This document shows positions 1-64,000 of a DNA stretch of 64,000 bases, piece after piece. The notes under the pieces are model-generated. The model was not told the origin of the DNA. It searched no databases and saw nothing but the letters and a program-made list of their open reading frames with translations. The translations under genes and the position numbers were made by a program. This DNA comes from Planctomycetota bacterium. GTDB taxonomy: Bacteria > Planctomycetota > UBA1135 > GCA-002686595. The stretch lies in assembly GCA_044359355.1 (NCBI GenBank), contig JBIKMH010000014.1:1-64000 (forward strand), read 5' to 3'. How positions within the stretch are numbered: position 1 is the first letter of the stretch; each line of letters starts with the position of its first letter.

Positions 1-153
1 TCGGCGCCCGGATGAGCGGCAGCGGACCGCGCTGGGAGGCCGTGCGCGGGCTGTTCGATCTGCAATGCCGCCGACTGGGGCTCAACCCGCGCGCGGAAGC
101 GAAGGCGTTCGAGGAGCCGATGAAGCCGCAGGGAAAACAGGGAGAGCTTTTCT
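1..153 (+). CDS. 3' end of an upstream gene (partial, hypothetical)
   Basis: Open frame enters the window and ends at TAG 151-153 (...EEPMKPQGKQGELF*). No recognisable motif. Confidence 0.3.
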
Positions 154-918
154 AGGCAGCCAACTCCAACAAGGCGCCCCCCGGTAGCGAGCTCAAAAGA
201 CCAGCCCGAGCGACACAATCAAGGTTGGTTCGCTTCTTTCTCATCGACAGAGTCCGCCCACAGCACTCGCACCTCTGGAACGACAGGCAACTGTTCATCC
301 CAAGGGATCTGCGCGGCGATGCCAGCACCGTACAGCCAGGCATCGGTTTGGAGGATGTCGAAGAGATCGCTGTCCGCCTCCCCGTCCTCATCTCTCCACT
401 CTCCCGGACAGGACCGTCCACCACGCAGCGTGGCCGTCACAGTCCGTTCATCCGCACAGGGAAAGGCCCACACCACGGGCAGCCACAGGATGGTCGGCGA
501 TGCCAACTCGATGGTCGGATCAACCGACAACGCCTGCGTTTCCGGTAGAAACAACCTGACAGGAGGGGACAGAGCAGTGCCACCCGGGTTAGCGCACCCT
601 GACAACCTGGATACGGCAGGACACGAAGGGTTGCCATGCCCCTCCGATGCTATCCACGGGCGGAATTCCCGATCCCGCGGCAATGGGCGTAGCCGGGTTG
701 AGAAAACGAGGTGCGGTTGAAAGCGAGCACTCGCCTTCCTTGACCTGCATCGAGCAGTTGCCTTGCGGCCAGGCGAACGTGCACGAGAGGGTCACTTTCC
801 AAAAGCCAACCTTGCATTCAGTCCTGTTCGGACCTTGAGGGCTTTTTCTCGCCTTCCTGACGAAGGGTGCCTGCGCATTTGTCATCATACCTGTGGATCC
901 GCTGCCGCTTCCCACCCC

Positions 919-2664
919 ATGGACGCACACCACACTCCCGCGCCCGGCCTATCCACCACTCAGGCGCGCCCCATGGCCACTTGGAGCGCAGGCATGGACC
1001 TGCGTGCGATCGCCTCGGAATTCGGCACGCCGCTGTATCTGCACCACGCCAAGAGCCTCGAGGCAGCCTTCAAAGCCTACGCCGCGCTGGTTGGCCCCGC
1101 AGGCGTGCGCTATCCGGTCAAGGCCAATCCCTCACCCGTGGTGCTGGAGAGCATCGCACGACTCGGCGGCGGTGCGGACTGTGCTTCACGGCCTGAGGTG
1201 CAGGCTGCACTGGCGGCGGGCATTCCCATGCAGCGCATCAGCTACAACACACCGGCTCCCAGCCTTGAGTTGGCAGCCGGGCTTCTGCGCAGGGGCGCCA
1301 CCGTGGTTGCCGACAACCCGGAGATGCTGTGCGAACTCGAAGCCTGCCTGACTGCGGGCGAGCTCATGGGCCAACTGTTCGTGCGCGTGAATCCCGGGCA
1401 GCTGCCGGGCTACATCGCGGGTGGTGAGCACCAACGCTACACGGCGCATGGCGATCCACGATCCCAGTTCGGAATTCCATCGGAAGACCTGCTGCCCATC
1501 CTGAAGTCCACGCAACTCCCGATCCGCGGACTGCATGTGCATGTCGGCACGATGATGGACAACCTCGCGGCCTTCACCGAGTGCCTCGAGTTCCTGCACG
1601 CGCTCGTCGACAGTGTGCGAGCTTCGACACACCACGATCCTCGCACGATCAACCTCGGAGGCGGACTGGGCCTGCCCCATGACCGCACCCAGATCCATCC
1701 GAGCATCGAGGCCTTCGCGCAGGAGTTGCGAGGACGGCTGCGGCCCGAGCTCACCTACGAGTTGGAGCCCGGCAATTCACTGGTTGGCGACAGCTTCGCG
1801 CTGTTGACACGAATTGTGGCCATCAAGCATGCGCGTGGGCGAACCTGGGGTATCTGTGATGTGGGTACGGACCAGTTGGTGAAGCATACGGTGGCGGGCT
1901 GGCGCCACGAGATCGTGGATGCCGACCATCAGCGCCTGGCTTGCTCGGGTCCGGACTCACTGGCCGGGCCGCTGTGCTTCGCAGGCGACCTCCTGCTGCC
2001 CGCCACTGATCTCAGGGGTGCCAGGGCAGGTGATCCCCTGCTGGTCCGCCAGACGGGCGCGTATTGCGAGGCCATCGCGAGCCGTTTCAATGGCCGTCTC
2101 GGCCCGGCAACCGTGCTGGTCGAGAACGGGCGTGTGGTTGGAATCGCACAGGCTCGGGAGGATGCATTCTTTGCTGCCACCGCATCACATTCCCGGCCCA
2201 TCGTCACGCCTGAAAGGAGTTCGCCAGCCGAGCCGTTGCAGCCGACGCATGTGCAGTCACTGCAGAGCGCCTATATGCACCGACTCGCCCGCGAAGACAC
2301 CTATGAGATCGGCCCGGCGCGCCGGATCGGTCCGGGAACCTACGAGTTCCAAGTGAGCGTCGATGCTCCCTGTGGCTTCGTCGGCATGCCGTTGGCTGTT
2401 CGAGTGCTCGGTGATGCTTCGATCATCGCCATCGGGCTGGAATTGGGCTGGAAGGCCAAGCAAGGCGCTGTGCTCGCGAGCCGATTGACGCTCAGCTTCG
2501 AGAAGTCGCTCCCGGGCAAGGGCGTATTCCCCTGCCGTGTCGCCGTGAGCGCGCTCAGTCCGGCTGGGAGCGATGGTGCCAACCTGGTTGGAAGCGTGCG
2601 CTTCGAGTTGGGCGAGGGGGCAGGCATTCACGGTACGGCGCAGGTGAGTGCGCCGGCGAGCTAG
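919..2664 (+). CDS. PLP-dependent decarboxylase, Orn/DAP/Arg decarboxylase family (diaminopimelate decarboxylase-like) with a ~150-190 aa C-terminal extension of unknown function
   Basis: ORF 763-2664 with internal ATG at 919 (MDAHH...). Motifs [29 protein letters not shown] and [10 protein letters not shown] are typical of the fold-III LysA/ODC family. The tail after about aa 430 has no recognisable motif. Confidence 0.75.
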
Positions 2665-2858
2665 GCCAATTCCTTCGACGGCACGCGCACCACGAGGACG
2701 GGCACTTCGGCGTGGCGCAGCACGTTCTCGGCGACCGACCCGAGCAGCATGCGGCCCAACCCGGAGCGTCCGTGCGAAGCCAGCGCGATCAGATCCGCGC
2801 CCGTCTCCTTCGCGATCTCGCAGATGCGCGAGGAGGCCAAGGCCTTCGACGAAGCCAA
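2661..2858 (-). pseudogene. Universal stress protein C-terminal fragment (truncated paralog of usp at 7063-7572)
   Basis: 65-aa ORF whose last ~55 aa ([54 protein letters not shown]) are near-identical to the C-terminus of the full Usp. About 175 nt at ~90% nucleotide identity; the N-terminal two-thirds of a Usp domain are absent. Confidence 0.7.
2664..2838. repeat. Direct repeat copy A (usp 3' segment), paired with 7066-7240
   Basis: An ~83-nt identical run (tccttcgacggcacgcgcaccacgaggacgggcacttcggcgtggcgcagcacgttctcggcgaccgacccgagcagcatgcg) followed by gradually diverging sequence. Confidence 0.8.
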
Positions 2859-2905
2859 GCCTCACCCCAGACCCCGGCAGGGCGAGTTGTTCTAGACAGA
2901 TTGCG

Positions 2906-3370
2906 TCAGGCGCCTTCGCTCGCGCTCACCTGCCGACCTTTGCGCCGCACGAGCACGCCGAAGGCGCATCCGAGCAACACGGCGGGCACCAGACCGACAT
3001 ACAGCACCCACAGCAGCGGACCCAACAGCGCTTCGAGCACGCTCGCCGGCGTCGAAAGGAGGATCCGGCCCTGCGCCCAGTCGATTCCGATCTGCACGAG
3101 CGCCCCCGTCAGCGTAGCTCCGATCACGCTTCCCAGCGCGACCACGATTCCCAGAAGTGCGGCCTGAAACAGCGCGGCGCGCTGCAGATGCGGGGAATAG
3201 ACACCCGCCAGCCAGCGTGCAAGGGCGAGCGCCACCACGCTGCCCGTCGCAATCGAAACGGGGAGCGACGCGAGCAAACCCTGCATGCCCATCGCGAACA
3301 GCAGCGCTGCGCCCAATCCCAGGCCCGCCAGCGCGAACCCGGTCGCGGCGCGGACGCTGTAGCGCTTCAC
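2906..3370 (-). CDS. Small polytopic membrane protein (hypothetical), last gene of the flotillin operon
   Basis: 154 aa with four hydrophobic segments. Its start overlaps the flotillin stop by 4 nt. Confidence 0.55.
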   Translation of the reverse strand: MKRYSVRAATGFALAGLGLGAALLFAMGMQGLLASLPVSIATGSVVALALARWLAGVYSPHLQRAALFQAALLGIVVALGSVIGATLTGALVQIGIDWAQGRILLSTPASVLEALLGPLLWVLYVGLVPAVLLGCAFGVLVRRKGRQVSASEGA

Positions 3371-4983
3371 GCCTTGGGCGCTTCGGCCTTCGCAGGAGAA
3401 GTGGTGGCCGCCTCCGAGCCGTCTGCCGAGGAGGGGGCCGCCGGGTTCTCCGTCATCAGTTTGCCGAAGTACTCCGGCATCTTGACGCCGCCGACCTCGC
3501 TCATCATCTGCATCATGGGAGGCAGCGAGCCCGCCAGCGAGTGCAGGAAATTCGTGGTCGCGTTGCGGCCGTCCTTGCCGACCCCGCCGTCCCAGACCAC
3601 CACCTTGTCGAACTTGACATTCGAAATCGCCGTGGCGGCCGTCTTGGAGAGCTCTTCCATCTTCTCCAGCATCAGCATCTGGAAGGCCTGCTCGGCGCCG
3701 CCGCAGGCTTGGATGATCGCCCGCAGACCCTCGCCCTTCTTCGCGAGCATCTCGTACTCGCCACGCGCCTGCGCCTCCAGACGGGCGTACATGGCGGCTG
3801 CCTCCGCCTGAGCTTCGATGCGCTGACGCTCCGCCTGCGCCTCCGCTTCGATGATGACCTGCGACTTCACGGCGCGAGCCAGCGCTTCGAGTTCGGCGCG
3901 CTTTTCGGCTTCGATTTTCTTGGCTTGAGCCTCGGCCGCGCGCGCCTGCGCCAGATACTGCGCCTCCAGCACGGCCGCCTGTGCTTCGCGCAGTCGCGTT
4001 TCCGAGAGCTGGTAGGCCTCTGCCTCGCGCACCTTGAGCGAAGCGTTGGAGGCCGCCATGTCGGCCTTGGACTTGTTTTCGCCGGTGACGGCCTCGGCAT
4101 CGGCCGCGGCCACCTGGATTCTCATGGCGCGCTGAGCGTCACGGACCTTGGCATCGCGCTCGAACTGCGCGGTCTGTTCGCCGATGGCGCGCTCCTTCTC
4201 CAGCTCGGCGATCTTGACGGCGCGCTCGCGCTCGGCCGATTTCGTGCCGATGTCGCGCAGCTTCTCGTTGTTCGAGACCTCGATGACGCGGTCGCGGTCA
4301 GCCTCGGCCACGCCGATGGCACCCTTCTTGACCTGCATCGCGACATCGATCTCGGCCTGCTGGATGGCTTCCGAAGCCGCCTTCTTGCCGATCGCCTCGA
4401 TGTAGCCCGATTCGTCGGTGATGTCCTTGATGTTGACGTTGATCAGCACGAGGCCGATCTTCTTCAACTCGGGTTCCAGCGAGTCCTGAATCTTGGAGAG
4501 GAACTGGTGGCGGTCGCGGTTGATCTCGTCGATGCGCATCGAGGCGATCACCTGGCGCAGCTGCCCGAAGATGATGTCCTCGGCCTGCTTGATGACCGCG
4601 GTGGTCTGCAGTCCCAAGAGACGCACGGCCGCGTTATTCATCGTCTCTTCGTCTGTGCCGATCGCAACGGTGAAGACGCTGGGCACATTAACACGGATGT
4701 TCTCGATCGAAAGCGCGCCCTGCAGCGGGATTTCGATTTGAACCGGATCCAGCGAGAGATACTCGAAGTTCTGGATCAACGGCCAGACGAACACGCCGCC
4801 GCCGTGGATGCACTTCGAGGACCGCCCAGTGCTGGTCCGGCCGTAGACGACCAGCACGCGGTTCGAGGGACAGCGCTTGTAGCGGCGGGCCACCACCAGC
4901 ATGAAGCTGATGAGCACCAATCCTCCGACGAGGATCATCAGCGCGATCGGGAGAAACTCGGAAAAGAGCGATTGAATATCCAT
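3367..4983 (-). CDS. Flotillin / SPFH (band-7) family protein, YqiK-like
   Basis: 538 aa: N-terminal TM, SPFH domain (PLIQNFEYLSLDPVQIEIP..., INVNIKDITD), then a long Ala/Glu-rich coiled-coil (EAQAKKIEAEKRAELEALARA). Confidence 0.9.
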   Translation of the reverse strand: MDIQSLFSEFLPIALMILVGGLVLISFMLVVARRYKRCPSNRVLVVYGRTSTGRSSKCIHGGGVFVWPLIQNFEYLSLDPVQIEIPLQGALSIENIRVNVPSVFTVAIGTDEETMNNAAVRLLGLQTTAVIKQAEDIIFGQLRQVIASMRIDEINRDRHQFLSKIQDSLEPELKKIGLVLINVNIKDITDESGYIEAIGKKAASEAIQQAEIDVAMQVKKGAIGVAEADRDRVIEVSNNEKLRDIGTKSAERERAVKIAELEKERAIGEQTAQFERDAKVRDAQRAMRIQVAAADAEAVTGENKSKADMAASNASLKVREAEAYQLSETRLREAQAAVLEAQYLAQARAAEAQAKKIEAEKRAELEALARAVKSQVIIEAEAQAERQRIEAQAEAAAMYARLEAQARGEYEMLAKKGEGLRAIIQACGGAEQAFQMLMLEKMEELSKTAATAISNVKFDKVVVWDGGVGKDGRNATTNFLHSLAGSLPPMMQMMSEVGGVKMPEYFGKLMTENPAAPSSADGSEAATTSPAKAEAPKA

Positions 4984-4987
4984 GGAT

Positions 4988-5566
4988 TCAGATGAGCGGC
5001 TCTACCTCGAAGGTGTCGAGCGTCAGTTGTTTGACGATGCGCACTTCGCTACCGGACTCGATGTCCCGGGCAGCACGGGTGCAGGCTTGGAACTCGCCCG
5101 TGCGGCCCTGCACGAGCACCTGAACTTTGCCTTTGCCGGTATTGTTGGCGGGAATGCGCAGGTAGACGCGCCCCACGAGCCCAACGGCGTTCTTCGTGTC
5201 CATGTTGCCGGCCGAGTGCAGTTTCTTCTGCATCGAGAACAGCCAGGCGACCGCCACCAGCATCACGGCGCCGGCTGCGACTCCGACCACCAGCGCCATG
5301 GCGTTGCTCGTCCCCTGCGCCAAGGCAGTCCAGCCACCCAGACCGAAGAAGCAGAAGAAGCTCGCCACGGAGCGCACCGAGAGCAGGCCCAGACCCTCGC
5401 CGTCGTGCACCTCGCCGCTTCCGGAGTGACCGATCTCGGGCAGGCCTTCGCCGAGCGCATCCCCGCCATCGTCGTGACCAAACAGCAGCATCACCGTCTG
5501 GACCAGCAGAATCAGCCCGCCGAGCGCAGCACAGCCAAGGAACACGGTCAGGAGCGAGAGATCCAT
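4988..5566 (-). CDS. NfeD-like membrane protein (YqiJ-like partner of flotillin)
   Basis: Internal ATG at 5566 (MDLSLL...). N-terminal TM helices plus a C-terminal OB-fold-like segment (GRVYLRIP...VQVLVQGRTGEFQA...VRIVKQ). Lies immediately upstream of flotillin in the classic nfeD-flotillin pairing. Confidence 0.75.
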   Translation of the reverse strand: MDLSLLTVFLGCAALGGLILLVQTVMLLFGHDDGGDALGEGLPEIGHSGSGEVHDGEGLGLLSVRSVASFFCFFGLGGWTALAQGTSNAMALVVGVAAGAVMLVAVAWLFSMQKKLHSAGNMDTKNAVGLVGRVYLRIPANNTGKGKVQVLVQGRTGEFQACTRAARDIESGSEVRIVKQLTLDTFEVEPLI

Positions 5567-5864
5567 GCGTCGAGGTCGCGGCAGCGGCGGGGGGAGGATA
5601 CTCACCCAACAGCGACGAATTCAAAGTTTTTTGCGCCCGGGGGAGCGCAATCCTCTCCACTGCAGCCCTCTGGCTTTCGGATCGAGGCTCATCGGCGGGT
5701 TCCCAAGGCCGCTTCGAGAACTGAGGAAACGCGCCTTCACCGTTCGGAAGCGGCGCCCGCTCTCCAACGTGCAGACCCGCCGATGGGAGGGCCGCAGCGA
5801 TTGGCCGAAGGACTCTGTAAATGTCCGTGAGTTTGGAGCCGTTTTTCCATTTGAGGTGCTGGAG

Positions 5865-7049
5865 ATGCTCCCCGCAATGATGCCCGCCCCGCACACCCTG
5901 TTGGTTTTCCTCCTTCTGCTCTGCTGCCTGCCTGCACACGCGCAGCAGAAGGCCAGTGGTCCTGCCCGCCCTGCCAAGAACGGCACGGGCGCGCTGATCG
6001 GCAAGAAGGTGGTACCCTTTGCCGAGTTGCCGGCAGAACTCTCCGACAACGCCCGGCGGGCTTTGCAGCGCGTGCGCCCCTACTGCGAGGCGCAGGGCCT
6101 CGTGGCGCTGCCCGATCCCGACCTGCGCTTTGTGATGCTCGTGCCGGAGAACAACCGCAGCGCGCAGAAGCTGTTCCAGCAGGCCTGCGAAACGGCGGAC
6201 TGGTTCGACGAGCGCCTCCCGGAGACTGCCAACCAGATGCCTGCGCAACCGGAAGGCACCTGGCAGGACGATGCCTTCACGCCCAACACCGAAGTCGCCG
6301 TGCTGCACATCCTGCGCAATGAGGGTGAGCAGGCCGCCCTGCTGTCCCAGATGGCCGAGGAGCAAACTGACCTGTCGATCTGGGCGCGCAGTGCGAGCCA
6401 GATGCTGGGTTTCACGCTGCTTCGGCCCTTGTGCGCGGCGATCGTGATGGAGGCGGAGGGCAACGAGGAGTGGAGTCCCGAGCATGAGCTGGCGAACCGT
6501 CTCACCCAGCTTCTGCTGCAGCGCCGCTTCGGTCAGCAGCCCTACTGGCTGCGCCAGGGCATCGCCTGGTGCGCCGAGTGGCGCCTCAACTCGGAGCTTT
6601 ACTGTTTCCCCTACCGCAAGGAATTCGTGCCGCGCGCGGAGCACGGTGCCTGGGCGCTGGAAGCCAAGGTCCTCTTTCAAAAGCGCGCCAGCATCGCCGT
6701 GAGCCTCGAGGAGCTGCACGAGTGCCAAAGCGGATCCTGGAATGGTCCAGCTGCGCGCAAGGCCTTCGGCGTCGCCGGCTACCTGCTGAGCCGGAATCCG
6801 GCGGAACTCTCGGCCGCGCTCGAGGCCCTGCGCGTGCACCGCGAACTCGACAACCGCGCGACGCGCGCCGATGGATCGTGGAGCCGCATTCCAGGCTACG
6901 AGGTCTCTGGCGCGGATCTCGACCGCATTCTCGGGGCGCAACTCGGGTCCGAATGGCGCTCGGCCGCAACGGCGCATGTCGCCAGCGGCGGAAAGCAGAG
7001 CCGCCGCGCCATGACGGGCAAGGTCAGAACCGCGCCCAAGGGCCGCTAG
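5865..7049 (+). CDS. Secreted hypothetical protein, DUF1570-like (degenerate metallopeptidase-like motif)
   Basis: ATG at 5865 gives a signal peptide (MLPAMMPAPHTLLVFLLLLCCLPAHAQQ). Motif HELANRLTQLL...QPYWLRQGIAWCAE resembles the DUF1570 HExxH...PxWLxEGLA signature but with catalytic residues replaced. Confidence 0.5.
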   Translation: MLPAMMPAPHTLLVFLLLLCCLPAHAQQKASGPARPAKNGTGALIGKKVVPFAELPAELSDNARRALQRVRPYCEAQGLVALPDPDLRFVMLVPENNRSAQKLFQQACETADWFDERLPETANQMPAQPEGTWQDDAFTPNTEVAVLHILRNEGEQAALLSQMAEEQTDLSIWARSASQMLGFTLLRPLCAAIVMEAEGNEEWSPEHELANRLTQLLLQRRFGQQPYWLRQGIAWCAEWRLNSELYCFPYRKEFVPRAEHGAWALEAKVLFQKRASIAVSLEELHECQSGSWNGPAARKAFGVAGYLLSRNPAELSAALEALRVHRELDNRATRADGSWSRIPGYEVSGADLDRILGAQLGSEWRSAATAHVASGGKQSRRAMTGKVRTAPKGR

Positions 7050-7062
7050 CCAGAACAGGTGA

Positions 7063-7551
7063 CTAGCTGAGATCCTTCGACGGCACGCGCACCACGAGGA
7101 CGGGCACTTCGGCGTGGCGCAGCACGTTCTCGGCGACCGACCCGAGCAGCATGCGCCCCAGCCCGGATCGCCCGTGCGATGCCAGTGCGATCAGATCCGC
7201 TCCCGTCTCCTTGGCAAGCTCGCAGATGCGTGTCGACACTTTGCCCGCGGGGGCATCGATGACGTGCACTTTGAGCTCCACGCCCACGGGTGCCGGGCAC
7301 TCGCGCGTCAGCCGGGCGATGCCATCCTCGGCAATGGCGTAGGCCTTGGCGCGCTCCTCGGGCGTGCGACTGGTGGTCGAATAATGCGCGTACATCGGGT
7401 TGGGCACATCCGGCTGCTCGATCACCTGCAGCAGGTGCACCACCCCGCCGCCCTTCAACAGTGCATAGGCATGGGGCAGGGAGCGGGCGCCGCGGGCGGA
7501 GAGGTCGACGGGGACGAGGATCTGCTTGTAGCTGGGAAGGGCGGTGGTCAT
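7063..7551 (-). CDS. Universal stress protein (UspA family)
   Basis: KQILVPVDLS..., ...[48 protein letters not shown] precedes the ATG at 7551; an alternative start is at 7572. Confidence 0.85.
   Translation of the reverse strand: MTTALPSYKQILVPVDLSARGARSLPHAYALLKGGGVVHLLQVIEQPDVPNPMYAHYSTTSRTPEERAKAYAIAEDGIARLTRECPAPVGVELKVHVIDAPAGKVSTRICELAKETGADLIALASHGRSGLGRMLLGSVAENVLRHAEVPVLVVRVPSKDLS
7066..7240. repeat. Direct repeat copy B (usp 3' segment), paired with 2664-2838
   Basis: Same sequence as copy A. The two copies bracket the ~4.4 kb flotillin/NfeD/DUF1570 block. Confidence 0.8.
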
Positions 7552-7645
7552 GGAGGGGGGTCCTTTCTCCATTCATTGAAGACCTCGGCCTTCGCAAGCG
7601 CCGTACAGCGCAGTCCGTATGCAGACCCCCGACTTGTGCGCAGCT

Positions 7646-8134
7646 CTACCAGCGATGGAAGGCGGGATGGCCGGGCGGAACGGCCACGAACACGCCCCGG
7701 CAGGTGGAGGTCAGCTTGCCACCGCTGCTGAGCGTCGCTTCCACCACCGCGCGATCGGCACTCGACTCCACCACGACGGCTTCGAGATGCACCGGAGCAT
7801 TCGAAGGCGTCGGGCGCCTGAGCTTGACATGGAATTCGCTCGTGACCGTGCTCGGCACGCTTGTCGCGCCGGACTGCTGCATCAGATGGTGCGCCGCGGT
7901 CCAGTTGGAGTGGCAATCGAGCAAGGCTCCGACGATGCCGCCGTTGAGCACGCCGGGAAAGGCCTCGTGATGCGCCTGTGGCATCCACTCGGCGATGACC
8001 TTGTCGCCTTCGACGATGGAGCGGATGCGCAGGCCTTGGTCGTTGGCTGGGCCGCAGCCAAAGCAGCGGCTCAGCGGAGCGTGGAGTTCCTGGAGGCTTT
8101 GACTCATGGCGATGAGATGAGGCGCATAGGCCAT
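7646..8134 (-). CDS. Hotdog-fold thioesterase (PaaI/4HBT superfamily)
   Basis: CFGCGPANDQGLRI... and LNGGIVGALLDCHSNWTAA motifs. Its start overlaps the upstream gene's stop (TGATG). Confidence 0.65.
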   Translation of the reverse strand: MAYAPHLIAMSQSLQELHAPLSRCFGCGPANDQGLRIRSIVEGDKVIAEWMPQAHHEAFPGVLNGGIVGALLDCHSNWTAAHHLMQQSGATSVPSTVTSEFHVKLRRPTPSNAPVHLEAVVVESSADRAVVEATLSSGGKLTSTCRGVFVAVPPGHPAFHRW

Positions 8135-9753
8135 CACAAGCTGCGTTTCAAAGCAACCTCGATGATGCGGGTCTCGCCCTGGGGCAGCGCAAGGAGTTCC
8201 AGCCGTTCCTCCCATGGCTCGCATTGATAGGCATTGACCTGCAGGGTGGCGGGTCCGGCCGGCATCTCAAAGCGGGTCCAGGGGCTTGAGATCACCATGC
8301 CTCCGGTTTGAACGCGGGCCTTGTGGTCCGGATCACAGATCCACTGGACACCGACGGTGCCCGTGAGAATTCCCGGCGGGGCCTTGACGAGCAGTTGCAC
8401 GGGAACGAATTCGTGCAAGAGCTCGACCTCGACGACCTGCTCGGGTTGGTCGATGACGATCTCCTGATTCTTGAACTTCTGCTTGAGCGGGTCGCGCAGC
8501 ACCTTGAGGCGGTACGTTCCGTAGGGCACGCGCATCACTTGCTTGCTATCGATGGCTTTGCTGAAGGAAAAGCCAAGACTCGCCGGAACGAGGTGGAAGC
8601 CCTCGCAAGCGATCAGGGTTCCGCTGGGATTGCGGAAGCGGAAAGTGACAAGGGAGCCTTCCGTGCGCGGCCCGAAGTCATGGGTGAAGTCGACCACCAT
8701 GGGCTGGATGTCCTCGGTCAGCAGTTGCATGGGAACGTCGATTTCCCTGCGACCGTGCTCCACCAGCAGGACCTTGAGGGGAATGACCTGCGGAGTCTCG
8801 CTCACGGACCTGACAGCCCCCACGAACACTTTGCCGTCGGGAAAGCGCTCCTGGAGCCGCTGGCGAGCGGAATCCATGCTGTAGGAGTGCGGAGTGGGCA
8901 CGACCAAGCCGGCGTTGCCCTCCCAGTTGTAGTTGAAGATCTGGTCACCCTTGATCTGAAGCACGGCTGCCGTCAGAGGAACCATCACGACTTCGAGTTT
9001 GGGCCCTGGCACATCCACGGTCAGGAGCTGGCGGTCGAGCACCTCGTAGTACTCGGAGCGCACGCCGATGAGGTACTTGCCGCGGCTCAACCCCCGTGCC
9101 AGCGCCTCCCCCGAACCATTCGTGAGCACCGAATGCTGGCTGCACTCCGAGTCAAGACCGTCCAGCAACTGATCGTCATGCCCCGCCGTGATGGCATCCC
9201 GGGTGATCTCCTGGCGGGCGAGCATCACCGTGACATCAGGAATCGGGGTTCCCAATGGATCCCTGACGCTGATTTCCAGCCGTTCTTCCGGTTCCAGTTG
9301 GACCACAACCTCTGCTTGCCCGTCCGAGGGCCATTCCGCAGTCCGGGAGCGATACCCAAGGGCGCGGACACCGAGCACCGTGTCTTCCGTGGGCTCGAAG
9401 GCGATTCGTGCAACACCCAGATGGTTCGTACGAACCGCTTGCAGTTCCAGTTGGACCGGAATGCTGCGGGCAAAGCGGGTCACCGGGCAGACGCGGGCAT
9501 CTGGGATCGGCGCTCCGGCGCTGTCCTTGACGAGTACGGTCAGGCTGGCAGGTTTTCCGTCGTCCGGTTCACCGCGCTGTGCGGAAGTCGGCGTGCTCTG
9601 CAACTCATTGCCCTGAGGGCTCGCCGCCGGCAGCAATCTCGACGGGGCAGAATTGGATTCCATCTCCGCGGGGTCCGCGGATCGCGCGAACAACCAGACG
9701 ACGAGGATACTTGCCACGAGCAGCGAGGCGACGAGCCAGCGACGATGATTCAT
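8134..9753 (-). CDS. Membrane-anchored or secreted protein with CarboxypepD_reg-like beta-sandwich repeats (hypothetical)
   Basis: N-terminal signal anchor (MNHRRWLVASLLVASILVVWLFA). Repeated segments of the type VLVKDSAGAPIPDARV, EISVRDPLGTPIPDVTV. Confidence 0.6.
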   Translation of the reverse strand: MNHRRWLVASLLVASILVVWLFARSADPAEMESNSAPSRLLPAASPQGNELQSTPTSAQRGEPDDGKPASLTVLVKDSAGAPIPDARVCPVTRFARSIPVQLELQAVRTNHLGVARIAFEPTEDTVLGVRALGYRSRTAEWPSDGQAEVVVQLEPEERLEISVRDPLGTPIPDVTVMLARQEITRDAITAGHDDQLLDGLDSECSQHSVLTNGSGEALARGLSRGKYLIGVRSEYYEVLDRQLLTVDVPGPKLEVVMVPLTAAVLQIKGDQIFNYNWEGNAGLVVPTPHSYSMDSARQRLQERFPDGKVFVGAVRSVSETPQVIPLKVLLVEHGRREIDVPMQLLTEDIQPMVVDFTHDFGPRTEGSLVTFRFRNPSGTLIACEGFHLVPASLGFSFSKAIDSKQVMRVPYGTYRLKVLRDPLKQKFKNQEIVIDQPEQVVEVELLHEFVPVQLLVKAPPGILTGTVGVQWICDPDHKARVQTGGMVISSPWTRFEMPAGPATLQVNAYQCEPWEERLELLALPQGETRIIEVALKRSL

Positions 9754-9824
9754 GTTTCACGGGGTAAACAGGGCTGCATGACTGCGGGATGCAGTCCAGA
9801 AGCAGGTCAGCGGATCCGGGAAGT

Positions 9825-9899
9825 TGGTGGGCGACACAGGACTCGAACCTGTAACTTCCACGATGTGAACATGGCACTCTGCCATTGAGTTAGTCGCCC
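9825..9899 (-). tRNA. tRNA-Val (anticodon CAC)
   Basis: Manual cloverleaf: acceptor GGGCGAC/GTCGCCC, D stem ACTC/GAGT, anticodon stem CCATG/CGTGG with loop TTCACAT, T arm ACAGG-TTCGAGT-CCTGT, discriminator A, encoded CCA. Coordinates were cross-checked against an overlapping ORF's codons. Confidence 0.85.
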
Positions 9900-9973
9900 A
9901 CCGGGTTTTCAGGGCGGGTGAGTGTAGCGGCGCCCGCCTCAACCGGCAAGGGGGCCGCGGACCGCGTGGCGGG

Positions 9974-10651
9974 CTAGCCCAGGTCCTTGCCGATCGAGCC
10001 CCGCAAGAGCTCGTGCAGGCGCGCTTCCGCCCGCCGCAGCAGCATCCGCACGGCATCTTCCGTGCGGCCTCCCAGCCGCTCCCCCGCTTCGCGCAGCGAG
10101 AGGCCCTGGAACACGACCAGCGTGATCGCCTCGCGGTGCTCGGGCGAGAGCTCGTCCAAGGCCTTGCGCAGATGCTCGTAGTTTTCGACGCGCTGCACCT
10201 GCATCGTGACCGACAGATCCTTGGCGGGCGGGTCGTACGCGGGCGCAGCGTCGCCCGTGGAAGTCGGCGAAGATTCGAGCGCGCGCTCGCGGCCCTGATC
10301 GCGCTTGCTGGCGGAATAGAATTCGGCCTTGTCGCGAATCTTGTTCTGCAGGATCTGCATCAGCCAGCGCACCAGCGAGGACTCGCCGCGGTATTCGTAG
10401 TGGACGATGTCGCGCGTGGCTTCGCGGAAAGTCGTCTGGGCGAGATCGTCGGGCTCTTCCTTGAGGCGCAGCTTGGGGCCGATATTGCGGCGTGCCGCCG
10501 CCAGCAGCAGTTGGTGGTAGCGCTGGAACAGCTGATTGAGCGCTTCGGTGTCGCCAGCCTTGGCGCGCGCGACCAGCGCGGCGGTCTGGTCGTTCTCGAA
10601 GCCCTCGGGCAGCCGGTCTTCGGGCGGGGTCTGCTTGGGATCGTCGCTCAT
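9974..10651 (-). CDS. ECF-type RNA polymerase sigma factor (sigma-70 family)
   Basis: Region 2 (DTEALNQLFQRYHQLLLAAARR...DLAQTTFREA) and region 4 (LSPEHREAITLVVFQGLSLREAGERLGGRTEDAVRMLLRRA). Confidence 0.9.
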   Translation of the reverse strand: MSDDPKQTPPEDRLPEGFENDQTAALVARAKAGDTEALNQLFQRYHQLLLAAARRNIGPKLRLKEEPDDLAQTTFREATRDIVHYEYRGESSLVRWLMQILQNKIRDKAEFYSASKRDQGRERALESSPTSTGDAAPAYDPPAKDLSVTMQVQRVENYEHLRKALDELSPEHREAITLVVFQGLSLREAGERLGGRTEDAVRMLLRRAEARLHELLRGSIGKDLG

Positions 10652-10673
10652 GAGTGTCGCCGCAGTCTACTGC

Positions 10674-12794
10674 CTAGGCGCGACCGATGCGCTGGAGGAA
10701 CTCCCGCTCGTCGAGGACCGCGATGCCAAGTTCGGCCGCGCGCCGGGCCTTGGAGCCGGGCTTGCCGCCCTGAACCAGAAAGTCGGTGCGTGCGCTGACG
10801 TCGGAGCCCACCTTGCCACCCTGCTCCTCAACGAGTTGCTTGGCTTCCGCACGGCCGAGAGCTTCCAGCGTGCCCGTGAAGACCACCGTCTTGCCCGCGA
10901 AGGCCCCGCCGCCCGCGGGCGGACGGGGCGCTTCGATCCTGACGCCCAGTTCCAGCAGCCGTTCGACGAGCCTGCCGTGCTCGGGTTCCTCGAACCAGTT
11001 GCGGATCTTCGCGGCGACTTCGGGCCCGATGCCGTCGACATGTTGCAGCTCTTCCAGACCGGCGGAACGGAGCGCCTCGAGCTCGTGAAAGTGCAGGGCC
11101 AGCAGGCGCGCGGTGGCGCTGCCGACATCGGGGATCGCCAACGCCACCAGGAAGCGCGCCAGCGGCAGCGTGCGGCGGCGTTGCAGTTCCTCAAAGAGCT
11201 TGCTGACCATCTTCTCGCCCCAGCGTTCGAGCCCGACGAGCTTCGCCCGGAGCAAGGGCTCGCGGTCGAGCCGGAACAGGTCGGCCGGCGAGCGCAGGAT
11301 CCCCGCTTCGAACAGCTGGGCGATCTGCTTCTCTCCGATGCCATCGATCTCGAAGGCGCCATCGCCGGCGAGGATCAGCGTGCGGCCGACGAGCTGCGGC
11401 GGACACTGCGGGTTGGGACAGCGCCAATACTTGCCTTCCGCGAGCGCCTGCGCGCCGCACACCGGGCAGCGCGCGGGCATCGCGTAGACCTCGCCAAACT
11501 GATGGCTGATGCCCGGACGGACCTTGCCGAGCACATCGAAGAGCTCCTCGGGAGTCTCCTTGGCCCACGAGGCCGGTGCCTTGCCGGAGGCACTCTTGGC
11601 GATGCCCGTGATCTGCGGGATGACATCGCCGGCGCGCCGCAGGAAGACGCGGTCGCCGATCTTCAAGCCCAGGCTGGCGACATGGTCGGCATTGTGAAGC
11701 GTCGCATGCCGGACGGTGACCCCACCGACCTCGACGGGCTCGACATGCGCGCGCGGTGTCAGGCGGCCGCCATTGCCCACCATCGTCTCGATCGCGCGCA
11801 GGGTGCTGGTCGCCTCCAGCGCCGCGAACTTGTGCGCGTACTGCCAGCGCGTCGAACGCGAAGTGCTGCCCAGGCGGGCGCGCAGCTCCAGCCGGTTGAG
11901 CTTGACCACCACGCCGTCGATCTCGAAGGGCAGCTCCTGACGCTGGCGCTCGAACTCGGCGTGGGCCCGTATCGCGGACTCGATGCCCAGAACCGAGCGC
12001 GCGTAGCCCGTGTGCGAGAAGCCCCAGGCGCGCAGCGTCTCCATCACCTCCGTCTGCGTCCTGAGGTCGAGGCCTTCGAGCTGCGGGGCCGACCAGGGAT
12101 GAAATTCCAGCGGATAGCGCGCGACCTCGGCCGGATCGTTGCGGCGCAGCGCGCCCGAGACGGTGTTGCGCGGGTTGGCGAAGGTCGGCAGACCCTCCGT
12201 TTCGCGACGGGCGTTGAGCTTCTGAAAGGCATCCCGGCGCAGCAGCACCTCGCCGCGCACTTCGACGAGGCGCGGGATCGCGTGGCCGCCCTCCGCCAGC
12301 CGCAGCGGCAGGTTGCGGATCGTGCGCAGGTTGGCGGTGATCTCCTCGCCCTCGACGCCGTCGCCGCGCATCGCGCCGCGCACCAGCACGCCTTGCTCGT
12401 ACAGCAGCGCCGCGCTGACCCCGTCGTACTTGGGCTCGAGGATCCACTCCAGTGCATCGCCGTTTTCGAGCTGGAGAAAGCGCAGGACGCGCGCCTCGAA
12501 CTCGCGCACCTCCTCCGCGCTGAACAGGCTGTCGATCGAGAGCATCGGCACCTGGTGCTTCACGATCCGGAACCCGGCGCCCTCCGGCACGGGGGCGCCG
12601 ACGCGCTGCGTGGGGCTCTCAGGCGTCACCAGCTCGGGGTGTTCGGCCTCCAGACGCTTGAGGCGCGCGAACAGCTGGTCGTACTCCTTGTCGGAAAGCT
12701 CAGGCCTCGATTCGACGTAGTAGAGCCGGTCGTGGCGGCGGATCTCCGCGCACAGTTCCGCGTGCTGACGGGCGAGGCTTGGGTGCGCGCTCAT
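10674..12794 (-). CDS. ligA: NAD-dependent DNA ligase
   Basis: Adenylation motif EPKYDGVS, OB, Zn-finger (CPVCGAQ...CPNPQCP), HhH and C-terminal BRCT. Internal ATG at 12794. Confidence 0.95.
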   Translation of the reverse strand: MSAHPSLARQHAELCAEIRRHDRLYYVESRPELSDKEYDQLFARLKRLEAEHPELVTPESPTQRVGAPVPEGAGFRIVKHQVPMLSIDSLFSAEEVREFEARVLRFLQLENGDALEWILEPKYDGVSAALLYEQGVLVRGAMRGDGVEGEEITANLRTIRNLPLRLAEGGHAIPRLVEVRGEVLLRRDAFQKLNARRETEGLPTFANPRNTVSGALRRNDPAEVARYPLEFHPWSAPQLEGLDLRTQTEVMETLRAWGFSHTGYARSVLGIESAIRAHAEFERQRQELPFEIDGVVVKLNRLELRARLGSTSRSTRWQYAHKFAALEATSTLRAIETMVGNGGRLTPRAHVEPVEVGGVTVRHATLHNADHVASLGLKIGDRVFLRRAGDVIPQITGIAKSASGKAPASWAKETPEELFDVLGKVRPGISHQFGEVYAMPARCPVCGAQALAEGKYWRCPNPQCPPQLVGRTLILAGDGAFEIDGIGEKQIAQLFEAGILRSPADLFRLDREPLLRAKLVGLERWGEKMVSKLFEELQRRRTLPLARFLVALAIPDVGSATARLLALHFHELEALRSAGLEELQHVDGIGPEVAAKIRNWFEEPEHGRLVERLLELGVRIEAPRPPAGGGAFAGKTVVFTGTLEALGRAEAKQLVEEQGGKVGSDVSARTDFLVQGGKPGSKARRAAELGIAVLDEREFLQRIGRA

Positions 12795-12798
12795 GAGC

Positions 12799-13230
12799 TC
12801 AACGCAGGTGCTTGGGCAGGAACGCCGCCGGCAAGAGATCGGCAAGCGTGGTCGTGACGAATTGCCTGCCGGGGCCGGCCACGAACAGCTCGAGATCGGG
12901 CGCGAACTCCATCAGCACCTGCCGGCAGGCGCCGCAGGGCATCACCACGCGCGGCTGGTTGGTCGCGATCGCGATCGCACGAAAGCGGCGCACGCCCGCC
13001 GCAACCGCGCTCGCCACCGCCGCCCGTTCGGCGCAGATCGTCAATCCGTAGCTGGCGTTCTCGACATTGCAGCCGATGTACAGGGAGCCGTCCTCGGCCA
13101 GCAGTGCCGCGCCCACGCAGACCTTGGAGTACGGACTGTAGGCCTGAGTGGCGGCCGCACGTGCGGCCGCCACCAGTTCGCGCAACTGCGGTGCGGAGGG
13201 CCTAGAACTGGAAGTCTTCTTCTTCGCCAT
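12799..13230 (-). CDS. cdd: Cytidine deaminase
   Basis: CAERAAV...PCGACRQ zinc-binding motifs. 143 aa from internal ATG 13230 (MAKKK...). Confidence 0.85.
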   Translation of the reverse strand: MAKKKTSSSRPSAPQLRELVAAARAAATQAYSPYSKVCVGAALLAEDGSLYIGCNVENASYGLTICAERAAVASAVAAGVRRFRAIAIATNQPRVVMPCGACRQVLMEFAPDLELFVAGPGRQFVTTTLADLLPAAFLPKHLR

Positions 13231-13696
13231 TCCGCAGAGGTTCGCGCCGTCCCTTCCAGCCGTCAACCGGCGCGAGGCTTTCGGGCGCCTCGATGCTGCC
13301 TGGCGGCAGCGGCTCGTAGCCCAGATAGGGCACGCGCATGCGCACCGTGCGGCGGCCCGTGACCGGGTCTTCGCGCTCCTCGGGCACGATCTCGACCAGC
13401 GCTTGGCGCGAGATGAGGTCGGCGGGTTCGATCTCCAGCACGCCGCGCACATCGACTCCCAGCGCCTCGAGCACTTTCTTGACGCGGAAGATGCCGCGTT
13501 CGGACCAGGTCAGGGAGTCCCAGGCCGCCGTGCGGCCGGCGAATTCGCCGCTGACCACCTCCAGCCGATAACTCCAGCGCGCGCTGCCCTCTCGCGACAG
13601 CCCCTCGCGCACCTCGGCCACCCGGCAGTGGTGCTTGCCCTCGGGAACGGTGATGTAGGAATCCAGATCAGGAACGGAACTGAAATCAAAGCGCAT
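13202..13696 (-). CDS. Hypothetical protein
   Basis: 164-aa ORF (MRFDFSSVPDLDSYITVPEGKHH...) overlapping the cdd start by ~29 nt. No recognisable motif. Confidence 0.4.
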   Translation of the reverse strand: MRFDFSSVPDLDSYITVPEGKHHCRVAEVREGLSREGSARWSYRLEVVSGEFAGRTAAWDSLTWSERGIFRVKKVLEALGVDVRGVLEIEPADLISRQALVEIVPEEREDPVTGRRTVRMRVPYLGYEPLPPGSIEAPESLAPVDGWKGRREPLRNGEEEDFQF

Positions 13697-13788
13697 GTGG
13701 CCCTCCTTCGCGGACCGGTCGGTTCACCCGAATGGACGGCTCCCGGCGCCGACATTCGCGCACGAAGCCGAAAAAATCGGCGGCGGAT

Positions 13789-14898
13789 TCAGCCCCAGGC
13801 CCGCGTGCCCGGACCGGTCGCGGCGCGGAAGACCCGCTCCATGTTGCCGCCGAGGATCTTCTGCAGCGCAACCTCGTCGTAGCCGCGCGCGCGCAGGCCC
13901 TGCGCGATGCGGCCGTAGCAGCCCGCGTCCTCGACGCCTTCCGGCGTGCGCAGGATCCCGTCGTAGTCCGAGCCCAGCCCGACGTGATCCACGCCGGCAA
14001 CCGAGACGGCGTGGTCGATGTGCTCGAGCACGACCGAGAGCGGCAAGGGTCGGGCGTTTTCCTGCAGGTACTGGCCCTGGCGCAGGAACAGTTCGGTGTC
14101 GCTGCCGCCGCTGAGGCTCTTGTAGCCGGGCGTCTCGCGCACGCGCGCATCCTCGGCCTGCCCCTCGGCCGAGAGGAACGGCACGCAGAAGACGATTCCG
14201 ATGACCCCGCCGTTCTGACGCAGCGCGCGCAGTTGCTCGTCATCGAGGTTGCGCTGGTGGCCGTGGAGGCGTTTGCAGCCCGAGTGACTGGCGATCACGG
14301 GCCGCTCGCTGACCTCGAGCGCGTCATAGAACGAGCGCTCGCCAGCATGCGAGAGGTCGATCAGCATGCCCAGCCGGTTCATCTCGCGCACGACCTCGCG
14401 TCCGAACTCGCTCAGGCCCTCGGGCACCTCGGGCCCGGGGTTGGGCTGGCAGGAGCGGATCCAGCGCAGGTGGTTGTTCCAGACCAACGTCAGCACCCGC
14501 ACGCCACCGTCAAAGAACGCGTGCAGGTGTTCGAGCCGCTCCTCGATCGAGTGCCCGCCCTCGATCCCCGGGATGCCCGCGATCCGGCCGACGGCGCGCG
14601 CTTCGTCGAGCTCACGGCCGTTGCCCGTTCTTTGGATCAGGTCGGGGTGTCGCCGCGTCAGCAGGTGGAACTGATCCAGCAGCGCCTGCGTGCGCGCGCG
14701 CGCACCGCCCAGTTCCGGCGCGATGAACTTGGGATCGACCCAGTTGACCAGCACGACCGCTCCCAGCCCCCCCTCGCGACCGCGCACCAGATCGAGCTGC
14801 CCGGCGGTGCGAGTGCCGAGATCGTGGCCGAGGTCGAGTTGACGCTGCAGCGAGTCGACATGCGCGTCGAAGACAGGGTAGGGACTGGGATCGATCAC
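13789..14898 (-). CDS. Membrane dipeptidase (peptidase family M19, renal dipeptidase-like)
   Basis: FDAHVDSL..., DLSHAGERSF, IASHSGC, GLGSDYDG motifs characteristic of M19. Confidence 0.9.
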   Translation of the reverse strand: MIDPSPYPVFDAHVDSLQRQLDLGHDLGTRTAGQLDLVRGREGGLGAVVLVNWVDPKFIAPELGGARARTQALLDQFHLLTRRHPDLIQRTGNGRELDEARAVGRIAGIPGIEGGHSIEERLEHLHAFFDGGVRVLTLVWNNHLRWIRSCQPNPGPEVPEGLSEFGREVVREMNRLGMLIDLSHAGERSFYDALEVSERPVIASHSGCKRLHGHQRNLDDEQLRALRQNGGVIGIVFCVPFLSAEGQAEDARVRETPGYKSLSGGSDTELFLRQGQYLQENARPLPLSVVLEHIDHAVSVAGVDHVGLGSDYDGILRTPEGVEDAGCYGRIAQGLRARGYDEVALQKILGGNMERVFRAATGPGTRAWG

Positions 14899-15075
14899 CG
14901 CTCCTGAGTCTACTCACTGAGATTGCCCCCGCTGCCGGGACTTTTCGAGCTCTAAGTCATGAACAGCCATGAACTTGCGGCCAGCCGAGCCGCCGAGGCG
15001 GCCAGGACACCTCAAGTCCTTGTCGAACAGGGGCTTAGCTCGGGAGAAGTCCACGCTTGGGGAGCAGTCTCCGGT

Positions 15076-16215
15076 TCAGTACTCCGAGGGCTCCTCGGGC
15101 GGGAATTCCTCTTCCATCGTCGCCAGTTCCAACTCGGGTGCGGGAGGGCTGGAGCCCAACCCACAGTGCTCCCTTTCGGCGAGCACCCAGTCGCCGTACC
15201 AGAAGCCAAGCCCGCCGAGTTGTCGGCCGCTCAGCCGGCGGGACTGGCGGTGTTCGGGCGCAAAGTAGCTGAGCCAGTGGCCGAGCAGTTGCTCCGACTG
15301 CGGGTCCGGCCCAGGGAGGGCATCGAGCACCACCGGCAGCGCCTCGGACCCCAGCCGGGTCAGCGTCCGCAGCGAGATCACGGCATCGCCGCCGATCTGA
15401 TTGTCAACGAGGTGCTCAACGGCGCGCTGGGCCACCTCGTAGCGCATCCGTCCGCCCCGCTCGAAAGCCAGCAAGTAGCCCGCCTCCCGGCCGCGCTCAT
15501 CGTCGGCGCGGCGCCAGATGCGCTCGATCGTCGGCAGCGCCAGCGCGCGGTATTCGCCGTGCAGTTGGAAGGCGGCGTAAGCGTTCTGCTCCAGACTGAA
15601 GGAAAGCGTGTAGGTGTGGACGAGCTCTCCGGCGGCGCTGCGCACCTCGCGCGGGAAGTGCTGGGGATGCTCGAGGCTCTCGGCGAGCACGCCCGCGAGC
15701 GCCCGCTGCTCGGCCGGGTCCGTCAGCGGGAGATCCGAGAGGATGTAGCCTGCCAGACCGCGCTGCTGGGCATCCGGGGAGCGCAGCGCCGCCAGCAGCA
15801 GCGGTTTCGCCTGCTCGAGATGCGACCACAGCTCGTAGGCGGCGCGGGTCGCGTTCCAGTTGACCTCATCGTCGCGCAGGTCCTCGATCCAGCGCAGCAA
15901 CTGGCTCTCCGTGACCGGCGCGGGAGCATCCGCCGGCAAGCTGACGGGGACGGGGACGCTGACAGCCAGCACTGGCGAAGGAACGCGCGCGGGAGCGCCC
16001 TCCCATTCGAGCACCACTGCCGCTGGTGGTTGCGCCTGCCGCACCGACGAGGAATCGATCGATGGCCCCGGCAACTCGGCCGCTTCGACGGGACGCGGCG
16101 AATGCGCTTCGAGCCACAGCCACAAAGCGCCCACCAGCGCCAGACACAGACAGACGCCTCCCCTCAGCTTTTGCATCGCCACCCCTCGACGCGCAAGGTA
16201 TCGAGCGCAGGCCAA
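15076..16215 (-). CDS. Secreted hypothetical protein with HEAT/ARM-like repeats
   Basis: Signal peptide (MQKLRGGVCLCLALVGALWLWLEA), Pro/Ala-rich linker, then repeats of the type PLLLAALRSPDAQQRGLAGYILSDL. Confidence 0.5.
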   Translation of the reverse strand: MACARYLARRGVAMQKLRGGVCLCLALVGALWLWLEAHSPRPVEAAELPGPSIDSSSVRQAQPPAAVVLEWEGAPARVPSPVLAVSVPVPVSLPADAPAPVTESQLLRWIEDLRDDEVNWNATRAAYELWSHLEQAKPLLLAALRSPDAQQRGLAGYILSDLPLTDPAEQRALAGVLAESLEHPQHFPREVRSAAGELVHTYTLSFSLEQNAYAAFQLHGEYRALALPTIERIWRRADDERGREAGYLLAFERGGRMRYEVAQRAVEHLVDNQIGGDAVISLRTLTRLGSEALPVVLDALPGPDPQSEQLLGHWLSYFAPEHRQSRRLSGRQLGGLGFWYGDWVLAEREHCGLGSSPPAPELELATMEEEFPPEEPSEY

Positions 16216-16229
16216 AACTGCCCGCGAAT

Positions 16230-16661
16230 TCAGCGCTTTGCCTGCCGCAGGAAGTAATCCTCCCCATTTTCGGGACGAAAACAGGTTCGAATGCGGCCAT
16301 CTGGGTCAAAAGCGACAAATGCTCCGTTTTTGCGATCAAATCGGGTGATGACCTCATCAGCGCGTCGGCGCTCGAGCACGCTGGCGGACAGCGGCGCATC
16401 GCGCAGAGCCTGCGCACGAGCCAGATACTCCTCCTTGCTGCGCGCCGAGAACTCCGCGCCGTGCTTCTCGAAGTGCTCCTGCAGCGAGCGTGCCGAGGTG
16501 AAGCCGACCGAAGCACCGAAAGCCTGACCGGCCCTGGGCGACTCGACGGACGCCGGGGTGGAAGAGCCGCGCAGTTCCGGCTCCCACCAGTTCTGCCCCA
16601 ACAGGGCGCCCAGGATCAGCACGAGCACCCCGACCAGCCCCAAACGCCGCTTGGATCGCAT
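16230..16661 (-). CDS. Small membrane-anchored hypothetical protein
   Basis: N-terminal TM (RLGLVGVLVLILGALLG). Soluble domain contains HFEKHGAEF. Ends 15 nt upstream of the next gene on the same strand. Confidence 0.45.
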   Translation of the reverse strand: MRSKRRLGLVGVLVLILGALLGQNWWEPELRGSSTPASVESPRAGQAFGASVGFTSARSLQEHFEKHGAEFSARSKEEYLARAQALRDAPLSASVLERRRADEVITRFDRKNGAFVAFDPDGRIRTCFRPENGEDYFLRQAKR

Positions 16662-16852
16662 GGCAGGGAGCCTAGAAAGCCCAGTGGCGACCCGCCAGAA
16701 CTGCAGCCCCGGCGGGCCGCCTGCCTTTCTGGCACCCAGCCCTGCCTCGCGAGCCCCAGGGAGTGACTCCGCAAACGCTTGTCAGACAGAGGCTTAGAAA
16801 GGCACCCCGCCACATCTGGCTCGGCACGGCCTTTGCTGTGGGCGCCTCAACT

Positions 16853-17248
16853 ATGGCCTTCCACCGCCGAGTTCTCGTCGCCGATGACGATCGCGATCTG
16901 CGTTCGTGCGTCGTCGACCTGCTGCGCGGTTGGGATCTCGCCATCGTCCAGGCCGAATCGGGCACCGAGGCGCTGGAGATCCTGCGCCGGGAACGCCCGA
17001 ACCTGGCCCTGCTCGACATGCACATGCCCGGCTACACCGGACTGGAGCTCGTCAGCCTCGTGCGCAAGGAGACGCTCGACATCCCCTGCATCGTCCTTTC
17101 GGGCGACGCCACGGATGCCGTGCGCTCGATGGCGCTGGAGGAGGGCGCGCTCGCGGTCTTCCGCAAGCCCCCGGAGCCTCGGCTTCTGCGGGCTGAGGTG
17201 GCGCGGGCCTTGGGCATGCCGCCGTTGCCGGGAGGCTTCGCCTGCTGA
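16853..17248 (+). CDS. Single-domain response regulator (CheY-like receiver)
   Basis: VLVADDDRDLR...LDMHMPGYTGLEL...IVLSGDA receiver motifs. No cognate kinase nearby. Confidence 0.85.
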   Translation: MAFHRRVLVADDDRDLRSCVVDLLRGWDLAIVQAESGTEALEILRRERPNLALLDMHMPGYTGLELVSLVRKETLDIPCIVLSGDATDAVRSMALEEGALAVFRKPPEPRLLRAEVARALGMPPLPGGFAC

Positions 17249-17332
17249 TCAGCGCGTGCCGCTCCACTTGCGGGGCGCGCAGCCTTTTTCCTCATTTCCA
17301 CCCCTGAAGACCTTTCATCCCCAGAAACTGTC

Positions 17333-17665
17333 ATGAGCACCAAGACCCAAGCCAAGCCCACCACCTCCAAGAAGTCCGGCGGCGTCCGCCCCCTCGGTGA
17401 CCGCGTCCTGATCAAGCGCGCCGAAGCCGAAGCCAAGACCGCCGGCGGCATCCTGCTGCCCGAGAGCGCCAAGGACAAGCCCAAGGAGGGCACCGTGATC
17501 GCGGTCGGCGAGGGCCGCACGCTGGACAACGGCAGCCGGTCGAGCTTCTCGGTCAAGGTCGGCGATACCGTCCTGTTCACCTCCTACGCCGGCACCGAAG
17601 TCAAGTACGGCGGCGAGGAGTACCTGATCATGCGCGAGGAAGACATCCTCGGCATCATCGAGTGA
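17333..17665 (+). CDS. groES: Co-chaperonin GroES
   Basis: [45 protein letters not shown]... Confidence 0.95.
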
Positions 17666-17704
17666 CCCTGACGCAACCCGCACACCAACCAGGAAAGCAC
17701 ACAC

Positions 17705-19318
<1,614 letters not shown>

Positions 19319-19337
19319 TCGTCAGCCGTGAATTTTC

Positions 19338-19375
19338 GCGCGGGCCGCATCACCTAGAGGTGACGCGGCCCGCGC
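19338..19375 (+). terminator. GC-rich hairpin downstream of groEL (putative terminator)
   Basis: GCGCGGGCCGC-atcacctagaggtgac-GCGGCCCGCGC, an 11-bp perfect stem 20 nt after the groEL stop. No T-run, as is common in high-GC genomes. Confidence 0.5.
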
Positions 19376-19429
19376 TCCTTTCATGCAGGAGAAGTGAATG
19401 TCCGTCAGCCCGATGCGTAAAATCCGGCC

Positions 19430-19750
19430 ATGATCTGCACCACCACCCCCACCATCGACGGCCACCGCACCACCCGCGTCATCGGCATCGTCTCCGGCGA
19501 GACAATCCTGGGCGCCAATATCTTCCGCGACTTCCTCGCCGGCATCCGCGACATCGTCGGCGGCCGCTCGGGCGCTTACGAGACCGTCCTGCGCGATGCA
19601 CGCAAGACAGCGCTCGAAGAGATGTCCCGCGAAGCGCAGAGTCTCGGCGCCAACGCGGTCGTGGCCGTCGACATCGACTACGAGACCGTTGGCAACGGCA
19701 TGCTGATGGTCACCGCTTGCGGCACAGCGGTCGTGATTCAGCCTGGATAG
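19430..19750 (+). CDS. YbjQ/UPF0145 family protein
   Basis: 106 aa with [35 protein letters not shown]... Confidence 0.8.
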
Positions 19751-19782
19751 TCTCCTGCGCCGTCTTGGCGTAGCATCAGGAC

Positions 19783-21225
19783 ATGCGATGCCTGACCGCG
19801 CTGTCTGTCCAGCTGCTCCTCATCGGCTGTCATTCGGCGCCCAAGCCGGCTCCCAATGCAGCCGTCCCCAGTTTTGATGCGCGCTTCAGCGGTTCCACGC
19901 TGCGCCTGGACTACGTGCATTGCGGAACGGCCCAACAAGAAGCGATCGCGCTGCTGGGCTATCGACTGGAAGGCGAGTGGGCCGGCAGTCGCACGCAATG
20001 GGTCGATCGCTCCGATACCGGCAAGTACCGCTTCCGCATGTTCGACAAGGCCACGGGCAGCGAGCTGTACTCGCGCGGCTTTGCCAGCATCTACGGGGAG
20101 TGGGAAACGACAGGGGCGGCCAAGCAAGGCTGGGGCAGCTTTCAAGAGTCCCAACGCTTTCCCGAACCGCGCGCCAGTGTCTTCCTTGCGCTGGAGAAAC
20201 GCGCTGCCGATGGTCGCTTTGCCGAGTTTTGGCGCACCGAACTCGACCCCCAGAGCCGTTATGTCGATCGCTCCGCACTTGCGGCGGTCGGCGAGGTCAT
20301 CACGCTGCGCGAGAACGGGCCCAGCGCCAAACAGGTGGACTTGCTGATCGTCGCCGACGGCTACACCGCCCAGCAACGCAACAAGTTCGTCGCCGACGCC
20401 AAGCGCCTGTCGAACATTCTGCTCGCCACTCAACCCTTCGCTCGCCATGCGCAGCGCTTCAGCGTGCGCTGCCTGTTCGTGCCCACTCAGGAAGGCGGGA
20501 TCTCCAACCCGCGCAAGGGCATTTGGAAGGACAGCGCCTTTGGCTTGTCTTTCAACGCCTTCGACAGCGATCGCTATGTGCTGACCTACGAGGACCAGAC
20601 GCTGCGCAATGCAGCCGCGCAAGCGCCTTACGATGCGCTGATTCTGCTCTTCAACGAGCGCAAGTACGGTGGCGGAGGGATCTACAACCTGTGGGCCACC
20701 GTCGCCAGCGACACCGAGCCGGCACCGTATGTCTTCGTGCACGAGTTCGGGCACAGCTTTGCGGGCCTGGCGGATGAATACTACAGCTCTCAAGTTGCCT
20801 ACGAAGAGTTCAATCCCGCAGGCATCGAGCCGTGGGAGCCCAACGCGACGGCGCTGCTCGATCCCGCGAAGCTGAAGTGGAAGGATCTCGTCGACCCCTC
20901 CACCCCGCTGCCGACGCCCTGGAACCAGGCGCTCTACGACAGCGTGGATCTCGAGTACCAGAAGCAGCGCGCCGAGGCGATCGCAGCCCAGGCCAGCGAG
21001 GAGCGCAACGAGGAGCTGATGCGCGAGATCAAGGCCCAGACCGCGGCGCTGCTCGCGAACGAGCCCTACCGTGGCAAGGTCGGGGCCTTCCAGGGCTCGA
21101 TGTACGAGGCCAAGGGGCTCTACCGTCCGGAGGTCGATTGCATCATGTTCTCGCGCAACCCGACGAGCTTCTGCAGGGTCTGCGAGCGCGCGCTGGAGCG
21201 CATGATTCGCATGTACACCGAATGA
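19783..21225 (+). CDS. M64-family zinc metallopeptidase (IgA peptidase-like) lipoprotein
   Basis: Lipobox LLLIGC; HEFGHSFAGLADEY zinc motif. Confidence 0.8.
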   Translation: MRCLTALSVQLLLIGCHSAPKPAPNAAVPSFDARFSGSTLRLDYVHCGTAQQEAIALLGYRLEGEWAGSRTQWVDRSDTGKYRFRMFDKATGSELYSRGFASIYGEWETTGAAKQGWGSFQESQRFPEPRASVFLALEKRAADGRFAEFWRTELDPQSRYVDRSALAAVGEVITLRENGPSAKQVDLLIVADGYTAQQRNKFVADAKRLSNILLATQPFARHAQRFSVRCLFVPTQEGGISNPRKGIWKDSAFGLSFNAFDSDRYVLTYEDQTLRNAAAQAPYDALILLFNERKYGGGGIYNLWATVASDTEPAPYVFVHEFGHSFAGLADEYYSSQVAYEEFNPAGIEPWEPNATALLDPAKLKWKDLVDPSTPLPTPWNQALYDSVDLEYQKQRAEAIAAQASEERNEELMREIKAQTAALLANEPYRGKVGAFQGSMYEAKGLYRPEVDCIMFSRNPTSFCRVCERALERMIRMYTE

Positions 21226-21237
21226 TCGGGGCTCCGA

Positions 21238-21948
21238 TCAGGCCTGCAGGTAGCGCTCGAGGAGCGCACCGAGTGCCCGGTCGTAGGTCTGATTGACCTC
21301 GTCTACGGCTCCTGCGGTGACCGCCAGATCCTTGAGCAGACCGTTGTGCAATCCGTAGACCCAACCGTGCACATTCACGACCTGGCCGCGCTGCCACGCC
21401 TCACGGACCACCGTGGTGCGACAGACATTGCGGGCCTGTTCGAGCACATTGAGTTCGACCAGTGCGTCGCACTGACGGGACTCTGGTAGGCTCTTCAGAA
21501 AGGCGGCGTGCGAGTCGCGCACGTCCTGTACATGGCGCAGCCAGTTGTCGACGAGTCCCGCGCGATGGTTGTTGAGCGCCATTCGCACTCCGCCGCAACT
21601 GGAGTGACCAACGATGATGACGTGCTTTACCTTCAAGACGTCGATCGCGAAGTGGATCACCGAAAGCGCGTTGAGGTCGGAGTGGACCACCAGGTTGGCA
21701 ACGTTGCGATGCACGAACAGTTCGCCAGGCATCAGGCCAACGAGGTCGTTGGCGGGCACCCGGCTGTCCGAACAGCCGATCCACAGATACTCCGGGGACT
21801 GCTGGGACTGCAGCTTCTTGAAGAAACCTGGTTCGCGGGTTTCCGTCGCTTCCGCCCAGACACGATTCTTCGTGAATAGCTGCTGTAGGTTGGAACTCAT
21901 TGGGGGGCTGCGGATGTTAGCACCGACGCCGCCTGTCCGCCCCCCCAT
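21238..21948 (-). CDS. Beta-class carbonic anhydrase
   Basis: CSDSRVP and HSSCGG zinc ligands. Possible starts at 21948 (1-nt overlap with the upstream stop) or at the internal ATG 21900. Confidence 0.9.
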   Translation of the reverse strand: MGGRTGGVGANIRSPPMSSNLQQLFTKNRVWAEATETREPGFFKKLQSQQSPEYLWIGCSDSRVPANDLVGLMPGELFVHRNVANLVVHSDLNALSVIHFAIDVLKVKHVIIVGHSSCGGVRMALNNHRAGLVDNWLRHVQDVRDSHAAFLKSLPESRQCDALVELNVLEQARNVCRTTVVREAWQRGQVVNVHGWVYGLHNGLLKDLAVTAGAVDEVNQTYDRALGALLERYLQA

Positions 21949-24404
21949 CAGCGCAGGTCGATCCGCGCGACCTCGCCGGTGAAGACCGGCAGCGCCAGTC
22001 GCCTGATTTCCGATTCCCCCCTGCGCAGGACCAGCATGCGCGCCGTGTCAGGGACCCGGATGATCGGCAGCGCGCCATTCTCCAGCGGGGCTCGCGTTCC
22101 AGCGGAGATGGCTCCTGGCAGCACCATCTCAAGCTCCATCACCTGGCCACTTTCATCCAACAGCATCACGTACTCGAAATCCGAGGTACTCGAGGCCAGC
22201 AACTGCAAGGTGCGCAGGCGAACGACGGGGATCGTCACCTCGGTTCCCATGCGCTCTGCATCGTAGGCGGTGCTGGTCGGCTTGATTGCATTGCGGTCGT
22301 TGACTCCGATCGACACGCCGCTGCGCGGAACACTACGCAGCACGATCCGGCCGTCGGCATCCGTCGTGCCGCGCAGGTGCATCCTGTAGACCGGTCCTCC
22401 ATCTAGCGTGCCAATCGGAGCTTCGAGCTGAACCTTGGCGCCGCTGACCGGCTGGTTCTGGCCATCGACCACGCGCACACGCAGTTCCGGAACGGTCGGA
22501 TCCTGCGGCAACCGCAGCACGAGACCGCTGGTGCCCGGCCAGGCAGCATCGCTCTCGACGCGCAACATGCTGCCGGGCTGCAGCGCGTAGATGCGGTAGG
22601 CACGGTTGGCGAGACCCCCGATGCGGAAGGCACCGTTGGCATCGGTCCAGATCGGATCGGCGGACTCGGCACTGAGTTCCTCCAGGGTGGCCGATGAGTT
22701 GCCCCAATCACTGGGGTTGCACAGGCCGATCTCCCAGCCCACGCAGGCGCGGCCCTCGGCATCGACCACCACACCCGTAATGGGAGGCAGGGGCCGCTGG
22801 AGGACGATCTGCAGATCTTCCACCCCGGCACCCGGCTCGCGCAGGCGTTCGGCAATGCCCTGCTCGATGTGAGGTTGCCAACCGCGCTTGGAGGCGCTGA
22901 GTGTCCAGCGGTCCTTGAAGTAGCTCAGGGCCATCCGAAAGGACCCATCCTTGCGGGTGGACACGAAATCCTGCCCGAAGCACACGCTCGCGCCCTCCAG
23001 AGGAAGTCCGTCGGCACCGCGCACGGTTCCCGCGATCACGCGCTCGGCCTTGCCGTCCCATGGCCGCACGACAATGCGCAAGTCCCCGGTCTGGCCAGCC
23101 GACAGATCTCCCGAGCCGTAGACGCCACCCTTCCTGGCCGTCAGTGACGTCTCGAGGAAAAACGGGACCTGCTTGAGCTCAAAGCGGCCGTCACGGCCAG
23201 ACTCGGTGGAGCGCCGCGGAAAGCGATTGCCATGACGCAGAATGTACTGGTTGGCAGCTTCGTTGGACCGGCGGAACCACCACTCCACATCTGCACCGGC
23301 CACGGGTTCGCCGTTCTCCCGGACAACCACGCCGCGCAGGTCCACCGCCGGCGCGACGAAAACCAGGTGATCCCCGCTCGATTCCTCGGGGAATTGCGCC
23401 AGGATCGTCAGGTCCGGCACGGCCAGTTCCGCCTGTCCGTCCTTGCCGGGCAGAGAGAAGACGTAGCGTCCCTCTGAATCCGTGCGCGCCTTGCTCTTGA
23501 GCGGGCCCTGCTTCCAGCCCAGCTCCAGATTGGCGAGCGGGGTGGAATCGAGCGCCAGGACGCGTCCGCGAATCTCAACGCGCGGAGCGATCTCGACCTT
23601 GGGTCCCCGCACGGCGGGAGCGGGCGGCATCGCATCGCGCCCGGGCAGACCGGTCCTCTCGAGGTCCGATGCTTCCTGCACCTGCTGAAGGGCTCCACCG
23701 GAGACCGGCTCCTCCATACCAGGGAGCTCGGGCCTACCCTGCCCATCAGCCGACCACACGGCCACGACCACCGCCGCCACAACGCCAACAGCTCCAGCCA
23801 GAATCCACTTCATCGACATGAGAATCACTCCAAGGCTTGTGCTCACCGCGAGCCCTGCGGCAGGAACGCCACGCTGGGCCAGCGGCAGGAACGCAAGGCA
23901 CCATGCCTCCCGATTGCCGTAGCGCACATCCAGTTCACCGCGCAACTGACCGAGTCCTCGCTGGATGCGAGTCCGCACGCTCGCCACAGGTGTCTGTGAG
24001 CGCTGCGCGATCTCCTCGGCCGAAAGACCTTCGTAGAAGCGCAGCAGCAGCGTCGTGCGGTAGGGCTCGGAAAGCTTGAGAACGCGCCCTGCGAGCTCCC
24101 GCTGGCGTTCCGCCAGTTCCACGAGTTCCGAGGTGCTCGGCAGGGCCTCGTCACGGGCAGCCCGGCTCTCGCGATGCCGGATGCGCTGCTCAGAGCGGCC
24201 CGACTTGCGCGCCAGGTTCTGCACGACTCGCGTCAGCCAGCCGCGCAGGTTGCCCTGCGCAGCCGGCGGGGCCTCCAGGGCCGCAAGGTAGGCAGCCTGA
24301 GCGACATCTTCCGCGCGGGAAGGGTCCCGCACGAGGCGATGCGCCAGGGTGTTCACCCAGTCGGTGTGCTCCAGGAGCTGTCGAAGATCGAGGGCGGATG
24401 CCAT
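21948..24404 (-). CDS. ECF sigma factor fused to a transmembrane helix and an extracytoplasmic domain of ~5 CarboxypepD_reg-like repeats (sigma/anti-sigma-like fusion)
   Basis: Single 818-aa frame. Sigma region 2 (RAEDVAQAAYLAAL...GWLTRVVQNLARK) and region 4 (LSEPYRTTLLLRFYEGLSAEEIAQRSQTPVASVRTRIQRG), then TM MKWILAGAVGVVAAVVVAVW, then repeats (IRGRVLALDSTPLAN...TDSEGRYVF; LRGVVVRENGEPVAGADV...SGRDGRFEL; IAGTVRGADGLPLEGASV...; ITGVVVDAEGRA...TDANGAFRI; LRVRVVDGQNQPVSGAKV...TDADGRIVL). Confidence 0.7.
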   Translation of the reverse strand: MASALDLRQLLEHTDWVNTLAHRLVRDPSRAEDVAQAAYLAALEAPPAAQGNLRGWLTRVVQNLARKSGRSEQRIRHRESRAARDEALPSTSELVELAERQRELAGRVLKLSEPYRTTLLLRFYEGLSAEEIAQRSQTPVASVRTRIQRGLGQLRGELDVRYGNREAWCLAFLPLAQRGVPAAGLAVSTSLGVILMSMKWILAGAVGVVAAVVVAVWSADGQGRPELPGMEEPVSGGALQQVQEASDLERTGLPGRDAMPPAPAVRGPKVEIAPRVEIRGRVLALDSTPLANLELGWKQGPLKSKARTDSEGRYVFSLPGKDGQAELAVPDLTILAQFPEESSGDHLVFVAPAVDLRGVVVRENGEPVAGADVEWWFRRSNEAANQYILRHGNRFPRRSTESGRDGRFELKQVPFFLETSLTARKGGVYGSGDLSAGQTGDLRIVVRPWDGKAERVIAGTVRGADGLPLEGASVCFGQDFVSTRKDGSFRMALSYFKDRWTLSASKRGWQPHIEQGIAERLREPGAGVEDLQIVLQRPLPPITGVVVDAEGRACVGWEIGLCNPSDWGNSSATLEELSAESADPIWTDANGAFRIGGLANRAYRIYALQPGSMLRVESDAAWPGTSGLVLRLPQDPTVPELRVRVVDGQNQPVSGAKVQLEAPIGTLDGGPVYRMHLRGTTDADGRIVLRSVPRSGVSIGVNDRNAIKPTSTAYDAERMGTEVTIPVVRLRTLQLLASSTSDFEYVMLLDESGQVMELEMVLPGAISAGTRAPLENGALPIIRVPDTARMLVLRRGESEIRRLALPVFTGEVARIDLR

Positions 24405-24457
24405 GGGTTCCGGGCTTGCAGTCCCGCAGAAGACAAAAGTGATTCGGGGATTCTGAC

Positions 24458-24494
24458 AAAAAAACCAGCCCGCCGGGTCACACCCGGCGGGCTG
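24458..24494 (-). terminator. Rho-independent terminator of the subtilase (pseudo)gene
   Basis: On the minus strand: CAGCCCGCCGGG-tgtga-CCCGGCGGGCTGG, a 12-bp perfect stem followed by TTTTTTT. Coordinates verified against codons of an overlapping frame. Confidence 0.65.
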
Positions 24495-24520
24495 CAGTTG
24501 GGCTCAACCCGTGTTGACGA

Positions 24521-25565
24521 TCAGAAGCCGCTCACGTTGAGACGGCCGCCGGTAACGCATATGCCCGAGAGCGATGCGGTCGGAACCGCGCTCGAGAGGA
24601 TCGCGTTCTTGATCTGCGCCGCACTTGCGCCGGGATTGCTGGCCGCATACAGGGCGCAGGCACGCGTCACGTGCGGGGTTGCCATCGAGGTGCCGCTGTA
24701 GGAGCCGTACTTGTTGCCCTGCGCGCTGGGCAGCGTTGAATTGATGTTGGAACCCGGTGCACCGATGTCGACCGTCGTTGCACCGTAGTTCGAGAAGCTC
24801 GGTCGCGCAACCGTGCTCGTGATCGAGGCGACCGCGATGACGTTGGCATTGATATCGTTGGATGGATAGTTGGCGAACGCATCATGGTTGTCGCCCACGC
24901 CGTCGGCACCGCCGTTCCCCGCTGCCGTGCAGCACAGGATGTTGGCGTTGTTGGCACGCTGGATGGCGTCCTACAGCGCCTGGGAGTAGCCGCCACCACC
25001 CCACGAGTTGTGGGTCGGATCGTAGGGGGTTGGTCCAGAAGTTCGCGAAGAGATCCTGATGGGACTACTGCGCGCCTTCGTCGACAACGCCGACGAAGAC
25101 GGATGACGAACCCGTGTGATTCACGGCCCAGGCCTCGCCGGCCTTGCGTCCGTACTGTTTGGCGTGCGTCGTGGCATCGCCGTACATACCCCACAGGTTG
25201 CCCTGAGTGTAGTCGTTGTCGTTGGATACGGCTCCGTGCGTATGGATCCAGTTCGGCTCCGCAAAGCGCACCGACCCGTGACGCTGCGCCATGGCGACCC
25301 CGCGCGTGACGGTCATGCCAGGGGGCAGCTTCAGCAATTCGACGACGCCATGGCCCGGACGTTCCATCTCGGGGGGCGTGATGTCCTCGATCAGATTGGC
25401 CCAGATCAGCATGCGGGCCTGGTCGCGCATCGCCTCCGGGATACCGGGCTGGTAGGCCACCAACAGTTCGTCACGGACAAACTGACCATCCGTGGCGGTA
25501 TCAGCCGTGGCTTCCAATGGAGTCTGCGCCTGCGCGGTGCACAAGCCGAAGGTGGAAAACAGCAC
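24521..25565 (-). pseudogene. Subtilisin-like serine peptidase (S8) disrupted by two in-frame TAG stops and a frameshift
   Basis: N-terminal piece (ORF 25065-25565: signal peptide, propeptide, VGVVDEGAQ*) and C-terminal piece (ORF 24521-24898: AAGNGG...GTSMATPHV catalytic Ser motif). The intervening ~170 nt carries the HQDLFANFWTNP motif in one frame, YDPTHNSWGGGGYSQAL*DAIQRANN in another, and a C5 run at ~25015. Confidence 0.7.
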
Positions 25566-25791
25566 TGAGGACCAGGGAAGAACGAAGAAGCATCTGCGTC
25601 GTTCCTTGGAGGGAGAGGGACCCTCGAAAGTTCAAGGACGGGAAACAGTCCCGCCGCGCTCGACCCTACTCCCAGGCGACCAGCTCCAGGGGAGGGATTT
25701 CGTGTTTCCAGCCCGACACTTTCCCAAGGCCGGATCGTGATCAGTTCATGCGAGATGCAACGAACAGTCGACGGGCTCTGCCAATCTCCGT

Positions 25792-28700
25792 TCAGTTGAA
25801 TAGAAGTTCGAGATCTTTCCGGCTGAGGGTCGAGGGCGACTGCTTGTCTGCTCCCAACAGGCTCTCGGCTACCACCCGTTTGCGCGCCTGCAATTCGAGC
25901 ACGCGCTCCTCGATCGTGTCGCGCGCCACGAGGCGGTAGGCCATGACGCTGCGGGTCTGGCCGATGCGGTGCACGCGGTCGATGGCCTGCATCTCGACCG
26001 CCGGATTCCACCACGGGTCGAGCAGGAACACATAATCGGCGGCCGTCAGGTTGAGACCGAAGCCGCCGGCCTTGAGGCTGATCAGGAACAGCGTGCAGTT
26101 CGGGTCGCTCTGGAAGTGCTGGACGCGCTCGCCCCGGTTCTGCGTGGCACCATCGAGATACTCATAGTTCCAGCCGCGCGCATCGAGGTTGGCGCGCAGG
26201 ATTCCGAGGAAGGAGGTGAACTGCGAGAAGACCAGGGCCTTGTGGCCGGAGGCGGTGACCTCTTCCAGCATCGAGAGCAGCGTCTCGAGCTTGGCCGAGG
26301 AGTCCCCCACGCGCTGGGGATCGATCAGTCCCGGATGGCAGGCGGCTTGACGCAGGCGCAGCAGCGCTTCGAGCACATGCGCATCCACGCCATGCTCACC
26401 GAGTGCCCCGTTCGCCAGCGCCTGGCGGTAGTGAGCGTGCAGCTCGTCATATTCGTTGCGCTGGCGGCCTTCGAGCGCGCACAGGAGCGTCTGTTCGGTC
26501 TTGGAGGGCAGATCGATCAGCACCTGCTGCTTGGTGCGGCGCAGCAGGAAGGGCCGCAGCGCCTGCGAGAGGCGCTTGAGCGCGCTTTCGTCGCTCGGCG
26601 GCAGCGCGGAGCGCGCATCGATCGATCGCAGCGCACCGAGGGAGCCCAGCATACCCGGGTTGAGGAACTCGAAGATCGACCACAAATCGCCGAGGTGGTT
26701 TTCGACGGGCGTTCCGGTCAGGGCGATGCGCGAGCGGGCCTTGAGCAGCCGCACGGACTTGGCGGCGAGGCTGGCGGGGTTCTTGACGGCCTGCGCCTCG
26801 TCGAGCACGACGCAGTCAAAGTCGAGCTTGGACAACTCCTCGATGTCCTGGCGCACGGTGCCGTAGGTCGTGACGACAAGGTCGTGCTGCGGGATGCGCC
26901 GCAGGCGCGCGCGGCGGTCGGGGCCGGTGTATTCGAGACACAGGATACTGGGCGTGAACTGCTGAGCCTCCCGAAGCCAGTGGAAGCACAGGGAGCGCGG
27001 CGCGACCACGAGCGTGGGCTTGCCCTGCGAACCCTGCGCGCCCTGCGCCTCGCGACGCGACTCGAGGTAGGCAAGGATCTGAACCGTCTTGCCCAATCCC
27101 ATGTCATCGGCGAGACAGCCTCCGATGCCGAGCTCGTCGAGGAAGGCAAGCCACGCCAGCGTCTCGCGCTGGTAGGGTCGCAGCTCTCCGCGGAAGCCCG
27201 CGGGCACCTCGCGCGGTTTCAGCCCTTCAAAGCGCAGCACGCGGTCGCGCAGTTCCGTGAACTCGCGATCCAGCGTGACGCCCTCGCGCCCCTCCAGCAG
27301 CGCATCGAGCACCCAGGCCTGACTGCGTTCGAAGCGCAGCGAGTCCTCGTCGGCCTCGCCGAGGCGCTCGAACAACTCCCAATCCTCAAGCCATTTCTCG
27401 GGCAGGATGCCGATCGAGCCGTCGCCGAGCTTGACCGTGCGGCTTTTCTGGCGCGCGGCTTCGAGCAGCGCGGGGAAGGAAGCGGTCTGGCCCTCGAAGT
27501 CCATCCCGCCGCCGAGTTCGAAGAACTTGATCCCCGACTTGACGTGAAACTTGACCTCGCCGGGTCGCCGCCAGCGCAGGCCCTCCGCGTCGACGCCCCA
27601 GCCCTTGTCCAGCAGCACACGCACGAGATCAACCAGCTTGGCGGGGTCGACGCAGGCGTCGCGATCGGGACCGTACTCGGCGGCTTCGACGCCGTTGGCG
27701 GCCAGCAGTTCCGCGGCGCGCGCGCGCTCGATGTCAAAATCGCGGTGGATCAGCGTGGCGAGCGAGCCATCCTCGCCCGGAAGCTTCAGCAGCGCGACGT
27801 CATCGCTGGAGCGCACGCGCAGCTTCCCGTACTCGAAGAACAGGCGTGCATCGAGCTTGTCCGACCGGGCCTGCTTGCGTCCCACGAGCAGTACCGGCTT
27901 GGGCGGGGCCTGTCCCGCCCAGCGCAGGCCGGCCGCCGTGACGATCGGCGTGCCGCGGGCCTCCAGCAGCGTGCGCAGCACCTTCGACTCTTCATCCAGA
28001 GGGGCGCGCAGGGGCCCGTTGCGCCGCAATTCCTCGGCCCAGGGCATGCCCTCATGGGCGCACAGGCGCGCCACGTTAGTCTCGGTCAGAAACCAGCTGG
28101 AGCCGATGAACAACCAGGGCTCGTCGATGGACAGGCGCTCTTCGCCCCGCCGCAGCGAACCGGTCAGCACGCACTCGCCAACCTCCTCGTCGCGGCCCAG
28201 ATCGAAGCACAGTTCCCAGGGCGAGCCCGCATCATGCTTCAGCGGCGCGCTGGCCTTGCGATCCTCCGATTCGAGGTACAGCCGGCCGGTCGAGCACAAC
28301 AGCGGCAGGAGGATCTCGGCCTGCAATTCCTCCAGAGGAGCGGTCAGCACGGGCACGCGCGTGCTGCGCGCTCCCGACTTCGAGTGAATCAGCTGCAGGT
28401 TGGGCTGCAGCAGCGCGAGGATGCGCTCATCTTCCGGGTGGCGCGCGGGCGCGGCCTTCCAGAGCTCGAGCTCGAGCGGCTTGCGGCTGCCAAAGCGCCC
28501 GGTCTTGAGTCGGCGCTCCACGTGGATCCGCACCACGACGCGCACGCTGTTGAGGCTCTTGTCCGTGCCGATCAGATAGACGATGCGCTCGTGTCCGGGC
28601 GGAACGCCGTCCCAAGGGTCGCGCTGCCTTCTGGCCCGCGCGGGGGCAAGGTCGAGCAGTCGGTCCTTCCAGCTGAGCAGCGGCGCGGGCAGCGCGTCCT

Positions 28701-28989
28701 CTTCCTCGTCGATTTCCAGCTCGGTGCGCGCCAGAATCGCCGCCCACAGGTGGGCGCAGGCATTCTTGTCCGGGAATTCGGCACAGGTGCAGGCCGCCTC
28801 GGTGCGCGCCTGCCCGGCCGTCCAGCGCAGCCCCACGTCGTAGGTGCGGCCGTCGCTGACCTCGCCCAGCAGAAATCCGGGTTCCTGGCGCACCAGCTTC
28901 ACGGCCTTGGCCACGAGCAGGCGGGCGCCGCGGTCGCGCATCTCGCCGGTGAACGCGGAGGCCAGCTGGTCGGCAAGTTGGGACGACAT
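25792..28989 (-). CDS. SNF2-family helicase with N-terminal SWIM zinc finger
   Basis: SWIM CTCAEFPDKNACAHLW, SNF2_N DDMGLGKT...DEAQAVKN, helicase-C (LVFSQFTSFL...QAIDRVHRIGQ). Confidence 0.9.
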   Translation of the reverse strand: MSSQLADQLASAFTGEMRDRGARLLVAKAVKLVRQEPGFLLGEVSDGRTYDVGLRWTAGQARTEAACTCAEFPDKNACAHLWAAILARTELEIDEEEDALPAPLLSWKDRLLDLAPARARRQRDPWDGVPPGHERIVYLIGTDKSLNSVRVVVRIHVERRLKTGRFGSRKPLELELWKAAPARHPEDERILALLQPNLQLIHSKSGARSTRVPVLTAPLEELQAEILLPLLCSTGRLYLESEDRKASAPLKHDAGSPWELCFDLGRDEEVGECVLTGSLRRGEERLSIDEPWLFIGSSWFLTETNVARLCAHEGMPWAEELRRNGPLRAPLDEESKVLRTLLEARGTPIVTAAGLRWAGQAPPKPVLLVGRKQARSDKLDARLFFEYGKLRVRSSDDVALLKLPGEDGSLATLIHRDFDIERARAAELLAANGVEAAEYGPDRDACVDPAKLVDLVRVLLDKGWGVDAEGLRWRRPGEVKFHVKSGIKFFELGGGMDFEGQTASFPALLEAARQKSRTVKLGDGSIGILPEKWLEDWELFERLGEADEDSLRFERSQAWVLDALLEGREGVTLDREFTELRDRVLRFEGLKPREVPAGFRGELRPYQRETLAWLAFLDELGIGGCLADDMGLGKTVQILAYLESRREAQGAQGSQGKPTLVVAPRSLCFHWLREAQQFTPSILCLEYTGPDRRARLRRIPQHDLVVTTYGTVRQDIEELSKLDFDCVVLDEAQAVKNPASLAAKSVRLLKARSRIALTGTPVENHLGDLWSIFEFLNPGMLGSLGALRSIDARSALPPSDESALKRLSQALRPFLLRRTKQQVLIDLPSKTEQTLLCALEGRQRNEYDELHAHYRQALANGALGEHGVDAHVLEALLRLRQAACHPGLIDPQRVGDSSAKLETLLSMLEEVTASGHKALVFSQFTSFLGILRANLDARGWNYEYLDGATQNRGERVQHFQSDPNCTLFLISLKAGGFGLNLTAADYVFLLDPWWNPAVEMQAIDRVHRIGQTRSVMAYRLVARDTIEERVLELQARKRVVAESLLGADKQSPSTLSRKDLELLFN

Positions 28990-29045
28990 GGAACGGTGAG
29001 GATAGGCTCCGACGGCGGGAGAGTCGACCGATAGAATCCGGCAAC

Positions 29046-29873
29046 TTGCGCATGCCTGCCCGGGAAAGAGTCATCGCCGTCGACTGGTCCGGCGCCCTGC
29101 GCGGAGCGGAGCGCAGGATCTGGTTGGCGGAGCACGGCGAGCGCGGGCTCGTGCGTCTGGAAGCGGGCCGCAGCCGCGCGCAGCTGACGCGTCACCTGAT
29201 CGAGTGCGCCGAGACCACGCCCGGCCTGCTCGTGGGACTCGATTTCGCCTTCGGCTTTCCGCGCTGGTTCGCCGAATCGCGGGGCCACGCGGACGGCCGG
29301 GCGTTGTGGGCCGAGGCCGCTGTCGAAGGCGAGCGTTGGCTGCGGGATTGTCTTCCGCCGTTCTGGGGCAGGCCGGGCGCGCGGCAGCCACCGCCCGATC
29401 CCGCGCGGCCCTCCTGGCGACGAACGGAGACCGAGGAACCTGCAGTGCGCGGCATCCGGCCCAAGTCCGTGTTCCAGATCGGCGGAGCGGGTTCGGTAGG
29501 CACCGGCTCCCTGCGCGGCATGCCGCATCTGGACGAATTGCGCCGTGCGGGCTTTGCCATCTGGCCTTTCGATGCGCCCGGATCAGGTCCGGTCGCGATG
29601 GAGATCTATCCGCGGCAGTTCACCGGTCCCCTCGCCAAGTCCGATGGCCTGCAGCGCGCGTTGCATCTCGCCACCCGTTGGCGCGAGCTCGCAGCACCCA
29701 TGCGCGAAGCCGCCGAGTCCAGCGAAGACGCCTTCGACGCCGCGCTGTCGGCGCGCGGACTGTACGCTGCCCGGGCGCAGTTTCCGCCGCCACCCTGGAG
29801 CGAACCCGCTTGGGAGCGCATGGAAGGCCGCATCTTCAGTCCCCGACTCGATCCTTTCCTGCGTCACGCATGA
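29046..29873 (+). CDS. DUF429-like protein (predicted RNase H-like fold)
   Basis: VIAVDWSGA...RIWLAE N-terminal motif. Its stop overlaps the downstream start (ATGA). Confidence 0.45.
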   Translation: MRMPARERVIAVDWSGALRGAERRIWLAEHGERGLVRLEAGRSRAQLTRHLIECAETTPGLLVGLDFAFGFPRWFAESRGHADGRALWAEAAVEGERWLRDCLPPFWGRPGARQPPPDPARPSWRRTETEEPAVRGIRPKSVFQIGGAGSVGTGSLRGMPHLDELRRAGFAIWPFDAPGSGPVAMEIYPRQFTGPLAKSDGLQRALHLATRWRELAAPMREAAESSEDAFDAALSARGLYAARAQFPPPPWSEPAWERMEGRIFSPRLDPFLRHA

Positions 29874-32017
29874 AACCGCTCCACGCATGGCTGCTGATGC
29901 TGGTGGCGTGCCTGGCGGGCCTGCTGCCCGTGATCGGTCGCGGACATGTGTTCTTCGCGCACGGCAACGAACTCGAGCTCGGCCTGCCGGCCGAGCCTCA
30001 GGGCGAACTCGCCAACCGCAGGCTGTCGGACCAGAGCGCGGCCTTTGCACCCGAACTGGCGCTGCATCTGTCGGCGGAACATGACTCCTGGACCGCGCTG
30101 TGGAATCCGCACGTGCAGCTCGGACGCCCGGCGCACCACACCGGCGGCATGAGCAGGGCTTTCTGGCCCACGCATGTGCTGTCGTGGTTTCACTCCGATC
30201 CGCTGGTGGTGATGAGCGCGCTGGTGTGCCTCACCCTGCTGCTCGCCGCGGCCTTCGCTTTCGGGATGGCACATGAACTCGGCGCCCGCCCCCTCGCCTG
30301 CGCCGCGATCGGCGTGGGTTTCGCACTGTCGCCCTTCGCGGGCTACTGGAGTTCCTTTCCGATCTTCCTCAACGGACCGTGCTGGACGATGGGGCTGTTG
30401 TGGAGCGCGGCGCGCTTCCTGCGGCGGGGCGATGCGGTCAGTGCGCTGGCTGTGGTCATCTGCAGCCACACACTGATCGTCGGAGCCTATCCGCAGGCCG
30501 TCGTGTGGAGTCTGCAACTGGCCCTGCCGCTGATGCTGCTCTGGGGCTGGCGCGCCGGATGGGGAGCCTCGCTGCGCCTCGCCGGACTGGGGCTGCTCGG
30601 CGTGCTCAGCACGCTGCCGCTGCTGCTCGATCTGCTGCTCGCGGCGCAGCGCTCGGCGCGGCTGGAGGCCGAGCTGGGATTCTTCACGCAGGTGCTGCCG
30701 CGCCCGCAGAGCCTTGCCGAGTGGGCGGCTGTGGCGGGTGCTTGGGTCGACAACGCGCTGCAGGGCAATCCGCTGCGCGACGCGCGGCCGGCGAGCTTCG
30801 TGTGGAGTGCTGCGCTGACTCCCCTGTTCGCCTGCCTCGCCCTATGGGCGCTGCGCCGACGCATGCAGCCGGAGGCATGGATCCTGATCGGTTCCGTGGC
30901 GCTGATCCTGCTCGCGAGCCTTGTGCCCGGGGTCTATCGCTTCGGCTGGGAGCACTTGGGCTGGTCGCTGTCGCGCTTCGTTCCGCTGGGAGCGCTGCTG
31001 GTGCCGGGGTTCCTGCTGGCGGCGTTGGGCGCGCGTCACCTGCAGTCCGGCGACTGCCCCTGGTGGCTGGCGCTGCCGCCGCTCTTCTGCCTCAGCCTGA
31101 GCGCCGCGCTCACGGGCTTCACGCCGGCGGGACTGATGGTCAGCCTGTGCGGAGTCGGCTGGGCCATCGCCTGCGCCAGGACGGGCAGCGAGCGCCTCTT
31201 GTTCGCCGGCGCGGCGCTGGGCGGCCTGTGGTACTGCGGACTGCACTGCCTGCACCGGCCGGCCGCCGCGGTCGCGCGCCACTCGCCGCTGGTCGACGCG
31301 GTGCGCGACGTGACGAGCGACGGTACGCGGATGGCGTGGATCGCCGACGAGCCACCACGGATTCTGCCGCCCAATCAGGAGAGCTGGCTGGGCCTTCGGA
31401 GCGTGCACAGCTACGACTCGCTGTCCTCGCGCGCCTATCAGGAATGGTGCGCCGCGGTCAGCAGCGAAGCAGCCCGTAACTACGGTCGCAAGTTCGATCA
31501 CATCGAGGGTCTGGCGGGCCTCCGCACGGAGGCTTTCCGCAACGCACGCGTCGGGCTGGTGTTGAGCACGCAGGACCTGCGCGCACTCGGCTGGCGCAGG
31601 CTCAGGTCGCTGGGCGCGATCGGCCTGTGGAAGCCGGCTGACACGCTGCCCTTCGCGCGCATCGAGGGCGCTCCCGGCGCGGGAAGCGTCCGCGCCGAGT
31701 CCTCGGCGCCCGAGCGCATCACGCTGACCGTCGACGGGCCCGAGGAAGAGCTGCTGATCGTCCTGTCCCAGCAGGAGCACCCGCAGTGGATCGCGAAGAG
31801 CGCGGGCCGCGAGCTGGCGACCGGGATCCATCAGGGGCTTTGGCAGACGGTGCGCGCTCCCAAGGGCCGGAGCGTCATCGAGCTGGAGTTCCGGCCCTGG
31901 ATGCGCTGGATGTGGGTTCCGCAGCTGCTGCTGGCGCTGGCGTCGCTGTGGCTGCTGGCGCGCTCAAGGCTGCTGCGCCAACCACGCGCGCCACGCCTCG
32001 TCGAAGGACAGCGGTGA
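29870..32017 (+). CDS. Large polytopic integral membrane protein (hypothetical; YfhO/GT39-like topology)
   Basis: ATG at 29870 (MKPLHAWLLMLVACLAGLL), 715 aa with more than 12 hydrophobic helices and a C-terminal soluble domain with a final TM. Confidence 0.55.
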   Translation: MKPLHAWLLMLVACLAGLLPVIGRGHVFFAHGNELELGLPAEPQGELANRRLSDQSAAFAPELALHLSAEHDSWTALWNPHVQLGRPAHHTGGMSRAFWPTHVLSWFHSDPLVVMSALVCLTLLLAAAFAFGMAHELGARPLACAAIGVGFALSPFAGYWSSFPIFLNGPCWTMGLLWSAARFLRRGDAVSALAVVICSHTLIVGAYPQAVVWSLQLALPLMLLWGWRAGWGASLRLAGLGLLGVLSTLPLLLDLLLAAQRSARLEAELGFFTQVLPRPQSLAEWAAVAGAWVDNALQGNPLRDARPASFVWSAALTPLFACLALWALRRRMQPEAWILIGSVALILLASLVPGVYRFGWEHLGWSLSRFVPLGALLVPGFLLAALGARHLQSGDCPWWLALPPLFCLSLSAALTGFTPAGLMVSLCGVGWAIACARTGSERLLFAGAALGGLWYCGLHCLHRPAAAVARHSPLVDAVRDVTSDGTRMAWIADEPPRILPPNQESWLGLRSVHSYDSLSSRAYQEWCAAVSSEAARNYGRKFDHIEGLAGLRTEAFRNARVGLVLSTQDLRALGWRRLRSLGAIGLWKPADTLPFARIEGAPGAGSVRAESSAPERITLTVDGPEEELLIVLSQQEHPQWIAKSAGRELATGIHQGLWQTVRAPKGRSVIELEFRPWMRWMWVPQLLLALASLWLLARSRLLRQPRAPRLVEGQR

Positions 32018-33130
32018 AAAGCCCCAGATTTCCTGCAGCAGGCGGCGCTGCAGCCCGGGCAGGTCGCGGCCCGTGGGGATCTGCTGCTCGTCGAGCTGCC
32101 CCTTGATGCCGCCGAGAAAGCGCGCAAAGGGCTCGGGATGGACTTCGATCAGAAAGCGCACACGCGACCACACGCCGATCTGGTCATCTGGCTTGAGCTC
32201 GCCGAACTCCTTGAGCTCCGTCAGTTCCGCCAGCCCGCGCAGCTTGTCCTTGCCGAGCAGCTTCTTCGCGGCTTCGGGGTAATCCCGGCCATCCTTGCTG
32301 TCGCGCATCGAGCCTTCCTCGCCTTCGTGCGTGGTCGAGCGCGGCTCAATCTCCTTTTCCATCGCCAGCGCCAGTCCTTCATCCAGCCACACCGGCGGAT
32401 CGTAGGAGAAGTGCTTGTACGCGCAGAGGAAGGCGTGGCTCAGGTTGTGCACGATGTGCGGCCAGAGCCAGCGATCCTGGCGCAGATCGGGATCCTCGGC
32501 GGGGATCGAGCACAGCAGGTTGTGCCGCTCGCGCGAATGCCAGCGCAACGCGCTGGTCACCTGCGCGCCGCTGAAATCGCGCGTGAACAGCAGATGCGTG
32601 GCCCGGCTGTGATGCACAACCACCTCGAACTTCTCCTTTTCGCCGAGGTAAGGGCCGTTGCCCATGAAGGGCTTGTCCATCTGCCGCGTTTCGGGAAAAT
32701 CCGCGTCCGTCACGCGCAGCAGGGACTGGAAGCGCGCGTAGAACTCCTCGCCCTTCATCCCCATCAGGTGCAGCCGCAGCCACGGGTCGAGCCTCTTCGG
32801 CTCCTTGGGAACATCGGGCAGAACCAGCCTCAGGCGGTCCAGTTCGGCCATCACGCGCTTCTTGTCGTTGAGATCGACCGTCATCGGCCCCAGCGAGGAG
32901 GCCCAGCGCAGGTGCGCAGTCTCGAGGAACAGCCACTGGCTCGCCGGCAGGCTCTTCGCGAGGTCCTCGCTTCCCGAAGGTCCGATCGCGATCGGACCGT
33001 GCGAGATGACGCCGGCCTTCTGCATGCGGTCAGGGTCGTTCCTGCAGTACGGGCAGATTTCGGACTTCTTCTGCGCGAAGGCCGCGGGCCACAGCAAGCA
33101 CCACAGCACGAAGAGGGCGATCAGGCGCAT
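31964..33130 (-). CDS. Secreted DUF1570-like protein (peptidase MA-like motif)
   Basis: Signal peptide MRLIALFVLWCLLWPAAFAQ; HNLSHAFLCAY...PPVWLDEGLALAME motif. Confidence 0.55.
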   Translation of the reverse strand: MRLIALFVLWCLLWPAAFAQKKSEICPYCRNDPDRMQKAGVISHGPIAIGPSGSEDLAKSLPASQWLFLETAHLRWASSLGPMTVDLNDKKRVMAELDRLRLVLPDVPKEPKRLDPWLRLHLMGMKGEEFYARFQSLLRVTDADFPETRQMDKPFMGNGPYLGEKEKFEVVVHHSRATHLLFTRDFSGAQVTSALRWHSRERHNLLCSIPAEDPDLRQDRWLWPHIVHNLSHAFLCAYKHFSYDPPVWLDEGLALAMEKEIEPRSTTHEGEEGSMRDSKDGRDYPEAAKKLLGKDKLRGLAELTELKEFGELKPDDQIGVWSRVRFLIEVHPEPFARFLGGIKGQLDEQQIPTGRDLPGLQRRLLQEIWGFSPLSFDEAWRAWLAQQP

Positions 33131-33150
33131 GGCCCGAGAATAGCAGGGAT

Positions 33151-33954
33151 TTACTTGCGAAACAGCCAGTCGCTCGACTGCGACCAGGCGCTGAATCGGT
33201 ACAGGGGCAGCAGCGCGAGCAGCTCGGCGACGATCTGGGCCGGGAAATCCGGGGCCAGACAGCCACCGCGCAGCGGCGGGCGCGCCTCGATGCGGCGTTC
33301 GACGCTCAGCGCGTGCTCACCGGGCTTGTAGTACTTCAGAAACTCCTCGAGTCGGTCGCCCGTCAGCGCGCCGCACTTCCACTCGCCCTTCCAGTCCGCG
33401 AGCTTCAACTGGTAGCCGGGCAGACGGTTGAGCAGCGTCTTCCACTCGTCCAGTCCCCCGCCCCGAACGCGATTGACCAGATTCTGGCCATCGAACCAGG
33501 CATCGACGTGGCAGCGCAGCGAGATTTCGAGCGCCGAATCCTCCAGCGCGACGCACAGATAAAGATTGCGGTAGGCGGCATCGAGGTCCTTGCCTAGCTC
33601 GGTTCCCAGCACGCCGCGCAAGCGGGTTTTTTCCCGCTTCGTGCGCGTGCAGTAGGCCCACAGCCGCCTGACCTGCATCTGATTGAAGGCGTGCGGGTTG
33701 TGGAGGCTGGTGCGCGGCTCCAGTTCGACACCTTCGGCCTCGCTGGCGCGCGCGACGAACACTTTCGCCAACGAGAGCAGCTTGCGGCGGGTCTCGAGGC
33801 GCTTGTCGTTGTACTGCGGATCGCGCGCCAGCGCGCCCGAAAGAACGTGGAAATCGCCGTCGACGAAGGGCGCAAGCTCGGCCTTTGCGGAAGGTTCGGG
33901 TGCAGCGGATTTGCTCACGGGCACAGTCTTCGCATCCTCGATTGGATATCGCAA
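33151..33954 (-). CDS. Hypothetical protein
   Basis: 267-aa ORF directly upstream of and co-oriented with 31964-33130. No recognisable motif. Confidence 0.45.
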   Translation of the reverse strand: MRYPIEDAKTVPVSKSAAPEPSAKAELAPFVDGDFHVLSGALARDPQYNDKRLETRRKLLSLAKVFVARASEAEGVELEPRTSLHNPHAFNQMQVRRLWAYCTRTKREKTRLRGVLGTELGKDLDAAYRNLYLCVALEDSALEISLRCHVDAWFDGQNLVNRVRGGGLDEWKTLLNRLPGYQLKLADWKGEWKCGALTGDRLEEFLKYYKPGEHALSVERRIEARPPLRGGCLAPDFPAQIVAELLALLPLYRFSAWSQSSDWLFRK

Positions 33955-34004
33955 CCCTCAAGCCTCGCGCTCCGGCCTGCCGACCTTCATAATGGCCGCC
34001 ACGC

Positions 34005-36119
34005 GTGCAGTTCGCCCACTTCACCTTCGACACCGAGACCGACCGTCTGGGAGAGGGGCCTCTCTCCGAGGTCTACCGCGCCATGGATACGCGGCTCGGC
34101 CGACGCGTCGCGCTGAAGATCCTGCGCGGCAACGCGGAGATCGACCCGGCCGCGGACACACGCTTTCTGCGCGAGGCTCAGCACACCTCGCAGCTCGTCC
34201 ACCCCAACATCGCGACGGTTTTCGAGTACGGACGGCACAACGGCACCTCGTTCATCGCGATGGAGCTGCTGCTCGGCCGGACGCTCGACAGGATCCTGAA
34301 GGAGCGCCCGCTGTCCTTCGAAGAGGGCGCGCGAGTGGCTTTGGATGTAGCCAAGGCGCTGTCGCTGGTGCACAGCCATGGCCTGATTCATCGCGACCTC
34401 AAGCCCGCCAACATCATGATGCTCGAGGATGGCAGCGTGAAGCTGCTCGACTTCGGCATCGCGCGGGCTCGCGACGAGTCGACCATCACCCAGAACGGCA
34501 TCCTCGTTGGCACCGTGCTGTACATGTCACCCGAGCAGGTGCGCGGGGAGGATCTCGATACGCGCTCGGACGTGTTCGCCTTCGGATCCGTCTTCTATCA
34601 CGCGCTCACCGGCGTGCTGCCCTTCCCGGGCAAGAGTTTCCCCGAGGTGTGCATGGCGATCCTCGACTGCAAGCCCCGCCACCCCGCGCAGGTGCGACCG
34701 GACTTCCCGCCCAAGCTGCAGGAGTTCCTGCTGCGCTGCCTCTCGAAGGATCCCTCGCAACGCTACGCGGACTCGCAGGAGATCCAGCGCGTGCTGCAGG
34801 GGATCGTGGACGGCTCGCGCAGCCTCGATGCCGTCACCAACACGATCGAGGGCACACTGCTGATTCCGCCCGTCACCTGCGTGGGCACGGATCTGGAAGC
34901 CTGCAGCCTGATGTCGGGATCCCTGCGCAAGGACCTGATCGGGGAACTCAAGCGCGTCCGCGGCATCGAGATCGTGAAGATCGAGGATCAGGAGTTGCCG
35001 CGCAACGTCAGCTTCGACTACGTCCTGCGGATGGACCTCGAGACGCAGGGGGAAAAAGGGCGCCTGCAGATCGGACTAGAGCGTTGGACGGACCGTATCG
35101 GAGGCCGGCGTGCCGCCAAGCCGATCGAAGTGGCTCAGGACAGCCTCGAAGACAGCGACAAGAACGACTTTGCGCTGCAGGACAAGCTCGTGCGCCTCGC
35201 CGTGCGCACGCTCAAGAAGCGTCTCTCGGAACTGACGATCCGCCCCGCGACGACCACGACGCGCGATGTCGAGAAGAGCCAGATGCTCACCCGGCACGCG
35301 CACGAGGTGCTGCACCGCGGCACCACGAAGCACCTGCTCTCCTCGATCAGCTCGTTCCGCAGCGCGATCGATGCCGACCCCAATAGCGCCCTGCCGCATG
35401 CGGGCATGGCTGAGGCGCTGGTTCGCAAGTACCTCTATTTTGACGGCGACATGAGCTACATCGAGGAGGCGCGCGTCGAGGCCGCGCACGCGCTGGCCCG
35501 CGACCCCAACTGCGCCGAAGCACACACCTCTCTGGGCTTCGCCTTCCATCTGCTGGGCCGCACCAACGACGCGCAGCGCGAGTATCGGATGGCGATCCAG
35601 CTCGATCACAGCGAATGGCTCGCCCACCGCCTGCTGGGCGCGCTCTACGCGCGGGCCGGAAACTTCAAGGATGCCTCGCCGCTGCTGCGCCGCGCGATCG
35701 CCTTGCACCCCACCCAGATCGCCTCCTACGACCACCTCTACGGCGTGCTGCAGCGCCTCGACCGCTATGAGGAGTCGCTGCAGATCGCAGACAAGGGCAT
35801 CGGAGCCGCTCAGGACCATCTCGCCCGCTTCCCTGACAGCCAGGAAGCGCGCCTGCATCTGGGCATGCTGTTCGCGCGGTTGGGACAGGCCGACGATGCG
35901 CGCGAGCAGGTCAAGAAGGCCCTCGAACTCGCTCCCAAAGACTGCTACACGGCCTTCCACGCCGCGATCGTGCTCGCCATCCTGCTCGACATCCCCGAGG
36001 CGATGGCGGCGCTGAAGCAGGCCGCGGCGCGCGGGTACAACATCCAGTCCGAAGCCCCGCGCAACAGCGATCTCGATCCCCTGCGCGGACTGCCCGAGTT
36101 CCAGGCGCTGGTTTCCTGA
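34005..36119 (+). CDS. Serine/threonine protein kinase with C-terminal TPR repeats
   Basis: VALKILR, HPNIATVFEY, IHRDLKPANIMM, DFGIAR, SPEQ subdomains. C-terminal half contains TPR-like helices. Confidence 0.9.
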   Translation: MQFAHFTFDTETDRLGEGPLSEVYRAMDTRLGRRVALKILRGNAEIDPAADTRFLREAQHTSQLVHPNIATVFEYGRHNGTSFIAMELLLGRTLDRILKERPLSFEEGARVALDVAKALSLVHSHGLIHRDLKPANIMMLEDGSVKLLDFGIARARDESTITQNGILVGTVLYMSPEQVRGEDLDTRSDVFAFGSVFYHALTGVLPFPGKSFPEVCMAILDCKPRHPAQVRPDFPPKLQEFLLRCLSKDPSQRYADSQEIQRVLQGIVDGSRSLDAVTNTIEGTLLIPPVTCVGTDLEACSLMSGSLRKDLIGELKRVRGIEIVKIEDQELPRNVSFDYVLRMDLETQGEKGRLQIGLERWTDRIGGRRAAKPIEVAQDSLEDSDKNDFALQDKLVRLAVRTLKKRLSELTIRPATTTTRDVEKSQMLTRHAHEVLHRGTTKHLLSSISSFRSAIDADPNSALPHAGMAEALVRKYLYFDGDMSYIEEARVEAAHALARDPNCAEAHTSLGFAFHLLGRTNDAQREYRMAIQLDHSEWLAHRLLGALYARAGNFKDASPLLRRAIALHPTQIASYDHLYGVLQRLDRYEESLQIADKGIGAAQDHLARFPDSQEARLHLGMLFARLGQADDAREQVKKALELAPKDCYTAFHAAIVLAILLDIPEAMAALKQAAARGYNIQSEAPRNSDLDPLRGLPEFQALVS

Positions 36120-36123
36120 GCCG

Positions 36124-36714
36124 ATGGGTGCGCTGGCCGGAGTTTGGATCGTCTTCGACACGGAGACCGCGACCCGCTTCCGTCCGCACCATCTGCTGGA
36201 GCTGGGCGCGGTCATGCTGGAGGACGGCGTCGAGATCAGCAGCTTCGCGAGTCTAGTCCGGCCCGCGGTGCGGATCGATCCGCTGACGACGGCCGTGCAT
36301 GGCATCACCGAGTCGGACGTGATCGACGCGCCGGGTGCCGCCAGCGTGATCGAGGCTTTCCTGCGCTGGAGCGGCGAGCCCCACCGCTTCGTTGCGCACA
36401 ACTCCCCCTTCGACGCCTCCGTGCTGGCGCACGAGGGCGCGCGGCATGGAGTGCTGCTGCCCAGGGTGCGCTTCGTCGACACGCTCAAACTGGCCCGCAA
36501 GGCGCTCCCCGACTCGCCCAGCCACAAGCTGGGCTCACTGGCGGAGCAACTCTCGATTCCGCACCTGCGCGCCCATCGGGCGCTGGACGATGCCCGCGTG
36601 TGCGCCGAGCTGCTGCGCGTCTGCGCGTCGCGCCTTGAGCCTGATCGGCTGGACAAGCATGGCCGGGGGAAGGGCTTCGAGGCCTACAGGCCGGATCCCC
36701 AGTGGTGTGAGTAG
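36124..36714 (+). CDS. DnaQ-like 3'-5' exonuclease (DEDDh family)
   Basis: FDTETA (Exo I), HNSPFDASVL (Exo II), HRALDDARV (Exo III). Starts 5 nt after the kinase stop. Confidence 0.85.
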   Translation: MGALAGVWIVFDTETATRFRPHHLLELGAVMLEDGVEISSFASLVRPAVRIDPLTTAVHGITESDVIDAPGAASVIEAFLRWSGEPHRFVAHNSPFDASVLAHEGARHGVLLPRVRFVDTLKLARKALPDSPSHKLGSLAEQLSIPHLRAHRALDDARVCAELLRVCASRLEPDRLDKHGRGKGFEAYRPDPQWCE

Positions 36715-36715
36715 G

Positions 36716-37855
36716 GGATACTGCTCCCCTTCCGGGGACATCGGCCCACGATTGCAATCTCCTATGCCCGCAGCGAAAAACGTCCTTTCCAGGCGATCGC
36801 TTCCGCCATGCTGAGGCGTCTTTGCACAAGGCCCAGCTTGCTGGCGGCGCTGGGGCGGTGGTCGCGGTTGGTGCGCGGCCGGATGTAGTTCTTGTAGCCA
36901 GCGTAGATCCAAAAGTGATCCTGCTTGCGCTCGATGCGCTTGCTGTAGCCCCAGTTGCGCCGCACGAGGCGTGAGATGTTGTCGCGCAGCATCGCGAACT
37001 GGTGGTTGATCGGAAAGAGCGGGTTCCTGGTGTTGCGGGCGAGCTTGCTCGAGACCTGGACGTGCACGACGTGGTCACGAAGCGTCTGGTGCACGATCGA
37101 GGGGTAGGTGGTCTTGAGGTCGCTGACCACCACCAGCAGCGACTTGGGGTCGCGGTGGCGCGCGAGCACCTCCATGCAGCGGGTCACGACCTCGCGCGAC
37201 TGGCTGACCCGCGTGGGATCGCCGCGCTGCTTGTCGCGTGAGGGCAGCGTGCCGGCCTCGCCGTGCACGATGAAGCCAGTGCGCGCCTCGACCAGGACCG
37301 CCATGGTGACGGGCTTTTCGATGCGGTTCTGCTCGAAGGTCTCGAGCTCGTCAAAGACCAAGTGTCCGTTGCTGCCGAGGAGCTTCTCACTCTTCGCCAG
37401 CACGCGCTCGTGGGCTTGCTGGAAGTGCTGACCGAAGAGCGGGATTCGGCGCGCCACCGTCTTGGGGTTGCAGCCGAGGTTGCGGGCGATCTGTCGCTGG
37501 GAGACCTTCGAGATCAGCTGATCGACGATCCCGAGGTTGAGGCCGGGTTTGTGGTGGCGGTAGTCGTTGCGGAAGGTCTGCGAGGAAAAGCGGCGTCCGC
37601 AGGTGAGGCACTGAAAGCGCGGGATCCGCTCAGCCCCGCACAGGCGCTTGTAGTAGCCGCGGCGGCGGTAGAGAAAGGGTCGGCGGGGGCAGGCGGGGTA
37701 CGGGCATTCCGGCGGGATGAACTTCTGCATCGGTGTCTCCAGTGCTGGGGAGAACATGCGCCCCGGCACCCATGAAGACTGCTCAGCCGAGGGTGGATCG
37801 CGCGGAAAATCCGCTTCCCAGTATCGATTCTGTCCCCGCTCGGGGAGCAGTATCC
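36716..37855. mobile_element. Insertion sequence (~1.14 kb) with 25-bp imperfect terminal inverted repeats, IS1/IS1595-like
   Basis: IR-L 36716-36740 GGATACTGCTCCCCTTCCGGGGACA. IR-R 37831-37855, reverse complement GGATACTGCTCCCCGAGCGGGGACA (21/25). Each IR contains an internal CTCCCC...GGGGA hairpin. No target-site duplication detected. Inserted immediately after the exonuclease stop. Confidence 0.7.
36762..37757 (-). CDS. DDE transposase with N-terminal zinc-ribbon and HTH (IS1-family-like, possibly IS1595)
   Basis: CPYPACPRR...CLTCGRRF zinc ribbon, IARNLGCNPKTVARRI HTH, DELETFEQ...AVLVEARTGFIV resembling the IS1 InsB core. The track ORF extends to 37877 through IR-R; internal starts at 37757 or 37730 lie inside the element. 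Confidence 0.7.
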   Translation of the reverse strand: MFSPALETPMQKFIPPECPYPACPRRPFLYRRRGYYKRLCGAERIPRFQCLTCGRRFSSQTFRNDYRHHKPGLNLGIVDQLISKVSQRQIARNLGCNPKTVARRIPLFGQHFQQAHERVLAKSEKLLGSNGHLVFDELETFEQNRIEKPVTMAVLVEARTGFIVHGEAGTLPSRDKQRGDPTRVSQSREVVTRCMEVLARHRDPKSLLVVVSDLKTTYPSIVHQTLRDHVVHVQVSSKLARNTRNPLFPINHQFAMLRDNISRLVRRNWGYSKRIERKQDHFWIYAGYKNYIRPRTNRDHRPSAASKLGLVQRRLSMAEAIAWKGRFSLRA

Positions 37856-37927
37856 ATGTTTGCGGGATCTTGATCACGGGACTACACTATTCCGCCTCAA
37901 ATTCCGCCCGGCAACGCCAGCCCCACC

Positions 37928-39769
<1,842 letters not shown>

Positions 39770-39773
39770 GCCC

Positions 39774-40727
39774 GTGCGCCGCGTCACGATGGCGGCCATC
39801 GCACTGCTGCTGGCGCCGCTGGCGGCTGGCTGGGTATGGACGCGCGTGGCGGTGCGCCGTGCGGAAGAGCGCTTCCCTATGCGTGGGCAGCGCGTGGCGG
39901 CTGAGCCAGGCACGAATGCGGCGCAACTGCGCTACGTGGAGCAGGGTCAGGGCGAGCCGATCGTGCTGCTGCATGGCGCCTTCGGCGGCGTGGAAGACTT
40001 CGAGGCCACGCTGATGCCGCGACTCAGCGGGACACACCGCGTGATCGCCTTCGACCGCCCCGGCCACGGCTGGAGCGACCGCGTGCGGGGCGTGACCAAC
40101 GATCCCGCCGTCCAGGCGGATGCGATTTGCCAGGCTCTGCGCGCATTGGACTTGGAGCGAGTCAATCTGGTGGGCTTCAGCTACGGCGGTTCGGTCGCCC
40201 TGACGCTCGCCTTGCGTGAACCTCGACTGGTCCGCCGGCTGATCCTGATCAACACACCTTCCTACGGCTGGGGCACGGGCACCAGCCCGGTCTACTGGAT
40301 GGCCCGCTGGCCTGTAGTCGGAGCCTTTTTCCGTCACACGCTGGCAGTGCCGCTCGGGACGTGGGCACAGGCGGGCTCGGTCGAGCGGGTCTTCGCACCC
40401 GCGCAGCCGACCGAGAGCTTTGCAGCTTCCCCTGCAGCCCTGGCGCTGACACCGCAGCGTTTTCTCGCCAATGCCGAGGATTTTTGCGTCCTGGACGACT
40501 TCTTGGCCGCGCAGGAGATCCGCTACCCCGCTCTCGAGGCGCGCACGCTGCTGATCGCTGCGCCGCTCGATCGAGTGGTCGGGTACCACATCCACAGCAA
40601 GCGTTTGGAGTCCGACGCGCCGCATGCCAAGCTGATCGCCATCGAAGGAGCCGGTCATGCGATGCTGTTCACTCATCCGGAGCGTCTGGCGCTGGAAATC
40701 GACCGTTTTATCGCTGTTGGCGATTGA
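39774..40727 (+). CDS. Alpha/beta-fold hydrolase
   Basis: HGAFGG oxyanion region and GFSYGG nucleophile elbow; N-terminal signal/TM. Confidence 0.8.
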   Translation: MRRVTMAAIALLLAPLAAGWVWTRVAVRRAEERFPMRGQRVAAEPGTNAAQLRYVEQGQGEPIVLLHGAFGGVEDFEATLMPRLSGTHRVIAFDRPGHGWSDRVRGVTNDPAVQADAICQALRALDLERVNLVGFSYGGSVALTLALREPRLVRRLILINTPSYGWGTGTSPVYWMARWPVVGAFFRHTLAVPLGTWAQAGSVERVFAPAQPTESFAASPAALALTPQRFLANAEDFCVLDDFLAAQEIRYPALEARTLLIAAPLDRVVGYHIHSKRLESDAPHAKLIAIEGAGHAMLFTHPERLALEIDRFIAVGD

Positions 40728-42276
40728 TGCGCTGGGACTGCCAGGCGGTGCGCTGCCACAGGTGACTCTGCATCCCCTGTTCGCCGACCATGCGGTGCTG
40801 CAGCGAGACAAGGAGCTGTGCGTCTTCGGCAGGGCACAGCCGGGCGAACGCGTCGAGGTTCAATTGGGCGCAAGCAGCGCCGAAACGAGTGCCGATGCAG
40901 AGGGCCGCTTCGTCGTCCGGTTGGCTGCGCAGCCGATGAGCGCCGAGCCGCTGACGCTGATCGCCAGCGCGGCTTCCGGGCGCGCGCATGCCCGGGACAT
41001 CCTGCTGGGAGATGTGTGGCTGGCTGGCGGCCAGTCCAACATGGAGTTCCCGCTGAGCGCCTGCGACTCGCCGAAGGACATCGAAACGGCTCAGTTCGCC
41101 CAGATCCGGCAGTTCGCGGTCGAAGCGCGCTTTGCCACCACCCCGCAACGGGAGGTCAAGGGTCAATGGTCCGTGTGCAGCCCGGCGACCGCCGGTGCAT
41201 TCAGCGCCGTGGCCTTCGCCTTCGCCCGCCGCGTCCACCTCGAGACCGGCGTTCCGATCGGCATCCTGAAAGCCTGCGTCGGCGGAACCGGCATCGAGCT
41301 GTGGATTGCTCAGGACACGCTGCTGGGCGCGCCTGAACTCGAGCCCTTCTCGAAGTGGATGCGCGCTTCGCTCGCAACGCACGAGGAGGAGCTCAAGCAG
41401 GTCCATCCGCGCATCGAAGAGTGGACCAAGGCAGTGCGGGCTGCGCAGTCCCAGGGAAAGCCACTGCCTCCGGAGCCTGAATGGCCTGAGCATCCCTTCG
41501 GCGAGCGGCGCAGCGACCCGCGCTGCGTGACGCTCTACAACGGCATGATCCACCCGCTGTTGCCCTTCCGGATCGCGGGCATCCTCTGGTACCAGGGAGA
41601 GAACAACGCAGGAACAGCGCTCGACGCTGAGCAGTACACGCACAAGCTACGCATCCTGGCCGAGGACTGGCGTCGGCGTTTCGAACAGCCCGACTTGCCC
41701 TTCTACTTCGTGCAACTGGCCGCCTGGCAGTACACCAATTACGAACCCGGCAACACGGACAGCTGGGCCTTCCTGCGCGAGGGGCAGCGGCGGACTCTGG
41801 CTGTGCTGCCCAACTCGGGCATGGCGGTCGCGATCGACATCGGAGATGAGGTCGACATCCACCCCAAGAACAAGTTCGATGTCGGCGAGCGGCTCGCGCT
41901 GTGGGCGCTGCGTGATCGCTACGGGAGGCAGCAGGAGGTCAGTGGCCCGCTGTTCCGCGAGTTGGTACGCGAAGCAGGCGCACTGCGCGTGCTCTTCGAC
42001 CATGCCGAAAGCGGGCTGATGGCGGGCAGGAAAGCCGGTCGCGAAGCGGTACAGCCGGATCCCAAGGGCATCGTGCGGGGTTTTGCGATCGCCGGCTCCG
42101 ACCAGCGCTGGAAATGGGCCAAGGCACGCATCGAAGGCTCCGAGCTGGTCCTCTCCCACCCCGATATCCCAGAACCAGTGGCCGCCCGCTACGCCTTCTC
42201 CAGCAACCCCGACCGGGCCAACTTGTACAACCAGGCCGGGTTGCCGGCGTCACCCTTTCGCAGCGACAGCTGGTGA
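40657..42276 (+). CDS. Sialate O-acetylesterase-like (SASA/DUF303) carbohydrate esterase
   Basis: LFADHAVLQRD and GGQSNMEF motifs. Start is uncertain: the ATG at 40657 overlaps the upstream gene by 71 nt and there is no later in-frame ATG before the catalytic region. Confidence 0.7.
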   Translation: MRCCSLIRSVWRWKSTVLSLLAIDALGLPGGALPQVTLHPLFADHAVLQRDKELCVFGRAQPGERVEVQLGASSAETSADAEGRFVVRLAAQPMSAEPLTLIASAASGRAHARDILLGDVWLAGGQSNMEFPLSACDSPKDIETAQFAQIRQFAVEARFATTPQREVKGQWSVCSPATAGAFSAVAFAFARRVHLETGVPIGILKACVGGTGIELWIAQDTLLGAPELEPFSKWMRASLATHEEELKQVHPRIEEWTKAVRAAQSQGKPLPPEPEWPEHPFGERRSDPRCVTLYNGMIHPLLPFRIAGILWYQGENNAGTALDAEQYTHKLRILAEDWRRRFEQPDLPFYFVQLAAWQYTNYEPGNTDSWAFLREGQRRTLAVLPNSGMAVAIDIGDEVDIHPKNKFDVGERLALWALRDRYGRQQEVSGPLFRELVREAGALRVLFDHAESGLMAGRKAGREAVQPDPKGIVRGFAIAGSDQRWKWAKARIEGSELVLSHPDIPEPVAARYAFSSNPDRANLYNQAGLPASPFRSDSW

Positions 42277-42312
42277 GCCCCGATGCTCGAGGATTCCGGG
42301 TAAGCTCGTGAC

Positions 42313-43893
42313 ATGCTGCGCTTCGCCCCCATCCTGCTGCTGACCCCGACCCTGCTGGCCTCCGATCCGGTCTACGTGACCGACAACGCGACCTCCGCCA
42401 ACGAGGCGGTCTGGAAGCTCGAAGACCTCAACGGTGACGGCGACTACAACGACGCCGGAGAGCTCACCAAGTTCTACGACGATACGCTGGCGGGTGCGAT
42501 CGACCTCAGCAACAACTCCGGTGTCAAGGTCGCTCCGGATGGTTCTGTGTATGTCTGCGACAGCACCATCGACATCGTGCTGCGCATCCGCGATCTCAAC
42601 ACCGACGGAGACGGCAACGATGCCGGTGAAGCGACCGTCTGGTTCAACGGAACTCCCGGGGGCAACGCCTCCGGCGTCGTGATGGCTTCCTCGAACAACC
42701 TGTTCGTCGACGCCAACAGCGTGGCCTGGGTGGCGACCGCGAACACCAGCGGCGGAGGCAACGACGCCATCCTGCGCCTGCAGGACAACAACAGCGATGG
42801 TGACGCCAATGATCTGGGCGAAGCTGCGGAGTACTACACGATCAGCCCGGGGGCCTCGACGGGGGCCTGGATCCCCAACGCGGTGGCCCAGGGACTGGAT
42901 GGCAAGCTGTACTACACCGAGAACGGCAACGACGCGGCGCTGGTCAAGGGCGTCTATAGGCTTAGCGATCTGAATGGCAACGGAGTGATCGATGTCGCCG
43001 GCGAGTCCGCGGCCTTCTTCATCCCCACCCCCGGGCCGACGAACAATAACTTCCACTGGAACCTCGCCTTTGATTCCAATGGCTTCTGCTACCTGGGCGA
43101 CTCGACTTTCGAGCAGATCTGGAAGGTCAAGGACCAGAACGGCGACGGCGATGCCATGGATGCCGGTGAGAGCGTCATCTGGTGGACCGGACCGGCCAAC
43201 TCCAGCCTGATCTGGGACTTCTGCTTCACCTCGGACGGCGCCATGCTGGCCTGCGAGACACAGACCCCCGACCGTATCGTGCGGCTGTTCGACGAGAACT
43301 GCGACGGACTGATTTCGGCGCTGGAATTCACGGCCGTCTACGACGAAACGCTGCAGACGGCGATCGGGGACGTGCGCGGGATCTCGACCACGGGCCTGCT
43401 TGGGCGGGGCGCGAGCGAGTTCTGCTTCGGCGACGGGATCCTCTCCACACCCTGCCCCTGCGGCAACTTCGGCACCTGCCGTCGCGGTTGCGAAAACTCC
43501 GCAGGAACCGGCGGGGCCAAACTCAGCTTCAGCGGCGCTTTGTTCCCTGACAGCGCCGTCCTGAGCTGCGATGGCACGCTGCCCACCGCGCTGTCGATCG
43601 TCCTGCAGGGCAGCAGCCTGCTGCCTGGCCCGACCGTCTTCGGCGATGGCGCGCGCTGCGTCGGCGGGTCGCTCAAGCGCCTCTACGTGAAGAACGCGGT
43701 CGGCGGCGTCGTGACCGCGCCGGCCGCCGGGGACAACTCGATCAGCGCGCAGTCAGCCCTGCTGGGCGATGTGATTGCCCCGGGCTCGACGCGGGGCTAT
43801 CAGGTCTACTACCGCGATCCCAACCTCACGTTCTGCGCAGCCCCGCCGGGCAACAGCTGGAATGTTTCCAACGGCGTGATCCTGCGCTGGTAG
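42313..43893 (+). CDS. Secreted repeat protein with FG-GAP/VCBS-like Asp-rich repeats and a C-terminal Cys-containing domain
   Basis: Signal peptide; repeats DLNGDGDYNDAGE, DLNTDGDGNDAGE, DNNSDGDANDLGE, DQNGDGDAMDAGE. The C-terminal ~150 aa (PCPCGNFGTCRRGCE...GSTRGYQVYYRDPNLTF) is homologous to the C-terminus of 59630-60196. Confidence 0.6.
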   Translation: MLRFAPILLLTPTLLASDPVYVTDNATSANEAVWKLEDLNGDGDYNDAGELTKFYDDTLAGAIDLSNNSGVKVAPDGSVYVCDSTIDIVLRIRDLNTDGDGNDAGEATVWFNGTPGGNASGVVMASSNNLFVDANSVAWVATANTSGGGNDAILRLQDNNSDGDANDLGEAAEYYTISPGASTGAWIPNAVAQGLDGKLYYTENGNDAALVKGVYRLSDLNGNGVIDVAGESAAFFIPTPGPTNNNFHWNLAFDSNGFCYLGDSTFEQIWKVKDQNGDGDAMDAGESVIWWTGPANSSLIWDFCFTSDGAMLACETQTPDRIVRLFDENCDGLISALEFTAVYDETLQTAIGDVRGISTTGLLGRGASEFCFGDGILSTPCPCGNFGTCRRGCENSAGTGGAKLSFSGALFPDSAVLSCDGTLPTALSIVLQGSSLLPGPTVFGDGARCVGGSLKRLYVKNAVGGVVTAPAAGDNSISAQSALLGDVIAPGSTRGYQVYYRDPNLTFCAAPPGNSWNVSNGVILRW

Positions 43894-44036
43894 CCAAGCC
43901 ACTTTTTTCTGGATTCGGCGCGCGCTCCGCGGAGCACGGCAGCGTCCTTTCGGGTGGAGGGACCTTTCATCCCTCTCCAGCCCCACGCTGCCCCCACTCT
44001 GTTCCCACCCTGCACGCACGCAGCCCCGAATCCGCC

Positions 44037-45152
44037 ATGCCGCACAAGCGCAAGCCCAACCAACGCCGCCCCAAGCCCGCTCCGTCCACGCTCGATCTCG
44101 AGCGAGTCGATCGACTGGCCCTGTCCTTGCGAGAGCTCGCACCCTGGAACTGGATGACGCCAGCGCAGATCTTTGGCGTGCAGGACCCCTCCAGCGGCCA
44201 GCGCGCCTGGGTGCAGGTCCATGCCGGTTCCTGCCCCGGCGTGTCGGCTTTCCTCGGGGACGCGAGCCACGAACAACTCCTGCGTCGCCGGGCGGGCGAG
44301 CTCCAGCATGAGGACGAGTTGCACGACAGCGATCAGCTGATCCTGATGCTCGATCCCGACCCCCGGATGAAGCTGGCGGAACCGACCCGGCCGACCGTCC
44401 GAAAGCCGGATTCCAAGGACGGCGCCGCGCCTGCGCTGCTGCTCCACCAGCGCCCCGGCTGCCCTGCCGGGGCCCCACAGGCGCAGGACGTCGAGCGCAT
44501 GGCGGGCGTGCTGGAACAGTTGCTCGAGCTCAGCCCCCGCCTACGCGTGACCCCCGGACTGCTCGACGCCCAGCATCCCGAGGGCTGGCTGGTGCGCGTC
44601 CCCGAAGCGACGAGCGGAGGACTCGTCTGGCACGACACGCGCATCTCGACGCCCACCCCCGATCCGATCCCGGTGGCGCAGCCGGATCCGGAGCATCTGG
44701 AGTATCTGGGCGCCTACTGCTGCTCCTTTGAGGGCACGCTCGACTGCGATGTCTTCTTCCTGCCGATCCCCTGGCGCGAGCGGGGCCGGCACCACGATGA
44801 ATTCATGGTCATGTTCGCCCTGCTCGACCCGGAGAGCGGCATGATCCTGTTCCAGGAGCTGCTGCACTGCGGAAATCGCTGGGCCGAGGCGCAGGCTGCG
44901 TTGCTCCACTGGATCGAGCAGCTGCAGCGCTTCCCCGAGCGCCTGCGCGTCCGACGCAGGCAACTCCACGCAGCGCTCGCGCCGCTCGCCGAGCATTTCG
45001 GCATGCAGCTCGAACTCGCGGCCGAGCTGCCCGACTGCGATGTCCTGCAGAACGACATGTCGCTGCATTTCCAGTCGCTGGGGCCCCGACATCCGCTGTT
45101 CCAGGAACAGCAGCCGCGTCGGCGACGCGCGCGCCGGATCAAGACGCGCTGA
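44037..45152 (+). CDS. Hypothetical protein
   Basis: 371 aa with a basic N-terminus (KRKPNQRRPKP) and no recognisable motif. Coding is supported only by length and strand context. Confidence 0.4.
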   Translation: MPHKRKPNQRRPKPAPSTLDLERVDRLALSLRELAPWNWMTPAQIFGVQDPSSGQRAWVQVHAGSCPGVSAFLGDASHEQLLRRRAGELQHEDELHDSDQLILMLDPDPRMKLAEPTRPTVRKPDSKDGAAPALLLHQRPGCPAGAPQAQDVERMAGVLEQLLELSPRLRVTPGLLDAQHPEGWLVRVPEATSGGLVWHDTRISTPTPDPIPVAQPDPEHLEYLGAYCCSFEGTLDCDVFFLPIPWRERGRHHDEFMVMFALLDPESGMILFQELLHCGNRWAEAQAALLHWIEQLQRFPERLRVRRRQLHAALAPLAEHFGMQLELAAELPDCDVLQNDMSLHFQSLGPRHPLFQEQQPRRRRARRIKTR

Positions 45153-45186
45153 AGATTTCTTTCCATGGTGTTTACTTGCATGCGAG

Positions 45187-45207
45187 AGCTTCGCATGCGC
45201 TTTGACG
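45187..45207. promoter_or_regulatory. Inverted repeat GCATGCGA-N5-TCGCATGC upstream of phoX
   Basis: 8-bp perfect arms with a 5-bp spacer, ~35 nt after the upstream stop and ~200 nt before the phoX start. Candidate operator or hairpin. Confidence 0.25.
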
Positions 45208-45403
45208 CGCTCTTGATCGCGTCCTTCGGGTTCTCCTTGCAAAGCACGGCAACTCTCTGCGCCACGTGCGGGTACGCGACCTGCACGCATTCGCCACTGC
45301 CTCGGATGCATCCGCACCGAGTCTCAACCAAGGACTCCCAACCATGCTTCTCGACGAGAATCCGAACGGATCGAACCCCACTTCCAACCCCTCCCTGCCG
45401 GAA

Positions 45404-47281
45404 ATGATCGAACAGCAGATGAGCCGCCGCAGCGTGCTCGTCGGTACGCTCGGCGCCGGCGCCGTCTCCTTCTTCGGCGGCAGCCTGCTGAGCAACCGCG
45501 CGGGCGCCAGCTCTTCGAGCAGCGCCGGCCCCGGTGGCTCGGGCTTCCTCGGCTTCACCGAGGTCCCGCCCAGCAGTGCGGACACCATCGTGGTGCCGGC
45601 CGGCTACACCTTCAAGGTGATCCTGCCTTGGGGAACGCCCCTATCCGGCAGCGGACCGGCCTTCCAGGAAGACGCATCCAACACCGCGGCGGATCAAGCC
45701 GAACAAGTGGGCTTCAACCACGACGGCATCCACTACTTCGGCTTCCCCGGTCTGGAAAACCGCCGCGCTCTGCTGGTGATGAACCACGAGTACACCGACG
45801 CCAGCCAGATCTACACCGCAGCGCAGGGCTCCACGATCACCAACGACGCCGCTGGCCGCGAAAAGGTTCGCAAGGCGGTGGAAGCGCACGGCGTCACGGT
45901 GTTTGAACTGCGCCGCGACAACAACAGCAGCTACCGCGGACTGCAGGGCTCGCCCTTCAACCGCCGCATCACGGGCAATACCCCGGTGACCTTCTCGGGT
46001 CCGATCACCAGCAGCCACCCGCTGCTGCAGTCGACCGTGACGCCCGCTCCGCTGGGCACGCTCAACAACTGCGGCAGCGGCTACACCCCTTGGAACACCT
46101 ACCTCGCCTGCGAGGAGAACTTCAACGGCTACTTCGGCGCCAACGGTGCCTTCACGGCCCAGCCGATCGAAAGCCGCTACGGCATCACGTCTTCGGGCTT
46201 CGGCTACAACTGGCACATCGCCGAGCCGCGTTTCGACCTCAACGCCAACCGCAACGAGCCCTACCGCTTCGGCTGGGTCGTGGAGATCGATCCCTTCAAC
46301 CCCACCTCGGTGCCCGTCAAGCGCACCGCGCTGGGCCGCTTCAAGCATGAGGGTGCCACCTGCACCGAGTCGGCTGGCCACGTCTGCGTCTACTCCGGCG
46401 ACGACGAGAACGGCGATTACGTCTACAAGTACGTCAGCAGCGGCCCCTGGGCCCAGATGTTTGCCAACGGCCAGCACCCGCTGGACTTCGGCAAGCTGTA
46501 CGTCGCCAAGTTCAACGCGGACGGCACCGGCTCGTGGCTGCTGCTCGAGCACGGCAACGGCCCGCTGACCGTCGCCAACGGCTGGGCGGATCAGGCCGAC
46601 GTGCTCTTCCGCACCCGCCAGGCCGCCGACGCGCTCGGCGCTACGAAGTGCCACCGCCCCGAGTGGGTGGCGGAGAACAAGAACTCCCAGGATGTGTTCA
46701 TCGCCTTCACCAACGGCACGGGCAACAACTCGCCGGTGAACTCCAACCGTGACCCCAACCCCTACGGTCACATCGTCCGCCTGCGCGAGCCCAATGGCGA
46801 TCACCGCCTGACCACCTTCAGCTGGGACATCTACCTCCTCGCTGGCGACAACTTCTACGACCCGACCGTCCCCGCAACCCAGAGCATCTTCGGCTCGCCG
46901 GACGGCCTGTGGTGCGACGACGACGGTCTGCTCTGGATCCAGACGGACATCTCCAACTCGTCGCAGATGCGCGCCGACCGCGGTTACGACCGCATCGCCA
47001 ACAACCAGATGCTGGTTGCGGACACCAACACCGGCACGCTCAAGCGCTTCCTCACAGGCCCGCGTGGCTGCGAGATCACGGGCGTGATCATCACCCCGGA
47101 CCGCCGCACGATGTTCATCAACGTGCAGCACCCCGGCGAGTCGACGACCTACTGGAACGGCCTCAACGGCACGCCCACGAACGCCAACCCCTCCACGGTC
47201 AGCAGCTGGCCGTACGGCGGCCGCCCGCGCCCGGCGACCGTGGTGATCCGCCGCACCGACGGCGGTCGCATCGGCACCTGA
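45404..47281 (+). CDS. phoX: PhoX-family secreted phosphatase (DUF839) with Tat signal
   Basis: Twin-arginine motif MSRRSVLVGTLGAGA; LLVMNHEY and beta-propeller-like body typical of PhoX. Alternative start at 45344. Confidence 0.8.
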   Translation: MIEQQMSRRSVLVGTLGAGAVSFFGGSLLSNRAGASSSSSAGPGGSGFLGFTEVPPSSADTIVVPAGYTFKVILPWGTPLSGSGPAFQEDASNTAADQAEQVGFNHDGIHYFGFPGLENRRALLVMNHEYTDASQIYTAAQGSTITNDAAGREKVRKAVEAHGVTVFELRRDNNSSYRGLQGSPFNRRITGNTPVTFSGPITSSHPLLQSTVTPAPLGTLNNCGSGYTPWNTYLACEENFNGYFGANGAFTAQPIESRYGITSSGFGYNWHIAEPRFDLNANRNEPYRFGWVVEIDPFNPTSVPVKRTALGRFKHEGATCTESAGHVCVYSGDDENGDYVYKYVSSGPWAQMFANGQHPLDFGKLYVAKFNADGTGSWLLLEHGNGPLTVANGWADQADVLFRTRQAADALGATKCHRPEWVAENKNSQDVFIAFTNGTGNNSPVNSNRDPNPYGHIVRLREPNGDHRLTTFSWDIYLLAGDNFYDPTVPATQSIFGSPDGLWCDDDGLLWIQTDISNSSQMRADRGYDRIANNQMLVADTNTGTLKRFLTGPRGCEITGVIITPDRRTMFINVQHPGESTTYWNGLNGTPTNANPSTVSSWPYGGRPRPATVVIRRTDGGRIGT

Positions 47282-47300
47282 GCCAACTCGAGGCAGGACC

Positions 47301-47322
47301 GGCGCAGAGGATCCTCTGCGCC
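47301..47322 (+). terminator. Perfect 22-bp palindrome after phoX (hairpin or terminator candidate)
   Basis: GGCGCAGAGGATCCTCTGCGCC, 20 nt after the phoX stop. Confidence 0.4.
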
Positions 47323-47413
47323 ATCCGGTCGGCACCTGATGTGGGAATCAGGTGATCCAAAGGGGGCGTCCCACCGGGGGGTGGGGCGCCCCCAGCTTGT
47401 TAGGCTCTTTGGC

Positions 47414-49258
47414 ATGACGATGCCTTCCGATCTGTTCTGTCTGCTGGCGACGGTCCTCGCCCCGAGCGCCGCCGAGGATCCCAAAGCCACCGAAGTCCCC
47501 AAGGCCGTGATCACGATTGTCGAAGGCGAGGCGCAGGTCGTCGAGGCCTTCAAGGACCAGAAGGAGTGGATCCGCGAGTTCCTGTGGGTCGAGACCAGCT
47601 TCGACTCCGACGGCGACGGCAAGCTCGACCGCATGCATGTCGATGTCACGCGACCGAAGCAGACCGCCACGGAAGGCCTCAAGGTGCCCGTGATCTACGA
47701 GACGAGCCCGTACTTCTCGGGCACCGGTCCGAACGGTCTGGAGTTCTTCTGGGACGCGAAACAGGAGGTCGGCGCACCTCCGCCCGCTCGCAAGCCGATG
47801 CCGGACGTCAAGCGGCCGGACAAGCCGGGCATGATCGCGCAGTCCGAAGTGCGCACCTGGGTGCCACGCGGCTTCGCTGTCGTCCACTCCTGCTCGCCGG
47901 GCACGGGCTACTCCGATGGCTGCCCGAGCGTGGGCGCGGACAACGAGTCGCTCGCGCCCAAGGCCGTGATCGACTGGCTGTGCGGGCGCGCCAAGGGCTA
48001 CACGACGCAGCGCGGCATGGAGGAGCTCAAGGCCGATTGGTGCACGGGCAAGGTCGGCATGATCGGCACCTCCTACAACGGCACGCTGCCGCTCGCCGCC
48101 GCCACCACCGGCGTCGAGGGCCTTGAGGCCATCGTCCCGATCGCGCCGAACACCTCCTACTACCACTACTACCGCTCGCACGGCCTCGTGCGCCATCCCG
48201 GCGGCTACCTCGGTGAAGACATCGATGTGCTGTACGACTTCATCCACTCCGGTGATCCGGCGATGCGCGAGCACTGCAACGAGACCGTGCGCGAGAAGGA
48301 GCTCAAGGCCAAGTTCGATCGCCAGCACGGCGATTGGAACGAGTTCTGGGCCGGCCGCGACTACCTGCTCGATCTCGGCCCCATGAAGGCCGCGACGCTG
48401 ATGTCGCACGGCTTCAATGACTGGAACGTGATGCCGGAACACTCCAACCGCATCTACCAGGCGCTCAAGAAAAACGGTGTCCCGAGCATCATCTACTACC
48501 ACCAGGGCGGACACGGCGGGCCGCCGCCGCTGAGCCTGGTCAACCGCTGGTTCACGCGCTTCCTGCTCGGCGTGGAGAACGGCGTCGAAAAGGGACCGCG
48601 CTCGTACATCGTGCGCGAGCAGGACAAGTCGAAGGATCCCACCACCTACCCCGACTACCCGCACCCCGATGCCAGCATGGTGGCGCTGAGCCCGACGCCC
48701 GGCGGCAGCAAGCTCGGCGGACTCGACCTGAAGGGCGTTTCCAAGTCCACGCGCGAGAAGCTCGTCGACGATGTCAACCAGGCCGGCGCAGCACTTGCCA
48801 TGGCGGATGCCTCACCGCATCGCCTGCTGTACGCCACGCCGGCACTGACTGCGCCGCTGCACATCTCCGGCACGGCGCGGCTCACGATCCGCGTCGCCAG
48901 CAGCAAGCCCGCCGCCAACCTCTCCGTCTGGCTGGTCTCACTGCCCTGGACGGAGAAGGCGAAGATCACCGACAACGTGATCACGCGCGGCTGGGCCGAT
49001 CCCCAGAACCACGCCAGCCTCGAGAAGGGTGAGCCGCTCAAGCCCGGCAAGTTCGTCGACCTCAGCTTCGACCTGCAGCCTGACGACCAGGTGATCGCCG
49101 CGGGCGAGCGCATCGGCCTGATGATCTTCTCGAGCGACCGCGACTTCACGCTGTGGCCCGAGCCGGGCACGGAGCTCAGCATCGACCTCGACGGCACGCT
49201 GCTCGAGTTGCCCGTCATCGGTGGCCGCGCAGCCTTCGAGAAGGCGACGGGCAAGTAG
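47414..49258 (+). CDS. X-Pro dipeptidyl-peptidase (S15 family, CocE/NonD-type hydrolase)
   Basis: IGTSYNG nucleophile motif; N-terminal signal (MTMPSDLFCLLATVLAPSAA); C-terminal beta-sandwich domain. Confidence 0.8.
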   Translation: MTMPSDLFCLLATVLAPSAAEDPKATEVPKAVITIVEGEAQVVEAFKDQKEWIREFLWVETSFDSDGDGKLDRMHVDVTRPKQTATEGLKVPVIYETSPYFSGTGPNGLEFFWDAKQEVGAPPPARKPMPDVKRPDKPGMIAQSEVRTWVPRGFAVVHSCSPGTGYSDGCPSVGADNESLAPKAVIDWLCGRAKGYTTQRGMEELKADWCTGKVGMIGTSYNGTLPLAAATTGVEGLEAIVPIAPNTSYYHYYRSHGLVRHPGGYLGEDIDVLYDFIHSGDPAMREHCNETVREKELKAKFDRQHGDWNEFWAGRDYLLDLGPMKAATLMSHGFNDWNVMPEHSNRIYQALKKNGVPSIIYYHQGGHGGPPPLSLVNRWFTRFLLGVENGVEKGPRSYIVREQDKSKDPTTYPDYPHPDASMVALSPTPGGSKLGGLDLKGVSKSTREKLVDDVNQAGAALAMADASPHRLLYATPALTAPLHISGTARLTIRVASSKPAANLSVWLVSLPWTEKAKITDNVITRGWADPQNHASLEKGEPLKPGKFVDLSFDLQPDDQVIAAGERIGLMIFSSDRDFTLWPEPGTELSIDLDGTLLELPVIGGRAAFEKATGK

Positions 49259-49310
49259 GAGCCCCCCAGCGGACGAAGAGCACCCAGCGCCAAGCACCCA
49301 GAGCCATCCT

Positions 49311-49342
49311 CCCCGCTTCCCCGCCTCCCCGCCTCCCCGCTT
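49311..49342. repeat. Tandem octamer repeat (CCCCGCYT) x4 upstream of the antiporter gene
   Basis: CCCCGCTT CCCCGCCT CCCCGCCT CCCCGCTT, ending ~15 nt before ATG 49357. Confidence 0.6.
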
Positions 49343-49356
49343 CCAGCCAGGCCACC

Positions 49357-51078
49357 ATGCCGCACGAAACCGCACTGATCGCGCTGCTCGCCGGCGGACT
49401 GGGACTCGCCTTCGTGCTGGGCCTGCTGGCGGCACGCGTCGGACTCCCGCCCCTCGTCGGCTACCTGCTCGCAGGTATCGCGATCGGTCCGTTCACACCG
49501 GGCCCCACGGCCGACACGGGCCTCGCCGCACAACTTTCCGAGATCGGCGTGATCCTGCTGATGTTCGGCGTGGGCATCCACTTCTCGCCGCGCGATCTCC
49601 TGGCCGTCCGCAAGATCGCCATCCCGGGTGCCTTGCTGCAGATCGCGGGCTCAACCCTGCTCGGTGCTCTGCTGGCGCATTGGTGGGGCTGGAGCTGGAC
49701 CGCGGGGATCATCTTCGGCATGTGCCTCGCCGTGGCGAGCACTGTGGTCCTGCTGCGCGCGCTCGAGGACCAGAATCGCCTGCATACCAGCGAGGGACGC
49801 ATCTCCGTCGGCTGGCTGATCATCGAGGACCTCTTCGTGGTGCTCGTACTGGTGGTCCTGCCGCTCTTCGCAACGTCGGACGACCCGCAGACCACCGGCG
49901 ACGAAGCCGGCTGGCAGGCCATCGCGCTTGGAATCGGCTCGACGCTGCTCAAGCTCCTCGGCTTCACGCTCGTGATGTTCTTCGCCGGCCGCCGATTGGT
50001 GCCGTGGATCCTCCGCCAGGTGATCCGCAGCGGCTCACGCGAGCTCTTTACGCTTGGCATCCTCGCCGTCTCGCTCGGCATCGCCTTCGGAGCCGCTGCG
50101 ATTTTCGATGTCTCGCTGGCGCTGGGTGCCTTCGCCGCCGGCATCGTGGTTGGCGAGACCGAGCTGAGCCAGCGCGCCGCTGAGGACGCTCTTCCGCTCC
50201 AGGAAGCCTTCGGTGTGCTGTTCTTCGTGGCCGTGGGCATGCTCTTCGACCCGCGCGTGCTCGTCGAGGACCCCTTGCATGTGCTCGCAGTCCTGCTGAC
50301 CATCCAGCTTGGCAAGTCCCTCTTCGCCTTCCTGATCATCACGCTGCTGCGCTACCCCCTGAGCGTGGCGCTGACCGTGCCTGCAGCCCTCGCCCAGGTG
50401 GGCGAGCTCTCCTTCATCCTCGTGGGCCTCGGCATCGAGCTACAACTCGTTCCCATGGAGGCCCAGAACCTGATCGTCGCCGGCGCGCTGCTCTCGATCA
50501 CCCTGAACCCATTCGTCTTCAGGAGCCTGCCTGCGATCGAGAAGCTGCTCGCGCGCATCCCCGGCTTCACGCGGCTCTATCCCCCCGACACTCAGCCAGC
50601 TTCCCCCCAAGGCACCCGTCCGCATGTCGTCCTCGTCGGGCACGGCCGCATCGGCGCACCGCTCGTCGATGCGCTGCATGCGGCCAATGTCCCGCTGCTC
50701 GTCGTCGATGCGCGCCGCGAGGAGATCGAACGCCTGCGTGCGCGCGGCATCGAGGCGCACTACGGCGACGCCAGCCGACCGGGCACGCTGCGGCGGGCGG
50801 GCCTCGACAAGGCTTCCCTGCTCGTGATCTCGATCAGCGATCCGCTGACCACACGCATGGTGCTCGAGGCGGCCACCGAGCAGGCCCCCGACCTCCCCAC
50901 GATCGTGCGCACGCAGAGCGAGTCGGAGCGCGAGACCCTGGCCGCAAGACCGAGCACGCTGGTACTCCTGAGCGAGGAGGAGCTGACGCGGGCACTGGTG
51001 CGCGAGGCCCTCGCGCGTACCGCTCAGCAGGAGCAGGCGGGCGTGGCCACGAGTCCGCACCCGGCAAGACCGCACTGA
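49357..51078 (+). CDS. Monovalent cation:proton antiporter (CPA2, KefB-like) with C-terminal RCK/TrkA-N domain
   Basis: About 12 TM helices (Na_H_Exchanger-like), then VVLVGHGRIGAPLVDAL Rossmann motif. Confidence 0.9.
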   Translation: MPHETALIALLAGGLGLAFVLGLLAARVGLPPLVGYLLAGIAIGPFTPGPTADTGLAAQLSEIGVILLMFGVGIHFSPRDLLAVRKIAIPGALLQIAGSTLLGALLAHWWGWSWTAGIIFGMCLAVASTVVLLRALEDQNRLHTSEGRISVGWLIIEDLFVVLVLVVLPLFATSDDPQTTGDEAGWQAIALGIGSTLLKLLGFTLVMFFAGRRLVPWILRQVIRSGSRELFTLGILAVSLGIAFGAAAIFDVSLALGAFAAGIVVGETELSQRAAEDALPLQEAFGVLFFVAVGMLFDPRVLVEDPLHVLAVLLTIQLGKSLFAFLIITLLRYPLSVALTVPAALAQVGELSFILVGLGIELQLVPMEAQNLIVAGALLSITLNPFVFRSLPAIEKLLARIPGFTRLYPPDTQPASPQGTRPHVVLVGHGRIGAPLVDALHAANVPLLVVDARREEIERLRARGIEAHYGDASRPGTLRRAGLDKASLLVISISDPLTTRMVLEAATEQAPDLPTIVRTQSESERETLAARPSTLVLLSEEELTRALVREALARTAQQEQAGVATSPHPARPH

Positions 51079-51080
51079 GC

Positions 51081-51099
51081 GTGCGGCGCGCACCTTTTT
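51081..51099 (+). terminator. Short hairpin plus T-run after the antiporter gene
   Basis: GTGCG-gcg-CGCAC followed by CTTTTTGG, 3 nt after the stop. Confidence 0.5.
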
Positions 51100-51199
51100 G
51101 GCGGGCGGGAAAGGGTCCGGGAATCCTGCGCAGCCAGTGGGCCGCAGCTTGAGGCCAGGTTGGTCCGCAACGGGGATTGTGCTAGAATTCCGCGCAGTT

Positions 51200-51275
51200 G
51201 CGGGCGTAACTCAGTTGGTAGAGTGTCAGCTTCCCAAGCTGAATGTCGCGGGTTCGAACCCCGTCGCCCGCTCCA
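51200..51275 (+). tRNA. tRNA-Gly (anticodon CCC)
   Basis: GCGGGCG/CGCCCGC acceptor, ACTC-AGTTGGTA-GAGT D arm, TCAGC-TTCCCAA-GCTGA anticodon arm, GCGGG-TTCGAAC-CCCGT T arm, encoded CCA. Position cross-checked against an overlapping ORF's codons. Confidence 0.9.
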
Positions 51276-51280
51276 AGCTT

Positions 51281-51725
51281 TCGGCGGTTGACACTGTCCA
51301 TCGTGTACTTCACATCGAGGCCGGTGTGGACATTGTCCTCGATCGAAGTGATGTTCGAGTTGCGGTCGTAGGTGATGACCGTTTGGTAGAGATCGCGGTC
51401 GGTCGCCAAATCCTTCGTCCAGCGATTCGTGGTGATGCGGTTGAAGCGATCCAGATCCACGATGGCGTTCGTGCCATCGTACACGCGTGAGAAACACGCA
51501 ATGGCGTTCAAGCGCGTACGGACTAGGGTGCCAACACCCAAGTATTCATACTGCGCAATCGTCACCCCACTGCCCGTATCCTCCACGACCGTCGAGACCC
51601 GCGAGGCCTCATCATCATGGAGACCGCCTGAGGTGCGGTAGGTGTAGGAGATCGAACGACTGCCGGAAAGGACCATGTTCGTCTCGCGCAGGGTTCGTCG
51701 CTCTCACCCAAGCGTACGGGACCTC
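51281..51725 (-). pseudogene. Orphan RHS core fragment (partial duplicate of rhs 53880-54300)
   Basis: About 445 nt at ~90% identity to an internal YD-repeat region of the rhs gene. It encodes SISYTYRTSGGLHD...ITYDRNSNITSIEDNVHTGLDVKYTMD with no rhs N-terminus, core end or toxin. Begins ~6 nt after the tRNA-Gly CCA. Confidence 0.75.
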
Positions 51726-51758
51726 GCAGTTGTCCCCGCGAGGTGGCGCAACGGTTAT

Positions 51759-52304
51759 TCAGAAATCACTTGATATTCGCCCGAGTCCTTCAAAGTACCG
51801 CAATTCATCCTCACGAAGCCTACGCTGAAAAACCCCGGAGGCGAAAACTCCGGAAGCTTCTCTATTCACTTCATGTTGTGAAGTCCAGAACACCTGTGGA
51901 CCATCGAACACTTCGTCGTCGGTATGAGCTAGGTGCACATCGGTTGAATAAGAAATCAATCTTTCGATCAGCCCATCCGTCGTGTAGTAGCGCCACTGCC
52001 CAACACGACGATAGGACGGGTTCAGACTTGGGTTGCTCGGCCACCACTGACCTTGACTCTGAAGGCTTCCATTTTCATGCCATTGTTTCCAGACTCCGAT
52101 CTTTCCCCACAACGGGTAATCTGTCTGTACATCGATTATTCGATATTCGCCACCTTGCTCTTTGAGTACCCCTGATGGCCAGCGAGTTTCGTGCCAGCGC
52201 ACACGGTCGACGGCCGTCGAGGCTCCCGAATACGACGAATCAAGGATGACAACGATCGCGCAAATGCTCAGCGCGCCAAACAAGACCTTTATCACGGTGC
52301 TCAT
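51759..52304 (-). CDS. Putative RHS immunity protein, membrane-anchored MORN-repeat (YwqK-like)
   Basis: ATG overlaps the rhs stop (caATGAgc). N-terminal TM (MSTVIKVLFGALSICAIVVIL); MORN-like repeats (GKIGVWKQWHENGSL, GQWRYYTTDGLIERLISY). GC content is visibly lower than the surrounding genome. Confidence 0.6.
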   Translation of the reverse strand: MSTVIKVLFGALSICAIVVILDSSYSGASTAVDRVRWHETRWPSGVLKEQGGEYRIIDVQTDYPLWGKIGVWKQWHENGSLQSQGQWWPSNPSLNPSYRRVGQWRYYTTDGLIERLISYSTDVHLAHTDDEVFDGPQVFWTSQHEVNREASGVFASGVFQRRLREDELRYFEGLGRISSDF

Positions 52305-55300
52305 TGGTTTACCTTGCAATCTCTCGTGTACTTCGCGACATCCTCCGCAGATGGGGTGCTTGTTGGTTTTTGTTCGAATCCATTACCAGAGAAATAAGGG
52401 GTGCACTGCTCACTGCAGCTCGCATGCCACCATGCGTAATACCAGTGAATGGGATACCAAGCACACCTTTGAGTCGAACCACACTGGCAGCACACTAGAA
52501 TATCGTCGCAATCGGCCCATACAAGAATTGGATCTTCATTGATGTACTTCACGCACCGATCCTTCTGTCCAGGCCAAGTATGACCCCAGATGTAATATGT
52601 CGATATACACGCACAATCCCCCGTCCCCGTAGGTCCGCCCCCTTCAGTTTCCTCCGAGTGCTCGTTGGTTATTGGTCGAAGGGGAGCGTTACTGCGGCGC
52701 ATAACGTGACGACCGATGGAATGATCGAGCTCGGAGGTAAGAAGGCTGGTTCCCGTCGGCCACGCGCCCTCAGTGAAGTTGGCAATCATCTGAGTATACA
52801 TTTGAGTTGAACAACGTAGCGGATCCCTTCTCCCCCACCTTCCCAGCTCCGCCATCAACACCCGATTGCGTGCGAGCCACTGGCTGCCAGCGAGGTTCGT
52901 CAACCCTTCATATCCCGCATAGCCCTTGCGGCTAGCCACCCCATTTGAGCTCAATACGCCTCGACCCAGCGTGATTCCTTGGTAGTTCGTCTGCAGCTCG
53001 CTCTTGTCGCTCGCATCGACATCACCATCCAGATCGACATCCCCGCGCACATCGTAAGCACTGGCCGTGATCCAGGTCTGCACCTGCGTGATGTCGGTCG
53101 CGTCGCAGTCGCCATCGGAGTCGGTGTCGCCACCAGGCAGCCCGATCGGGATGCCGTAGCTTGAGTACTTGACCCACTCCTTCAGCAGCCCGTTACCGCT
53201 CACCACCGCCGACACATCCGCGCGCCAGTTTTGCAGTAGGTAGTTGCGCTCTTCCAGCGTGCCATCGCTCGCGGCCGTCCAAGCGGTGTCCGCATCACGG
53301 TTCCTACAGATGACCAGATCGATGTAGCTCGATCCGCCCTGGCCGCTGGCTCCCGCTTGGTGCGGCACGAAGTCTTCCTTAGGGGCAGTATCGCTCTCCC
53401 CGAAGCGTGCAAGGAGCCGCCAGCGCTCATCAAACGCGTCGTAGTACCACTTGTCGTTGCTATCGACATCCCCATCGGTGTCGCTGTCCTCATGCACCCC
53501 GATGCGGTGGTTCAAGGCGTTGTAGCGGTACTCAGCAACAAGCGCTTGGGTAGAGGTGTTCTTGACCTTGCGCAAGCGGTAGAAGGCGTCGTACTCGTAC
53601 TCGTAGTGCTCGCCATCGTCGCTCAGATTTCCCGCCGCGTCGTAGGTGAGCGTGAAGTTGTTCGTGGCGTTGGAATCGGTGTCCCTAGCCGTCAGTTCAT
53701 TGACCGCGTTGTGAGTGCGGGTGTCGTCGTGCTCGCTGGTGTCGCTGAAGTCACCATCACCGTTGAGATCGAGCTTCTCCCGAGCCCAGTTGCCCGTGTG
53801 GCTCAAGGTCCACTGCTGATCCCGCGTCTTGCTGGTGATCGAGCCCGAGCTGAGTGTACCTTCTTCCGCTTGGATCAAGCGGTTGACGTTGTCCATCGTG
53901 TACTTCACATCGAGGCCGGTGTGGACATTGTCCTCGATCGAAGTGATGTTCGAGTTGCGGTCGTAGGTGATGACCGTCTGGTAGAGATCGCGATCGGTGG
54001 AGAGGTCTTTGGTCCAGCGATTGGTGGTGATGCGGTTGAAGCGATCCAGATCCACGATGGCGTTCGAGCCATCGTACACGCGTGAAAAGCACGCAATGGC
54101 GTTCAAGCGCGTGCGCACCAGAGTGCTGGTGCCTAAGTAGTCGTACTGCGCAATCGTCACCCCACTGCCCGTATCATCCACGACCGTCGAGACCCGCGAG
54201 GCCTCCTCATCGTGGAGACCGCCTGAGGTGCGGTAGGTGTAGGAGATCGAACGACTGCTGGGAAGCACCATGTTCGTCTTGCGCAGGGTGTTGCGACCAT
54301 TTGTCGCTTTCACCCAGGCATAGCTCACATCGTACTCGTCTCCCCCAGATGCGGCTACGGCTGAATTTCGATCTTGTTCAAAGCGCTCGAGGTTGGCCCA
54401 AGCGTCGTAGCTGTACCTGACCCCGTCCGTGGCGTTCCCAGCGGTGGTGGCGTCGTACTGCACGGCAGTGGCAAGGCGCCCAAGTGCGTCGTAGCTCCAC
54501 CCCTGGCGCCGCACCGCCCCATCAAAGCCCGAGGCAAGCGTCGAGACCACCTTCTTCACCATCCGACCGGCGCTGTCGTACTCCGTCTCGTAGACATTCC
54601 CTGACTGGTCCGACTTCCAGGTCTCCTGGCCTTGGGCGTTGTAGGCAAAGCTGACCACATCGCTGGAGCCTGAGGAGTCGGGGTAGGTGACGGTATCCGG
54701 AAGGTCATTGCGGGCAATGGCCGAATCCCCAGCCCCGCTGCCCTTGCTCGTACCGAAGCTGTAGGTGGTGACCTGATCCGCCTCAGGGCTGGGTAGGTCC
54801 GCCGTCAACGCCGTGCGCAAGCCGTCGGTGTAGCTGGTGATCAGCGCCACATCGTCTGCAGCACCCGAGGGCACCCCATCGACATAGTTTTGGATCTCCT
54901 TGGTGCGCCGGCCGAGGGCGTCGTACTCGTACTTGCGTACGAGGTTGAGAGGGTCGGTCACCGACTCCAGGCGCCCATCGGTTCCATAGGCGTTGGTGCT
55001 GCGCAGCGCGGTATCCGAGCGCGCGGGAGCAGTGGAAGGACGCGTCCAGGTCGCACCGCCATAGGTCCCGTACTCCACGCGGTCCACCTGACGCTCGACA
55101 CGGTCGTACCAGTAGGCACTGATCTGCACCCGGCCCTTGAGATCGCTCGCGGTGAGCGTCAGCGGGTCTAGGTCAGCATTGGTATCGAGCTTGCCGGTTG
55201 TCTCGCCGGTTGAGATGTCGCTGTGCAGGCGATCGAGCCGAGCCTCAAACAGCACCACGCCACTGGTCGTGCTTGCTGGGCGCGCCCCCCCCCGCTCCCA

Positions 55301-55315
55301 ACCCCGGGTCGGCAA
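52301..55315 (-). CDS. RHS-repeat (YD-repeat) polymorphic toxin, N-terminally truncated, with a Cys-rich C-terminal domain of unknown function
   Basis: 1004 aa from a TTG start directly after an in-frame stop. YD repeats throughout; RHS core end ...LMAELGRWGRRDPL; ~195-aa C-terminal tail rich in Cys/Trp/Tyr/His (CACISTYYIWGHTWPG...ILVCCQCGSTQRCAWYPIHWYYAWWHASCSEQC) with no known toxin motif. No PAAR or secretion N-domain. G9 tract 12 nt into the ORF. Confidence 0.85.
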   Translation of the reverse strand: MPTRGWERGGARPASTTSGVVLFEARLDRLHSDISTGETTGKLDTNADLDPLTLTASDLKGRVQISAYWYDRVERQVDRVEYGTYGGATWTRPSTAPARSDTALRSTNAYGTDGRLESVTDPLNLVRKYEYDALGRRTKEIQNYVDGVPSGAADDVALITSYTDGLRTALTADLPSPEADQVTTYSFGTSKGSGAGDSAIARNDLPDTVTYPDSSGSSDVVSFAYNAQGQETWKSDQSGNVYETEYDSAGRMVKKVVSTLASGFDGAVRRQGWSYDALGRLATAVQYDATTAGNATDGVRYSYDAWANLERFEQDRNSAVAASGGDEYDVSYAWVKATNGRNTLRKTNMVLPSSRSISYTYRTSGGLHDEEASRVSTVVDDTGSGVTIAQYDYLGTSTLVRTRLNAIACFSRVYDGSNAIVDLDRFNRITTNRWTKDLSTDRDLYQTVITYDRNSNITSIEDNVHTGLDVKYTMDNVNRLIQAEEGTLSSGSITSKTRDQQWTLSHTGNWAREKLDLNGDGDFSDTSEHDDTRTHNAVNELTARDTDSNATNNFTLTYDAAGNLSDDGEHYEYEYDAFYRLRKVKNTSTQALVAEYRYNALNHRIGVHEDSDTDGDVDSNDKWYYDAFDERWRLLARFGESDTAPKEDFVPHQAGASGQGGSSYIDLVICRNRDADTAWTAASDGTLEERNYLLQNWRADVSAVVSGNGLLKEWVKYSSYGIPIGLPGGDTDSDGDCDATDITQVQTWITASAYDVRGDVDLDGDVDASDKSELQTNYQGITLGRGVLSSNGVASRKGYAGYEGLTNLAGSQWLARNRVLMAELGRWGRRDPLRCSTQMYTQMIANFTEGAWPTGTSLLTSELDHSIGRHVMRRSNAPLRPITNEHSEETEGGGPTGTGDCACISTYYIWGHTWPGQKDRCVKYINEDPILVWADCDDILVCCQCGSTQRCAWYPIHWYYAWWHASCSEQCTPYFSGNGFEQKPTSTPSAEDVAKYTRDCKVNQ

Positions 55316-55443
55316 GGGTGGCTACCGACTCCCGAGCAGGGTCTCTACGACCTTGTGCGCAGCCCGCGGACGCAAGCCTCAGGCCACAATCTCACGAAGT
55401 AATTTGCACAAACGCGGGTTCAAGCCCGGCCACTCCAACCAGC

Positions 55444-56082
55444 ATGATCGCCACGGACTCCAACCGCGCTCCCAGGGCTTTCCTTGCACTCCTTCATCCG
55501 GGGCGTGTGCAGGAACTGCACGAGCGCCGGGACTGCGCCTGCGGCCTGTGGCCGGATCTGACGATCGCTTATGTCAACCCGGCCTGGGAGCGCTTCTCCA
55601 AGGACAACGGCGCCAACCCGGGATTCTCCATGCACTGGCGCGAGGGTTCCTCATTCCTTGACGGCGTCGGCCGCCCGCTGCGCGAGTACTACCGCACGCA
55701 CTTGCTCGATGCGCTGCACAAATCCCAGCCGTGGAGGAGCGAGTACGAGTGCTCCAGCCCCACGCTGTTCCGCCTCTACCAGATGGAAGCGGAGACCGTG
55801 GGCAACCGGGAAGGCCTGCTGATCACGCACACGCGCCTCGAACAGCGCCCCCACGACAAGACCACGGTGCGCGCTCCCGTGGATGCGACGCCCTGGAAGG
55901 ATCCGCACGGCCTGATCCAGCAGTGCAGCCACTGCCGCCGCGTGCGCCGCGCGGGCGAGGCCGAGGAGTGGGATTGGGTTCCGCAGTGGATCGAGCGCGT
56001 TCCGGAAACGGCCACGGGCAGCCTGTGCCCACCGTGCATCGCCACGCGCTATCCCGATCTCGTCAGGGGCAACACGGGCTGA
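55444..56082 (+). CDS. Hypothetical protein (PAS-like N-terminal region, C-terminal CxxC...CPPC zinc-ribbon-like)
   Basis: YVNPAWERFSKDNGANPGF..., QQCSHCRRV...SLCPPCIA. Confidence 0.45.
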   Translation: MIATDSNRAPRAFLALLHPGRVQELHERRDCACGLWPDLTIAYVNPAWERFSKDNGANPGFSMHWREGSSFLDGVGRPLREYYRTHLLDALHKSQPWRSEYECSSPTLFRLYQMEAETVGNREGLLITHTRLEQRPHDKTTVRAPVDATPWKDPHGLIQQCSHCRRVRRAGEAEEWDWVPQWIERVPETATGSLCPPCIATRYPDLVRGNTG

Positions 56083-56104
56083 GCCGGGCCCGGCGCCCGT
56101 CCGC

Positions 56105-56479
56105 TCACTCCAGCGAGTGGATCGCCCGCACGATGTGCGGCCACAACACGATCGCCAGGTCTTCGTTGCTCGACTGCAGCTTCCACGCGCGCTCGGCCAT
56201 CAGCACCACGCCGAACAGCGCGTGATACGCCAGCATGAGCGCCAGCACTCCGCGCAACAGCCCGGCGGACATGCGCTCCCAGGTGAGCGTGGCAGCCCAG
56301 GCGAGGCCCACCGAGACCCCGCCCACCACCAGGCCGATCAGCGTGTACGGCATCCAGTTGTGGGGCGCGTCCACTGCTGCCCGCAATACGGCCCAAGCGC
56401 TGATGAGCACCGTCAGGACGGCAAAGCTCCACAGCAGTGTGCGCGCCGGACCTGACCTCTGTGCCTCGGTTTCTTCCAC
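56105..56479 (-). CDS. Small integral membrane protein (hypothetical, 4 TM)
   Basis: 124 aa with four hydrophobic helices. Confidence 0.5.
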   Translation of the reverse strand: MEETEAQRSGPARTLLWSFAVLTVLISAWAVLRAAVDAPHNWMPYTLIGLVVGGVSVGLAWAATLTWERMSAGLLRGVLALMLAYHALFGVVLMAERAWKLQSSNEDLAIVLWPHIVRAIHSLE

Positions 56480-56548
56480 GAGACACGCATTCTATCCTCT
56501 CCGCCTGCCCGCACTGATCGGCATCAACTCACCACGCGTTCTCCTGCC

Positions 56549-56992
56549 ATGCCCCACACCATCCGACTGCACCGCGTCCTCCGCGCGCCCCCCGAGCGCG
56601 TCTACCGCGCCTTCCTCGATCCAGAGGCGCTCGTCAAGTGGATCCCGCCCCACGGATTCACTGGCAAGGTCGACTTTCTCGACGCGCAGGTGGGCGGCGG
56701 CTACCGCATGTCGTTCACCAACTTCTCCTCAGGCAAGTCCCACTCCTTCGGGGGCATCTACCGCGAGCTCGTCCCCAGCACCCTGATCCGCTACACCGAC
56801 CGCTTCGATGATCCGACGCTAGCAGGTGAAATGTGCGTCGCGATCCGGCTGAAGCCGGTGCAGGTCGGAACCGAGCTGGAGATCACACAGGAGGGCGTCA
56901 CGGAGCTAATTCCGCCCGAGTACTGTTACCTCGGCTGGCAGGAATCGCTCGAGCTGCTCGCAAAGCTCGTCGAGCCGGAAATTCCCGACTGA
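56549..56992 (+). CDS. SRPBCC-superfamily protein (AHSA1/Aha1-like)
   Basis: IRLHRVLRAPPERVYRAFLDPEALVKWIPP...FGGIYRELVP...AIRLKPV typical of Aha1-domain proteins. Confidence 0.85.
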   Translation: MPHTIRLHRVLRAPPERVYRAFLDPEALVKWIPPHGFTGKVDFLDAQVGGGYRMSFTNFSSGKSHSFGGIYRELVPSTLIRYTDRFDDPTLAGEMCVAIRLKPVQVGTELEITQEGVTELIPPEYCYLGWQESLELLAKLVEPEIPD

Positions 56993-56999
56993 GTCAAGC

Positions 57000-57062
57000 T
57001 CAGCAACCGCGCACGGTCGCTAGCAGTCTGGCGACATCCGCACTGCGCGCGCTCGGAAGTGC
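57000..57062 (-). pseudogene. C-terminal remnant of a TerB-like paralog
   Basis: Encodes ...LPSARSADVARLLATVRGC* versus ...ETSARKTDVSSLLATVRGS* at the end of 58325-59431 (about 85% nt identity over ~55 nt). Lies in a lower-GC ~390-bp intergenic region. Confidence 0.5.
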
Positions 57063-57385
57063 AGCAGCATTCCGCTCTGGCAATAGGGAGCAAAGACTCT
57101 GGCCTGGGGGTCTTCATGCTGCTCCGGATTTCTTGAGTTCCTGTTGCAGCACGCGTGATTCGATGCTGTGCGCGGCCGTTTCTGCGAGGTAGCAATGCTA
57201 GTGTTTTCGCCATCTGTTAGGAAAAGCGAACGGACCGCGCCGCTTGCTCGCATGGAGTTCTGTTGGGTAGCTTGACGGAACACTCGTTGGATAAGATGCT
57301 TTGCTCAGCGCTTTCGCATGGCGCTTCCGTATGACACCACCGGTTCAGAGGTGTCTAGCAGCTTCCCGAGGCAAGTCAGCCTTTC

Positions 57386-58078
57386 ATGACACACTTTCCA
57401 GATCGTTCCCCTCTACGCAGCCTGTGGCTCATCGCGCGACTCGCGCTCGCGCTCGGGCTGGGCGCCGGTTGGTTCCTGTTCAGCTCGCCCACAGCCGCGA
57501 CCCCGCCGGAACCGGAGCGCACGGTGAATGGCGAATTACTACCAGCTACAAGCTCGGCAATGGAGCTTCCCGCTGTGGATCGAGAGACCGTTCCAAGCTC
57601 TACGCCCGCTACTGCGTTGGAACCCGCGCCAACGGCAACCCAATCGCAGGAGCAGTTGATCGGAACTGCACGCATTCGCTTGGCGCCGTTGCAGGGACAA
57701 CTCGAGTCTTATGATCGCGACCCCAATTGGACCTCGGCTCGCGCTGTCATGCAGTCCTACATTGTCGTCGATATGGACTCCAAAGACCTATACAAGGTCT
57801 ACAACGGTGGCCCGATGTTCCCCCCCAATGCTCCCGGGATAGATCATATCTACTGCGCCGATCCGCGCGGTACCCGGACTTACAGCTTCACACGCGAGGA
57901 ATACCCCGAGTGGTTCGATTTGCACACTCCACCCGAGGACGACAAGATCACAGGCACTCAAGACGGGATTGCGATGCCCACCAAGATCGCACCCGAGCTT
58001 GCCGCACGAATCCGTGCTTTGGCAGTGGCCGCCATCGAGACCCACCGCGGCCGCGAAGGCGTGTACAGCAGTCCTTAG
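57386..58078 (+). CDS. Hypothetical membrane-anchored protein
   Basis: N-terminal TM (LWLIARLALALGLGAGWFLF), Pro/Thr-rich linker, ~130-aa domain. An antisense ORF (57788-58243) with its own signal peptide competes, so the coding strand is unresolved. Confidence 0.4.
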   Translation: MTHFPDRSPLRSLWLIARLALALGLGAGWFLFSSPTAATPPEPERTVNGELLPATSSAMELPAVDRETVPSSTPATALEPAPTATQSQEQLIGTARIRLAPLQGQLESYDRDPNWTSARAVMQSYIVVDMDSKDLYKVYNGGPMFPPNAPGIDHIYCADPRGTRTYSFTREEYPEWFDLHTPPEDDKITGTQDGIAMPTKIAPELAARIRALAVAAIETHRGREGVYSSP

Positions 58079-58324
58079 CGGCCAGGTATCGAGGGCCCAA
58101 GCCACCAAGCCCCAGTCGACCGCGCTCGGCTGGCCCACCGCTTGGATCGCCGGCATGCCCGCATCGGCGTGATGCTGACGCTTGGCAGCGACACGGATCG
58201 CCAGCCCAAGTCCGAGCGCGAGTGCTGAGACTTGCACTTTCATCCGAGTGCTCGACTCGGACTCGCTTCCAGTGCCTGCACACAGCCGGCTTCAGCAAGT
58301 TTGCAGCGGCTGATTCCTGCAGCC

Positions 58325-59431
58325 TCAGCTGCCGCGCACGGTCGCCAGCAGACTGCTGACATCCGTTTTGCGCGCACTCGTTTCGATCGCGCTCTGGTGC
58401 TGCGGATACAGAGTCTTCGCCCGCTCCACCTCGCGCGTGAAGATCGACTTGAGATCCACGTTCGACAGCGTCCGAGCGCCCGCGTAGTACTGCTTCGCCA
58501 CCTGCCCCAGCGCGTACGTGGTGGCAAAGCTCATCATCGCGCCCGTGGCCGTGCCGACCAGCTTGCCAGCACCCTTGCCCAGATACTTCTTCGCCAGCCC
58601 GCCGAGCAGATTGCGCGCGAAGTTCTCGACCACCTGCGAGGTCATGCCGACGCCGACCGTGGCGATCAGCTCCTTCACATGGCCGCGGTCGAGCGTGTAC
58701 CCATGGCGCTTACCGATCTCGTAGACCATCTTCATCTGCAGCGGGATGATCGCCATCGTCGCGATGCCCTGCGGCAACAACTCCAATCCACCATTCAGGA
58801 TCGAGTACTTCAGGATCGAGCTGTCGGCCTCGGCATCGCGGGCCGCGTTCGCCGCCGAAGCAGAACCTGCGCCGGCGCCGCCGGCAGCCGCAGTCCCGCC
58901 AGCCGCATTCCCGTCAGCAGCGGCAGCCGAGCCAGCACCTGCTCCCGCCCAACTTCCCGTTCCGCCGACACCCGCCACCCGCGGAGCGCCGGCAGCCGCC
59001 CCGGTCGGCAGCGGCGGCGGCAGACCGGCCTCGGCCACCGCGTCCGCCGTCGCGTTCAGCGCGCTCGCCTGGGCCGGAAGGATCTGGAGCGCCCGCTGCA
59101 GGTCCGCCAGGAATTGCTTCTCCGCCGGTGTGCAAGCACCGTCGGCATCGCACACCGCGACAGCCATCTCGTAGGCGAGTATCCGAGCCTCGTTGCTCTC
59201 CAGCGCCCGGGCCTCATCCGCGAGGCTGGTCTGCTTGAGCATCACCCGGCCGTAGGCGCTGGCAAGCGCGCGGGAGTCGTCGGAGCGGGACAGGCCATCG
59301 AAGATCGATTGGATCCGGGCGCGTTCCGATTCGTGCTTGGCGCCATCGGCCATGGCGGCCATGACGCAGAGGGCGGTTAGGGCTTCGAGTTCGCGGGGGG
59401 TCATGGGAGTGAGTGGGTGGTTACGCACCAA
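58325..59431 (-). CDS. TerB-like domain protein with Gly/Ala-rich linker and C-terminal Gly-zipper-like domain
   Basis: N-terminal TerB-like helices (ALCVMAAMADGAKHESERARIQSIF...), low-complexity AGAGAGSAAAADGNAAGG linker, C-terminal GxxxG-rich region (LLGGLAKKYLGKGAGKLVGTATGAMM). Confidence 0.55.
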   Translation of the reverse strand: MVRNHPLTPMTPRELEALTALCVMAAMADGAKHESERARIQSIFDGLSRSDDSRALASAYGRVMLKQTSLADEARALESNEARILAYEMAVAVCDADGACTPAEKQFLADLQRALQILPAQASALNATADAVAEAGLPPPLPTGAAAGAPRVAGVGGTGSWAGAGAGSAAAADGNAAGGTAAAGGAGAGSASAANAARDAEADSSILKYSILNGGLELLPQGIATMAIIPLQMKMVYEIGKRHGYTLDRGHVKELIATVGVGMTSQVVENFARNLLGGLAKKYLGKGAGKLVGTATGAMMSFATTYALGQVAKQYYAGARTLSNVDLKSIFTREVERAKTLYPQHQSAIETSARKTDVSSLLATVRGS

Positions 59432-59629
59432 GCTGCGGGAGATTCAGGGGAACTTCACCGATTCCCATCCTCGCCAGGCAGGAAAAGCTCTTGATACCCG
59501 TCCGCGGGACCTGAAGACTGCTGGAGTCTTCGCCTCGCACTTCCCGACGGGCTTCCGCTCTTGCGCGCGGAGCGGATGTTCGCGGGTCTTGCTCCCCTAC
59601 AACCGCAATTCCCCCGCGCCTTCTTTCGA

Positions 59630-60196
59630 ATGAGCGGCTTCGCGCTCGACTGCAATGCCAACGGGATTCCCGACAGCTGCGATCTCGCGGCGGGCGCCGC
59701 AGACTGCAACGGCAACCTGATTCCAGATCTGTGCGAGCTCGTCAGCGGCAGCCTGCCGGACTGCAACAACAACGGCGTGCCGGATTCGTGCGAGTGCTCG
59801 GCGGTCAACTACTGCATCCCGCTACCCAACTCAACGGGTGACGTGGCACTGATCGGCATGAGCGGCTTGCCGAGCCTGAGTATCAACAATGCCACGCTGA
59901 CGTGTGCACAGCTGCCCCAGCCGACCGTGGGGTTGTTCTTCTTCGGGACGGCGCAAAACTTGCCGGGGACACCATTCGGTAATGGTCGGCTTTGCATCGG
60001 AGGAACGATCAAGCGGCTACCCACCGTATCCACGAGCACGGGCTTTGCTTCCCAGTTGCAGAATTTCCAGAGTGGCCCGTACGGCGGCGTGCAGGCCGGC
60101 GGCACGCGCTACTTCCAGTTCTGGTACCGGGATGTGAGTGCCGGCGGCGCAGGCTTCAACGCCTCCGATGCGTTGCGCGTGACGTTCTGCCAGTAG
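59630..60196 (+). CDS. Hypothetical protein with CxNxNGxPDxC repeats and a C-terminal domain shared with 42313-43893
   Basis: DCNANGIPDSCD, DCNGNLIPDLCE, DCNNNGVPDSCE repeats; C-terminal ...GGTRYFQFWYRDVSAGGAGFNASDALRVTF. No obvious signal peptide, so it may be incomplete. Confidence 0.5.
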   Translation: MSGFALDCNANGIPDSCDLAAGAADCNGNLIPDLCELVSGSLPDCNNNGVPDSCECSAVNYCIPLPNSTGDVALIGMSGLPSLSINNATLTCAQLPQPTVGLFFFGTAQNLPGTPFGNGRLCIGGTIKRLPTVSTSTGFASQLQNFQSGPYGGVQAGGTRYFQFWYRDVSAGGAGFNASDALRVTFCQ

Positions 60197-60222
60197 GCGC
60201 GGAATCTGCAACCGACTCGGGT

Positions 60223-60251
60223 GGGTCCGCAGCCCTGCGGGTTGCGGACCC
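60223..60251 (+). terminator. Hairpin after 59630-60196
   Basis: GGGTCCGCA-gccctgcgggt-TGCGGACCC, 9-bp perfect stem followed by ATTT. Confidence 0.4.
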
Positions 60252-60338
60252 ATTTCGCTGGGACTGACCGTGGTGGCATCCGTGCTGGAAGCTCACCCGG
60301 GGGACTCGTAGGATCGGATCCCGGATACCTGAGACCAC

Positions 60339-62009
60339 ATGAATACCGACATCGAGATCGCACGCCAGACCACTCCCCGCCCGATGAGCGAGGTTGCCGC
60401 CCGCCTCGGGGTTCCCGATGCCGCGCTCGAGCCCTACGGCCGCACGAAGGCCAAGCTCGACCTCGCCGCCGTTCCGGGCCTCGCGGCCAAGCCCAAGGGC
60501 CACCTGATCCTGGTGACCGCCATCAACCCCACGGCTGCGGGCGAGGGCAAGACCACGACGACGATCGGCCTTGGTGATGCGCTCAACCGGATCGGCAAGC
60601 GCACGGCGATCGCGCTGCGCGAGCCTTCGCTGGGACCCTGCTTCGGCATGAAGGGCGGCGCGACGGGCGGCGGTTATGCGCAGGTGATCCCGATGGCCGA
60701 GATCAACCTGCACTTCACGGGCGATTTCCACGCGATCACGACGGCGCACAATCTGCTCGCCGCGATGCTCGACAACCACATGTACTGGGGCAATGCGCTG
60801 GGCATCGATGTCCGCCGCGTGCACTGGCCGCGCGTGATGGACATGAATGACCGCGCGCTGCGCGAGATGACGATCGGACTGGGCGGTACGGCCAACGGCT
60901 ATCCGCGCGAAGGGCGCTTTGACATCACGACGGCCTCGGAAGTGATGGCGATCCTTTGCATGGCGCGCGATCTGAATGACCTCGAAGCACGGCTGGCGCG
61001 GATCGTGGTTGCTGAGACGCGCGAGGGCAAGCCGATCACCGCAGGCGATCTGAAGGCCGCGCAGGCCATGGCCGTGATCCTGAAGGACGCGATGAAGCCC
61101 AACCTGGTGCAGACGCTGGAGGGCAACCCGGTGCTGATCCACGGCGGGCCCTTTGCCAACATCGCTCACGGCTGCAACTCGGTCACGGCGACGCAGGCGG
61201 CGCTGAAGCTGGCCGAGTATGTCGTGACGGAGGCGGGCTTCGGCGCCGATCTGGGCGCCGAGAAGTTCCTCGACATCAAGTGCCGCGCCGCGGGTCTGCA
61301 GCCGGAACTGGCCGTGGTCGTCGCCACCGTGCGCGCGCTGAAGCTGCACGGCGGCGCCCATGCCAAGGAACTGGGCACGGAAGATGTCGGCGCGGTCGAG
61401 CGCGGCATGGCGAACCTGCAGCGGCACTGCGAGAACCTGGCGCTGTTCGGCCTGCCGGTGCTGGTGGCGATCAACCGCTTCACGAGCGACGCGGCAGCCG
61501 AGTTGGCGGCGGTGGAAGCCGGCTGCGCCAAGGTCGGCGCGAAGGCGATCCTCTGCGAACACTGGGCGAAGGGCGGTGCCGGTGCCGAGGCGCTGGCGCG
61601 CGCAGCCGTTGCCGTCATCGAGAGCAAGCGCGCCCGTTTTGCCCCGCTGTATCCGCTCGAAATGCCGTTGCTCGAGAAGATCGAGACCATCGCCAAGCGC
61701 ATCTACCGCGCGAGCGGCATCGCTCCGCTGCCGGCGGTCGTGAAGCGCGCGCAGTCGCTGCAGGCGGCGGGCCACGGCAATCTGCCCGTGTGCATTGCCA
61801 AGACGCAGTACAGCTTCTCGGCCGATCCGGATGCCAAGGGGGCACCCAGTGGTCATACGTTGCCGATACGCGAGTTGCGCCTGTCGGCGGGCGCGGGTTT
61901 CGTCGTGGCGATGGCGGGCGACATCATGAGCATGCCCGGTTTGCCCAAGGAACCGGCAGCGGAGAAGATCCGCCTGCTTGCGGACGGCGAGATCGACGGC
62001 ATCTTCTAG
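60339..62009 (+). CDS. fhs: Formate--tetrahydrofolate ligase
   Basis: [16 protein letters not shown]-loop and full-length conservation (556 aa). Confidence 0.95.
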
Positions 62010-62225
62010 ACCGGGCAAAGCCCATCCCCGGGTTCTGTAGAAGGCTCGCACGAAACGGGGTGCCCCCCACTCGCCAGCGGGAGGGGCTTTGGAATCGGGT
62101 ACTTGCGGCTGGGTGAGCTCTGGGAGAAATCTGATCGCGGAATACTTGACGAATCGGGTGTGATTTGAGACCCTTCTCTTTCGTTCCTTTCTTTCCCGTT
62201 TCCCTCCCTCGCAGGAGATTTCCCG

Positions 62226-62822
62226 ATGATCCTCGCTTCCGCTCTGCTCCTTTCCCCGTTTCTCTGCTCTGCATCATCGCCGTCAGCCGACCCAGACTAC
62301 ACCACCGTGTGGCGCACGGCTGGCAACTGGTTCCTCGCCCACGGCGAGTTCGAAATCCAGACCGTGGAACCTGGTGTCGATCGATACCCGATCCTCGGCA
62401 GTGGCGTGCACGTGCTCGAAATTGGCTCTGATGATTGGTCGAACTCGCTGGAGTTCGACGTAACGGCATCGGGCGAGTTCTATGTGAGCGAACATGGCTT
62501 CCTGATCGATCCCAATCGACAAGACCAGGTTGCATTCACCACCGGCAGCGAGGACCTGCTGCCCTGCGATGGAGCCTATGCCGGTGTCCAGAGCGTCAGC
62601 GTTTCGGGCGGTTGTTGGGCCGGCCCCATCATCAACACCGAGACCGGGATCACGCGCTGGAACTGCACGCTCACGAGTGGTGGGTGCAACGCCACCATCA
62701 CGTACACGAATGGCAACACGGTGACGCCAACGTGGAACTGCGGCGGCACGAACAGCAACAACGTTCGCTTCAAGGGCAGTACGGGCGAAGCCTGGGCCAC
62801 CGGCGCCGCCAGCGGCTGCTAG
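62226..62822 (+). CDS. Small secreted Cys-containing beta-rich protein (hypothetical)
   Basis: Signal peptide MILASALLLSPFLCSASS. Paired Cys (GGCWAGP, WNCTLTSGGCNAT, WNCGG). Ends 11 nt before the MORN gene. Confidence 0.5.
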   Translation: MILASALLLSPFLCSASSPSADPDYTTVWRTAGNWFLAHGEFEIQTVEPGVDRYPILGSGVHVLEIGSDDWSNSLEFDVTASGEFYVSEHGFLIDPNRQDQVAFTTGSEDLLPCDGAYAGVQSVSVSGGCWAGPIINTETGITRWNCTLTSGGCNATITYTNGNTVTPTWNCGGTNSNNVRFKGSTGEAWATGAASGC

Positions 62823-62832
62823 GATCGAGGCC

Positions 62833-63564
62833 ATGAAGCCTCGCTGGTGGTTGGCGACCGTGCTGTTGGTGCTGGCGGCCGCGGCGTGGGTTGCGTGGTG
62901 GACGACCCGGGTCGACTCAGGTCGCAACCTGCGCTTGGGCGCCAAGGCGCCTGAGGCGGAGCCGGCGCCTGTGGTTGTGGAAGCCCCTGCCCCGGGCCAG
63001 AGTCGCGTGGACTTCAGCGAGGCCTCGGCGCCTGCGCCGGAACCCGCGCCTGGCCCTGCTGCAGGGCCGTTGGAGCCCTCGGAGCGGGCTGCCCACGGCG
63101 TGGAACGCCTGTCGCAGCGTGGGGGTCTCGATGACCCGGACATGGCCTCCTATCCGTCCTTTGGCGTGGAACGAGACGGCAAGCGACAGGGCCTGTGGCG
63201 CACCTACGATGAAAAAGGGGTGCTCTTGAGCGAGGTCACCTTTCTCGACAACCTGCGCGAAGGCCCGGCTGCGGAGTGGTTCGCGAACGGTCTGCCTCTA
63301 TTCCGGGGCCACTATTCGAAGGACAAGCAGGACGGCGAGTATGAGTCCTACCACCCCAACGGCCAGGTGCTGTCCCGAGGGCAGTTCTCCCTGGGCCGCA
63401 AGTACGGAGCCTGGACGCAGTTTTCAGCGGCTGGCGCGGTCACCAGTGAACTGAGCTACGAGTTCGGCGATCTGCATGGGCCCTGCAAGTACTACGCCGA
63501 CGGCAAGCTCGATCCGGTGCAAAGCGGCGTCTACGCCAAAGGCAGGAAAATCGCTGATCTGTGA
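62833..63564 (+). CDS. Membrane-anchored MORN-repeat protein (YwqK-like antitoxin/immunity family)
   Basis: N-terminal TM (WWLATVLLVLAAAAWVAWW), Pro/Ala linker, MORN-variant repeats (GLWRTYDEKGVLLSEVTF, GEYESYHPNGQVLSRGQF, GAWTQFSAAGAVTSELSY). Confidence 0.7.
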   Translation: MKPRWWLATVLLVLAAAAWVAWWTTRVDSGRNLRLGAKAPEAEPAPVVVEAPAPGQSRVDFSEASAPAPEPAPGPAAGPLEPSERAAHGVERLSQRGGLDDPDMASYPSFGVERDGKRQGLWRTYDEKGVLLSEVTFLDNLREGPAAEWFANGLPLFRGHYSKDKQDGEYESYHPNGQVLSRGQFSLGRKYGAWTQFSAAGAVTSELSYEFGDLHGPCKYYADGKLDPVQSGVYAKGRKIADL

Positions 63565-63579
63565 TCCCTGCCCGGGACT

Positions 63580-63960
63580 TCATGCTCCATCCGGGTAGCA
63601 CCAGAGCAACTGCGGCACACCACCGCGCTCGCCGCAGACTATTGCATTCTGCTCCCACAACCGACCCAGCTTCAGAGCCTCGTCGCGCTCGATGTCGAGG
63701 ATCAGCACGCTCGCTTCGGCGGGCCAGTCGCCGGCCGGGTCGACACCTTCGCCCGGGATCAACGCCCGTTCCTGCTCGCTCAGCATGGCGAGCAATTGAG
63801 CCTGCCGGCGGGCATTCACTTCGTCGCTGAGCGGCTGCGAGCGGGGGTTGCAGGCCGTCACGAAGGCCCAGCTGCGGGCGCCGACCTCGCGCAGCAGCGC
63901 CTCGAGGACCTCGCAGCGGGCGCCGATGTGGATCGTGAACGTGCCCTCGGGGGCGCGCAC
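63580..63960 (-). CDS. DUF3293-like hypothetical protein (start may lie beyond the window)
   Basis: WAFVTACNP...NAIV...ERGG motifs recalled as DUF3293-like. Convergent with the MORN gene. Confidence 0.45.
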   Translation of the reverse strand: MRAPEGTFTIHIGARCEVLEALLREVGARSWAFVTACNPRSQPLSDEVNARRQAQLLAMLSEQERALIPGEGVDPAGDWPAEASVLILDIERDEALKLGRLWEQNAIVCGERGGVPQLLWCYPDGA

Positions 63961-64000
63961 CCGGTATTCGGTGCGGCGATACGCTGCTTCGAGGCTCTCG

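Follow-up and report, generated by a model that had tools for sequence, protein, structure and literature searches.

A displaced usp 3' end beside a flotillin block in a planctomycete genome: a rearrangement scar in a variable gene neighbourhood

The 3' end of the gene usp occurs twice, in direct orientation, on either side of a flotillin gene block in a Planctomycetota bacterium (NCBI GenBank assembly GCA_044359355.1, contig JBIKMH010000014.1). The window, which is the whole stretch of DNA analysed here, comprises 64,000 nucleotides of this contig. One of the two ends belongs to a full usp gene, and the other is a fragment that abuts a decarboxylase gene. This arrangement raises the questions of how the fragment arose, which of the neighbouring DNA was moved with it, and whether the two ends still recombine.

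The repeat and the gene order around it

The full usp gene (7063..7551, minus strand) encodes 162 amino acids as called in metagenomes, with a reading frame open to 7572, and covers positions 2-141 of the 141 of the Pfam Usp model. It contains copy B of the repeat (7063..7230, minus strand). Copy A, or usp' (2661..2828, minus strand), consists of the stop codon and the last 55 usp codons without the 5' two-thirds of the gene, and its usp homology breaks off at the Arg codon 2826-2828. Counted from the common TAG stop, the two copies form a direct repeat of 168 nt with 15 differences (91% identity); the repeat search returned it as 2671-2828 and 7073-7230 (158 nt, 94%, spacing 4402, direct orientation), and self-BLAST of the window gave E = 1e-62. 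An 83-nt core of copy A (2671..2753) is identical to 7073-7155 and occurs only twice in the window, where 0 occurrences are expected (100 shuffles). The direct repeat and its identical core, as described in the earlier note, are thereby confirmed. The repeat search found no inverted repeats at the ends of the flotillin block. For a structured RNA in the repeat there was no Rfam match, and the fold z-scores were -1.19 and +0.68.

The flotillin operon between the two copies is read on the minus strand. Its last gene, M (2906..3370), is an ORF for a 154-aa membrane protein with an orthologue in the sister species, where it is convergent with gene Y. The flotillin gene (3367..4983) is assigned to Band_7/SPFH and is FloT-like according to Pfam and NCBIfam. 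N (4988..5566), upstream of flotillin, encodes a 192-aa membrane protein that is conserved beside flotillin in 28 loci and is NfeD-like by position only. On the plus strand, P (5877..7049) ends 13 nt before the usp stop and encodes a secreted protein of 390 amino acids in which no known domain was recognised. The positions of these genes and the flotillin and Usp assignments stand as first described, and the labels NfeD for N and DUF1570-like for P found no support in Pfam, NCBIfam or PDB sequence searches. No integrase or recombinase was found when M, flotillin, N, P, usp, the decarboxylase gene D and the hotdog gene H were scanned with Pfam and NCBIfam. The same databases gave no transposase, and the repeat is 168 nt long, against 2-14 bp for the target-site duplication of a transposon or IS.

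To the left of copy A lie the end of gene Y, an orphan stretch and gene D. The 3' end of Y (3..155, plus strand, TAG at 153-155), which encodes a PA0069-family radical-SAM protein, was recognised by translation and by alignment to full Y from same-species contigs and to the Y genes of the sister and the outgroup. The following stretch of about 810 nt (156..963) is apparently non-coding, with a GC content of 52-68% and only implausible ORFs; BLASTN and TBLASTX comparisons with the fetched loci gave no match, and neither did Rfam. Homology to the decarboxylase region of the sister begins at 964. Gene D (994..2664, plus strand) encodes a PLP-dependent decarboxylase of the Orn/DAP/Arg fold (Pfam, NCBIfam) with a conserved C-terminal domain of about 170 amino acids of unknown type, and its TAG stop (2662-2664) overlaps the usp' stop within CTAG. 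The earlier note had linked a C-terminal extension of D to the repeat junction. This link does not hold, since residues 1-554 of D, extension included, are conserved in homologues from unrelated contexts; D abuts a usp stop simply as the convergent neighbour of usp, an arrangement also present in the sister.

Gene order in relatives shows what was rearranged. In the sister species, OYE and Y are followed by M, flotillin and N in the opposite orientation, then by P and D, which point towards usp and H. The window order is Y, the 810 nt and D facing usp', then the Y-tail relic described below facing M, flotillin and N, and finally P facing the full usp. In BLASTN comparisons with the sister, window 964-2830 is collinear with D and the usp 3' end as a single unit (69.7%), 2868-7009 corresponds to M, flotillin, N and P (89.8%), and 7063-9527 to usp, H and gene C (88%). 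The synteny comparison that had been proposed thus finds usp next to the decarboxylase gene in the sister, with D following P and with M, flotillin and N between Y and P. The sister has a single usp, beside the decarboxylase gene, and no usp fragment; the fragment is therefore the scar of a rearrangement, as the earlier note supposed, and not a second full usp that decayed in place. The usp orthologues of the sister and of an outgroup adjoin the hotdog gene. In one outgroup, Y converges directly on usp and H, with the stops 3 nt apart and nothing between Y and usp, and in deeper outgroups Y faces either H or a 4HBT gene followed by H. These differing arrangements mark the convergent junction between Y and H as a variable hotspot, and the rearrangement that placed D and a usp 3' end across the flotillin block is an ordinary scar in it.

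The joint between usp and gene Y

A three-way reading of the window, copy B and the sister Y tail places an illegitimate junction at 2826..2828, where the trinucleotide GCG is common to the usp Arg codon, which is the internal breakpoint, and to the Y tail. Up to ...ATGCG the sequence resembles usp, and from GCGCGAGG... onward it resembles the sister Y tail, with an overlap of 3 nt. The adjoining sequence (2826..2895, plus strand) aligns to the sister Y tail and is what is left of the final 22 Y codons, a relic of the sister-like type. The first 23 aligned bases are exact, and over some 60-70 nt with indels the relic matches the sister tail at 61/67 aligned nt, with a 35-nt deletion, and the Y tail of its own genome at 48/56 (79-86% identity, more indels), a difference that is not significant alone. 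The relic adjoins the flotillin operon, as intact Y does in the sister. On this alignment, a single illegitimate joint is shown to connect the interior of usp with a point in Y that lies 22 codons short of that gene's end. The segment made up of the Y tail, the 810 nt, D and usp' lies between the Y body and the Y relic.

The joint also explains the first codons of the 65-aa ORF at 2661-2858, which had been described as a truncated usp end. This is correct for its last 55 codons, and the 10 N-terminal codons are non-usp and are the antisense of the Y relic. That the ORF encodes a functional small protein is very improbable; such a product would be a C-terminal Usp module, transcribed as part of the flotillin operon and maintained by selection, perhaps because it pairs with the full-length Usp. 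The frame and stop are intact, the ORF lies on the same strand as the operon, 47 nt after M, its differences from copy B are mostly synonymous, and public metagenome annotations call it a Usp protein. In copy A, however, only positions 93-141 of the 141 of the Pfam Usp model (PF00582) are matched (E = 5e-20) rather than a complete alpha/beta domain of about 140 residues, which leaves the product without the first three strands of the fold. In addition, it begins with the antisense of another gene's relic, nothing resembling it is found in the sister or outgroups, and a purine-rich run read from the sequence upstream of it, GGGGTGAGG, ends 1 nt before the TTG start. The protein part from copy A shows 93% identity with the full usp product next to it (residues 113-169 of the latter) and carries the C-terminal G-x2-G-x9-G(S/T) motif, the nucleotide-binding loop of Usp proteins.

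The synonymous bias has another explanation. The changes specific to the copy A lineage comprise 8 synonymous and 3 non-synonymous nucleotides (binomial P of about 0.003 against 28% synonymous sites), as would follow from evolution of copy A within a functional usp elsewhere. Copy A is quite possibly a non-functional 3' remnant of such a gene that arrived together with D. A full-length Usp with the C-terminus of copy A was found in none of the 11 candidates scored.

Origin of the decarboxylase segment

Divergence from the sister is uneven along the locus. The dS values are 0.13-0.25 for N, flotillin, OYE, M and H, 0.43-0.59 for Y, C, ligase, XdhC, ecf and dCMP deaminase, and about 0.8 for usp and P; M, flotillin, N, OYE and H are thus much nearer to the sister than ligase is. 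D is a divergence outlier, with a dS of 1.28 against about 0.5 in flanking genes, in a locus that is a mosaic with an uncertain baseline. D is also about 70% identical to every homologue found, sister D included, and the D tree is star-like; sister D is nearer to a homologue from an unrelated context than to the D of the window.

The Y tail also diverges. In the Y body, identity to the sister is 89-95%. The last 21 codons of window Y are a functional, non-sister-like tail, in which the site homologous to the scar junction lies at about 91-93. Identity is 95.5% over 88 nt (4 differences) and then drops to 6 differences in the next 27 nt, of which 4 are synonymous; this jump starts at the relic-start position, in a tail that is short and variable in all lineages. 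A second event of like architecture has occurred at Y, where a Sel1/trypsin gene is bracketed by full Y, here with a different tail end, and a displaced 231-nt 3' fragment of Y. This insert is polymorphic within the species, and insert-free haplotypes co-occur.

Taken together, these observations suggest a possible, still tentative origin by import from a third lineage, with in-register repair into the Y tail and later gene conversion of the 83-nt core. The recipient genome would have carried Y facing M, flotillin and N, followed by P, perhaps D, and usp. A break in the Y tail would have been repaired off DNA of a third, more divergent lineage having D between Y and usp. Copying would have started in register in Y and run through the donor Y tail, the 810 nt, D and 168 nt of the donor usp, after which the copied segment would have been sealed to the other broken end by microhomology, in a manner of the homology-facilitated illegitimate recombination type. 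Any recipient D between P and usp would have been lost afterwards. The direct usp repeats around the flotillin block would be a by-product, and the 83-nt tract would have been homogenised later by gene conversion.

This import is supported by a segment that looks foreign throughout, given the dS and star-like tree of D, the orphan 810 nt and the switch in the Y tail. Further support comes from the gene order, the outgroups, the GCG joint, the synonymous bias of copy A, the Sel1/trypsin event and the homogeneity of the core. None of the 10 synonymous differences between copies A and B falls inside the core and all 10 lie outside it, whereas usp differs from the sister at 7 positions inside the core (one-sided Fisher P of about 0.02), so that the core of copy A is probably a gene-conversion or crossover tract. 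Against import, copies A and B have 16 states in common against the sister usp, and either the donor was nearer at usp than D implies or conversion extended beyond the core. Import also needs extra steps, namely the gene conversion and either the loss of D from between P and usp or its absence there from the outset, and neither a genome with the donor arrangement (Y, 810 nt, D and a full A-type usp) nor, among the 11 candidates scored, the A-type full usp itself was found.

In the sister, the Y tail and the usp 3' end are the two limits of one unbroken segment; the joint in the window connects its end (usp 3') to its start (Y tail), as a purely internal tandem duplication would. The duplication-random-loss model of gene-order change comes from mitochondrial genomics. 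Applied here, a 6.3-kb unit from the Y tail through M, flotillin, N, P and D to usp codon 114 would have been duplicated head to tail at a microhomology joint, with the first copy losing M, flotillin, N and P and the second losing D. D would thereby have come to lie across the block, with usp' and the Y-tail relic remaining at the joint. Such an origin would fit the joint exactly, with D on its left and M on its right, and would require no unsampled donor, and copies A and B are mutually closest (15-18 differences, against 26-39 to the sister usp). We consider it unlikely, since D should then be an ordinary sister orthologue but is a divergence outlier with a star-like tree, copy A would have been a pseudogene from birth yet shows the synonymous bias described above, and the 810 nt hold no trace of a first M-flotillin-N-P copy. 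The relic Y tail is nearer to the sister tail than to its own, three events would be required, and the Sel1/trypsin insertion at Y would go unexplained.

The earlier note had also proposed that the flotillin block was inserted by a duplicative event. A duplicative event did make the repeat, but the evidence favours the segment of D and the usp 3' end as the inserted, foreign piece; insertion of that segment and insertion of the block are topologically equivalent descriptions. In the form considered here, a fragment with the Y tail, M, flotillin, N, P and the usp 3' end, from a lineage with the order Y, M, flotillin, N, P and usp, would have circularised at GCG and entered the usp 3' end of a genome with the order Y, 810 nt, D and usp by a Campbell-type single crossover, duplicating the usp end. 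The final structure would arise in a single step with the core as crossover site and no separate conversion, the relic Y tail and the M 5' end, flotillin and N are sister-like, and one contig (L066, below) has exactly the junction expected of the circle. Nevertheless, block insertion is quite unlikely. The high-identity, sister-like tract (about 3060-5900) stops short of the block ends, where identity to the sister falls to 67-79% for the M 3' end and 71-86% for P, so that a recent sister-like import cannot account for the whole block. Furthermore, the foreignness of D and the Y-tail jump at the relic-start position would be unrelated coincidences, the internal part of copy A is no nearer to the sister than that of copy B (15 against 14 differences in 75 nt), and integrase and transposase are absent from the block.

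Known systems and possible ongoing recombination

The proposed import resembles homology-facilitated illegitimate recombination (HFIR), in which one homologous anchor is combined with a 3-10-bp illegitimate joint in transformable bacteria (PMC6382021). As in the products described from Acinetobacter baylyi, Streptococcus pneumoniae and Pseudomonas stutzeri (PMC6382021), a microhomology (here GCG) closes one end, and several kb of non-homologous DNA lie beside a conserved gene; Y would be the homologous anchor on the other side. Unlike in those experiments, the event is reconstructed from comparative sequence, the donor is unsampled, and the recipient sequence at the joint was kept, leaving two short duplications (Y tail and usp 3' end). 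The lineage is known from metagenome-assembled genomes only, and an event of this type would require DNA uptake by natural transformation or an equivalent route. Microhomology joints of bacterial tandem duplications (PMC3967940) likewise unite, head to tail, the end and start of a segment that is unbroken in a relative, and genes are truncated where the two meet; the divergence pattern of D, the Y tail and the synonymous bias of the fragment are unlike a duplication within one genome.

Displaced 3' fragments are also known from the rhs and cdiA 'orphans', where recombination with the full gene duplicates or deletes the intervening DNA (in Salmonella, over 522 bp with 95% identity; PMC3967940). 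Here as there (PMC3967940), a full gene is followed downstream, in direct orientation, by a piece of its conserved part, which stayed behind when the 3' region was replaced or extended by incoming DNA. However, usp and Y are not polymorphic toxins, there is no toxin/immunity logic, and the fragment has no obvious use. An RHS orphan is also present inside the window, at 51182-51676. The att duplications of integrative elements at gene 3' ends are similar in that 3'-end direct repeats bracket a block of several kb, with one copy completing the gene and the other truncated. They differ in that no integrase, excisionase or transposase lies in or beside the present block, a 3-nt microhomology of two unrelated genes takes the place of a conserved core site, and the genes between the repeats keep the synteny seen in the sister.

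The two usp ends are plausibly long enough for occasional deletion or duplication of the 4.4-kb block. The suggestion in the earlier note that the block could be excised or duplicated through the repeats is thus plausible, and its trace is a single contig, L066 (ENA ERZ27272075, 920 nt), possibly a chimera of the assembly; a search for deleted forms found none. In this contig, the end of P is followed by a hybrid usp fragment, the Y-tail relic and the end of M, which is the junction expected of a circle or a tandem duplication. That it is the real junction of a circular or tandem 4.4-kb block, and that the usp ends are live recombination substrates in nature, is doubtful. If the contig is real, the copy number of the flotillin operon would vary in wild populations of this planctomycete through the scar.

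Repeat copies and neighboring genes

The genes around flotillin are bracketed by two direct repeats of the 3' end of usp. A repeat search of the window identified 2671-2828 and 7073-7230 (158 nt, 94% identity, spacing 4402), and codon-wise alignment from the common TAG stop extends the homology to 2661-2828 and 7063-7230, with 15 differences over 168 nt (91%). These copies, referred to here as copy A and copy B, respectively, contain an 83-nt core (2671-2753 and 7073-7155) that is 100% identical, occurs exactly twice in the window, with no occurrence expected from shuffled sequences. Copy B is part of the complete usp gene (7063-7551, minus strand; Pfam and NCBIfam), which covers positions 2-141 of the 141 positions of the Pfam Usp profile. 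The match of copy A is limited to profile positions 93-141. Repeat search, alignment, shuffles and Pfam agree that the direct usp repeats described in an earlier note are real, and TBLASTN detected no usp-like sequence in the 64 kb besides these two.

The gene positions given in that note, as well as its flotillin, usp and plus-strand decarboxylase, were also recovered. The decarboxylase gene (D, 994-2664, plus strand; Pfam and NCBIfam) precedes copy A, and the block between the copies consists of a 154-aa membrane protein gene (M, 2906-3370, minus strand), flotillin (3367-4983, minus strand; Pfam and NCBIfam), a 192-aa membrane protein gene (N, 4988-5566, minus strand) and the gene of a 390-aa secreted protein (P, 5877-7049, plus strand). 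Neither the name NfeD for N nor DUF1570-like for P is supported by Pfam, NCBIfam or PDB sequences. Several other explanations of the repeats were rejected. An RNA element is ruled out, as the repeat has no Rfam match and folds no better than shuffles, and so is a terminator, as no terminator-like site is present near 2661-2900 and 7049-7235. The block is also not a mobile element, as it lacks an integrase, a transposase and terminal inverted repeats and is syntenic with the block of the sister, a close Planctomycetota species.

The decarboxylase carries a C-terminal part of about 170 residues (the last 174 residues correspond to 2140-2661), which had previously been connected to the repeat junction. 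This connection does not hold, as the extension is conserved in homologs elsewhere. Residues 1-554 align in every homolog, including four in unrelated contexts, and all homologs of approximately 70% identity carry the C-terminal domain. The domain is fused to a DAP/ornithine-decarboxylase-like PLP enzyme and has no match in Pfam or among PDB sequences. The extension is a feature of the enzyme subfamily and did not originate in the rearrangement. That D stops at the repeat simply reflects its convergent position next to usp, an arrangement shared with the sister.

The joint and the gene order in relatives

Across the joint, the plus strand reads CTCGCAGATGCG followed by CGAGGAGGCCAAGGCCTTCGAC, and usp (copy B) is matched up to ATGCG. 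From GCGCGAGG on, the window matches the last 22 codons of Y, a PA0069-family radical-SAM gene, on the plus strand (2826-2895). The Y origin of this relic was recognized because the sister has the same sequence just beyond the stop of the M gene (L050), where it is the true C-terminus of Y (P0032, L055). The trinucleotide GCG (2826-2828) is common to both sources, and the joint is therefore an illegitimate fusion, mediated by microhomology, between a site inside usp and a site inside Y. In the 65-aa ORF at 2661-2858, codons 1-10 are accordingly the antisense of the Y relic. A 59-aa variant of this fragment (P0152) resembles an 18-nt deletion, but its DNA is unchanged and the shorter product results from a TTG start called further downstream.

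The organism belongs to a freshwater Planctomycetota lineage. An identical flotillin is present in 18 metagenome contigs, and eight loci fetched from these show 100% identity to whatever part of the first 12 kb of the window they cover. All strains of the species are identical across copy A. In the deeper outgroups (L063, L064), Y converges either on 4HBT and the hotdog gene (H) or on H and ecf. In a nearer outgroup (L056-L058, Y 85% identical), OYE and Y converge on usp, H and ecf, with stops 3 nt apart. In the sister (L014/L051, L037-L046, L050 and L055, flotillin 98% identical), OYE and Y converge on M, flotillin and N, and the divergently oriented P and D converge on usp, H, C and ecf. In this genome, Y is followed by 810 nt and D, which converges on copy A; the plus-strand Y relic then converges on M, flotillin and N, and the divergently oriented P converges on usp and H. 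These differing arrangements show that the convergent Y-H junction is a hotspot whose cargo varies among lineages.

By BLASTN, window 964-2830 matches D and the usp 3' end of the sister as one collinear unit (69.7%), 2868-7009 matches M, flotillin, N and P (89.8%), and 7063-9527 matches usp, H and C (88%). D with its attached usp 3' end thus lies on the opposite flank of the flotillin block here compared with the sister. The earlier note had proposed simple paralog decay as the alternative, which predicts that relatives have a second, full-length usp at the same place; neither the sister nor the outgroups have one, and the window has none either. Further downstream, between the CarboxypepD_reg gene and tRNA-Val (9825-9899) and the ECF sigma gene, the alignment with the sister breaks at approximately 9550-9816. 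The interval between these genes measures about 1.2 kb in the sister versus about 220 nt here, which makes it another indel in this neighborhood.

Origin of the scar

Common to all models, and stated here with high confidence, is that copy A was left as a scar when usp and the Y tail were joined illegitimately in one duplicative event. With equally high confidence, copy A as a paralog decayed in place, the end of a mobile element or a structured RNA is ruled out under every model. Three routes that yield an identical topology were considered, and the divergence of the genes involved bears on the choice between them. D is approximately 70% identical to every homolog found, including that of the sister, and the sister D is slightly nearer (73%) to a D located between galactokinase and FGE-sulfatase genes than to the D of this genome. 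The dS values relative to the sister are highest for D (1.28), P (0.82) and usp (0.78), followed by dCMP deaminase (0.59), ecf (0.57), XdhC (0.51), ligase (0.49), C (0.47) and Y (0.43), and lowest for H (0.25), M (0.21), OYE (0.20), flotillin (0.16) and N (0.13).

The stretch from Y to D (156-963) is unmatched by any fetched locus or Rfam family. Its GC content is lower (52-68%), it contains no convincing ORF, and relics of M, flotillin, N or P inside it were ruled out by BLASTN and TBLASTX. Public gene calls in this stretch, hypothetical proteins of 99 aa and 111 aa, are apparently spurious. In Y itself, the functional gene differs from that of the sister at 4 of 88 nt ahead of the tail and at 6 of the 27 nt that follow, four of the six being synonymous; this jump starts at the position where the relic starts. 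At all six of these sites the relic is of the sister type. Its alignment to the sister tail gives 61 matches in 67 nt and contains a 35-nt deletion; against the two tails of this genome the figures are 48 of 56 and 48 of 61, and indels are more numerous. This short comparison is only suggestive of a relic nearer to the Y tail of the sister than to its own.

The differences between copies A and B were polarized with the sister usp as outgroup. Copy A's own changes comprise eight synonymous and three non-synonymous nucleotides (two conservative residues), a synonymous excess (P about 0.003) given about 28% synonymous sites. Such a pattern is not expected of a fragment that never had a function. 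It is very unlikely that the 65-aa ORF encodes a functional Usp peptide kept by selection. Outside the core, 10 synonymous differences over about 23.5 synonymous sites separate the copies (dS about 0.6). Inside the core there are none, although usp and the sister differ at seven sites over the same stretch (one-sided Fisher P about 0.02), so the core looks homogenized or like a crossover site.

The route favored here, tentatively and at slightly under an even chance, is the import of foreign DNA by homology-facilitated illegitimate recombination (PMC6382021). A sister-like genome would have suffered a break within its Y tail, and DNA of a third lineage carrying Y, the 810 nt, D and usp would have served as the repair template. 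Copying would have run in register from Y onward and through 168 nt of the donor usp, after which the copied strand would have been sealed to the other end via GCG. This import accounts for the D divergence, the orphan 810 nt, the Y-tail switch, the synonymous bias of copy A and the parallel insertion of a Sel1/trypsin gene at Y described below. It also requires that D was lost from, or never present in, the space between P and usp, and that the core was converted later. The 13-nt spacer between P and usp was compared with the last 12 nt before the usp stop in the sister, and the resemblance is too weak to count as a trace of a D deletion. An internal 6.3-kb tandem duplication followed by reciprocal loss fits the joint, and also A and B being each other's closest relatives, but it does not agree with the same five observations and is unlikely.

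Under Campbell-type integration of a circularized flotillin block, the idea of the earlier note, the identical core would be the place where the crossover happened. The ends of the block, however, are not sister-like (M 3' end 67-79% and P 71-86% identical to the sister), and the high-identity tract is internal to it, making this route quite unlikely. This tract (approximately 3060-5900, comprising the 5' part of M, flotillin, N and the divergent promoter region) is 90-99% identical to the sister with dS of 0.13-0.21, versus 66-86% identity in its flanks. For OYE (0.20) and the hotdog gene (0.25), the distance to the sister is likewise unusually small. This closeness suggests that genes have recently passed between the two species in patches, or that codons are strongly constrained.

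Whether the repeats are active was assessed in public data. Among 21 contigs encoding D, none has a deleted block, and 21 of 21 keep copy A, M, flotillin, N, P and usp in this order. The hybrid full-length Usp that a deletion would produce (body of B, KELA end) is absent among approximately 15 billion proteins. A recombinant junction was found in L066 (ENA ERZ27272075 k141_1766329, 920 nt), in which 6538-7155 is joined to 2671-3055. The order is the P 3' end, the B-type last usp codons and stop, the core, the A-type usp fragment, the joint, the Y relic and the M 3' end, and its SNPs match an L060-type strain. Such a junction would be carried by a circle of the flotillin block or by its tandem duplication, but L066 may also be an assembly chimera. 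A chimera is at least as likely because there is just this one short contig and the 83-nt core exceeds the smaller k of the iterative assembler (k up to 141; presumably MEGAHIT, given the "k141" prefix). Another public contig, L007 (Logan SRR10955928_13709), corresponds to 2724-7102 and has both ends exactly 30 nt inside the core. Ends placed like this are the mark of a k = 31 graph broken by the repeat, which fragments assemblies here.

Signs of recombination at the 3' end of usp were also visible among alleles. Three of them (P0165, P0168 and P0153, from the cluster of 7063-7551) are mosaic between lineages, one with a sister-type body and the C-terminal 30 residues of this genome. Sister strains (L038 versus L050/L051) differ at eight sites within a 35-nt stretch whose remaining positions match this genome. 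Recombination at this end seems to be frequent.

A second event and its significance

An insertion of the same architecture lies immediately before the start of the window. Some strains carry a gene for a 758-aa Sel1-repeat/trypsin-like protease that is flanked by the full Y on one side and by a displaced 231-nt piece of the Y 3' end on the other (brackets L001 14820-15050 and 17479-17709, equal to L061 1490-5162). The two Y copies are 95% identical, with 194 nt free of differences followed by 8 differences in the last 27 nt, and the joint has 1 nt of microhomology. In strains without this insert, Y, the 810 nt and D follow one another directly, and both types co-occur in public metagenomes. 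The first 155 nt of the window are the end of Y or of the displaced copy, the two types being indistinguishable from the window alone. Gene Y thus bears two events of this one architecture, and the second is still polymorphic.

Compared with known systems, the scar works like a product of homology-facilitated illegitimate recombination or like a duplication joint, and in appearance it resembles the "orphan" gene ends that are displaced at rhs loci (PMC3967940). Tested as an integrative element and as a transposon, it fails as both. The scar is a fresh instance of an already known type of event. The window also has an RHS orphan of its own, the third direct repeat in it (51182-51676 and 53879-54289, 411 nt, 91.7%, spacing 2595). 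This is a fragment of a 1004-aa RHS-repeat gene (52301-55315, minus strand), located downstream of that gene and directly beside tRNA-Gly(CCC) (51200-51275), the classic layout of a displaced rhs fragment.

The practical value of these findings is modest: they caution against calling the fragment a gene or the block a mobile element, and they explain the origin of a fragment annotated as "universal stress protein" in public metagenomes. The locus is a well-resolved recombination hotspot with two junctions that can be checked in raw reads, and gene sets in the Y-H region differ among related freshwater Planctomycetota. The two events at Y may be natural, datable cases of gene gain in an uncultivated lineage, by one-sided homologous repair combined with microhomology joining.

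What the first reader, a model, noticed from the sequence alone, without database searches (positions are those of the whole stretch)
21946..24404. ECF sigma factor fused to a TM helix and five CarboxypepD_reg-like domains, overlapping the start of a beta-carbonic anhydrase
A single uninterrupted 818-aa frame contains sigma-70 regions 2 and 4, one TM helix and about 600 aa of extracytoplasmic Ig-like repeats. That is a one-polypeptide sigma/anti-sigma-like sensor. Membrane-tethered ECF sigma factors with C-terminal extensions have been catalogued in Planctomycetes and Actinobacteria but are mostly uncharacterised. This architecture, with serial CarboxypepD_reg-like repeats, I do not recognise as described. 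Its TGA stop shares one nucleotide with the ATG of the beta-carbonic anhydrase gene (TGATG), suggesting coupled expression. Upstream lies a decayed secreted subtilase, a plausible former site-1 protease partner.
Basis: partly seen in the sequence, partly recalled or inferred. Interest (0 to 1): 0.7.

Follow-up and report, generated by a model that had tools for sequence, protein, structure and literature searches.

The report
Membrane-anchored one-protein ECF sigma sensor
A real 818-residue gene joins an alternative sigma factor, through one membrane helix, to a long outward-facing stalk of beta-sandwich domains; it belongs to a very large but unstudied family of such one-protein sensors in Planctomycetota, while its proposed links to the neighbouring carbonic anhydrase and protease genes do not hold up.

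Summary
The 818-aa ORF (21948..24404, minus strand) is real. The cluster representative P0001, which differs from the window protein at two or more residues, is encoded on 11-12 separately assembled contigs. The ORF is under purifying selection (dN/dS 0.22-0.34).

Its parts are an ECF sigma domain (residues 1-160), a conserved post-sigma4 helix, one TM helix (~199-218), a disordered linker, five CarboxypepD_reg domains and a sixth beta domain. There is no anti-sigma domain.

It is not a one-off. In genome contigs, 65 of 68 complete relatives carry a TM helix right after sigma4. At least 2,418 protein clusters (50% identity) match the sigma+TM part at E<=1e-30. Most are Planctomycetota, including cultured Engelhardtia mirabilis; some are Myxococcota.

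A family promoter motif, TGAAC-N16-CGGGAC, lies about 42 nt upstream of many members. The window's copy (24420..24446) is the only hit in the window.

The TGATG overlap is an ORF-extension artefact: the carbonic anhydrase starts at 21900. Carbonic anhydrase and subtilase adjacency occur only in the two syntenic relatives.

No group in ECF classification 2.0 matches. ECF57 is closest, but its Cys-pair hallmark is absent.

The most likely mechanism is a membrane-tethered, autoregulated sigma released by intramembrane proteolysis. This is inferred, not shown.

The parts
21948..24404 (-). Complete ORF of the transmembrane ECF sigma factor (818 aa; stop codon TGA at 21948-21950)
24183..24371 (-). 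Sigma-70 region 2 (residues 12-74)
   Evidence: Pfam PF04542, 38.4 bits against cutoff 24. Aligns to SigW, SigE, SigH and AlgU structures.
23940..24095 (-). Sigma-70 region 4 (residues 104-155)
   Evidence: Pfam PF08281, 41 bits against cutoff 25.7. NCBIfam TIGR02937, 54.4 bits against cutoff 42.9.
23874..23930 (-). Conserved post-sigma4 helix (residues 159-177; family consensus LDxxxGxRxxWxxALxPL). It is not part of any known anti-sigma domain.
   Evidence: Near-invariant W168, P174 and L175. AF2 helix at 165-177 with pLDDT 71-85. No match in PDB sequences beyond residue 160.
23751..23810 (-). Single transmembrane helix (residues ~199-218), preceded by the conserved G-x3-M-x2-K motif
   Evidence: Kyte-Doolittle maximum 2.42 at residue 210. 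AF2 helix at 190-218. 65 of 68 complete family members have a hydrophobic segment at 175-250.
23589..23750 (-). Disordered Pro/Ala/Glu-rich extracytoplasmic linker (residues 219-272)
   Evidence: pLDDT below 50 for 217-272. 20% identity to the syntenic orthologue L009.
22251..23588 (-). Five tandem CarboxypepD_reg (transthyretin-like beta-sandwich) domains (residues 273-718)
   Evidence: Pfam PF13620, 5 stretches, E 3.5e-28. High-confidence beta model. Foldseek matches to tandem pilin, SdrD-B and usher Ig-like domains.
21951..22250 (-). C-terminal sixth beta-sandwich 'head' domain without a Pfam match (residues 719-818)
   Evidence: Conserved block at the C-terminus of the alignment. Beta strands at 722-816 with pLDDT 78-91. 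No Pfam hit.
24420..24446 (-). ECF-type promoter-like motif CGAATC-N14-CGGGACT, 42 nt upstream of the start codon (family consensus TGAAC-N16-CGGGAC); the putative autoregulated promoter
   Evidence: Position-weight-matrix (PWM) score 24.2, the only hit above 12 on both strands of the 64-kb window. Motif found by dyad enumeration and located. 9 of 32 exact TGAA-N16-CGGG matches in 1.8 Mb lie 36-48 nt before a family start codon, against 0.019 expected. Conserved in L007 and L009.
24456..24494 (-). Intrinsic terminator (13-bp, 11 G-C stem plus T-run) ending the subtilase pseudogene transcript and insulating the sigma gene
   Evidence: conserved in L007
24521..25583 (-). Subtilase (S8) pseudogene: prodomain and C-terminal halves, with a ~293-nt internal deletion near 25024 and in-frame stops
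   Evidence: intact 454-aa orthologue in L007 and an intact copy in L009
21238..21900 (-). Can-type beta-carbonic anhydrase, 220 aa, true start ATG 21900. It lies 47 nt downstream of the sigma gene stop with no terminator between, so it is probably co-transcribed in this lineage.
   Evidence: NF007756, 279.3 bits against cutoff 251, aligned from residue 20 of the long ORF. 220-aa calls. L009 spacer. No terminator found.

Best explanation
The gene encodes a one-component transmembrane ECF sigma factor. A complete sigma2-sigma4 module sits in the cytoplasm. About 40 residues and a single TM helix tether it directly to the inner membrane. Outside the membrane it carries a flexible linker, a rigid stalk of five transthyretin-like (CarboxypepD_reg) domains and a distal beta-sandwich head.

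Shown:
- the architecture and its topology logic;
- conservation of the fusion across a very large family;
- purifying selection on the gene;
- a conserved ECF-type promoter motif (TGAAC-N16-CGGGAC) about 42 nt upstream of family genes, including this one.

Inferred:
- The sigma factor drives its own promoter (positive autoregulation).
- The full-length protein is inactive, or locally restricted, because it is membrane-tethered.
- A signal sensed by the ectodomain leads to trimming of the ectodomain, then site-2 (RseP-type) cleavage in the Gly/Ala-rich TM helix.
- That cleavage releases the ~20-kDa sigma domain to bind RNA polymerase.
- In this lineage the downstream Can-type carbonic anhydrase is probably read through from the same promoter. 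That is local synteny, not a family trait.
For: - Architecture.
- Real frame: P0001, a near-identical cluster representative, is on 11-12 separate contigs.
- Functional constraint: dN/dS is 0.22 against L007 and 0.34 against L009. The sigma part is at 0.14-0.19 and the ectodomain at 0.30-0.37.
- Family-wide conservation of sigma+TM+ectodomain: more than 100 homologous clusters carry PF04542, PF08281 and PF13620. 65 of 68 complete genomic ORFs have a TM at 175-250, with median length 872 aa. 2,418 representative clusters match at E<=1e-30, with alignments running through the TM.
- Modular ectodomains fit a stalk plus distal sensor. Repeat stretches range from none detected to 11. Distal heads can be PDZ (Myxococcota members) or DsbA-like.
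- No anti-sigma gene or any other conserved neighbour: census of 124 neighbour proteins.
- Promoter motif.
- Precedents for proteolytic release of membrane-tethered ECFs: IutY through Prc and RseP, and the SCO4117/ECF52 model (PMC8999054; PMC5826349). The ECF57 description proposes 'release from the membrane' (bioRxiv 10.1101/2019.12.11.873521, Supplementary Text).
Against: - No experiment or computation here shows cleavage. No site-1 or site-2 protease is linked by gene context.
- There is no recognisable anti-sigma domain, so tethering alone would have to keep the sigma inactive.
- C-terminal extensions are tolerated in active holoenzymes of other ECF groups, so a tethered but active sigma is sterically conceivable.
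- The position weight matrix (PWM) was trained on 11 family sites, so its high scores on those sites are circular. The independent support is the dyad enumeration, the positional enrichment, and the untrained window, L023, L045, L026 and L047 sites.
- Only about 40% of members show a recognisable -35-like element at that position.
- The ligand or signal is unknown.
Confidence: 0.55

Rival explanations
1. The sigma factor works while still tethered, in the manner of ToxR or CadC. The full-length membrane protein recruits RNA polymerase to membrane-proximal DNA, and the ectodomain modulates activity by conformation or oligomerisation without any proteolysis.
For: - No anti-sigma domain and no protease partner in the gene context.
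- A conserved post-sigma4 helix and juxtamembrane motif (G-x3-M-x2-K) could transmit conformational signals.
- Other ECF groups keep C-terminal extensions in the active state (ECF41 and ECF42; PMC8103513).
Against: - Only about 20 disordered residues lie between the post-sigma4 helix and the membrane. That would force the whole holoenzyme-promoter complex against the bilayer.
- Characterised membrane-tethered ECF fusions (IutY; the SCO4117 truncation data) point to release.
Confidence: 0.22
2. It is a sigma/anti-sigma hybrid in the strict sense. The segment between sigma4 and the TM helix (residues 159-198) is a minimal, novel anti-sigma element that folds back on sigma2/sigma4 and is relieved by the ectodomain signal.
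For: The segment is conserved (W168, P174, L175, G192, K199). It is modelled as a helix with fair confidence (pLDDT 71-85).
Against: - It is far shorter than a class I anti-sigma domain (about 80-90 aa in four helices, from established knowledge).
- There is no zf-HC2, RskA or FecR match and no PDB sequence match beyond residue 160.
- I could not inspect inter-domain contacts in the model.
Confidence: 0.15
3. The fusion is an artefact (frameshift or assembly error) or a decaying gene, and the real genes are a separate sigma factor and a membrane protein.
For: The neighbouring subtilase is a pseudogene, so local decay does occur.
Against: - The near-identical P0001 ORF is on 11-12 separate contigs.
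- Orthologues at 92%, 55% and 48% identity, and thousands of homologues, share the fusion.
- dN/dS is 0.22-0.34.
Confidence: 0.01

Closest known systems
ECF57 (Planctomycetes; Jogler 2012; Casas-Pastor et al. ECF classification 2.0, Supplementary Text and Table S2)
   Same: - Planctomycetal ECFs with a long membrane-spanning C-terminal extension.
- No anti-sigma gene.
- The catalogue proposes activation by release from the membrane.
- A CarboxypepD_reg protein occurs in the gene context of subgroup s3.
   Different: - ECF57 has about 2 TM helices and extensions with homeodomain-like or WD40 repeats.
- It has a completely conserved Cys pair, one in sigma2 and one in sigma4.
- It has no conserved promoter motif.
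- Here there is 1 TM helix and the CarboxypepD_reg repeats are fused.
- 52 of 80 members have no Cys in the first 160 residues.
- A conserved TGAAC-N16-CGGGAC motif is present.
ECF52 / SCO4117 of Streptomyces coelicolor, and ECF53 and ECF48 (PMC5826349)
   Same: - One polypeptide with sigma, TM, a Pro-rich linker and an extracytoplasmic binding module.
- Positive autoregulation.
- A proposed proteolytic excision of the sigma domain.
   Different: - These groups are restricted to Actinobacteria.
- They carry a zinc-finger (ZAS-type) anti-sigma domain between sigma4 and the TM helix.
- Their ectodomain is a carbohydrate-binding module, not a CarboxypepD_reg stalk.
IutY of Pseudomonas putida (ECF243 subgroups with fused FecR; PMC8999054; PMC5411451, listed)
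   Same: - A sigma factor fused to a single-pass membrane regulator.
- Experimentally shown to be released by Prc and RseP.
   Different: - IutY is a true sigma/anti-sigma fusion with a FecR-type domain.
- It is driven by a TonB-dependent transducer.
- Here no FecR domain was detected in the protein, and no conserved neighbour of any kind emerged from the neighbour census.
ECF54 (Actinobacteria) and ECF255 (Bacteroidetes)
   Same: - CarboxypepD_reg domains are part of the regulatory module.
- In ECF54 it is a separate +1 protein, with a subtilase at +2 or -1.
[quoted passage not shown]
   Different: - Different phyla and separate genes.
- Different promoter (GTATCAG-Xn-CTCC in ECF54).
- In this family the subtilase neighbour is not conserved.

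Membership tests
ECF (group 4) sigma-70 factors | Sigma2 and sigma4 domains only, with no sigma3 or sigma1 | tested here: met
   PF04542 and PF08281 score above their gathering cutoffs and no r3 or r1 hit appears. TIGR02937 scores 54.4 against 42.9. 26-30% identity to SigW, SigE, SigH and AlgU over residues 11-160.
ECF (group 4) sigma-70 factors | Cognate promoter with AAC-containing -35 and a short G/C-rich -10, often upstream of its own gene | tested here: met
   TGAAC-N16-CGGGAC lies about 42 nt upstream of family genes. The window's copy reads CGAATC at the -35 element, so it lacks the AAC triplet. Enrichment is 9 observed against 0.019 expected. Function as a promoter was not tested.
ECF57 | Completely conserved Cys pair, one in sigma2 and one in sigma4 | tested here: not met
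   The window protein has no Cys before residue 169. 52 of 80 family members have none in the first 160 residues. No alignment column in the sigma part reaches 20% Cys.
ECF57 | C-terminal extension with about 2 TM helices and WD40 or homeodomain-like domains | tested here: not met
   There is one hydrophobic segment. The extension is made of CarboxypepD_reg repeats.
ECF52 / ECF53 / ECF48 | Zinc-finger (ZAS-type) domain between sigma4 and the TM helix; Actinobacteria | tested here: not met
   No zf-HC2 hit and a single Cys in 156-199. Relatives are Planctomycetota and Myxococcota.
ECF243 IutY-type sigma/FecR hybrids | Fused FecR domain; TonB-dependent transducer in the locus | tested here: not met
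   No FecR hit in the protein. No family, FecR included, was shared by more than 5 of the 124 neighbour proteins.
ECF54-type module | Conserved neighbours: a CarboxypepD_reg protein at +1, a subtilase at +2 or -1, CHAT/TPR; promoter GTATCAG-Xn-CTCC | tested here: not met
   A subtilase is adjacent only in L007 and L009, and the promoter motif differs. Whether the sigma domains are phylogenetically related was not tested.
Any of the 157 groups of ECF classification 2.0 | Score against the group HMMs (ECF Hub) | not testable with these tools
   The HMM library is not available. Manual reading of Table S2 found no group with this taxonomy, TM count, extension and promoter. The 30 planctomycetal groups of Wiegand et al. 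2020 could not be read.
Class I anti-sigma domain proteins | An N-terminal four-helix anti-sigma domain of about 80-90 aa facing the cytoplasm | tested here: not met
   Only about 40 residues lie between sigma4 and the TM helix. There is no Pfam hit and no PDB sequence match beyond residue 160.
Can-type beta-carbonic anhydrase (downstream gene) | NCBIfam equivalog NF007756 above cutoff; Pro_CA domain | tested here: met
   279.3 bits against cutoff 251. PF00484 at E 1.9e-51.

The most novel reading that the evidence does not exclude
This protein represents a very large clade (at least 2,400 clusters at 50% identity) of sigma factors that has not been formally described. They are wired directly into the inner membrane without any anti-sigma domain. 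Each carries a periplasm-spanning stalk of a variable number of transthyretin-like repeats (none detected to 11) and an interchangeable distal head (beta-sandwich, PDZ or DsbA-like). Such a design could act as a 'molecular ruler' or tension sensor that reports envelope geometry or outer-layer integrity. That would be a dominant, paralogue-rich signalling mode in the ECF-rich, shape-shifting Saltatorellus/Engelhardtia lineage and related Planctomycetota, with a private promoter code (TGAAC-N16-CGGGAC variants) that keeps the paralogues insulated from one another.
Probability: 0.15. Interest if true: 0.75.

Novelty: new variant of a known kind. Interest (0 to 1): 0.42.

Why it matters
[quoted passage not shown] None of those is from Planctomycetota, the phylum with about 40 ECFs per genome.

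This family is large and simple: it has no partner genes. It comes with a predicted cognate promoter and occurs in a cultured organism with a complete genome (Engelhardtia mirabilis Pla133).

That makes several questions directly testable:
- How is a sigma factor lacking an anti-sigma domain kept silent at the membrane?
- What does a stalk of transthyretin-like domains sense?
- How are dozens of paralogues kept orthogonal?

Orthogonal sigma/promoter pairs also have value for synthetic biology.

For the window itself the result is more modest. It holds one ordinary member of that family, and the carbonic anhydrase and subtilase links are local accidents of synteny.

Tried and rejected
1. Sequencing error or frameshift. 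Rejected.

2. Translational coupling through TGATG. Rejected. The NF007756 alignment starts at residue 20, other assemblies call a 220-aa gene, and L009 lacks the overlap.

3. Carbonic anhydrase as a conserved target. tblastn of the carbonic anhydrase against 80 family loci found it adjacent only in L009, plus one weak opposite-strand hit in L060. L007, also syntenic, was shown by gene calls.

4. Subtilase as a conserved partner. tblastn found only L009 and a weak hit in L056. In the Pfam census of 124 neighbours, Peptidase_S8 reached no count of two or more, and no family occurred in more than 5 neighbours.

5. Paralogues inside the window. None at E<=1e-3.

6. Other targets of the promoter motif in the window. 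No other position-weight-matrix (PWM) hit above 12.

7. A sigma-70-type promoter scan over 21000-24700 found nothing.

8. Specific NCBIfam subfamilies all score far below cutoff, including the planctomycete-specific TIGR02984 and TIGR02989.

9. PDB sequence search of the ectodomain gave no hits. The Foldseek PDB search gave only generic tandem Ig/CnaB-like matches.

10. The afdb50 fold library was unavailable.

11. Wiegand 2020 and Jogler 2012 are not held in the library. Pinto, Liu and Mascher 2019 was seen only as a citation and I did not try to fetch it.

12. The search for related loci with the 34-sequence alignment failed for lack of a conserved stretch. It worked with 10 sequences.

13. 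Positive selection on the ectodomain. Not seen at domain level; the maximum omega is 0.55.


Full report
**Observation**

The window holds an uninterrupted 818-codon ORF on the minus strand, 21948..24404.
- Pfam places Sigma70_r2 at residues 12-74 and Sigma70_r4_2 at 104-154, both above gathering thresholds.
- Pfam also finds five stretches of CarboxypepD_reg (E 3.5e-28).
- In NCBIfam only the generic ECF superfamily model TIGR02937 passes its cutoff. All specific subfamilies, including the two planctomycete-specific ones, fall far below.
- A Kyte-Doolittle scan finds one strongly hydrophobic segment, with its maximum at residue 210 (helix ~199-218). Basic residues precede it and an acidic stretch follows, which fits N-in/C-out.
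- An AlphaFold2 model built on 34 homologues has mean pLDDT 81.5. It shows a helical sigma part up to residue 162, an extra helix at 165-177, a TM helix at 190-218 and a disordered segment at 217-272. The ectodomain at 276-816 is all-beta and modelled with high confidence.
- The repeat pattern in the alignment (GRVxDxxGxPxxGA...TDxxGRFxL) divides the ectodomain into five CarboxypepD_reg domains. A sixth C-terminal beta domain has no Pfam match.
- Foldseek against the PDB matches the ectodomain to tandem Ig/CnaB-like stalks of pilins, SdrD and ushers. It matches the N-terminus to SigH, SigW, AlgU and RpoE at 26-30% identity.
- PDB sequence matches stop at residue ~160.

**Is the fusion real?**

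Yes.
- The cluster representative P0001 differs from the window protein at two or more residues (compare). It is encoded on 11-12 contigs from independent JGI, ENA and Logan assemblies.
- Orthologues at 92%, 55% and 48% identity are also single ORFs of 818-820 aa.
- dN/dS is 0.22 against the 92% relative and 0.34 against the 55% relative. The sigma part is at 0.14-0.19 and the ectodomain at 0.30-0.37. The gene is constrained, but three to four times more relaxed than its neighbours, the carbonic anhydrase and the M64 peptidase (0.08-0.13).

**How common is it?**

- The word-indexed search returned 173 homologues. Nearly all are 640-1430 aa and carry sigma r2/r4 plus PF13620. Those that are named are Planctomycetota MAGs.
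- A scan of one genome per GTDB species returned 80 loci. Most are Planctomycetota. Two loci are in the cultured Engelhardtia mirabilis Pla133, and some are in Myxococcota.
- Among 83 sigma domains in those loci, 68 ORFs are complete, with median length 872 aa (range 231-1472). Of these, 65 have a hydrophobic segment centred at residues 175-250.
- An exhaustive phmmer search with residues 1-235 only (sigma + TM) found 2,418 representatives of 50%-identity clusters at E<=1e-30. The alignments run through the TM helix, and the top 150 are mostly 600-1300 aa long.
- Ectodomains are modular. Repeat stretches range from none detected to 11. Myxococcota members end in a PDZ domain, one member carries a DsbA-like domain, and some short members have no Pfam domain at all.
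- Several loci hold tandem paralogues.

**Context**

The gene sits among housekeeping genes: groES/EL, a SNF2 helicase, ligA and cdd.

The subtilase upstream is a pseudogene.
- Compared with the intact 454-aa orthologue, residues ~193-290 are deleted and stops are present.
- It is broken in every shown contig of this population, but intact in L007 and L009.
- A strong intrinsic terminator (24494..24466) follows it.

The carbonic anhydrase starts downstream of the supposed overlap.
- Its ORF can be extended to an ATG that overlaps the sigma stop (TGATG).
- However, the Can equivalog model aligns only from residue 20.
- Other assemblies call a 220-aa gene.
- The syntenic relative L009 has a 47-nt spacer and no TGATG.
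- The true start is therefore ATG 21900.
- No terminator lies between the two genes, so co-transcription is plausible.

Neither neighbour is a family trait.
- The carbonic anhydrase is adjacent only in the two syntenic relatives (L007 by gene calls; L009 by tblastn).
- A Pfam census of 124 neighbour proteins from about 60 family loci found no family shared by more than 5. Peptidase_S8 was listed only for L009 and reached no count of two or more.
- The family therefore has no conserved partner genes.

**Promoter**

- An unbiased enumeration of spaced dyads in the 150 nt upstream of the 83 family genes picked out CTGAA...CGGG (9 sequences against 0.5 in shuffles).
- The sites share a fixed 16-nt spacing and a fixed position about 42 nt before the start codon.
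- Exact TGAA-N16-CGGG occurs 32 times in 1.8 Mb of scanned positions. Nine of these lie 36-48 nt upstream of a family start codon, where 0.019 are expected.
- The window's own upstream region was not used for training. It carries CGAATC-N14-CGGGACT at exactly -42 and scores 24.2 against the position weight matrix (PWM). This is the only hit above 12 on either strand of the 64-kb window.
- The block is conserved in L007 and L009.
- It has the form of an ECF promoter and implies positive autoregulation and a very short leader. This is inferred, not shown.
- Only about 40% of members show a recognisable -35-like element at that position. Variants (TGCAAC, TGAGTC; CGGCA) suggest paralogue-specific codes.

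**Mechanism**

Shown:
- a complete ECF sigma module tethered by about 40 residues to one TM helix;
- an extracytoplasmic linker, stalk and head;
- no anti-sigma domain and no partner genes;
- a cognate promoter-like motif.

Inferred as most likely (confidence 0.55): the tethered sigma is inactive until the ectodomain is trimmed and an S2P-type protease cuts the Gly/Ala-rich TM helix, releasing sigma.
- This has been demonstrated for IutY (PMC8999054).
- It has been proposed for SCO4117/ECF52 (PMC5826349).
- It has been proposed for ECF57 (Supplementary Text of bioRxiv 10.1101/2019.12.11.873521).

Rivals:
- a tethered but active, ToxR-like mode (0.22);
- a minimal anti-sigma role for the conserved helix 165-177 (0.15);
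- an artefact (0.01).

**Comparison with the known**

I read the full Table S2 of ECF classification 2.0, covering all 157 groups. No group combines Planctomycetes, one TM helix, a CarboxypepD_reg extension and a TGAAC/CGGGA promoter.
- ECF57 is the nearest. Its defining Cys pair, its ~2 TM helices and its WD40 or homeodomain extensions are not met.
- ECF52, ECF53 and ECF48 need a zinc finger and are actinobacterial.
- IutY-type hybrids need a FecR domain.
- ECF54 and ECF255 show that CarboxypepD_reg domains take part in ECF regulation elsewhere. In ECF54 it is a +1 gene with a subtilase nearby. In ECF255 it is part of the anti-sigma factor. This makes the window's order (subtilase, then sigma fused to CarboxypepD_reg) an intriguing echo, but the family does not conserve it.

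Caveats:
- The 30 planctomycetal ECF groups defined by Wiegand et al. 2020 included Engelhardtia and Saltatorellus genomes, which are described as especially ECF-rich (bioRxiv 10.1101/817700). I could not read them.
- From memory, not checked here, Jogler 2012 also described Gemmata ECFs with a TM helix plus WD40 extension.
- The architecture may therefore already be catalogued, though I found no sign of experimental work.

**Verdict**

- It is a genuine one-polypeptide transmembrane ECF sensor of an uncharacterised type.
- It is not a sigma/anti-sigma fusion in the strict sense.
- It is not translationally coupled to the carbonic anhydrase.
- It is not tied to the subtilase.
- It is not rare.

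I rate it as a new variant of a known kind, with moderate interest. The value lies in the family: its size, its simplicity, its predicted promoter and its presence in a cultured organism. The value does not lie in this particular locus.

Noticed in passing
window 19700-25700 compared with L007: Divergence is mosaic. The subtilase pseudogene, the intergenic region and the sigma-domain half of the gene (25700-23900) are 72-93% identical at nucleotide level. The ectodomain, carbonic anhydrase and M64 peptidase (23890-19700) are 94-99% identical. Synonymous divergence is 0.64 in the sigma part against 0.09 in the ectodomain. This suggests a recombination breakpoint near 23900, at the sigma4/linker border.
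   Followed up: partly
window 24521-25583 (-): The secreted S8 subtilase with a fervidolysin-like prodomain is a pseudogene, with a ~293-nt internal deletion near 25024 plus stops. It is broken in all shown contigs of this population but intact in the 92% and 55% relatives, so the loss is recent and fixed.
   Followed up: yes
window vs L009 (syntenic relative): The sigma-sensor protein is only 55% identical between two genomes whose flanking proteins are 84-98% identical (CA 84%, M64 88%, SNF2 88%, YbjQ 98%). The extracytoplasmic linker is only 20% identical. This gene evolves much faster than its surroundings, though without omega above 1 at domain level.
   Followed up: partly
L045 (Polyangia MAG), L075 (Kofleriaceae MAG), L081 (delta-proteobacterial MAG): Myxococcota members of the same sigma+TM family end in a PDZ domain after six CarboxypepD_reg repeats. 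One member carries a DsbA-like thioredoxin domain instead. The distal 'head' is therefore exchangeable.
   Followed up: partly
L019, L022, L035, L036; also MAG Dive100_bin1.14 (L051, L058, L068, L074, L084): Family members occur as tandem or multiple paralogues per genome. There are up to five loci in one MAG, even though the scan used only a single peptide pattern.
   Followed up: no
window 19783-21225 (+) and 19430-19750 (+): A lipoprotein-like IgA-type M64 peptidase converges on the carbonic anhydrase with only a 13-nt gap and no detectable terminator. A YbjQ-family gene and groES/groEL lie beyond it.
   Followed up: no
window 25792-28989 (-): A 1065-aa SNF2-family helicase lies immediately upstream of the subtilase pseudogene. 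Its N-terminal region contains a Cys/His cluster (CTCAEFPDKNACAHLW) that looks SWIM-like by eye; this was not tested.
   Followed up: no

Follow-up and report, generated by a model that had tools for sequence, protein, structure and literature searches.

A planctomycete DNA stretch of 64 kb (the window) carries, next to a tRNA-Gly(ccc) gene, a truncated rhs gene with a distinct C-terminal region (CT) and a coupled candidate immunity gene. The interpretation that is favored here, with confidence somewhat above even, is that of a decayed RHS toxin array in which an orphan rhs-CT/immunity module persists within a tRNA-Gly island and does not amount to a working weapon as encoded. The locus contains the following features:

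51200-51275, plus strand: tRNA-Gly(ccc) (ARAGORN; Rfam RF00005, 70 bits)
51284-51700, minus strand: downstream rhs core fragment corresponding to rhs codons ~343-479, without a CT of its own (tblastn with RHS homologues)
51759-52304, minus strand: immunity candidate, 181 aa, with an N-terminal TM/signal segment and about three MORN_2-like repeats (sequence, Pfam, hydropathy)
52304-52621, minus strand: Cys/Trp/Tyr/His-rich CT domain, putative toxin, aa ~899-1004 (composition)
52622-52816, minus strand: CT linker, aa 834-898, in place of the last ~25 core residues and without PxxxxDPxGL (alignment of 65 homologues)
52817-55267, minus strand: conserved rhs core with YD repeats, aa ~17-833 (Pfam/TIGR matches; tblastn and blastn limits)
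52991-53134, minus strand: Asp-rich, dockerin-like insert inside the core, aa 728-775, conserved in the clade (clade profile)
55268-55315, minus strand: non-homologous 5' leader of the rhs ORF with a 9-nt G-run at 55285-55293 (homology starts at ~aa 17)

A Variable Island at tRNA-Gly(ccc)

The rhs locus occupies a variable island of 4.2 kb (51276-55479) that extends from tRNA-Gly(ccc) to a conserved hypothetical gene. On one side the island is bounded by the 3' end of the tRNA gene, which is also a hot spot for integration. Homology to a relative that is free of rhs (L013) ends at 51275, and this relative carries other genes in the same slot. Within the tRNA gene, at 51231, three sister contigs (L001, L002, and L004) cease to be identical to the window, and L001 continues with a different island. 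Overall, the tRNA-Gly slot turns over repeatedly among relatives. A second rhs fragment lies between the immunity gene and the tRNA gene, with its 3' end cut 8 nt from the latter, and displays 91-92% DNA identity to positions 53879-54289. The initial annotation was silent on the tRNA gene, this fragment, the variable island, and the absent cleavage motif described below. Its view of an active stand-alone toxin gene is not upheld: the tRNA-linked island and the second rhs fragment correspond to the anatomy of an orphan array.

The window contains an rhs fragment that lacks its 5' part and any export or initiation signals, that carries its own CT and that is adjoined by an immunity gene, as is characteristic of orphan modules. 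[quoted passage not shown] The gene order in L094 is a main RHS gene (2124 aa, with signal peptide), an FG-GAP gene, a 620-aa orphan rhs, a TM-anchored MORN gene, and another orphan, broken off at this tRNA-Gly. Another relative (L093) carries an rhs-CT, an ATGA-coupled gene for a TM-anchored protein, and a further rhs fragment. The array is truncated at both ends, one rhs fragment stopping short at the tRNA gene, and the slot turns over repeatedly. These traits would also suit a wholly dead relic: a recent deletion would have removed an RHS array, and what is left of toxin and immunity gene would be functionless, pseudogene-like debris that has not yet disappeared. This explanation is considered rather unlikely (see below).

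Truncation of the rhs Gene

The rhs ORF (52301-55315, minus strand, 1004 aa, TTG as first codon) matches Pfam RHS_repeat (PF05593, E = 4.4e-12) across three stretches and the NCBIfam YD repeat TIGR01643 (E = 9e-9), which bears out its initial assignment as a YD-repeat rhs gene. A total of 290 RHS homologues were identified, the highest score outside the window's own population being 1067 bits. The limits of the core (52817/52818 and 55267) were set by comparison with L094 and other homologues (tblastn, blastn), and at the core insert the clade profile aligns with the dockerin chains 2vn5_B and 2vn6_B (E ~ 2e-4). The ORF does open at the TTG that had been named as its start, but this start is doubtful because homology is absent before ~aa 17, the G-run of sister contig L002 contains a 1-nt indel that shifts the upstream frame, and the JGI gene calls give a 985-aa product in agreement with a GTG at 55258. 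This GTG is the likelier start, and the leader at 55268-55315 is probably not coding. The start codon is not conserved.

The rhs gene had been described as truncated, which is correct, but the loss is far larger than was implied. Relative to the 2124-aa RHS of L094, the ORF lacks ~1113 N-terminal codons, including the Sec signal peptide and the upstream YD repeats; homology starts at nt 5528 of L094, which is codon 1114 of its RHS gene, and the window rhs represents the 3' ~45% of a ~2100-aa Sec-exported RHS. A search for the missing N-terminal portion, as had been proposed, located none in the 64-kb window, where RHS homology is confined to 52817-55267 and 51284-51700 (tblastn); the full gene is found in L094. 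Three relatives (P0109, P0082, and P0095) exceed the window ORF by ~1100 aa on the N-terminal side, and all begin with signal peptides. The rhs ORF itself contains neither a signal peptide or other export domain nor a PAAR, prePAAR, or VgrG-binding N-terminus, and a Pfam scan of the L094 RHS returned RHS_repeat as the only match. Judged by its predicted product, the rhs gene as encoded cannot yield an exported protein or a closed shell. Among the scanned neighbors in the window, only AHSA1 and TerB/DUF533 were matched by Pfam and no T6SS genes were present; gene calls on the sister contigs add PhoX, peptidase S15 and an Na/H exchanger.

A T6SS-delivered Rhs effector was considered as a candidate and rejected, given the lack of a PAAR, prePAAR, or VgrG-binding N-terminus and the Sec-type signal peptides at the start of those relatives that reach the N-terminus.

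The Core-CT Junction Lacks the Second Cleavage Motif

The core ends in ...ELGRWGRRDPL (aa 821-833), which contains the first catalytic Asp, D831 (codon 52823-52825, based on a profile alignment to TccC3, YenC2, and Tse5). Alignments of RHS homologues stop mostly at query aa 831-833 (55 of 92 tallied), and the DNA identity of the core to three L094 copies stops at 52818. These limits support an RHS polymorphic-toxin architecture, as judged by sequence comparison, in which a YD core gives way abruptly to a hypervariable CT. In relatives the core runs 25 aa beyond RRDPL to a second motif, PxxxxDPxGL, at which self-cleavage takes place. This motif is absent from the window rhs in an alignment with 65 homologues, and the recognizable RHS core end that had been reported is therefore present only as far as RRDPL. 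A 27-aa core-tail HMM scored -0.8 on the window protein, a score equalled by 56 of 300 shuffles, an hhalign comparison with the clade profile ends at RRDPLRCS, TIGR03696 has no match in the ORF, and no copy of the missing core tail was found in an alternative frame. The clade profile aligns to the C-terminal aspartyl autoprotease region of TccC3, YenC2, and Tse5, with an Asp pair 23 residues apart, and the two Asp of the clade align to TccC3 "SSDPAG...LDPDGL". In Pseudomonas protegens RhsA, mutation of either Asp abolishes cleavage and killing (PMC8765631). The linker that takes the place of the core tail contains no Cys past C835 and has a pLDDT of 28-34 in a poor model.

The truncation and the junction bear on the alternative of an active stand-alone toxin-immunity pair, in which an RHS protein with an internal start sends its Cys-rich CT into competitors, to their periplasm or membrane, and the MORN protein protects the producer. 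The ORFs are intact and translationally coupled, many independent assemblies contain the locus in conserved form, and the intergenic region of ~130-190 nt upstream of rhs, between divergent genes, could hold a promoter. However, the protein lacks export signals and the 1113 N-terminal residues with the shell YD repeats, the second catalytic Asp that is needed for toxin release in studied Rhs and Tc proteins is missing, the start codon varies, and a search for sigma-70-like promoters across 51000-56200 found none, a weak test for a planctomycete. This alternative is considered improbable. Against the orphan interpretation, none of the 13 sister contigs shows a break in the 985/1004-codon rhs ORF or a loss of the ATGA coupling, which is also how an expressed gene would look.

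The CT and Its Candidate Immunity Gene

The region after RRDPL comprises 171 aa, shorter than the ~195 aa initially given. Its described richness in Cys, Trp, Tyr, and His applies to aa ~899-1004, where 11 of the 12 CT Cys are located, and not to the linker-like aa 834-898. The claim that the CT falls outside known toxin families agrees with all searches: with thresholds of E <= 0.1 for the whole ORF and E <= 0.01 for the CT alone, Pfam gave no match to it, NCBIfam gave none at E <= 1, the best match to PDB sequences has E = 0.72, and the sole match among 1.84e9 cluster representatives is a spurious repeat protein. Known toxin families (nuclease, deaminase, ADP-ribosyltransferase, pore-former, phospholipase A2, and metallopeptidase) were rejected as assignments on the basis that no significant profile or sequence match was obtained. 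Metagenome contigs revealed just one further CT locus, which is 99% identical.

The immunity candidate starts within the rhs stop codon, as had been noted, with TGA and ATG overlapping as ATGA at 52301-52304. Its description as a membrane-anchored MORN protein is likewise corroborated by a strongly hydrophobic N-terminus (KD 2.59, aa 3-21) and by MORN_2-like repeats (PF07661, E = 8.6e-6), which at 25.8 bits remain below the Pfam gathering score of 29.6. The MORN immunity protein of L094, also TM-anchored, scores 43 bits, above the cut-off, and shares 23% identity with the window protein (E = 7e-4, pairwise). The only relative of the window protein found by searching is 99% identical. The TM/signal segment makes the putative immunity protein a candidate for a location outside the cytoplasm. 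Structure prediction, which had been suggested for the CT, produced AF2 models of CT and immunity protein that are unusable (pLDDT 38.5 and 37.0); the low-confidence immunity model shows beta-hairpins after a helix that spans aa 3-25.

The drop in GC content over the CT and immunity gene is confirmed (0.49-0.54 over 51700-52750), and GC3 is 0.53 for the CT and 0.54 for the immunity gene compared with 0.78 for the rhs core and 0.86-0.89 for neighboring housekeeping genes. This contrast supports the initial proposal of a horizontally exchanged cassette, that is, a compositionally foreign pair that travels together. Two haplotypes differ within the CT and immunity gene only by non-synonymous changes (C936F and R950S in the CT, N91P in the immunity protein, zero synonymous), and C936F in haplotype 2 removes one of the 12 CT Cys. 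Such a pattern fits relaxed constraint and toxin-immunity co-evolution alike, with numbers too small to decide. In L008 a possible conversion tract spans 53978-54143; an assembly chimera is equally possible.

The non-synonymous changes, including the loss of a Cys, would again be compatible with a dead relic. However, the CT and immunity ORFs remain open over 352 codons at ~50% GC, where a run of 171 or 181 codons without a stop has, at local composition, a chance probability of ~2e-4 in each case, and neither the ATGA coupling nor the TM anchor has been lost. Furthermore, orphan immunity genes in other systems are commonly retained and protective (PMC3967940, PMC10539506).

CTs of the Planctomycetal RHS Clade

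Two clade members are 98% (P0019) and 92% (P0010) identical to the window core up to RRDPL and unrelated thereafter, a pattern that indicates CT swapping on near-identical cores. The 65 clade CTs fall into 59 sequence families, none of which includes a relative of the window CT, and only 3 of 53 have a Pfam match (50 of 53 without). Their median Cys content is 6.3%, and the Cys count is even in 48 of 65 (p = 7.6e-5). A Cys-rich CT without relatives is the rule in the clade and not the exception. Some clade CTs are recognizable as phospholipase A2 or HExxH enzymes, with the phospholipase A2 motif present in the CTs of two relatives. The immunity genes of relatives also encode signal- or TM-anchored proteins, and a Sec-type signal peptide stands at the start of the full-length relatives, which carry no PAAR, VgrG, or prePAAR.

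The signal peptides, even Cys counts, phospholipase A2 motifs, and anchored immunity proteins lend indirect support to the earlier suggestion of a disulfide-rich toxin acting in the periplasm or on the membrane; by these clade-wide features, the window CT is probably a disulfide-bonded, envelope-acting toxin domain. The fuller reading is held tentatively, at less than even confidence: that aa ~899-1004 are, or recently were, a functional disulfide-bonded envelope toxin of new fold, neutralized outside the cytoplasm by the membrane-anchored MORN protein, in a clade of Sec-exported ~2100-aa RHS proteins with nearly all CTs uncharacterized and with delivery independent of T6SS. Alternatively, the CT might have a binding or structural role, as a Cys-rich module that remains attached to the RHS shell, with the MORN protein a partner and not an antidote. 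No catalytic motif is recognizable, the CT has no homology to any toxin, and the missing cleavage motif would fit permanent attachment. However, where the CT lies, how large and how hypervariable it is, and how tightly it is coupled to a small gene for an exported protein all match the CT/immunity cassettes of the clade, among which are recognizable enzymes, and the foreign cassette travels as a pair. A non-toxin role is judged very improbable.

Comparison with Known Systems

Among the closest known systems are the orphan rhs-CT/rhsI modules of the Enterobacteriaceae, for example Salmonella Typhimurium STM0292 (Koskiniemi et al. 2014, PMC3967940). These modules share with the window a 5'-truncated core fragment without export signals, a distinct CT with the immunity gene directly after it, several fragments per locus, core homology that permits recombination with the full-length gene, and CT swapping on near-identical cores (here P0019 and P0010). 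The window differs in having no upstream main rhs, an unusually long fragment (~985 aa), a Sec-exported planctomycete parent family that is not T6SS-linked, and a junction that removes the DPxGL motif normally marking the start of the CT.

A second comparison is with Sec-dependent RHS/YD toxins of the Bacillus subtilis WapA type and the T2SS/Sec-exported RHS class (Zhang et al. 2012, PMC3482391). Those relatives whose sequence includes the N-terminus share with these toxins a signal peptide, the absence of PAAR, VgrG, and prePAAR, and the modular arrangement of core, variable CT, and immunity gene, but the clade has a dockerin-like insert and mostly Cys-rich, uncharacterized CTs, and solved RHS proteins match only at the core end and only with the clade profile. 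The clade also shares the Asp pair 23 residues apart and cleavage after DPxGL with the TcdB2-TccC3 and YenC2 cocoons and the T6SS proteins RhsA and Tse5, whereas the window protein keeps D831 only, with neither the second motif nor the N-terminal shell half. The immunity candidate resembles YwqK/MORN_2 antitoxins (PF07661) as a small MORN-variant repeat protein encoded directly after a polymorphic toxin, but differs in its sub-threshold Pfam score and its N-terminal TM/signal segment.

Proposed Origin and Significance

In the favored interpretation of a decayed array with an orphan module, a ~2100-aa Sec-exported RHS gene would have lost its promoter-proximal 1113 codons, encoding the signal peptide and the N-terminal YD shell, and a CT/immunity cassette would have been acquired horizontally from a donor of ~50% GC. 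The cassette may have been joined directly after the first catalytic Asp motif, RRDPL, which would explain why the second Asp and the cleavage motif are missing. With the truncation at the 5' end and the loss of this motif, the locus would behave as an orphan rhs-CT/rhsI module whose toxin, as encoded, is predicted not to be exported, encapsulated, or self-cleaved. The part most likely still useful would be the exported MORN protein, which, should a neighbor deploy the CT, could neutralize it at the membrane or in the periplasm, and the 2.4 kb of core homology could allow the cassette to recombine onto a full-length rhs gene. The module may thus be kept for immunity or as recombination stock.

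The locus alone matters little: truncated orphan-type RHS modules have long been familiar from rhs loci of enterobacteria. By removing the second catalytic Asp, its junction provides a natural experiment on the need of such cassettes for self-cleavage. The value lies in the clade to which the locus leads. The combination of Sec signal peptides, a dockerin-like insert, small disulfide-type CTs, and exported immunity proteins would imply envelope-targeting toxins that are delivered without a T6SS, and because nearly all of its CTs belong to uncharacterized families, new folds of both toxins and immunity proteins can be expected from the clade.

Organization of the rhs locus

The open reading frame annotated as rhs comprises 1004 codons, and its RHS/YD repeats were recovered in profile searches (PF05593, E = 4.4e-12; TIGR01643, E = 9e-9), as the initial annotation had proposed. 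A total of 290 RHS homologues were identified, chiefly in MAGs of Planctomycetota and Phycisphaerae. The features of the locus are:

51200-51275, tRNA-Gly(ccc)
51284-51700, second rhs fragment, 91-92% identical to rhs positions 53879-54289
51759-52304, minus strand, candidate immunity gene
52301-55315, minus strand, rhs
55444-56082, plus strand, 212-aa conserved hypothetical protein, divergent from rhs

The reading frame opens with the previously proposed start codon, the TTG at 55315, which is followed by 16-19 codons without homology and a G-run; a start at the GTG at 55258 fits the 985-aa product called by JGI. Directly upstream of this likely start lies a 9-nt homopolymer (55285-55293, G on the minus strand) that differs by 1 nt in length in the sister contig L002; the tract could be slippage-prone or else a sequencing or assembly artefact.

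The gene had also been described as truncated, and the extent of the truncation was determined with the help of a relative (contigs L094 and L095) in which, as in the window, PhoX, PepX, an antiporter and tRNA-Gly flank the rhs locus on one side. Here the array is complete and encodes:

RHS protein, 2124 aa, with signal peptide
FG-GAP protein, 445 aa
orphan rhs, 620 aa (P0010)
TM-anchored MORN_2 protein
further rhs fragment, also ending at the tRNA, at a core position other than that of the window fragment

The alignment of the window rhs to the 2124-aa gene of L094 begins only at nt 5528, so the window gene lacks 1113 N-terminal codons. A search for the missing N-terminal sequence across the 64-kb window did not find it, and the left flank of L094 shows no synteny with the window, which puts the end-points of the 5' deletion beyond reconstruction. 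Three homologues that reach ~1100 aa further upstream than the window reading frame start with a Sec-type signal peptide. The 445-aa FG-GAP/beta-propeller protein (L094 8578-9915), encoded directly after the 2124-aa RHS gene, has a signal peptide and is an unusually large candidate for an immunity or accessory role.

Shortly before the core end, the window protein contains an Asp-rich insert (GGDTDSDGDCDATD...DVDLDGDVDASD, aa 728-775, window 52991-53134, minus strand) that is kept across the clade of planctomycetal RHS relatives. The clade profile matched the cellulosomal dockerin chains 2vn5_B, 2vn6_B and 5lxv_B (E ~2e-4 to 3e-3), and a dockerin-like module within an RHS protein may be a link to surface anchoring.

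The core end and the second aspartate motif

The RRDPL motif occupies aa 829-833, and aa 831-833 is the commonest end of the BLAST alignments between homologues and the window protein (55 of 92 tallied alignments). Three rhs copies of a related contig lose their DNA identity to the window at 52818. Two homologues, P0019 and P0010, are 98% and 92% identical to the window protein until RRDPL and carry unrelated C-terminal regions (CTs) beyond it. Judged from sequence, the sharp core end with swapped CTs is the classic polymorphic-toxin architecture.

In at least 60 relatives the core goes on after RDPL as GYVDGxNLYxYVxSxPxxxxDPxGL. The clade profile aligns this stretch ('...GRWLSSDPAGTIDGLNLYRMVRNNPVTLLDPDGLM') to the autoprotease region of TccC3, YenC2, RHS2 and Tse5, and two Asp residues of the clade core, spaced 23 residues apart, are therefore taken to be the catalytic dyad. 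In Pseudomonas protegens RhsA, mutation of either Asp abolishes C-terminal cleavage and killing (PMC8765631). The window protein retains D831, followed by RCSTQMYTQMIANFTEGAWPTGT. A degenerate second motif with a D-to-W change was considered after MAFFT and BLAST aligned STQMYTQMIANFTEGAWPTGT to GxNLYxYVxSNPxxxxDPxGL. This reading was rejected because neither an HMM with a shuffle control nor hhalign gave homology: the 27-aa tail HMM scored -0.8 against the window sequence after D831, a score equalled by 56 of 300 shuffles, and the hhalign alignment of the window protein to the clade profile goes no further than RRDPLRCS. The second motif was accordingly treated as absent, not mutated, and no alternative reading frame of the window encodes it. 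The junction of the cassette thus lies within the protease region, and the window protein has neither the second Asp nor the cleavage site. The recognisable RHS core end of the initial annotation is thus retained as far as the alignment end and D831 but lacks the second Asp motif.

The CT and the candidate immunity gene

The CT after RRDPL is 171 aa long, shorter than the ~195 aa claimed before, and with 12 Cys, 8 Trp, 9 Tyr and 6 His it is as rich in these residues as described. It matched nothing in Pfam and NCBIfam, the PDB sequences or the CTs of 65 relatives, in agreement with the earlier statement that it fits none of the nuclease, deaminase, ADP-ribosyltransferase or pore-forming toxin motifs considered. 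An exhaustive phmmer search of 1.84 billion 50%-identity cluster representatives returned nothing but P0002, a repetitive protein in which 19-24 aa matched five times and which was rejected as spurious; an apparent CT similarity to P0021, from a BLAST alignment that extended as far as aa 973, was discarded since direct comparison did not bear it out. A metagenome pattern scan with the CT found one further locus, 99% identical, and no other.

Polymorphic-toxin CT domains have a low visibility in word-indexed and cluster-representative searches. A word-index query with the CT alone gave no match and also missed the 100%-identical CT in its own cluster (P0003), which indicates poor sensitivity for a CT within a long protein. 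The phmmer search likewise found no representative of this cluster; the representatives were probably picked by the long core, so that CT relatives may be masked. A single-sequence AF2 model of the CT was not usable (pLDDT 38.5).

The stop codon of rhs (TGA) and the start codon (ATG) of the 181-aa candidate immunity gene overlap, which bears out the proposed ATGA coupling. The very hydrophobic N-terminus of its product agrees with the membrane-anchored MORN protein that had been proposed; its MORN_2 repeats stay below the Pfam threshold. The sole relative found is 99% identical. The MORN gene of L094, which is above the Pfam threshold, shows 23% identity to the window gene, and both encode a TM segment and MORN repeats. 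A single-sequence AF2 model (pLDDT 37.0) is poor outside the N-terminal helix. The reported drop in GC content across the CT and the immunity gene was confirmed (GC 0.49-0.54 over 51700-52750), with a GC3 of 0.53 in the CT and 0.54 in the immunity gene compared with 0.78 in the rhs core and 0.86-0.89 in neighbouring genes. The chance of the CT and immunity reading-frame lengths at the local composition is about 2e-4 each.

A variable island at tRNA-Gly

The tRNA-Gly(ccc) gene and the second rhs fragment were not in the initial annotation. The fragment sits between the tRNA and the immunity gene, with 8 nt separating its end from the 3' end of the tRNA. A related rhs-free Planctomycetia MAG (L013), whose antiporter is 80% identical to that of the window, has the antiporter and tRNA-Gly followed by two unrelated genes, after which come the conserved hypothetical, membrane and AHSA1 genes that it shares with the window. 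Homology between the two is absent from 51275 to 55480, and the rhs locus as a whole therefore represents a 4.2-kb variable island. No attL/attR-type partial tRNA repeat was found in 51276-55600. The 212-aa conserved hypothetical, whose place beside the island is also kept in L013, has a C-terminal CxxC...CxxC and no match in Pfam. A PAS-like identity of the upstream gene was not borne out by any Pfam match.

In both the window (51276-51283) and L094 (15138-15174) the distance between the 3' end of tRNA-Gly(ccc) and an adjoining rhs core fragment is no more than a few to ~40 nt, and the fragments are cut at different core positions (...TMDSVNR and ...ICRNRDA, respectively). One possibility is that the rhs fragments cut at tRNA-Gly reflect repeated deletions tied to island integration or excision there.

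Thirteen sister contigs share the arrangement of the window. A second haplotype carries C936F and R950S in the CT and N91P in the immunity protein, with 0 synonymous changes in the CT or immunity gene; changes in its rhs core are clustered and mostly synonymous. Three contigs of this haplotype (L001, L002 and L004) lose their identity to the window within tRNA-Gly, at the equivalent of 51231, and in L001 (2755-12227) the partial 3' half of the tRNA adjoins the rhs fragment and then a different island (Transposase_mut, resolvase, Mrr_cat-like gene, BrxL (BREX) and an SDH-protease/NfeD pair). In the Logan contig L008 (1-380), part of the main rhs reads as in the downstream fragment (window 53978-54143, 25 clustered differences), reflecting either gene conversion between the two rhs copies or an assembly chimera over the repeat.

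The window module occupies a tRNA-linked slot that is prone to recombination. It resembles the orphan rhs-CT/rhsI modules (PMC3967940) in its 5'-truncated rhs without an export signal, its distinct foreign CT with a coupled immunity gene and its further downstream fragments, but differs in that no main rhs was found in the 64-kb window, so the likeness to the orphan class is not complete in the strict sense. The toxin is probably non-deployable as encoded, since the signal peptide, one half of the shell and the site of release are all missing. It is plausible that the module would be retained for its immunity gene and for potential recombination onto a full-length rhs; it could equally be young debris. 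Overall, the initial observation was confirmed and its interpretation supported in part.

C-terminal regions across the clade

The 65 CTs of the clade fall into 59 sequence families, the sole larger one having four members (P0031, P0042, P0050 and P0079), and 3 out of 53 have a Pfam match (two phospholipase A2, one peptidase M76). On these sequence comparisons, a CT without relatives is normal for this clade of planctomycetal RHS proteins. The median Cys content is 6.3% in the CTs and 0.36% in the core, and the Cys count is even in 48 out of 65 CTs (p = 7.6e-5). Several CTs contain HExxH or the motif CCxxHDxCY; the latter is the motif of secreted phospholipase A2 and is accompanied in some CTs by the Pfam PLA2 match, and another group shares a Cys-rich HExxH pattern (...VCC.G...C...HExxH). 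Relatives with CT motifs of note are P0022, P0085 and P0007/P0023/P0031/P0042/P0050/P0073.

Relatives that reach the N-terminus carry Sec signal peptides, and immunity genes of relatives have a signal or TM anchor. Taken with these features, the Cys-rich CTs argue for disulfide-bonded toxins with an extracytoplasmic site of action, and by analogy with its clade the window CT may be such a toxin. The locus itself is of modest weight; somewhat more weight attaches to the pattern at the level of the clade.
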